A stretch of 20,000 bases of DNA from an uncultured virus (IMG/VR IMGVR_UViG_3300005573_000084) (IMGVR_UViG_3300005573_000084); one strand, 5' to 3'; positions 1 through 20,000 are shown, counted from the first letter of the stretch. Notes: a model not told the origin generated them from the letters alone. Numbers and translations: made by a program.

Positions 1-232
1 GAAGAATGTTACCAATATTTAATTCTTTAGGAACTTTTCCGCATTTTTTACATACTAAAACATCAATTGGTTGAATTTCTTCTTTTCCTGTTGGTGAGAC
101 TAATGGAGAAATTTTTTTAAGAATGATAGCTTCTTCAAAAATCATACTGCCGCAAGAACATGTTACAGTTTTGAAGTTTTTTATCATTTCTGGAGTAATA
201 GTTACTCTTGGTTTTTCAACTTTATTATTCAT
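1..232 (-). CDS. Small Zn-ribbon-like protein, truncated by the window edge (not in ORF track)
   Basis: ATG at 232 opens a frame running off the window: MNNKVEKPRVTITPEMIKNFKTVTCSCGSMIFEEAIILKKISPLVSPTGKEEIQPIDVLVCKKCGKVPKELNIGNIL...; CxC and CxxC pairs; starts a few nt after the stop of 238..639. Confidence 0.75.
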   Translation of the reverse strand, partial: MNNKVEKPRVTITPEMIKNFKTVTCSCGSMIFEEAIILKKISPLVSPTGKEEIQPIDVLVCKKCGKVPKELNIGNIL

Positions 233-237
233 AGATA

Positions 238-639
238 TCAATTTTTTTCATTATTTTTATTTTTTAATGTCAATTCTTTTTCTCTATGTATAGATGAAAA
301 TGTTCCAAGAGGACCATCAATCTCAAGATAACTAACATACCATTTATTAGGATCTATGTTAAATTTCTGAATCTCTCCATTTTCACTAACCTTTATGTAA
401 TATCCCTTTGTTATGTACATGTTCCAATTTACGCTTAAAATGTCCTCTCTTTTTATAAGATTCATATCTTTAAGAAAGTAAGATTTTAATCTTTCCTCAA
501 ATATTACATCTTTAACAAATAGAGGAAAATCAAAATCAGAAGAAGAGCAATCAATTTTAAGAACATACAATTTATTAAGTTTCCTAACATCAACAATCTT
601 TATGTTCTTATGTGTCCAATCAATACTAGATGTCATCAT
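238..639 (-). CDS. Hypothetical protein (133 aa)
   Basis: Intact ORF co-oriented with neighbours, preceded by a TATATAAATA motif; no family motif recognised. Confidence 0.7.
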   Translation of the reverse strand: MMTSSIDWTHKNIKIVDVRKLNKLYVLKIDCSSSDFDFPLFVKDVIFEERLKSYFLKDMNLIKREDILSVNWNMYITKGYYIKVSENGEIQKFNIDPNKWYVSYLEIDGPLGTFSSIHREKELTLKNKNNEKN

Positions 640-666
640 AATAATTAATTTTTATGTTAAACTTTT

Positions 667-696
667 TATTTATATACTCGTACTTTAAAATAGTTT
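667..696 (-). promoter_or_regulatory. Putative phage promoter AAAC-N16-TATATAAATA
   Basis: Minus strand AAAC TATTTTAAAGTACGAG TATATAAATA; contains the T4 late consensus TATAAATA; the same AAAC-N16-TATATA spacing recurs at 2195-2220. Confidence 0.45.
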
Positions 697-699
697 TAT

Positions 700-1578
700 T
701 TATGCATATATTTTTTCTAAAGACCAATTGATAATATTATTATCAGTTTTTTGTTTAACTGGAACTACTCCATTTAAAATAGGCTCAAATATATTTTTAT
801 ACTTTGGAAGAAATTTTCCAGTTTCATCTATAATAGAAGTATTAAAAAATGGTGTACTGTTTTCAACAAAATCGTATTTAAGCATTTGTTCAACTTTTTC
901 ATAATGATTACTATAGAGATGCATTGAATTGGATATATGCACATATTTTCCTATTTCTAAATCTTTATAATATTTTTTTAAATGAGTAAATATTTGTTGT
1001 TGCAATATGCTAAAAAAGGCAAAATCTGTCATAAACCCTAATATTACATCATTACTTCTCATAGATACTGTCATATTTAGCTTATTATCTCTAATATGAA
1101 AAAGCGCATACATAGTGCAAACTTGATCAGGGTTTAAAAAGTATTGATGATAAGGTTTATTAAAGTGCATAAATGCTTGTCGCGTATCTTTATCTTTAAC
1201 TAATGAGCTAATAACCCACTCATATTGAGTTAAACCGTGTTCATTTTTTTGATTGAATATTAAATTTCCATAAGCAGAATTAACTTCTCCTTTTTCATTT
1301 TCTAATTTTTCCCATAATGATGCATACTTTTTAATAAATGCAGATTTATTTGATCCTGAAAAATAATATAAAATTTCTGCACCAATGTATTTTTCTTTAG
1401 AGCCTCTTACTTCATTTATATAAAGATTTTTAGTTGGATCTTCTACTTCAATTATACAGTTAATAATTTCATTTACTTGTAGTCCTCTTGGTTTGGTGAC
1501 AAACTCGGGATTATTTAATAAATCATTTAGTATATCTTTATAAAGATTGGCTACAAATTTACTCTTATAAACTCTCAT
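700..1578 (-). CDS. Thymidylate-synthase-fold enzyme, most likely dCMP hydroxymethylase/methylase (T4 gp42-like)
   Basis: DQVCTMYALFHIRDNKLNMTVSMRSNDVILGFMTDFAFF and YVHISNSMHLY follow the TS/gp42 catalytic core (Cys codon 1117-1119, RSND). The specificity position holds Asp (TDF, codon 1024-1026) as in dCMP-specific gp42, not Asn as in dUMP-specific ThyA. Confidence 0.8.
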   Translation of the reverse strand: MRVYKSKFVANLYKDILNDLLNNPEFVTKPRGLQVNEIINCIIEVEDPTKNLYINEVRGSKEKYIGAEILYYFSGSNKSAFIKKYASLWEKLENEKGEVNSAYGNLIFNQKNEHGLTQYEWVISSLVKDKDTRQAFMHFNKPYHQYFLNPDQVCTMYALFHIRDNKLNMTVSMRSNDVILGFMTDFAFFSILQQQIFTHLKKYYKDLEIGKYVHISNSMHLYSNHYEKVEQMLKYDFVENSTPFFNTSIIDETGKFLPKYKNIFEPILNGVVPVKQKTDNNIINWSLEKIYA

Positions 1579-1580
1579 AT

Positions 1581-2168
1581 TTATTTTGTTTTTTCTAAAA
1601 ATTGTACTACTTCATTAAAAATATCCTCTTTTTTTCTAAATTTGCCTTTATCATCTACTTTAACTAATAATTTATATGGTATTGTGCTAAATTGATGAAC
1701 TTCTGTAAAAAGATTTATTTCTTTAGTTTTATCAATTAAATTTTGTGAGAAAGATTTTCCGTCATCTATATTTAGAAAAAATTCAGGATCTGCTGTAAGT
1801 GTTATTAAATAAACTATATGTGATGTAAATGCTTTTTCCAAATTAATTATCTTTCTTTTAACAACATCTGGATTTGCATTTCTAAATAATGTGGAATATA
1901 CGTATTCTCCTAAGTGAGATCGATTCCATATCATAATATTTTCATAATATTGATAATCATTTTCTCTATTTAAAAAACTATTATAAAGCTTTATTTCTGA
2001 TCTAAATTTTTTAAATTGAAATCGCAGCGTTTCTTCTGGACTCATTCCTTTTGGAGGTTTCCCAAAATGTCTAATAGTTATATTGTCATAATTAAAGTAT
2101 TCGCAAAGTTCTTTTATTAAAGATGACTTTCCGAGTTGGTCTCCTCCCTCGATAATTATTAGTTTCAT
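1581..2168 (-). CDS. Deoxynucleoside monophosphate kinase (thymidylate-kinase-like P-loop)
   Basis: N-terminal Walker A IIIEGGDQLGKSS; NRSHLGEYVY matches the TMPK DRxxxSxxxY motif; its stop lies 2 nt before the start of the TS-fold gene. Confidence 0.8.
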   Translation of the reverse strand: MKLIIIEGGDQLGKSSLIKELCEYFNYDNITIRHFGKPPKGMSPEETLRFQFKKFRSEIKLYNSFLNRENDYQYYENIMIWNRSHLGEYVYSTLFRNANPDVVKRKIINLEKAFTSHIVYLITLTADPEFFLNIDDGKSFSQNLIDKTKEINLFTEVHQFSTIPYKLLVKVDDKGKFRKKEDIFNEVVQFLEKTK

Positions 2169-2194
2169 ATATTTAAATTTTCATGTATATTTTT

Positions 2195-2220
2195 TATATA
2201 ACTAATGATAAAATTTGTTT
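2195..2220 (-). promoter_or_regulatory. Putative phage promoter AAAC-N16-TATATA
   Basis: Minus strand AAAC AAATTTTATCATTAGT TATATAAAAA, about 27 nt upstream of the kinase start. Confidence 0.4.
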
Positions 2221-2231
2221 TCATTTTTATC

Positions 2232-3455
2232 TTAAAAAAGTGATTTATGCTTATGATTGTATTTTTTAGTATTGTCTTGCATTAAAACTGAATCTTTGTA
2301 AAATTCTCTATTTCCTTTTATTATTTCCACAATTTCATTTGTTATATCTTCTCCTGTACAAACTGGAATATTTTGAGTAATTTTAACATACTCTTTAGGA
2401 CTTTCAAGTTCATAATCGTGAGGTAGCCCCATCATATGCATGTATTCTCTAACATTCATGATTCTATCTTCAACTGGATGAATCTCTTTTCCCATAACTT
2501 CTCCTATAATTGCATATGTATAATCTTTATCTACTTCAAGCACTCTATAATTTATTCTTGAATTTTTTCCTTCTGCTGCTTTTTTTAGAATATGTTCTAC
2601 ATTTTTTGTAACAATGAGCGATCTTTCATTTTCCGGTAAACTTTTTTGCCACTCTAAGAATTCAACTAACCAATCTCTTCTTTTAAGATATTCATATGTT
2701 GTAAGATGAGGTTTAAAATTATTAAGTTCTTCTCTCCATTTTTCTCCATGTTTAATCTTAAGAAACTTATAAATCTCATACTTAGTAATGTCTACTTCAT
2801 TATGAACATATTCATTTTGATGTTTTGCTTCTTTAGGAATCTGAGATAGATAATCTTTAAATTTAAGATATGGCTTATCATAATAAGATAAAATAGGAGC
2901 ATAATCTCCTTTATAAAATATTCCAAAAGTTCTTGGCCTAAATTGAGGTATTCCATGTTTTAATGTATTTGTTTTATAGAATGTTATAGAGTATCCATGT
3001 TTCCTTGCAATATCTATAAGTTTATTTCTTACGTCATTTCCGGAATTAGTAAAAAGAGTAGGAGCATTCTCAAATGAATACACTATTGGTTGAAGATTAT
3101 TTAAAATAAATTCTGCAGATTTATACATCCAATCATTTGGAGGCGCTGAACCTCTTGTTCCTGCTTTTCTTTGAGCAGCTTGAGATAGACCAGAACATGG
3201 AGGTATTCCGCAAAAAATATGAATCTTATTTTTATATTGTTCTGTTATTTCATCTATATTAATATTTTCGTCATCTATTTGATAATACGGAACATTATAA
3301 TTATGTTTTTGTAAATATCTTAGATACAATTTGTCATTATTATAAAATGGTTTCCATGAAAATATGACGCTTGGGAGTTCATTTAAAATCTTTGATGCTC
3401 CTAATGAAAATCCTCCAGCTAAAGGTATGATAGCGCCGTGTTTTATAAATTGCAT
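2232..3455 (-). CDS. C5-cytosine DNA methyltransferase homolog with divergent SAM-binding motifs
   Basis: Catalytic motif IV GIPPCSGLS, motif VI FENAP, motif VIII PQFRPRTF, motif IX RIMNVREYMHMMGLP. Motif I is IIPLAGG (canonical FxGxGG) and motif X is ITQNIP (canonical GNA/SV). Confidence 0.8.
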   Translation of the reverse strand: MQFIKHGAIIPLAGGFSLGASKILNELPSVIFSWKPFYNNDKLYLRYLQKHNYNVPYYQIDDENINIDEITEQYKNKIHIFCGIPPCSGLSQAAQRKAGTRGSAPPNDWMYKSAEFILNNLQPIVYSFENAPTLFTNSGNDVRNKLIDIARKHGYSITFYKTNTLKHGIPQFRPRTFGIFYKGDYAPILSYYDKPYLKFKDYLSQIPKEAKHQNEYVHNEVDITKYEIYKFLKIKHGEKWREELNNFKPHLTTYEYLKRRDWLVEFLEWQKSLPENERSLIVTKNVEHILKKAAEGKNSRINYRVLEVDKDYTYAIIGEVMGKEIHPVEDRIMNVREYMHMMGLPHDYELESPKEYVKITQNIPVCTGEDITNEIVEIIKGNREFYKDSVLMQDNTKKYNHKHKSLF

Positions 3456-3482
3456 TTTAAATAAGTTTAGAGGGAAATATTT

Positions 3483-3800
3483 CTATTTTATTTTTAGAAG
3501 TGAATCTACAGTTTCATTTTGTTTTTTGATAATAGAATCTGTTTTTTCTAGTTTCTGAAGTTTTTTAAGATATTCGTTTCTTTTTATTTTAGATTCTTTA
3601 GATGAATCAACGGTAATATAGATAATCTTTTTAAAAATTGTATCATTTTCTTTTTGATATGATAAAGTTTTTACATTAATGATACTATCTTTATATTTTT
3701 CATTTTTTTGTTGAGCAGATGAATTTAAAGTACAAGAATTAAATGATAAAATTATAGTTATCATTATTAAAATTGTGATAAAGAGATTTGAAGTTTTCAT
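3483..3800 (-). CDS. Lipoprotein, candidate outer-membrane spanin (true start probably 3800, not 3845)
   Basis: From the second Met: MKTSNLFITILIMITIILSFNS-C, i.e. basic N-region, hydrophobic core and lipobox Cys; lies directly downstream of a single-TM coiled-coil protein. Confidence 0.55.
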   Translation of the reverse strand: MKTSNLFITILIMITIILSFNSCTLNSSAQQKNEKYKDSIINVKTLSYQKENDTIFKKIIYITVDSSKESKIKRNEYLKKLQKLEKTDSIIKKQNETVDSLLKIK

Positions 3801-3810
3801 AATATGAATT

Positions 3811-4074
3811 TTATTTATTTTGCATGAACTGTATGATTTTTCCATTTAATTCTTGTTGTTTGTATAAGATTTCATTTATTTTTTCTAATTGTTTTGTATT
3901 TTCTTGAAGTTGTATACTTAATTGTTCTATTTTTTCTTCCATCTTAGTTCTTTTTATTGTTTCTGATCTTATCCATCCAATAGTAGAACTCAAAAACATT
4001 ACAATAAGAATTATGTCTTTTATAAACGTTGTGTATTTTTTCCATTGCGATTCTTTAATCTGGTTCATTTTCAT
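3811..4074 (-). CDS. Single-TM coiled-coil membrane protein, candidate inner-membrane spanin
   Basis: One hydrophobic segment IILIVMFLSSTIGWI followed by a heptad-rich tail MEEKIEQLSIQLQENTKQLEKINEILYKQQELNGKI. Confidence 0.5.
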   Translation of the reverse strand: MKMNQIKESQWKKYTTFIKDIILIVMFLSSTIGWIRSETIKRTKMEEKIEQLSIQLQENTKQLEKINEILYKQQELNGKIIQFMQNK

Positions 4075-4375
4075 CTTTATTTTTTTTATCTATAAAATAT
4101 TTTTTATATGCGTTAAGATCTTCTGCATCAGAAAATAATCCATCCTTTACGCCTTCACTGTAAAATTTAGAATTCTTTGATAAATTTTGAAGAACTAATT
4201 GTTTTCTAACAGCTAAATTTTTTGAATGCTTTTTTTCTATTGCTAATCCTAGTAAGAATTCTTTTTTATCAACATCGTCGAAAGATACAATTGGCTCTAC
4301 TCCTCCTTTAATTATTTCACTTTCAGATAGGTTAGAAACAAATTCTGCTAAAGATTCAGATATAAATTTTTTCAT
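4055..4375 (-). CDS. Hypothetical protein, DUF5661-like (degenerate), possible head-packaged protein
   Basis: IKGG...D..E...G..IE.KH...YS spacing recalls DUF5661 (GxxVExEH...DHLxExPxYY) but with putative metal ligands replaced; leader MKKFISESLAE. Confidence 0.45.
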   Translation of the reverse strand: MKKFISESLAEFVSNLSESEIIKGGVEPIVSFDDVDKKEFLLGLAIEKKHSKNLAVRKQLVLQNLSKNSKFYSEGVKDGLFSDAEDLNAYKKYFIDKKNKDENEPD

Positions 4376-4389
4376 ATTAAGAGCTTTTT

Positions 4390-4401
4390 TATTATATATT
4401 T
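4390..4401 (-). promoter_or_regulatory. Putative late promoter AAATATATAATA
   Basis: RATATATAA motif about 15 nt upstream of the ATG; it recurs before several minus-strand genes. Confidence 0.4.
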
Positions 4402-4419
4402 ATGAAGAATTTAAATTGT

Positions 4420-5586
4420 TTAGTTATCTTCTTTATATTCTAGAATTTTACCGCTATAAGTTCTTAATTGATACACTCCATTTTTATTAGATACAATATT
4501 ATCTGATATATCAATTTTTCCATATTCTGAATCTAAAATTAAATGTGGAACACACATTCCAGAAGTGTAACCTCTTAATCCTCTTATTATCTCAATTCCT
4601 TTTTTTATAGAAGTTCTAAAATGACTAGTTCCTGATACACGATCAGCAATATACAAATAATATGGCTTAACGCGAATCATTATTAATTTATGCATAAGCT
4701 TTTTCATCGTTTCCACATTGTCATTAACGTTTTTTAATAAAACAGTTTGAGATCCCAATGGAATTCCATTATCAACAAGAATATCGCATGCGCGTTCAAC
4801 TTCAGGAGTTATTTCATCGGGATGTGTAAAATGAATGTTAACAAATGCTTTATATTTTCGTAAAATTTTAGCTAATTTAGAAGTAATTCTTTGGGGTAAA
4901 ACAACTGGTACCTTTGTACCTATTCTTAAAAGCTCAACGTGATCAATACTTCTTATTTCTTTTAACAAATATTCAATATTATCATCATCCATCGTAAACG
5001 GATCACCTCCAGATATTAATACGTCTCTTACTTCTGTATGATTTCTTATATATTCGATTGCATTATTCCATGAACTTTTAGGTATAGATTTTCTATTAAC
5101 TAATCTGCTTCTTGTACAATAACGACAATTTGAAGAACAAAAATCTGTAACTAAAAATAAAACTCTATCTGGATATCTATGAACTATGCATTCTACTGGG
5201 CTTTGTTTTTCTTCTGATAATGAATCTTCATATTCATTTTCAGTTACAATAAGTTCATTGCTTGTTGGAATAACACATTTTCCAATTCCTGAATTTAATG
5301 ATGTTATTAAACTCGCATAATATGGAGTTATTCTTAGAGGTAAATTAATATCTTCAGATAACTCATATTCTGAATTTCCAAATATTCTAATTAATTCTTC
5401 ATAAGAAGTTATGCTATTACGAATTTGCCATTTCCAATCATTCCAGTCTTCTTGAGAAATAGTTGGATAAAATTTATTCTTAAAATTTTTTGTTTTTTGA
5501 GAAACCACGAGAGGAGGCTCATCGCCATTAGAAATTTCATCTAAATTATTAGAGTGAGAATTTTTAGAAAAATTACTTTGATTCAT
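4420..5586 (-). CDS. kamA: KamA-family radical SAM protein (lysine 2,3-aminomutase-like)
   Basis: WNDWKWQIRN, PLRITPYY, HRYPDRVLFLVTDFCSSNCRYCTRSR (CxxxCxxC), SGGDP, LRIGTKVPVVLPQRIT, HPDEIT, QTVLLKNVND, PYYLY..D...GTSHFR, LRGYTSG; putative PLP Lys in DSEYGK. Confidence 0.92.
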   Translation of the reverse strand: MNQSNFSKNSHSNNLDEISNGDEPPLVVSQKTKNFKNKFYPTISQEDWNDWKWQIRNSITSYEELIRIFGNSEYELSEDINLPLRITPYYASLITSLNSGIGKCVIPTSNELIVTENEYEDSLSEEKQSPVECIVHRYPDRVLFLVTDFCSSNCRYCTRSRLVNRKSIPKSSWNNAIEYIRNHTEVRDVLISGGDPFTMDDDNIEYLLKEIRSIDHVELLRIGTKVPVVLPQRITSKLAKILRKYKAFVNIHFTHPDEITPEVERACDILVDNGIPLGSQTVLLKNVNDNVETMKKLMHKLIMIRVKPYYLYIADRVSGTSHFRTSIKKGIEIIRGLRGYTSGMCVPHLILDSEYGKIDISDNIVSNKNGVYQLRTYSGKILEYKEDN

Positions 5587-5661
5587 TTTAATTATTTTTT
5601 ATGTGTTATTTTTATATATCATTTTTATATTTTAGTTTTTTGTTTATTAAAAAAAGTTCTA

Positions 5662-5997
5662 TCATTTTCCTAGTGTTATGCCAATTGCTGTAGTAACTAA
5701 TCTACTTGTTAATAATTTACCAAGAGGTCCATCTTCTTTTACACCAAGAACAGAACATATAGCTTTTCCTATCGCCGGGCCAACTAATGCTCCCGCCGTT
5801 CCTCCAACTAAAGCACCAAATAGTCCCTCATCTATAGGTTCATTATTTTTTAATTTTTCTGTTAGTAGATAATAAAGTTTTTCGGCCTCTTTTACTTGTT
5901 CTGAAGTCATCCCTTTTATTTCTTCTGACTCAAAAATTTTAGATGAACTATTATATTTTAAATCATAATATGTTGGTAAATCAGAATTTGTTATCAT
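5662..5997 (-). CDS. Glycine-zipper membrane-active protein, possibly virion-packaged
   Basis: Charged N-terminal half, then IDE followed by GLFGALVGGTAGALVGPAIGKAICSVLG (GxxxG repeats) and a second hydrophobic stretch; TATAAATA upstream at about 6052-6059. Confidence 0.6.
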   Translation of the reverse strand: MITNSDLPTYYDLKYNSSSKIFESEEIKGMTSEQVKEAEKLYYLLTEKLKNNEPIDEGLFGALVGGTAGALVGPAIGKAICSVLGVKEDGPLGKLLTSRLVTTAIGITLGK

Positions 5998-6096
5998 AGT
6001 AAAATAATTTATTTTAATAAATTAATTAATTTTCTTTACATATACTTTATATATTTATATATATAAAGGTTTTTGAAATTTCTAAATACTATAGTT

Positions 6097-6321
6097 TTAT
6101 TTCTTAAACATGTATTTCTTAAGAAGCTCAACAATATCTTTATAGCCTTTTTCTGTTGCAAACCTTAAAGCTTCATTATCATTAGCATGAACATTTGCTC
6201 CAGCTTTAAGAAGAAGCTCAACAACATCTTTATGACCATATAATGAAGCCAGTCTTAAAGCTTCATCATCATTAGCATGAACATTTGCTCCAGCTTTGAT
6301 AAGAAGTTCTATAAAATACAA
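6097..6321 (-). pseudogene. Ankyrin-repeat gene 3' fragment, apparently separated from its 5' end by the TnpB element
   Basis: ELLxKAGANVHANDxEALRxA...GxKDxVELL repeats; the ORF starts at a TTG mid-repeat only about 20 nt after the tnpB stop. Confidence 0.65.
6121..6310. repeat. 90-bp tandem repeat (about 2.1 copies) encoding 30-aa ankyrin units
   Basis: aagaagctcaacaa at 6121 and 6211, aagaagttct at 6301; cttaaagcttcat(t/c)atcattagcatgaacatttgctccagcttt repeated at 90-nt spacing. Confidence 0.9.
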
Positions 6322-7744
6322 AATTCAATAAATTAAATAATTAATCATAAAAAATATAATTTAAAACCATACTTTTATGACTTGAATTTTGCTGAAAAAC
6401 ATTAAATTTATGCAAGCATTCATTTAATGAAACTCGATATTTCAATTTCAAGTTTTTTATTTCAAGAAAGAATTCTTTCCAATCTTTATATTTAGTAGCC
6501 ATTTCCTTCCACTGGTGTTTTACCAATAGATCTGGATAGAATGCTTTCTTGTTTTTCTTTATTTTGTACTCAAAACCACGTCTTGCGATTTCAATTGAAG
6601 CATTTACTGCATCTGTATAGTTATGTTGTAAATTTCCAATGAAACTTGAGTAAGCTGGATTAACTGAATAAAGTTTAATTCCTTCTACGTTTAATCTCTT
6701 ATTTAAATTGTTGATGAATAATTCTCTTTTCCAAAGATTTTTGTTCTTTCTATTTGATATTTTTATCGCTGAAGAGCCTTTAAAATGTAAATCTTCAATA
6801 AAAACTGATTTACAATTAAAGTATTTTGCTAGATTTGTAATCGATTTACTTATTTCATAGGTTTCAAACTTTAATTTGTTTTGAAAATATTTCATTCTGT
6901 CTGAATTTGAACTTAGTTTTTCATTTAAAATTTTGTTAAAAATAGGTTTCAAACTAAATTCTTGAGTATAGATAACATTTTCATTTTCTAAAACTGAAAT
7001 TCCAATTGTATCTGGATTTAAGTCAATACCTAAATATCTGTTTTCGTTTAACTTAACTTCTTTTTCATTTTTAAATTCTTCAAATGAAATATAGACATTT
7101 TTTAAATCAAAACGAATTGAATAGGTATAGCCCCTTTGATTAGATTTAACTTCATTAAGTTGTTGAAGTTTGAATAATTCATTCTTTATATTGTTTCTTA
7201 AATTAGGCAATTTTAGCTCAATGTGCTTTTTCCTATTTAATTTAAAGATGATTTGATTGTTTTCAATCATATCTAACTTAAATGAACGATTTCCTTGTTT
7301 AAGTTCTTCACCTTGAATATTTATAGGACTTAATCGTTTAAGTTGATACTCTTCCTTTGATATTTTACCTCGACATCTCAAAATGAAATTTTTCTTTTCT
7401 CCAAATATAACTTTTTTATTTCCAGAACGTGCATGAATTGCTTTGCCATCTTTGATTGCACATTGAACCAACCAAGAATTTAATAAATTAATGTTTTTCA
7501 ATGATTTAGTTAAATTTCTAACTTCTTTTTCTGTTTTGCCCTCAAGAAAACGATTATAACTATACCTAACAACAGATGAATATTGTTTAAGTATAGGTAT
7601 TAAATCTTCAGATGATTTGTATGGAAGCTTAATCGTTTTCATGCTATCATTACTTTAACTGTATAAAACTTATATATTATAAAATATATATTAAAGAAAA
7701 TTATATTTTTTTACGTTTTTATCACAAATTATTGTTAATTTTTA
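6311..7744 (-). mobile_element. Non-autonomous tnpB-only element (IS200/IS605 or IS607-related); ends inferred
   Basis: Contains tnpB only, no tnpA. Removing 6311..7744 joins a 5' mini-ORF ending ...AAT TTG AT to A GAA CTT CTT, restoring an in-frame ankyrin ORF; the left flank ends in TTGAT. Confidence 0.5.
6341..7642 (-). CDS. tnpB: TnpB-family RNA-guided RuvC endonuclease (Zn-finger-less type)
   Basis: N-terminal YSSVVRYSYNR helix; RuvC-I YLGIDLNP, RuvC-II VFIEDL, VNPAYSS and RuvC-III YTDAVNASIEIARRG. D-E-D triad present; no CxxC pairs between RuvC-II and RuvC-III. Confidence 0.85.
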   Translation of the reverse strand: MKTIKLPYKSSEDLIPILKQYSSVVRYSYNRFLEGKTEKEVRNLTKSLKNINLLNSWLVQCAIKDGKAIHARSGNKKVIFGEKKNFILRCRGKISKEEYQLKRLSPINIQGEELKQGNRSFKLDMIENNQIIFKLNRKKHIELKLPNLRNNIKNELFKLQQLNEVKSNQRGYTYSIRFDLKNVYISFEEFKNEKEVKLNENRYLGIDLNPDTIGISVLENENVIYTQEFSLKPIFNKILNEKLSSNSDRMKYFQNKLKFETYEISKSITNLAKYFNCKSVFIEDLHFKGSSAIKISNRKNKNLWKRELFINNLNKRLNVEGIKLYSVNPAYSSFIGNLQHNYTDAVNASIEIARRGFEYKIKKNKKAFYPDLLVKHQWKEMATKYKDWKEFFLEIKNLKLKYRVSLNECLHKFNVFQQNSSHKSMVLNYIFYD

Positions 7745-7785
7745 ATCAAATTGTTGCTTTCTTCAGAGAATTTCTTAGTATACAT
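7735..7785 (-). pseudogene. Candidate 5' remnant of the interrupted ankyrin gene (MYTKKFSEESNNLIKN*)
   Basis: ATG 13 nt after the stop of 7799..9574; 16-codon frame that joins in frame to the ankyrin fragment if the element is removed. Confidence 0.4.
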
Positions 7786-7798
7786 TGGTATAGTGTTT

Positions 7799-9574
7799 TT
7801 ATCTTAAAATTTTTCCACTCCATAATCTATATTCTTCAAATATATTATTGAATAAATTGTGGATACATTTTGGAGTTAACTCCATAAAAAGTGAATAATT
7901 GTTATCTTCAATTGCTCTAAATGCATTAAGCTTATCTTCATTTTCTAATTCTCCGACATTTAGATCTTTTTGAACATTTATTCTTCCTCCCATGACTTCT
8001 TCTTCAAAAAATAATTGAATGGCTATTTCTGATTTTTTACCCTTATCTGTAATGATTACTATTGGTTCAAATCTTGGACGACAGAGTTCGAATATTTCCT
8101 TTAAGCTCCATGTTGATAATAAACTATAAAAAGGAATTAATTCTGGATTGTTTTCAGATAAAGATTTCATTTGAGCTTCTATTAAATTATCACTTGGATA
8201 AAATTCTGTTCCTATTAAATTATGTTTATTACTTATGCTCATTAAAACAACAGGACAATTCCAATTTTTATTTATAATTTGAACATTATTCATTTGTGAA
8301 ATTGTAAATGGCTCAAATGATGTAATATAAACTGCGCACTTTGTTTCTCCTCTTTTTGCGTTTGATATTATTGGTTCAAATGTTTTTTGTATTGAGGATA
8401 TAACTCTCATGTTATCTATGTCTGTATATTTTCTCTTCTTTATTTCATCTATAACAACATTATCAGATCTAGATTCAAATAATTGTTGATCTTTAACTTC
8501 TTTAAAGTTATTAATATAATTATTTATGAGATTCACATAATTATTAAATTTTTCAACAATTGTTTCATTTAATAAACCGTGAGGCTTTTTAGTCTTTCTT
8601 AATGATGATAAAAAAACTTTAAATAAAGCTTCATATATAGGAGCTTTATTAATTAATTCTAATGTTTCTTCGTTTGTTATTAGTTTTTTGTTTAATTTTC
8701 CGTTATATCCAAATTGTAAAGGAGTGAGATATTTTTCATCCAAATTCTCATCAATTACTTTATTTTTACAGTAATTGTTAAATATATTATAAATGATATT
8801 TAAATATAATTCATCTTTATTTTCAGCTTCTAAAATAGGAATATTATAATTTGATAAAAAATTACTAAGATCTGTTATAATTATATCATAAAAATCTCTA
8901 GATTCATTTTCTTTTTCATAAGCTTCATTAAGTAATTCAAATTCATAAGAGATTATCTGAGCTAATTTATCTCCAGATTTAATGATAATTCCTTCTATAA
9001 TATCCTCTTTAGAATATGATGCTCCAAGAGTCTTTTTTATCATTTCAGAGAAAGTTAACGTTTCTCCATTATATTGTTTTGTGTCATAAGCTATAAGAAG
9101 TCTTTTTTGTTCATCTGTTAATTTTCCCTCAAATAAAATTGGAGGTCTCCCCATACATAATATTGAAGCCCAATTTTTTACTTCATCATAATCTAAAGAT
9201 TCTACAATTTTATTGTAACTATTTCTTTTTGTAACATCTGTTAAAATATATTTTGGAATTTTAGAATAAGGAATTCTTAAAGGTCTCTCTGTAGGAGTAT
9301 AATAAAATCCAAAAAAATATCCTTCAGGAATGTTAACATCTTTAGTAATTAAAGGAATTTCTGTAATAGCATCTTCATATATGTCTGTTAAAACTCTTGA
9401 AGGTAAATCGATTTTTTCATTATTTTTTTTATAAAAGATATATTGATCTCCTTTTTTCTCGAAGATTAATCTAAAAGTATCAATCTTTTCAGTGATTATT
9501 ACATTTTCTTTAAGAAAATTTTCAACATATTTTGGTCCTCTTTTATCTAAGACCTCATATAATCTATTAATCAT
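7799..9574 (-). CDS. Fusion of an RNA-ligase-like nucleotidyltransferase domain and a HIGH-type (cytidyltransferase-like) domain, motifs degenerate
   Basis: N-terminal ITEKIDT (motif I KxDG), PPILFEG, IEGIIIK (motif IV EGxxxK); C-terminal AVYITSFEPFTISQ at the GxFxPxHxGH position; tail AIEDNNYSLFMELTP resembles DVLNNDYENFKTNYP of 18299..18937. Confidence 0.6.
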   Translation of the reverse strand: MINRLYEVLDKRGPKYVENFLKENVIITEKIDTFRLIFEKKGDQYIFYKKNNEKIDLPSRVLTDIYEDAITEIPLITKDVNIPEGYFFGFYYTPTERPLRIPYSKIPKYILTDVTKRNSYNKIVESLDYDEVKNWASILCMGRPPILFEGKLTDEQKRLLIAYDTKQYNGETLTFSEMIKKTLGASYSKEDIIEGIIIKSGDKLAQIISYEFELLNEAYEKENESRDFYDIIITDLSNFLSNYNIPILEAENKDELYLNIIYNIFNNYCKNKVIDENLDEKYLTPLQFGYNGKLNKKLITNEETLELINKAPIYEALFKVFLSSLRKTKKPHGLLNETIVEKFNNYVNLINNYINNFKEVKDQQLFESRSDNVVIDEIKKRKYTDIDNMRVISSIQKTFEPIISNAKRGETKCAVYITSFEPFTISQMNNVQIINKNWNCPVVLMSISNKHNLIGTEFYPSDNLIEAQMKSLSENNPELIPFYSLLSTWSLKEIFELCRPRFEPIVIITDKGKKSEIAIQLFFEEEVMGGRINVQKDLNVGELENEDKLNAFRAIEDNNYSLFMELTPKCIHNLFNNIFEEYRLWSGKILR

Positions 9575-9588
9575 GTTTTAAATATTTT

Positions 9589-9602
9589 TATTATATATAT
9601 TT
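9589..9602 (-). promoter_or_regulatory. Putative late promoter AAATATATATAATA
   Basis: RATATATAA-type motif about 15 nt upstream of the 591-aa ORF, immediately downstream of a terminator. Confidence 0.4.
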
Positions 9603-9632
9603 AAAAAAAATAGGGATTGAAAGAATCCCTAT
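9603..9632 (-). terminator. Rho-independent terminator
   Basis: Minus strand ATAGGGATT-CTTTC-AATCCCTAT 9-bp stem followed by a T run, about 20 nt after the stop of 9654..10415. Confidence 0.8.
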
Positions 9633-9653
9633 ATTTAATTTTTTTAATTTATT

Positions 9654-10415
9654 TTATTTCCATGAATCTGGTATCAAATCATATTTTCCCATTTGTCTAG
9701 CTCTTTTCTTTATATGTCTTTTAGCTAATTCAGGATCTTTAGCTCTTCCGTGAGCTTTAATTGCATTCTTAAGATCTTCTACTGTAACTATTGGAAAAGA
9801 TCCATCTGGTAAAGCTTTTCCTTCTTTAGCAAGTTTTTCTCTTCTACTCCCTGAAAATTCTCTTTCATTGATAAGTTTTGCTTTTATAATATATTTTTTA
9901 TTATAATTTGTGCTTTCTTTAAGTTCATTATACATAGATTCAAAAAATTCATCAAAAGATTTATCAAATACAGTCCTAACAATACCTACTATTTCAGTTG
10001 GACTCAATACTTCACTAATATCACGTGCTTTAACTTGTTTATACATTTCATCTAGAATATCATATATCTTATATTTAAGATTATTTTTTTCAATAGATTC
10101 TTTTAAAATAGAATAAGTTTTTTTGCTTAAATAATTTTTCTTTTGTTTTACTGTAGAATTCTCATTTAAATTCATTGAACGATTTTTAATAAAATCAAGA
10201 CCCTTTTCATTTAATCCGCTTTCTTCTGACCAATATTCTGATAATTCAGTAAGAAATGAATCTTGTGAAGCTTCATCTAAATTTTTTACAGAAGTTATAC
10301 CGTAATTATCCAGCATAGTTTTATATATAAGATTAAAATCATTTAAAATCTTATTTTCGTGAAGTTTTTCAGCTTCATTTATTTTCTGTTTATAAACTTC
10401 TATAAACTTTTTCAT
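9654..10415 (-). CDS. Putative head-associated protein with C-terminal DUF6582-like domain
   Basis: C-terminal RREKLAKEGKALPDGSFPIVTVEDLKNAIKAHGRAKDPELAKRHIKKRARQMGKYDLIPDSW resembles a small domain I recall from phage head/prohead-protease proteins; many [LI]xE sites (INE, LHE, LNE, LKE); GAATATATAAATA upstream at 10434-10446. Confidence 0.55.
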   Translation of the reverse strand: MKKFIEVYKQKINEAEKLHENKILNDFNLIYKTMLDNYGITSVKNLDEASQDSFLTELSEYWSEESGLNEKGLDFIKNRSMNLNENSTVKQKKNYLSKKTYSILKESIEKNNLKYKIYDILDEMYKQVKARDISEVLSPTEIVGIVRTVFDKSFDEFFESMYNELKESTNYNKKYIIKAKLINEREFSGSRREKLAKEGKALPDGSFPIVTVEDLKNAIKAHGRAKDPELAKRHIKKRARQMGKYDLIPDSWK

Positions 10416-10550
10416 AACAAACTTAATTTATTTTATTTATATATTCACATATTTTTATAAAAAAATTAAAGTATTTTATTTTTATATATAAAAACTTTAA
10501 CATATATTTAAAATACTATTAAATAGTTTGGCATACTTTTTATTGTATTA

Positions 10551-10558
10551 TATAAATA
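10551..10558 (+). promoter_or_regulatory. TATAAATA T4-late-type promoter motif
   Basis: Exact TATAAATA ending 9 nt before the ATG of the only plus-strand gene. Confidence 0.4.
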
Positions 10559-10567
10559 AAAAACAAT

Positions 10568-11548
10568 ATGAAAAAGTTTATTTTAATTATTTTTATACTA
10601 TTGATGGGATCGATAGTTTTATCTCAGGAAAATACGAGAAAATTATCTGATTATGAAAAGTATGTAATGGAAAAAGAAAAACAAAAAAACAGTGGACAGA
10701 AAAATGACACAATCATTATTTATGACACATTAGCTGTAAATTCAGCAACAGAAAAAGAAGAAAACGATGATTTATATTACACTCCTCGCAAAAGTAATAA
10801 TAAATCTAATAATCATAATTATGTTAACACAAAAGATAACTCAAGTGAAAAAGTAATAGTTCAAAATAATTATTATACCAACTATTATGATTATGATGAT
10901 TTTTGTTACTCATTTGTAATATATCGCTTAAACGGTTTCTATTATTATAGATATTTTGGTCCATTTTTTTATGATTACGTAAGGTTTTATTGGTATCATC
11001 CTTGGTATCATCCTTGGTATCATCCTTGGTATAATGCATTTTACGATTGGTATTACTTTTCATATTATCCGCATTATTTAAACTATTCTATATACTTTTA
11101 TTCATATAAACCACACTATATAAACTATGCTCATAAAACTATAATTCATAAAAACATTGAGGTGGACAGAAGAACTCGTAATGTCATTGGAATAAGAGAT
11201 GATAAAACAAATATATCAAATTCTCGAAGACCTATAACAACACAACAAATAAATAGAAACTCTTATAATTCACAAAGAAGTCAAGAACGCACTTATGAAA
11301 GAAAACCTGCAGAAAGACGCTCATATCAACCAACATATAATCGATCAGAAGTAAATTCTACACCAGTATATAATAGTGGAAGAAGATACTCAACAAATAG
11401 CTATAATGATTCTAGATCTTCATATTCTAATACTAGAAATATAGATAGAAGTTATTCTTCAGGTACTCTAAGATCTTCTAATGAATATTCTAGAAATGTA
11501 AATAGAAGTTCTTATTCACCTACATCTACAACTAATAGGAGAAGATAA
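10568..11548 (+). CDS. Secreted/envelope low-complexity protein (signal peptide, DDLYY motif, Y/W-rich middle, R/S/N-rich tail)
   Basis: MKKFILIIFILLMGSIVLSQ signal peptide; ENDDLYYTP; aromatic-rich block with WYHP repeats; disordered Arg/Ser tail ending NRRR. Architecture recalls Bacteroidota hypothetical envelope proteins. Confidence 0.7.
   Translation: MKKFILIIFILLMGSIVLSQENTRKLSDYEKYVMEKEKQKNSGQKNDTIIIYDTLAVNSATEKEENDDLYYTPRKSNNKSNNHNYVNTKDNSSEKVIVQNNYYTNYYDYDDFCYSFVIYRLNGFYYYRYFGPFFYDYVRFYWYHPWYHPWYHPWYNAFYDWYYFSYYPHYLNYSIYFYSYKPHYINYAHKTIIHKNIEVDRRTRNVIGIRDDKTNISNSRRPITTQQINRNSYNSQRSQERTYERKPAERRSYQPTYNRSEVNSTPVYNSGRRYSTNSYNDSRSSYSNTRNIDRSYSSGTLRSSNEYSRNVNRSSYSPTSTTNRRR
10991..11032 (+). 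repeat. 12-bp tandem repeat TGGTATCATCCT x3.5 (WYHP repeats)
   Basis: tggtatcatcct tggtatcatcct tggtatcatcct tggtat read directly. Confidence 0.95.
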
Positions 11549-11551
11549 AAT

Positions 11552-11647
11552 TTATTTTTTAATAGGAGGTCTTGTTTTAGTTGTTTTTACTGTTTGAGGT
11601 TTATTTTTTCCGCATCCGCAACCTTCATATAATTCACTTCTATTCAT
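11552..11647 (-). CDS. 31-aa microprotein MNRSELYEGCGCGKNKPQTVKTTKTRPPIKK (not in ORF track)
   Basis: ATG 11647 to TAA 11552 fills the gap between 11663..11875 and the convergent plus-strand gene; GCGCGK motif and basic tail. Confidence 0.65.
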   Translation of the reverse strand: MNRSELYEGCGCGKNKPQTVKTTKTRPPIKK

Positions 11648-11662
11648 ATTATGTTTTTTAAA

Positions 11663-11875
11663 TTATTTAACGTTTTCTTCTTTATCAAAGTAATCTTCCA
11701 CATTTTCCTCTTTAGCCATATCAAAAATAAGTTTCTTATTAGCTTTATATAGCTTATATAAATCTGAAGTTGATACTTTCTTTATTTGCTGATCTATCTT
11801 TTCTTCTGTCGCTCCTTTTTCAATCATTTCTTGAACCATTTCCGCCAATTCAGTTATCATATCTAGTATTGCCAT
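11663..11875 (-). CDS. Hypothetical acidic helical protein (70 aa)
   Basis: Intact ORF downstream of uvsW with GAATAAATAAAA upstream. Confidence 0.65.
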   Translation of the reverse strand: MAILDMITELAEMVQEMIEKGATEEKIDQQIKKVSTSDLYKLYKANKKLIFDMAKEENVEDYFDKEENVK

Positions 11876-11911
11876 AGTAGAATATTTTTTTTATTTATTC
11901 TTTTGTAAAAT

Positions 11912-13447
11912 TTACAATTTAACATAAAAAGATTTAAACGGAAACCCTCTATCTTTATAAATTTGTTCTCTGGATTTAGCGTGTCGATATAAATAATTAT
12001 ATCTTTGATATTTATGTGACCCGTAAACAAAATTATCTGTAAAATCGATAACAGTTATTACTTCTTTTCCTTCCATTAATCTCATGCCACGCCCTAAAAT
12101 TTGTCTTACAATATATTCAGAACGGTATGATTCTACTATAAATATATTATGTAAATTGTTTATTGATATACCTTCTGAAAATACTCCAACACTTGCTACA
12201 ATAATCACATTTTCTTTTTCTTCCATTTGTTTTTTATAATAATCTCTATTTTCTGCTTTAGTATTTCCATCTATATAATAAACAGTTTTATCTGTATTCT
12301 CTTTTAAATAATTAAATATTTTTCTTCCATAATCATTCTTAATATCAGAAAATAGAACTAATGAATTTTTTGTTGACTTTGATATTGTATTGCATACATA
12401 AACTAATCTTTTATAATTTTCTCTAACAATATCTTTCTCAAGATTTAATAATTTAACTCCATCTTTTTCTTCTGTTTTTACACTTCTCAAATTATATAGT
12501 TTTTCTTTAATTTCTTCATCCAAATAATCTAACTCTATGCCTACAACCTTTACTGGTGTTGCAAATTTTGAAGCAATTAAATCTGAAGATTTAACCATGT
12601 ATACACATGGTCCTAAATATGATTGAATTATAAATGAATTTAATGAATCTTCTTCAGGAAGAGTTCCCGTCATTCCAACATTATATTTTGAATTATAACA
12701 CTTTATAATAATATTTCTTATAGAAGAGTTTTTAGCGTGATGAGTTTCATCTATAAAAACCGCATCAAATTTAGAAAAATATGTTAAATCTTTTTTAACT
12801 AACGATTGAAATGTTCCGAATACAATATTGGCGCCATCATCTTCATCTTTTCTTCCGCCAAAAACGGTTTTAGATTTCCATGTTGGTTTTTTATTACACG
12901 CATCTTCATATATATAAAATTCTTCTTCTGTTTGGTTTACTAAAGAAATGCTGGGCACAACATATAGCATTTTATTTATAATATGTTTATCAAACAAATA
13001 ACGAAAAAGTAAAAATGCCATAAGAGTTTTTCCTCCTGATGTGGAAATTTCCTCAACACAGTTTCTATATTTTAGTATTCTAGCAACTCCTTCTATTTGA
13101 TAATCTCTTGGTTGTTTTTCATTTTCTTCAAAATATGTATTAACCCATTCTATAAAATCAGATTCATCAAAATTTTTGTCGTAAATATATTCTATTCCCT
13201 CGATTTCAAGATTAAACATAAACTTTTGTGATAGCTTCTGGAGTTCATTCCATAAACCAATAGGTACTCTATTATATTTGTCTATAAATTTAGTTTCAAA
13301 TACTTTTGGCCTATTAGTACTTCTATCTCTTATAGCAGCCCAATTAACAACTTTCTTTGTAAATGAATGTTGAAGTTGCTCATATTCTAATTCAGTAGAA
13401 TCCACTAAAACTAAAAATTTTTTACTTCCATCAACTTTAAATTTCAT
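11912..13447 (-). CDS. uvsW: UvsW-like superfamily 2 DNA helicase
   Basis: Q-motif PRDYQ, Walker A STSGGKT, DETH (DExH), motif III GMTGT, FSEGISINNLH, motif VI QILGRGMR; about 500 aa in a T4-like context. Confidence 0.9.
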   Translation of the reverse strand: MKFKVDGSKKFLVLVDSTELEYEQLQHSFTKKVVNWAAIRDRSTNRPKVFETKFIDKYNRVPIGLWNELQKLSQKFMFNLEIEGIEYIYDKNFDESDFIEWVNTYFEENEKQPRDYQIEGVARILKYRNCVEEISTSGGKTLMAFLLFRYLFDKHIINKMLYVVPSISLVNQTEEEFYIYEDACNKKPTWKSKTVFGGRKDEDDGANIVFGTFQSLVKKDLTYFSKFDAVFIDETHHAKNSSIRNIIIKCYNSKYNVGMTGTLPEEDSLNSFIIQSYLGPCVYMVKSSDLIASKFATPVKVVGIELDYLDEEIKEKLYNLRSVKTEEKDGVKLLNLEKDIVRENYKRLVYVCNTISKSTKNSLVLFSDIKNDYGRKIFNYLKENTDKTVYYIDGNTKAENRDYYKKQMEEKENVIIVASVGVFSEGISINNLHNIFIVESYRSEYIVRQILGRGMRLMEGKEVITVIDFTDNFVYGSHKYQRYNYLYRHAKSREQIYKDRGFPFKSFYVKL

Positions 13448-13461
13448 GGTTAAAATTTATG

Positions 13462-13911
13462 TTACTTTCCTCGAGATATTTGTTCAATCTCTACTCTCTT
13501 TGATATACCATAAATAATCGAATCAATAGTTTTTATACATTGATCTATAAATTTTGCATGGTTACTAAGAATTTCTCTCTTTTCTACAATCTCATGTAAA
13601 TCTGTTAAAATTCTATTATGTTTAGCGTTTTCAGTTGGATATCTTATCTGAGATTTTGTTGTATAATAATCGTAGCGCTCAGAGTATGCTGAAGAATATT
13701 TTTTATTTATTTTAATCACCCAATCCATTAAATAATGATAATAATCAACACATCTTTGTCTTTCTGTATAAATAGTTGTCATTAGTTCTGGAATATCAAA
13801 TACATTCTTTAATTTATTTGATATATTTGCTATTTTTTCATTCCACTCTAAACGCTCTCTTTCAAATCTTTTTTCTAGAGACTCTTCTTCGTTTAATATA
13901 ATATTTTCCAT
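13462..13911 (-). CDS. uvsY: UvsY-like recombination mediator
   Basis: Helical 149-aa protein immediately upstream of uvsW; RYDYYTTK...ILTDL...FIDQCIKTIDSIIYGISKRVEIEQISRG follows the UvsY pattern (YYxGK...ADxD...FLxxxxKxIxxxxxxIKxxIE...G). Confidence 0.6.
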   Translation of the reverse strand: MENIILNEEESLEKRFERERLEWNEKIANISNKLKNVFDIPELMTTIYTERQRCVDYYHYLMDWVIKINKKYSSAYSERYDYYTTKSQIRYPTENAKHNRILTDLHEIVEKREILSNHAKFIDQCIKTIDSIIYGISKRVEIEQISRGK

Positions 13912-13915
13912 TTTT

Positions 13916-14095
13916 TTAAAATAATTTATTAGTAGATGAATCTTTTTTATGTTTTGTTATTTTCACAATCTTTATTTTCTTTTTAATTGATTTGGCCGGA
14001 AACTTCGCCTTTACATCTAACCCAGGAAAATCTTCCTGTTCTTCAAAGTTAAACTTTAAATTTAAAATAGGTTTTAATAGTTTTTTCTTTTCCAT
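13916..14095 (-). CDS. 59-aa basic protein ending in KLF (not in ORF track)
   Basis: MEKKKLLKPILNLKFNFEEQEDFPGLDVKAKFPAKSIKKKIKIVKITKHKKDSSTNKLF*; overlaps the end of 14074..14493 and stops 4 nt before the uvsY ATG. Confidence 0.7.
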   Translation of the reverse strand: MEKKKLLKPILNLKFNFEEQEDFPGLDVKAKFPAKSIKKKIKIVKITKHKKDSSTNKLF

Positions 14096-14493
14096 TTTGG
14101 GCTTCTTTTATTATAACTTCTTATTGAAGAATCGTAATATGTATTAATGCATTTTAAAATATATTTAAAAGTTTTTCCAGAAAAATATATTCCTCTCTTT
14201 TTTGCTTCTTTAAGACCTCTAATCCATGCCTCATATTCAATCAATGATGTATCTTCATTTACTAAATTTTCAAATTTCTTTGAAACAAGTGTATGACCTA
14301 TTTCATGAAAAAGTGTTGCTAACTTCTTTTCATAGTCATCAAATATGCCTAAAATTATATGTTCATTATCAATAACGTATCCATTTTCTTTTACTTCATC
14401 TAAGTCATATATCTCTTTTAGCTTTTTAGCATTCTTTTTATTAATCTGTGTTAATCTTAAATTATAATCTTTTGCAATTTTAGATAATCTCAT
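14074..14493 (-). CDS. HExxH zinc metallopeptidase-like protein (ImmA/IrrE-like)
   Basis: ATLFHEIGH with a downstream IEYEAW third-ligand motif. Confidence 0.6.
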   Translation of the reverse strand: MRLSKIAKDYNLRLTQINKKNAKKLKEIYDLDEVKENGYVIDNEHIILGIFDDYEKKLATLFHEIGHTLVSKKFENLVNEDTSLIEYEAWIRGLKEAKKRGIYFSGKTFKYILKCINTYYDSSIRSYNKRSPKWKRKNY

Positions 14494-14523
14494 ATAAAAC
14501 TATTTTTTAATTATTTATTTTTT

Positions 14524-15642
14524 TTAAATGTCTATTATGTCAAACTGATTATCCGAAAAATATAAATTAAAGTTTGGAACTTTTATATTATTATTCTTAA
14601 AATAAATTAATAGATCATTAAGATCCCATTTTTTTCTATATGGAAGATTGTAATCTCTTTTTAACTTTGACCATAAAAATACTTCATATTTATCATTTAT
14701 TTTCTCTATGCTTTTTTTTCTACCAATTTCATCATCATCATACCAGTATCTTAAATTTATTTCTATAGGAAAACTTTTATGAATTCCTGTATTAGCTATA
14801 GAATTTTTAAATAAAAAGCAATCTAAAGGTCCTTCAAATAATGTTATTTTTTTAGAATAATTAACTGTAAGTATATTGAATATCTGAGACAATGTATCTA
14901 ATTCATCTATTAATTTTTCATCTTCTATCTTAGGTTTTCTCATAAGCTCATATAACTTACTAAATTTATAAGTCATATACTTATTTCTTTGATCAAAATT
15001 TCTTTTTTGAATGCCTAAAATCTTTCCAGATTGTGTTAAATTTAATATAACAAGATAGTTTTTGCTTATATTATACAAAAACTTTGATTCATCAAATTGT
15101 AATCGATTTTTAAGCCAAATCGATACGGGTGTATTTTTAACTTCAACTAGTCCAAAGAATCTTTTAAATTCTTCTCTATCAATAGCGTATTTTTCTATTT
15201 CATCTACATTCATGAATATAGAAATGTCATACTTATAATTACTTTGAACAGAAAAATCACTTATATTTTGCGATATATAATCTACGACATTTAAATCTAA
15301 TTCTACATTAAAATCTTTGAAAAAATTATCTATTCTTTTAAATTCTCCACAATTATGGCATTTATAATAATTAGCAAATTTTCCTTGTAATATAAAGTTT
15401 CCTCGTTTTTTATAATCATTTTTCATACTGTCCATACAATATGGACAAGCAAAAGATATACGATCTTTATGCTGTTGTATTCTTCTTTTTATAGGATTAT
15501 TATGAAATACTCTATCTAAAATAGGTTGCAATAAAGATATGAGTTTCTCTCTGTATTCTTGAGAAGATAATACAGACGAATCGATATTTAAAGGAGATGA
15601 GCTTAAGCTCATCTCCTTCATATCATTAGTTTGCATAATCAT
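14524..15642 (-). CDS. gp61: DNA primase (T4 gp61-like)
   Basis: Zn ribbon FACPYCMDS...KKRGN...YKCHNCG; TOPRIM LFEGPLD, YDDD (DxD), KWDLND; start overlaps the SSB stop (ATGA). Confidence 0.88.
   Translation of the reverse strand: MIMQTNDMKEMSLSSSPLNIDSSVLSSQEYREKLISLLQPILDRVFHNNPIKRRIQQHKDRISFACPYCMDSMKNDYKKRGNFILQGKFANYYKCHNCGEFKRIDNFFKDFNVELDLNVVDYISQNISDFSVQSNYKYDISIFMNVDEIEKYAIDREEFKRFFGLVEVKNTPVSIWLKNRLQFDESKFLYNISKNYLVILNLTQSGKILGIQKRNFDQRNKYMTYKFSKLYELMRKPKIEDEKLIDELDTLSQIFNILTVNYSKKITLFEGPLDCFLFKNSIANTGIHKSFPIEINLRYWYDDDEIGRKKSIEKINDKYEVFLWSKLKRDYNLPYRKKWDLNDLLIYFKNNNIKVPNFNLYFSDNQFDIIDI
15591..15618 (-). terminator. Perfect 28-bp palindrome just after the SSB stop; terminator/attenuator inside the primase 5' coding region
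   Basis: AAGGAGATGAGC-TTAA-GCTCATCTCCTT, 20 nt downstream of the SSB stop, with only a short T run on the minus strand. Confidence 0.65.
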
Positions 15643-16679
15643 AGATTAGCTAAAGCATCATCTAAATCTCCACCTATTCCCAAGTCATCATCTTTGTCGC
15701 CTCTTACATTAGGCCCTACTGACTTTGATATATCAAGATCTGGAAGTTTTAAGTCTGGAAGAGAATCAGGCGAGAAAGATTCATTTGCAGATAAGTCATC
15801 TAAAGATAACTCAGATGTACTAATCCCAGAAGATGAAGAACTAGAAGTCTTAGAGCTCTTACTTTCAAGAGCATTTTTATTCGAATTTCTTATATCCGCA
15901 ACTGTAGTTGAAACATTTTTGCCAGTTACTGCAAGAATAACTTGATTAACGTATTCATGAGTTTCTTCATCCCACTCTTTATATCCATATTTGGAAAGAT
16001 CCGGGCTATTTTCTTTAAGAAAATTAAAAACTACTTCTCGTGGAGTTTTTTCATTAATTGGAATAAGTTTTCCATTTTCATCAGGAATCAAAAGTGGAAT
16101 TCGTTTATCAAGAAATCTTGATTGATCATAGTTATTAAATCCCGCAACTTTTGTAATAACAAGAGCAAATGCCTTTCCATTTATCAAGTCATAAGGCTCA
16201 TGAGGCTCTCCTATCACCGGTTTCTTTTCGGCGAGAATTTTCTCAAAAATCTTTTTTCCGAAAGTGTACACAAGAAGTTTGCCTTCAAGTTCTTTATTTT
16301 GATCATCTTTAATGACCTGAATGATAGTTGAATACACAGGTCTTCTACTAAAGATTTCAGCCTTCTTTTGTTCTTGAATAGATTCAGAATTACGAAGCTT
16401 AAAAAACATTTCTTGAAGTATGGAAGGTTTTCCAACAGAAGAAGGGCAGTCGACCATTCTTCCACGATTAGTTACTGGATCAACCAACCAACTAGACCAT
16501 TTACTGGTATAAGAATGTGTTGGATCTTGCCACCAAGGAACGAATCTAATAATTGATTTATAGACTCCATTTTGGCCTTTTTCAGCAGAAGGATTATATT
16601 CACCTTCAGATTTAGACGATTTGTCTTTAATCTCTACATTTGGATGAAATAGATCATCTAGATTGTAATTAGTACTCAT
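15639..16679 (-). CDS. gp32: Single-stranded DNA-binding protein (T4 gp32-like)
   Basis: SIIRFVP, DCPSSVG, GKLLVYTFGKKIFEKI, GFNNYDQSRF, Ser-rich linker and acidic tail DLDDALANL; next to the primase. Confidence 0.88.
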   Translation of the reverse strand: MSTNYNLDDLFHPNVEIKDKSSKSEGEYNPSAEKGQNGVYKSIIRFVPWWQDPTHSYTSKWSSWLVDPVTNRGRMVDCPSSVGKPSILQEMFFKLRNSESIQEQKKAEIFSRRPVYSTIIQVIKDDQNKELEGKLLVYTFGKKIFEKILAEKKPVIGEPHEPYDLINGKAFALVITKVAGFNNYDQSRFLDKRIPLLIPDENGKLIPINEKTPREVVFNFLKENSPDLSKYGYKEWDEETHEYVNQVILAVTGKNVSTTVADIRNSNKNALESKSSKTSSSSSSGISTSELSLDDLSANESFSPDSLPDLKLPDLDISKSVGPNVRGDKDDDLGIGGDLDDALANL

Positions 16680-16753
16680 AGCATTTAAGAAATTTTAGTT
16701 ATTTAGAAAATTAAGTAATTTTAGATTTTAAAGCGCTTTATAGAAAATTACTT
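16680..16753 (-). promoter_or_regulatory. Candidate SSB autoregulatory translational operator (hairpin plus AU-rich tract)
   Basis: Inverted repeat AAGTAATTTT (16713-16722) / AAAATTACTT (16744-16753) around palindrome TAAAGCGCTTTA, followed by a G-free CTAAA/TTAAA-repeat tract almost up to the ATG. Confidence 0.4.
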
Positions 16754-16803
16754 TTACTTTAAGTTTATTTAGTATTATTTTTAGTTCTCAAAATATAAAA
16801 GTT

Positions 16804-16989
16804 TTACTTTTTTCTATTTGATTTAGTTAATTTTTTGTTAAAGTTTTTTGTGTACTTTTTAGTTGCTCTCTTTTCATCCCATTTTGCATATAGAAACAAA
16901 AGAAACCCTAACACAAATACACCTAAAATTGTATATAAAAAATAGTTAAAAGAATTCACATTCATAGTTGTAAAATTAAAACATTTCAC
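16804..16989 (-). CDS. Small single-TM membrane protein
   Basis: Hydrophobic segment YFLYTILGVFVLGFLLFLYA followed by a Lys-rich tail; the start may be the internal Met. Confidence 0.55.
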   Translation of the reverse strand: MKCFNFTTMNVNSFNYFLYTILGVFVLGFLLFLYAKWDEKRATKKYTKNFNKKLTKSNRKK

Positions 16990-17037
16990 TTATATAATAT
17001 ATATTGTTAAAAATGTAAAAGTTTCATTTTTATCATT

Positions 17038-18294
17038 TTATTTACTCCAACCCTTCACCACATCAGAACTAAAATTAGCATATGAAAATTCATATCTATC
17101 TACAAGTTTAACAACATTTCCGTGTCTATCTGATACTACAAAACCCTCTTGATTTGTGGATACAAATTTATCATCTTTCATCTTTAAATACGCTTCAAAG
17201 TTACTTAAATTATTTAATTTTTTGATAAATAATTTTTTTAATTCTGTTAATTTTAGTATTAATTCTATTATACTTTCAAATGTTTCTCTGTGTCTTTCAA
17301 TATTTTGTATTAATAGATCTCTATTTTCCTCTAAAGCTTTTTTAGATTTTTCAGTTTTCTTTGATTCAATATCTTTTTCAAATCTCCTATTCATAAAATC
17401 TATAAATTTATCTAAAATTTCAGCTGGAACCTTGCTTTGTATATTTTCTCTTATAAGAAGATTTTGATAAATAGTAAATAAACTTATAAGTTCCTCATTT
17501 TCTATAATTTTAGTATACTCGTCATTTTCATAAAGTTTATTTGCTATATCTTCTATTATTCTAATGCCATCTTTAAATTCTTCTGTTTCTTTACTAGTAA
17601 ATGTTACTATTCCCGCTAAAGATGTAATATAAGGATCTATCATAAAAACTTTAGCGTTTTCACTTAATTCAGATACTCTTGTATCATATGATGCATATAT
17701 ATTACTTATTGAATCTCCTTTATATCTTGTATGCCAAACTATTCCAATATCAGTATTAGCTATTCTCCTACCAATATCAGAATCCTTTGGAACTTTATAA
17801 ACTATAGTATTTGGATGAAATGAATAGTATTTTTCGTCTTCTTTTAATGTATATTTGTCATATAAAAAATCTCCTTGCCATATCTCATTTTCAGGAATAT
17901 TTATGGATGGCAAATAATCTAATAGCATTTTTAATTTTCGAGCTAAATCAGTTTGTTCTCTGTAATAATTATCAACATCTTGATAGTTATACATCACTTT
18001 TCTATTTTTTGCAAATAAAGCTTTTATTGCTATTCCATTTTCTCCTAATCCTGGAAATTTCGACCAAGCAAAAATTGCCGGAGCACCATCTATTTTAAAA
18101 GATAAACTAATTTTATCCTCTTCTGTATTACTCTTCAATGTATTATATAATCTCTTAAGTATATTTATTGCAAACTTTATTCCACCCTTTCCTCCTGTCA
18201 ATACAAGATCTTCTATATGAGTCATATGTATATTTACACGAGGAGTTACGTTTTCTTTTAATAGCAACCAATCTTTATATGATATAAATTTCAT
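17038..18294 (-). CDS. DUF6267-like protein with ATP-dependent ligase/nucleotidyltransferase motifs
   Basis: NIHMTHIEDLVL N-terminal signature; motif I SFKIDGAP (KxDG), motif III WQGDFLY, FHPNTIVY, IGIVWHTRY, motif IV EGFVV, motif V VKLVDRYEFS. Confidence 0.7.
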   Translation of the reverse strand: MKFISYKDWLLLKENVTPRVNIHMTHIEDLVLTGGKGGIKFAINILKRLYNTLKSNTEEDKISLSFKIDGAPAIFAWSKFPGLGENGIAIKALFAKNRKVMYNYQDVDNYYREQTDLARKLKMLLDYLPSINIPENEIWQGDFLYDKYTLKEDEKYYSFHPNTIVYKVPKDSDIGRRIANTDIGIVWHTRYKGDSISNIYASYDTRVSELSENAKVFMIDPYITSLAGIVTFTSKETEEFKDGIRIIEDIANKLYENDEYTKIIENEELISLFTIYQNLLIRENIQSKVPAEILDKFIDFMNRRFEKDIESKKTEKSKKALEENRDLLIQNIERHRETFESIIELILKLTELKKLFIKKLNNLSNFEAYLKMKDDKFVSTNQEGFVVSDRHGNVVKLVDRYEFSYANFSSDVVKGWSK

Positions 18295-18298
18295 TGTT

Positions 18299-18937
18299 TT
18301 ATTCTTCAGTTACATTTAATTTTAAAAGATTCCATATTTTCTTTATATCTTTTTCAGAGTACCCTGGATAATTTGTTTTAAAATTTTCATAATCATTGTT
18401 AAGAACATCTCTTCTTAAAATTGAAGCAGATATAGGCATTCTATCAAATTCATCTGTTCTTCCTTTATAAATAAGAGGTTCGGCATCAACACTAAGTTCT
18501 ATGGCCTTAACATCGTTGGGAAGAGTTTTCACATATTTTCCATCTGGTTGAAAATCTTTAACAAATTTTAATACTCTCTTATAATCTTCTCCATTACTCT
18601 TTTTTGATGCTGCTAATGCATATGTTCCGGGCTCTGCAGTTTCCATATATTTATATGAAGCTAAAATTGGAGAAGGATAATTAACTGCCTCTATTGATAC
18701 TCTATCAAATGGTTGTAATAATTCTTTGGCTATTTTTAGAGCTAGCTCTTGGCCTATTCCATTTCTAATTCCAGGGCCTATTAAAACTTTTACTTCTTTT
18801 ACATTTGGATGAGCTAAATATCTTTTAATTAAATCTATATGCGCTCCAGTTATAGGTTTAAATCCTCCTGGAAATAATATAGTAATATTATCAGAAATTG
18901 ATTCGTTTAACCAATCATTAAAACCTATAAAACGCAT
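18299..18937 (-). CDS. HIGH-superfamily nucleotidyltransferase (cytidyltransferase/NMNAT/PPAT-like)
   Basis: ILFPGGFKPITGAHIDL (GxFxPx[HT]xxH) and ISASILR (ISSTxIR-type) motifs; stop 4 nt before the DUF6267-like start. Confidence 0.8.
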   Translation of the reverse strand: MRFIGFNDWLNESISDNITILFPGGFKPITGAHIDLIKRYLAHPNVKEVKVLIGPGIRNGIGQELALKIAKELLQPFDRVSIEAVNYPSPILASYKYMETAEPGTYALAASKKSNGEDYKRVLKFVKDFQPDGKYVKTLPNDVKAIELSVDAEPLIYKGRTDEFDRMPISASILRRDVLNNDYENFKTNYPGYSEKDIKKIWNLLKLNVTEE

Positions 18938-18950
18938 TTTAACACATATA

Positions 18951-18968
18951 ATTTATTTTATATATTTT
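18951..18968 (-). promoter_or_regulatory. Putative late promoter AAATATATAAAATAAA
   Basis: RATATATAA motif about 20 nt upstream of the nucleotidyltransferase ATG. Confidence 0.4.
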
Positions 18969-19620
18969 ATTTAGAAATATGTTCTAATGATTTTAACATA
19001 TCTATTAAATTTGGCTGAGGATGACAGTCTGTTTTTTCTGGCGCAGGTCTATATGAAACATGAGTCCATACTCCTTTTTGACCAGTTAAAGCTTTAAGTG
19101 AAACATTCCACATATCTTCATTATATGTTAAAGGGATGTTATATTTTTTATTCCAAAATAACAAAAGTTCTCCAAGAGTTTTTATTTGAGCATCAGTGTA
19201 TCTTTCATAATACTGATATCCTCTAAATCCATTGGGATAATATTGAGTAGATACATCAACAATATTTCCATAGTATGTTCTATAAGCTCCATTATCAGGA
19301 ATAAGCCACCCCCAATTATCAAGTTCAACTCCTATAGAATGTCTATCTAACCATAAATTTGAAGCTCCTATGTGTCCCGCCCAATATTTTGAAGAAAATA
19401 ATTGCCACGGCACTCCATCTCTATCTATTATGATGCAAGTGGCTATTCTTTTTGGATCTGCTTCCCATGTAGCTATATCGCCAGATACACCATTTCCTGA
19501 CATTGTATGATGCAAAACAATTTGTGTTTTTTGATACTCTTGTTTAAAATACTGACTGTCTGGAAATGGAACAGATTTAATCTTTGATAAATCTATTGGT
19601 TTTAAGTCATTAAATTGCAT
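18967..19620 (-). CDS. N-acetylmuramoyl-L-alanine amidase (Amidase_2), probable endolysin
   Basis: IVLHHT, IIIDRDG, WAGHIG, SIGVELDNWG, YTDAQIKTL, VWTH, KTDCHP: Zn-amidase motif order; no signal peptide. Confidence 0.85.
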   Translation of the reverse strand: MQFNDLKPIDLSKIKSVPFPDSQYFKQEYQKTQIVLHHTMSGNGVSGDIATWEADPKRIATCIIIDRDGVPWQLFSSKYWAGHIGASNLWLDRHSIGVELDNWGWLIPDNGAYRTYYGNIVDVSTQYYPNGFRGYQYYERYTDAQIKTLGELLLFWNKKYNIPLTYNEDMWNVSLKALTGQKGVWTHVSYRPAPEKTDCHPQPNLIDMLKSLEHISK

Positions 19621-19621
19621 A

Positions 19622-19960
19622 TTAGTTATTGAAATTAAATTTTACCGCTTCATACAATAATTTTCTTCCCAGTTCTGATATTTCATATCCTCCTTCTGTT
19701 TTAATGATAATACCAGTTTTAACAAAAATTTTTATAATGTTTTCCGCTGTTTCTTTTGTATCAAGTATGCATTCTTTTATTTCAGCATCATTTAGTACAG
19801 GAGTTCCTCCCGAAGATACCTTTTTAGATAATTTGTTTTTTATAGAATCAATAAGTAGTTTTCTAGATTGAAAGGGTAAATTAAGATGTTGGTCATATTC
19901 ACCAATTTCAATTTTTTCTTTTATTTTACTTAAAAATATATTTTGTCTATAATCATTCAT
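19622..19960 (-). CDS. Hypothetical protein with possible C-terminal winged-helix
   Basis: IIKIFVKTGIIIKTEGGYEISELGRKLL resembles the wHTH pattern LxxxGLI...Y.IT..G; AAATATATAAAA upstream at about 19968-19980. Confidence 0.55.
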   Translation of the reverse strand: MNDYRQNIFLSKIKEKIEIGEYDQHLNLPFQSRKLLIDSIKNKLSKKVSSGGTPVLNDAEIKECILDTKETAENIIKIFVKTGIIIKTEGGYEISELGRKLLYEAVKFNFNN

Positions 19961-20000
19961 GATTTCTTTTTTATATATTTATTTAAAAATAATGATATTT

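Follow-up and report, generated by a model that had tools for sequence, protein, structure and literature searches.

Three consecutive genes on the minus strand of an uncultured, AT-rich phage (IMGVR_UViG_3300005573_000084), of which a stretch of 20,000 nucleotides was analysed as a whole (the window), encode a thymidylate-synthase (TS)-fold protein, a kinase and a homolog of the DNA cytosine-C5 methylases (C5-MTases). The listing of open reading frames (ORFs) agrees with the initial annotation in their number, succession and common orientation:

700-1578, minus strand: TS-fold gene, 292 aa, PF00303
1581-2168, minus strand: thymidylate-kinase-like gene, 195 aa, PF02223
2232-3455, minus strand: C5-cytosine-methylase homolog gene, 407 aa, PF00145

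The intergenic gaps are of 2 nt between the TS-fold and kinase genes and of 63 nt between the kinase and the methylase homolog. The neighbourhoods of the best 80 of 307 viral matches to the methylase homolog were surveyed, and 26 ORFs of the window served as tblastn queries against 83 loci. Among these best 80 of 307 matches, the order of methylase homolog, kinase and TS-fold gene was seen again in related viral contigs and, therefore, the arrangement is not a chance one; the kinase was found in 24 and the TS-fold protein in 35 of the 83 loci, the kinase adjoining the methylase homolog in 24 loci, with a median distance of 265 bp on the same strand in the surveyed loci. The nearest related record (G001) is a 12-kb fragment, and the gene is absent from that fragment. 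The scan of the window for promoters and terminators gave the chance level in AT-rich DNA. The three genes are flanked by the following ORFs:

2..241, minus strand: small conserved ORF with two Cys pairs, syntenic, with tblastn matches in 19 loci; truncated by the window end
238..639, minus strand: small conserved ORF of 133 aa downstream of the TS-fold gene; tblastn matches in 16 loci; member of cluster 21 (17 sources)
3483-3845, minus strand: small conserved ORF upstream of the methylase homolog; cluster 40 in 12 sources
3811-4074, minus strand: small conserved ORF upstream of the methylase homolog; cluster 44 in 11 sources
4055-4375, minus strand: small conserved ORF upstream of the methylase homolog; cluster 18 in 19 sources
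4420..5586, minus strand: KamA-family radical SAM amino-acid 2,3-aminomutase; TIGR00238, 326 bits vs cut-off 199

The ORF 238..639, which in the window's group always lies on the downstream side of the TS-fold gene, has no Pfam or PHROG match, and no family match was obtained for the ORF 2..241; the orthologs of the ORF 4055-4375 are DUF5661-like, PF18905 being matched by L027:6466-6801 and L014:8772-9179. The aminomutase does not reach the equivalog cut-offs of the enzymes specific for Lys, Glu or Arg; 10 other loci among the best 80 of 307 matches likewise have a KamA-family gene upstream of the homolog, and the enzyme is possibly a part of the three-gene module.

The TS-fold enzyme and the kinase

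The TS-fold protein is matched by the Pfam model Thymidylat_synt (PF00303, E 3.7e-24), and its best solved relatives by HMMER are the structures 1B49/1B5E of the T4 dCMP hydroxymethylase (E 4.5e-22), with the CMP hydroxymethylase MilA at E 2e-20 and ThyA at about 1e-11. In E. coli numbering, the protein has the catalytic Cys at C146, Thr at the H147 position, Asp in place of L143, the kept D169 and Asp in place of N177. Thus, in the HMMER alignment to the T4 enzyme, the stretch 'PDQVCT ... MRSNDVILGFMTD' carries Asp at the N177 position, with 'QVCT' aligned with 'MCT' of T4 at the catalytic Cys and 'GFMTD' with 'GFRND' in the N177 region, the acidic residue of the L143 position being the Asp three residues ahead of the Cys in 'PDQVC'. 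According to PMC13326640, N177D corresponds to the dCMP preference, L143D/E to the hydroxymethyl product and D169N to the 5-hydroxy-dCMP synthases; the RSND motif with D169 is intact here, instead of the Asn of the RB69 gp48 type. The TS-fold protein is, judging from these residues, most likely a dCMP hydroxymethylase (5hm-dCMP synthase) of the T4 gp42 type, and the gp42-like character with Asp at the specificity position, as initially annotated, is supported by both the T4 alignment and the residue survey.

However, the call of the hydroxymethyl product leans on one correlated residue, and Asp at N177 alone would also fit a dCMP methylase of the Xp12 type. The enzymes with N177D include proven 5m-dCMP producers of this type (bioRxiv 2024.12.05.627091) and 5-hydroxy-dCMP synthases (PMC13326640), so that one or the other activity could be ascribed to the protein instead of the hydroxymethylase one; this is unlikely, since D169 is kept here vs D169N in those synthases, the residue at L143 is the Asp of T4 gp42 and MilA and not a hydrophobic one (PMC13326640), and two hydroxymethylases are the best solved relatives. 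An assignment as a phage thymidylate synthase converting dUMP to dTMP would agree with the names in Pfam, PHROG and NCBIfam, all of which read 'thymidylate synthase', but it is hardly credible, as every NCBIfam ThyA equivalog score is far under its cut-off (e.g., 66 vs 327 bits) and the canonical ThyA residues are replaced at N177 (Asp), H147 (Thr) and L143 (Asp). Furthermore, four related jumbo genomes (G006, G007, G008 and G010) contain a separate canonical ThyA (PCH...PFN) besides the Asp-type copy, which is, therefore, not the dTMP source there.

The kinase of the window matches the model Thymidylate_kin (PF02223) with E 0.0076, i.e., below the curated cut-off (16.4 vs 27 bits), while its ortholog in L014 is above it (29.7 vs 27 bits). 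The match of the window protein to the thymidylate kinase (TMPK) of P. falciparum is weak but end-to-end (E 0.004), and the profile of 18 kinase orthologs matches TMPK with E 7e-6. The family motifs are the P-loop EGxD[RQ]xGK[ST] and NRS/DRF, the P-loop of the window protein, IIEGGDQLGKSS, fitting EGxDxxGK[ST] of the thymidylate kinase type. A DNA kinase of the 5-hmdU type (5-HMUDK) was considered and rejected, since its helical domain PF18723 gave no match in this protein with E values as high as 1 allowed and the TMPK signature was found instead. The P-loop and the full-length alignment fit the role in nucleotide supply suggested earlier, and the protein is most likely a 5hm-dCMP kinase with a TMPK-like P-loop, as predicted from its family.

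The methylase homolog, its family and its neighbours

The third protein is matched by the Pfam model DNA_methylase (PF00145, E 2.2e-22) above the cut-off; its AF2 model has a pLDDT of 93.1, the Foldseek matches of this model are C5-MTases with 11-16% identity, and the hhalign probability against the canonical MTases is 99.1%. The translation contains the motifs GAIIPLAGGFSLGA, GIPPCSGLS, FENAPTL, GIPQFRPRT and KITQNIPVCT. It belongs to a phage family of 447 cluster representatives (E<=1e-30), designated here the PLxGG/QN clade, with the signature I-P-L-x-G-G in motif I and x-Q-N-x-P in motif X and with all catalytic motifs kept: C87, E129, R173 and R175 are present in 257/257 family members (Pro-Cys of motif IV, Glu-Asn of motif VI and Arg-x-Arg of motif VIII). 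Q361 is found in 255/257 and N362 in 250/257 members, P11 in 246/250 and L12 in 248/250, and the canonical Gly-Asn of motif X (GN[AS]V) in 0/264 sequences.

By hhalign, I-P-L-A-G-G aligns to F-A-G-I-G-G of Dcm, in place of the canonical F-x-G-x-G-G, and the profile alignments put L12 on the first Gly of FxGxGG and Q361 on the motif X Asn (T-Q-N with G-N-A/S), i.e., on the position of HhaI Asn304 and of Arg350 in CmoX, the C5-carboxymethyltransferase of Synechococcus phage S-B43. Thus, the non-canonical motifs I and X with the kept PC, ENx and RxR, noticed in the initial annotation, are seen in the translation and in the family alignments, while the profile alignment shows no gap at motif I, where a residue was reported as missing, but a replacement of F by I/V and of the first Gly by Leu. 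The Asp after strand 3 (210/257 members) and the aromatic residue after strand 2 could still hold adenine, and the conserved N40-[D/E]41 may represent the 'NE' of motif II shifted by a six-residue insertion. The loss of the motif II acid, with S33 replacing the ribose-binding Glu, was considered and discarded, as hhalign puts N40-D41 on the canonical 'SE/NE' after this insertion. With the pocket contacts taken from alignments, the protein appears to be a putative DNA-acting enzyme with a remodelled cofactor pocket. As to fusion partners, four longer family members (598-1462 aa) yielded a CXXC zinc finger in one and no other domain, and their extensions had no match among the neighbour proteins. 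No description of the clade was found in the literature searched, beyond which supplements and other papers may hold one; its cultured carriers are the Pseudoalteromonas phage vB_Psh_XG4 and the S-TIM5 group of cyanophages.

The linkage of the family to the dCMP-type TS genes was followed in 36 informative TS-fold ORFs, namely those of the window, of L002 and of 34 loci with a methylase-family member. In this survey of the best 80 of 307 matches, Asp at N177 and the kept D169 were each found in 36/36 ORFs and Asp at L143 in 35/36, with S-TIM54 as the sole exception. Eight more TS genes sharing contigs with family members (L084, L085, L094 and L099-L103) are also of the Asp type, so that all informative non-ThyA TS-fold genes on the surveyed family-member contigs have Asp at N177, and an Asp-type TS gene was present in 12/12 searched records of at least 70 kb. 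The neighbourhood survey called for by the initial annotation thus found the PLxGG/QN homologs linked to the dCMP-type TS genes, and not free of such linkage. No TS gene lay within the stretch examined in 47/82 family-member loci, most of which are fragments rated 1-30% complete. The 27.7-kb record L026/G017, rated 87% complete, contains the methylase homolog, a glycosyltransferase (GT)-like gene and a CMP-sugar gene and no TS gene, which counts against hydroxymethylcytosine as an obligatory substrate for the homolog.

Among the best 80 of 307 matches, an NAD epimerase/dehydratase, of a family present in 47 loci, adjoins the methylase homolog at a median of 4 bp, and 35 loci contain a weakly GT-B-like protein; the GT-B-like family was not found in the five large relatives. 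Sugar-nucleotide genes are common in the loci, and the distant family members adjoin glycosyltransferase and sugar-nucleotide genes. Two tandem methylase homologs, an AGT-like GT, the kinase and the TS gene come together in L029, while the complete 405-kb relative G006 contains a T4 AGT-like glucosyltransferase (PF11440, 41.7 bits) at some 12.6 kb from the homolog; in 14 cellular control genomes this model had no match. Two uncharacterized neighbour-family profiles gave, against solved structures, a weak fucosyltransferase match (E 0.0078) and no other. In the L031-type subgroup (8 loci), a PF18723-domain protein adjoins the methylase homolog; it was rejected as a kinase, as no convincing Walker A was found.

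Proposed pathway and alternative readings

The three genes are read, with a probability of about 0.5, as parts of a phage module by which cytosine would give way to a C5-modified form, in which the methylase homolog would be a dedicated accessory acting beyond plain 5mC. Going by the active-site signature, the TS-fold enzyme would convert dCMP and methylene-tetrahydrofolate to 5-hydroxymethyl-dCMP, as T4 gp42 does; the TMPK-derived kinase, by its fold and family, would phosphorylate the 5-substituted dCMP, which host enzymes and the phage polymerase would then put into DNA. The hydroxyl would be glycosylated in at least some relatives, as suggested by the AGT-like glucosyltransferase of the complete 405-kb relative and the glycosyltransferase and sugar-nucleotide genes of the distant ones. 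The methylase homolog, with the covalent Cys-at-C6 machinery kept and the pocket remodelled, would serve the hydroxymethylcytosine systems as their dedicated accessory and, as a guess from the linkage and the motif changes, would install or exchange a C5 substituent on hydroxymethylcytosine or on cytosines escaping replacement. A PRA-PH-type dCTPase gene was not found in 4/5 large relatives, so that the replacement of cytosine may be incomplete.

For the homolog, something other than simple 5mC formation with SAM is the best guess, drawn solely from the linkage and the altered motifs. More specifically, the PLxGG/QN clade is tentatively suggested to be a new kind of DNA cytosine-C5 enzyme, performing covalent Cys-C6 chemistry on hydroxymethylcytosine or residual cytosine, where a non-methyl C5 substituent would be exchanged or installed and the pocket would be reshaped to accept some co-substrate different from SAM in its usual pose. 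The C5-methylases carry out cofactor-free reactions on 5hmC in vitro, and the clade, if so read, would be the natural counterpart of these reactions. A group derived from an amino acid could be provided or tailored by the amino-acid 2,3-aminomutase encoded nearby in the window's group and by the SET-domain protein of relatives.

The homolog might instead be an ordinary SAM-dependent orphan 5mC methylase, used for anti-restriction or methylating the unreplaced cytosines and placed in the nucleotide-metabolism block by synteny only, with the TS-fold enzyme and the kinase still making 5hm-dCTP, a possible reading held with less than even confidence. It would agree with the PF00145 score, the C5-MTase fold, the complete catalytic motifs and the plausibly kept adenine-binding positions, as well as with the precedent of the Dnmt3-type enzymes, which are devoid of the canonical GN and yet use SAM. 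Phage C5-MTs are also common and many of them make 5mC (PMC8256090). However, the Gly to Leu change of motif I and the Asn to Gln change of motif X are near-invariant over 257 members and lie where the pocket surrounds the methionine and the transferable group (for the Asn/Arg position, PMC12783734), the coupling to the Asp-type TS genes at the genome level would leave little C5-H substrate, and glycosyltransferase-like genes adjoin the homolog in many lineages. A carboxy-SAM (Cx-SAM)-dependent carboxymethyltransferase like CmoX, with the Cx-SAM made by the host, is quite improbable, although the changed position is exactly that conferring the Cx-SAM use (CmoX R350 and the engineered M.MpeI N374K), the cofactor can come from the host CmoA in E. 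coli (both from PMC12783734) and Lys occupies the motif X Asn position in 2/257 family members. In 255/257 members this residue is Gln and not Arg or Lys, in the window protein Gln361 at the HhaI N304 position, and IPPC is found there instead of SPPC in motif IV; the Foldseek identity to 8YF3 is just 14%, and no AMP-forming ligase is among the loci annotated. The CmoA model TIGR00740, with the control genomes responding, matched 0/5 large related phage records, of which three are 98-100% complete, whereas CmoA typically lies beside CmoX (PMC12783734); a host CmoA may still be the source. The carboxy-SAM donor of the initial annotation is thus disfavoured, while the dCMP-type TS enzyme, the kinase role, the altered motifs and the TS linkage are retained from it.

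The gp42-type enzyme and the kinase would be new members of a textbook pathway, and the interest lies in the third gene. The clade of the methylase homolog is large, phage-restricted and strongly conserved; it travels with the enzymes already occupying the cytosine C5 and is altered at the same pocket position that made a methylase into CmoX. If its product is not 5mC, the phage DNA chemistry would gain a new reaction and, probably, a base not seen before; a tool for the site-directed derivatisation of DNA could also come of it, and the cultured carriers make the question directly testable.

Comparison with known systems

The T4 hydroxymethylcytosine pathway (gp42, gp1 and the alpha/beta-glucosyltransferases) shares with the window the TS active-site signature, gp42 being the best solved relative, a nucleotide kinase, here adjoining the TS gene, and the AGT-like glucosyltransferase, here in the complete relative. 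Unlike in T4, the kinase is TMPK-derived and not gp1-like, a C5-methylase-fold enzyme is the conserved third member, where T4 has none, and the PRA-PH-type dCTPase was not found in four of the five large relatives.

CmoX of phage S-B43 (PDB 8YF3; PMC12783734) is likewise a phage C5-MTase homolog with the catalytic Cys kept, the motif X Asn position substituted and a hypermodification context. The window family differs from it in Gln vs Arg350, in the alteration of motif I as well, in the 14% identity by structural alignment and in the linkage to the TS-type dCMP enzyme and not to CmoA, with no CmoA (0/5 large relatives) or amide ligase found. The phage C5-MT/TET/GT clusters (PMC8256090; bioRxiv 2023.12.21.572611) similarly have a C5-MTase-fold gene beside glycosyltransferases, epimerases and replication genes. 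As to a coupling to TET, TET/JBP (PF12851) had no match in the five large related records or in the Pfam scans of the loci, a result that says little, as the control search was equally silent; the hydroxymethyl group here would be supplied before replication by the TS-fold enzyme, as proposed above.

In the thymidine hypermodification (5-HMUDK kinase and aGPT-Pplase; PMC8989533), a TS homolog also provides the hydroxymethylpyrimidine, whose elaboration follows on the DNA, and the PF18723-domain protein adjoining the methylase homolog in the L031-type subgroup is a further likeness. However, the base here would be cytosine because of the TS Asp at N177, the window kinase is TMPK-like and devoid of PF18723, and no aGPT-Pplase is seen in the window.

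Gene cluster and its setting

The window is AT-rich (G+C 21-29%), its DNA looks phage-like, and the minus strand carries nearly all of its genes. Three consecutive ORFs, separated by gaps of 63 and 2 nt, lie at its left end:

2232-3455, minus strand: methylase homolog, 407 aa (Pfam DNA_methylase, E 2.2e-22)
1581-2168, minus strand: kinase, 195 aa (Pfam Thymidylate_kin, E 0.0076, below cut-off)
700-1578, minus strand: thymidylate synthase (TS)-fold enzyme, 292 aa (Pfam Thymidylat_synt, E 3.7e-24)

The initial annotation had described this cluster, with an Asp-bearing TS-fold enzyme and altered SAM motifs in the methylase; all of the motifs it quoted were found in the translations, and the observation is confirmed. 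The other window genes include those for a gp32-type single-strand binding protein, a UvsW-like helicase, a primase and an amidase, together with the following:

4420-5586, minus strand: KamA-family radical SAM amino-acid 2,3-aminomutase (TIGR00238, 326 bits; under the equivalog cut-offs for the Lys, Glu and Arg enzymes)
6097-7642, minus strand: TnpB-like ORF, 433 aa (TIGR01765/TIGR01766 domains), adjoined by a 74-aa ankyrin-repeat ORF
7799-9574, minus strand: unannotated 591-aa ORF, with 'EKIDTF' near the N-terminus
10568-11548, plus strand: 326-aa ORF, the sole long one on this strand
17038-18294, minus strand: DUF6267 protein (E 8e-76), containing 'FKIDGAP'
18299-18937, minus strand: 212-aa ORF with 'GGFKPITGAH' and a weak pantetheine-phosphate adenylyltransferase match (E 9.6e-4)

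The KamA-family gene lies upstream of the methylase homolog in the window and in 10 related loci, while a SET-domain protein, absent from the window, is encoded near the homolog in 20 related loci; in systems already described, both families work on substrates of the lysine type, and here they are at most candidate partners of the DNA module. The TnpB-like ORF breaks a block that is syntenic in relatives and is, therefore, probably a mobile insertion. The 'FKIDGAP' of the DUF6267 protein, which we take to be the KxDG motif of nucleotidyl-transferase ligases, is resembled by 'EKIDTF', and the two proteins may be ligase-like paralogs. The 212-aa ORF looks like a nucleotidyltransferase of the cytidylyltransferase superfamily, and PF01467, related to its family, occurs near the methylase homolog in two surveyed loci, L029 and L075. 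The plus-strand ORF, with no family match, is low-complexity, with a signal-like N-terminus and a Tyr/Trp/His/Pro-rich repeat (YHPWYHPWYHPW) followed by a Ser/Arg/Asn-rich tail.

The TS-fold enzyme, the kinase and their linkage to the methylase family

Among solved structures, the best matches of the TS-fold enzyme were T4 dCMP hydroxymethylase (E 4.5e-22) and the CMP hydroxymethylase MilA (2e-20), with thymidylate synthases ranking behind (E about 1e-11), and the enzyme falls far under the cut-offs of the NCBIfam ThyA equivalog models (e.g., 66 vs 327 bits). In the alignment with T4 gp42, where 'PDQVCT ... MRSNDVILGFMTD' spans the signature residues, the catalytic Cys is kept, with Asp at -3 (L143 position, E. 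coli ThyA numbering) and Thr after it (H147 position), the RSND Asp is retained (D169), and Asp occupies the N177 position. PMC13326640 reads N177D as a sign of dCMP use and L143D/E as a sign that the product is hydroxymethylated instead of methylated, and assigns D169N to the recently discovered 5-hydroxy-dCMP synthases; positions 177 and 147 were independently tied to modified phage DNA in PMC8670742. By the residue criteria of the former work, the TS-fold enzyme is a predicted hydroxymethylase and neither a ThyA nor a 5-hydroxy-dCMP synthase, and, with Asp at the L143 position, it is probably not an Xp12-type dCMP methylase. The dCMP-type, gp42-like assignment of the initial annotation is thus borne out by the residue signature and the top solved match.

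The kinase aligned end to end with a Plasmodium thymidylate kinase (E 0.004), and the profile of its 18 orthologs from related contigs, which have in common an EGxD[RQ]xGK[ST] P-loop and an NRS/DRF motif, matched the same enzyme at E 7e-6; the ortholog in the related locus L014 clears the Pfam cut-off. PF18723, the 5-hmdU DNA kinase domain, was not found in the window kinase, and nothing ties it to the 5-hmdU DNA kinases. The natural reading is a TMPK-derived enzyme for 5-substituted dCMP. T4-type systems need a kinase of their own, and cognate dNMP kinases were co-expressed in the experiments of PMC13326640.

The scan of IMG/VR with family patterns gave 307 stretches encoding a relative of the methylase homolog, the best 80 of which were surveyed. 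Added to them were cyanophage S-TIM54, Pseudoalteromonas phage vB_Psh_XG4 and, on a match to the TS protein alone, an uncultured phage of 462 kb. In these 83 loci and the window, 1841 ORFs were called and clustered by BLASTP, with crude ORF calling and single-linkage clustering and with most contigs being fragments. Close relatives (45-71% identity) keep the window order of small ORFs, methylase homolog, kinase, TS-fold gene and two small ORFs, often with homing-endonuclease-like genes inserted; NUMOD3, GIY-YIG, TnsA-like and DUF7487 ORFs lie between the three genes in L014, L008 and other close relatives. The variable spacing in an otherwise fixed order is explained by these repeated insertions.

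The TS cluster held 37 ORFs, one a fragment; Asp at N177 and D169 were present in 36/36 informative ORFs, and Asp at the L143 position in 35, S-TIM54 with its PCH-type loop being the exception. This S-TIM54 gene (L001 5129-5971), annotated as ThyA, combines Asp at N177 with a ThyA-like PCH loop devoid of the acidic residue, lies 2 kb from the methylase-family member of that phage, and may encode not a thymidylate synthase but a dCMP methylase. Of the 82 family-bearing loci, 47 showed no TS gene in the fetched stretch. Whole records were searched for 43 of these 47 (L076 being counted among five large records) and yielded a TS gene in 2/4 and 5/39 records, all seven of Asp type; the five positives among the 39 were exactly the five of at least 70 kb, and the other 34 were 5-57-kb fragments, 1-22% complete, save one 27.7-kb contig rated 87%. 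With the five large records included, an Asp-type TS gene was present in 12/12 searched records of at least 70 kb. The survey proposed in the initial annotation, therefore, links the family to dCMP-type TS genes. A canonical ThyA (PCH...PFN; E ~1e-86 to 1e-97) is also encoded in four of the five large records (G006, G007, G008, G010), so that the Asp-type copy there is a second, specialised enzyme. In the 389-kb, provirus-classed record G010, the Asp-type TS gene L094 (G010:C1:9064-9579) has one in-frame TGA inside the match.

The methylase homolog and its sugar-gene neighbours

The methylase homolog is very distant from characterised enzymes, with only two solved chains reached by phmmer (E 1.4e-4 and 4.5e-3). 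Among 5.8 billion proteins, 119 relatives were retrieved; among 1.84 billion cluster representatives, the family profile matched 8400 at E<=1e-3, of which 447 reached E<=1e-30 and the top 150 aligned over the full length at E <1e-89. The AF2 model is confident (pLDDT 93.1, pTM 0.90), and Foldseek retrieved with it C5-methyltransferases only (ZMET2, MET1, HaeIII, HhaI, DNMT1 and CmoX 8YF3; 10-16% identity).

Among 257 members of at least 340 aa, C87, E129, R173 and R175 are each invariant (257/257). Motif I reads I/V-P-L-x-G-G (P in 246/250, L in 248/250) and motif X x-Q-N-V-P (Q in 255/257, the other two Lys; N in 250), with canonical GN[AS]V in 0/264 family sequences. Q361 falls on the motif X Asn, and N362 on the Ala/Ser after it, in three independent alignments: phmmer to HaeIII, the family profile to HaeIII, and hhalign (99.1% probability) to aligned E. 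coli Dcm and two phage methylases. In motif I, hhalign indicates substitutions without deletion, Phe to Ile/Val and the first Gly of GxGG to Leu. A loss of the ribose-binding acid of motif II was considered and dropped, as hhalign puts the conserved N40-[D/E]41, preceded by a six-residue insertion, on the canonical 'SE/NE'. In PMC12783734, the motif X Asn is N304 of HhaI, its CmoX equivalent Arg350 binds the carboxyl of carboxy-SAM, and engineered M.MpeI N374K acquires CmoX-type activity. The family is thus altered at a site where the transferred group is selected, the pocket contacts of L12, Q361 and N362 being predicted from alignments.

In the distant branches (32-41% identity), the homolog lies amid sugar genes. 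An NAD-dependent epimerase/dehydratase, of a family present in 47 loci, adjoins it at a median of 4 bp, and a 420-aa protein in 35 loci has weak GT-B similarity (Pfam E 2.5e-4 to 3.6e-3; family profile vs a fucosyltransferase, E 0.0078). Following on in 26 loci is a 338-aa protein with the GT8-like motifs DDD and H-Y-x-x-G-x-K-K-P-x-W. DegT aminotransferase, hexapeptide acyltransferase, nucleotidyltransferases, a KDO-8-P-synthase-like enzyme, and GT1 and GT2 enzymes are also common. The Asp-type TS gene of vB_Psh_XG4 is followed by a nucleotidyltransferase-kinase fusion, a pair of GT-like genes and the homolog; in L029, GT genes, one of them weakly AGT-like, flank two tandem homologs, and the kinase and TS genes come next. 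In the eight loci of the L031 type, a PF18723-helical-domain protein, in which no convincing Walker A was found, adjoins the homolog, with inositol-1-phosphate-synthase-like and FkbM genes nearby. G006, a complete 405-kb relative, shares the window synteny, and the AGT model, which matched none of 14 cellular control genomes, scores 41.7 bits there (cut-off 25) at a site about 12.6 kb from the homolog.

Interpretation and relation to known systems

The most cautious conclusion is that the TS-fold enzyme and kinase are predicted to supply 5-hydroxymethyl-dCTP, and the methylase homolog to be a conserved accessory of such systems. We argue that it is no incidental orphan methylase, because the covalent-catalysis residues are intact, two cofactor-pocket motifs are near-invariantly changed, and the family is coupled at genome level to a C5-filling enzyme. 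A SAM methylase acting on residual cytosine is a serious rival, albeit the less probable reading. Against our reading, only one of five large relatives yielded a PRA-PH-type NTP pyrophosphatase, so that cytosine replacement may be incomplete. The small contig L026 (G017), with an HMGL-like gene, a CMP-sugar cytidylyltransferase, a GT-like gene and the homolog adjoining the terminase, contains no TS gene, which counts against the hmC reading: if this phage truly has none, the substrate of the homolog cannot be pre-replicative hmC everywhere.

The interpretation given in the initial annotation is partly supported: it probably holds for the supply of C5-modified dCTP by the TS-fold enzyme and kinase. 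However, carboxy-SAM, its example of a non-SAM donor, is unlikely, since Gln instead of Arg stands at the determinant position and CmoA was found in 0/5 large relatives. Without cofactor, C5-methylases catalyse in vitro the addition and removal of aldehydes and the exchange of the 5hmC hydroxyl, and the boldest reading that the data allow is that the homolog would be a natural enzyme of this kind. A TET route is not indicated, although this negative, from five large relatives and with a silent control, is weak. Burke et al. (PMC8256090) mention inactive TET-linked C5-MT clades in which motifs VIII-X are disrupted. The full-text literature search gave no paper describing the PLxGG/QN methylase clade. 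The TS-fold enzyme and kinase are new members of a known pathway, and their methylase-like partner is an uncharacterised variant that merits a bench test.
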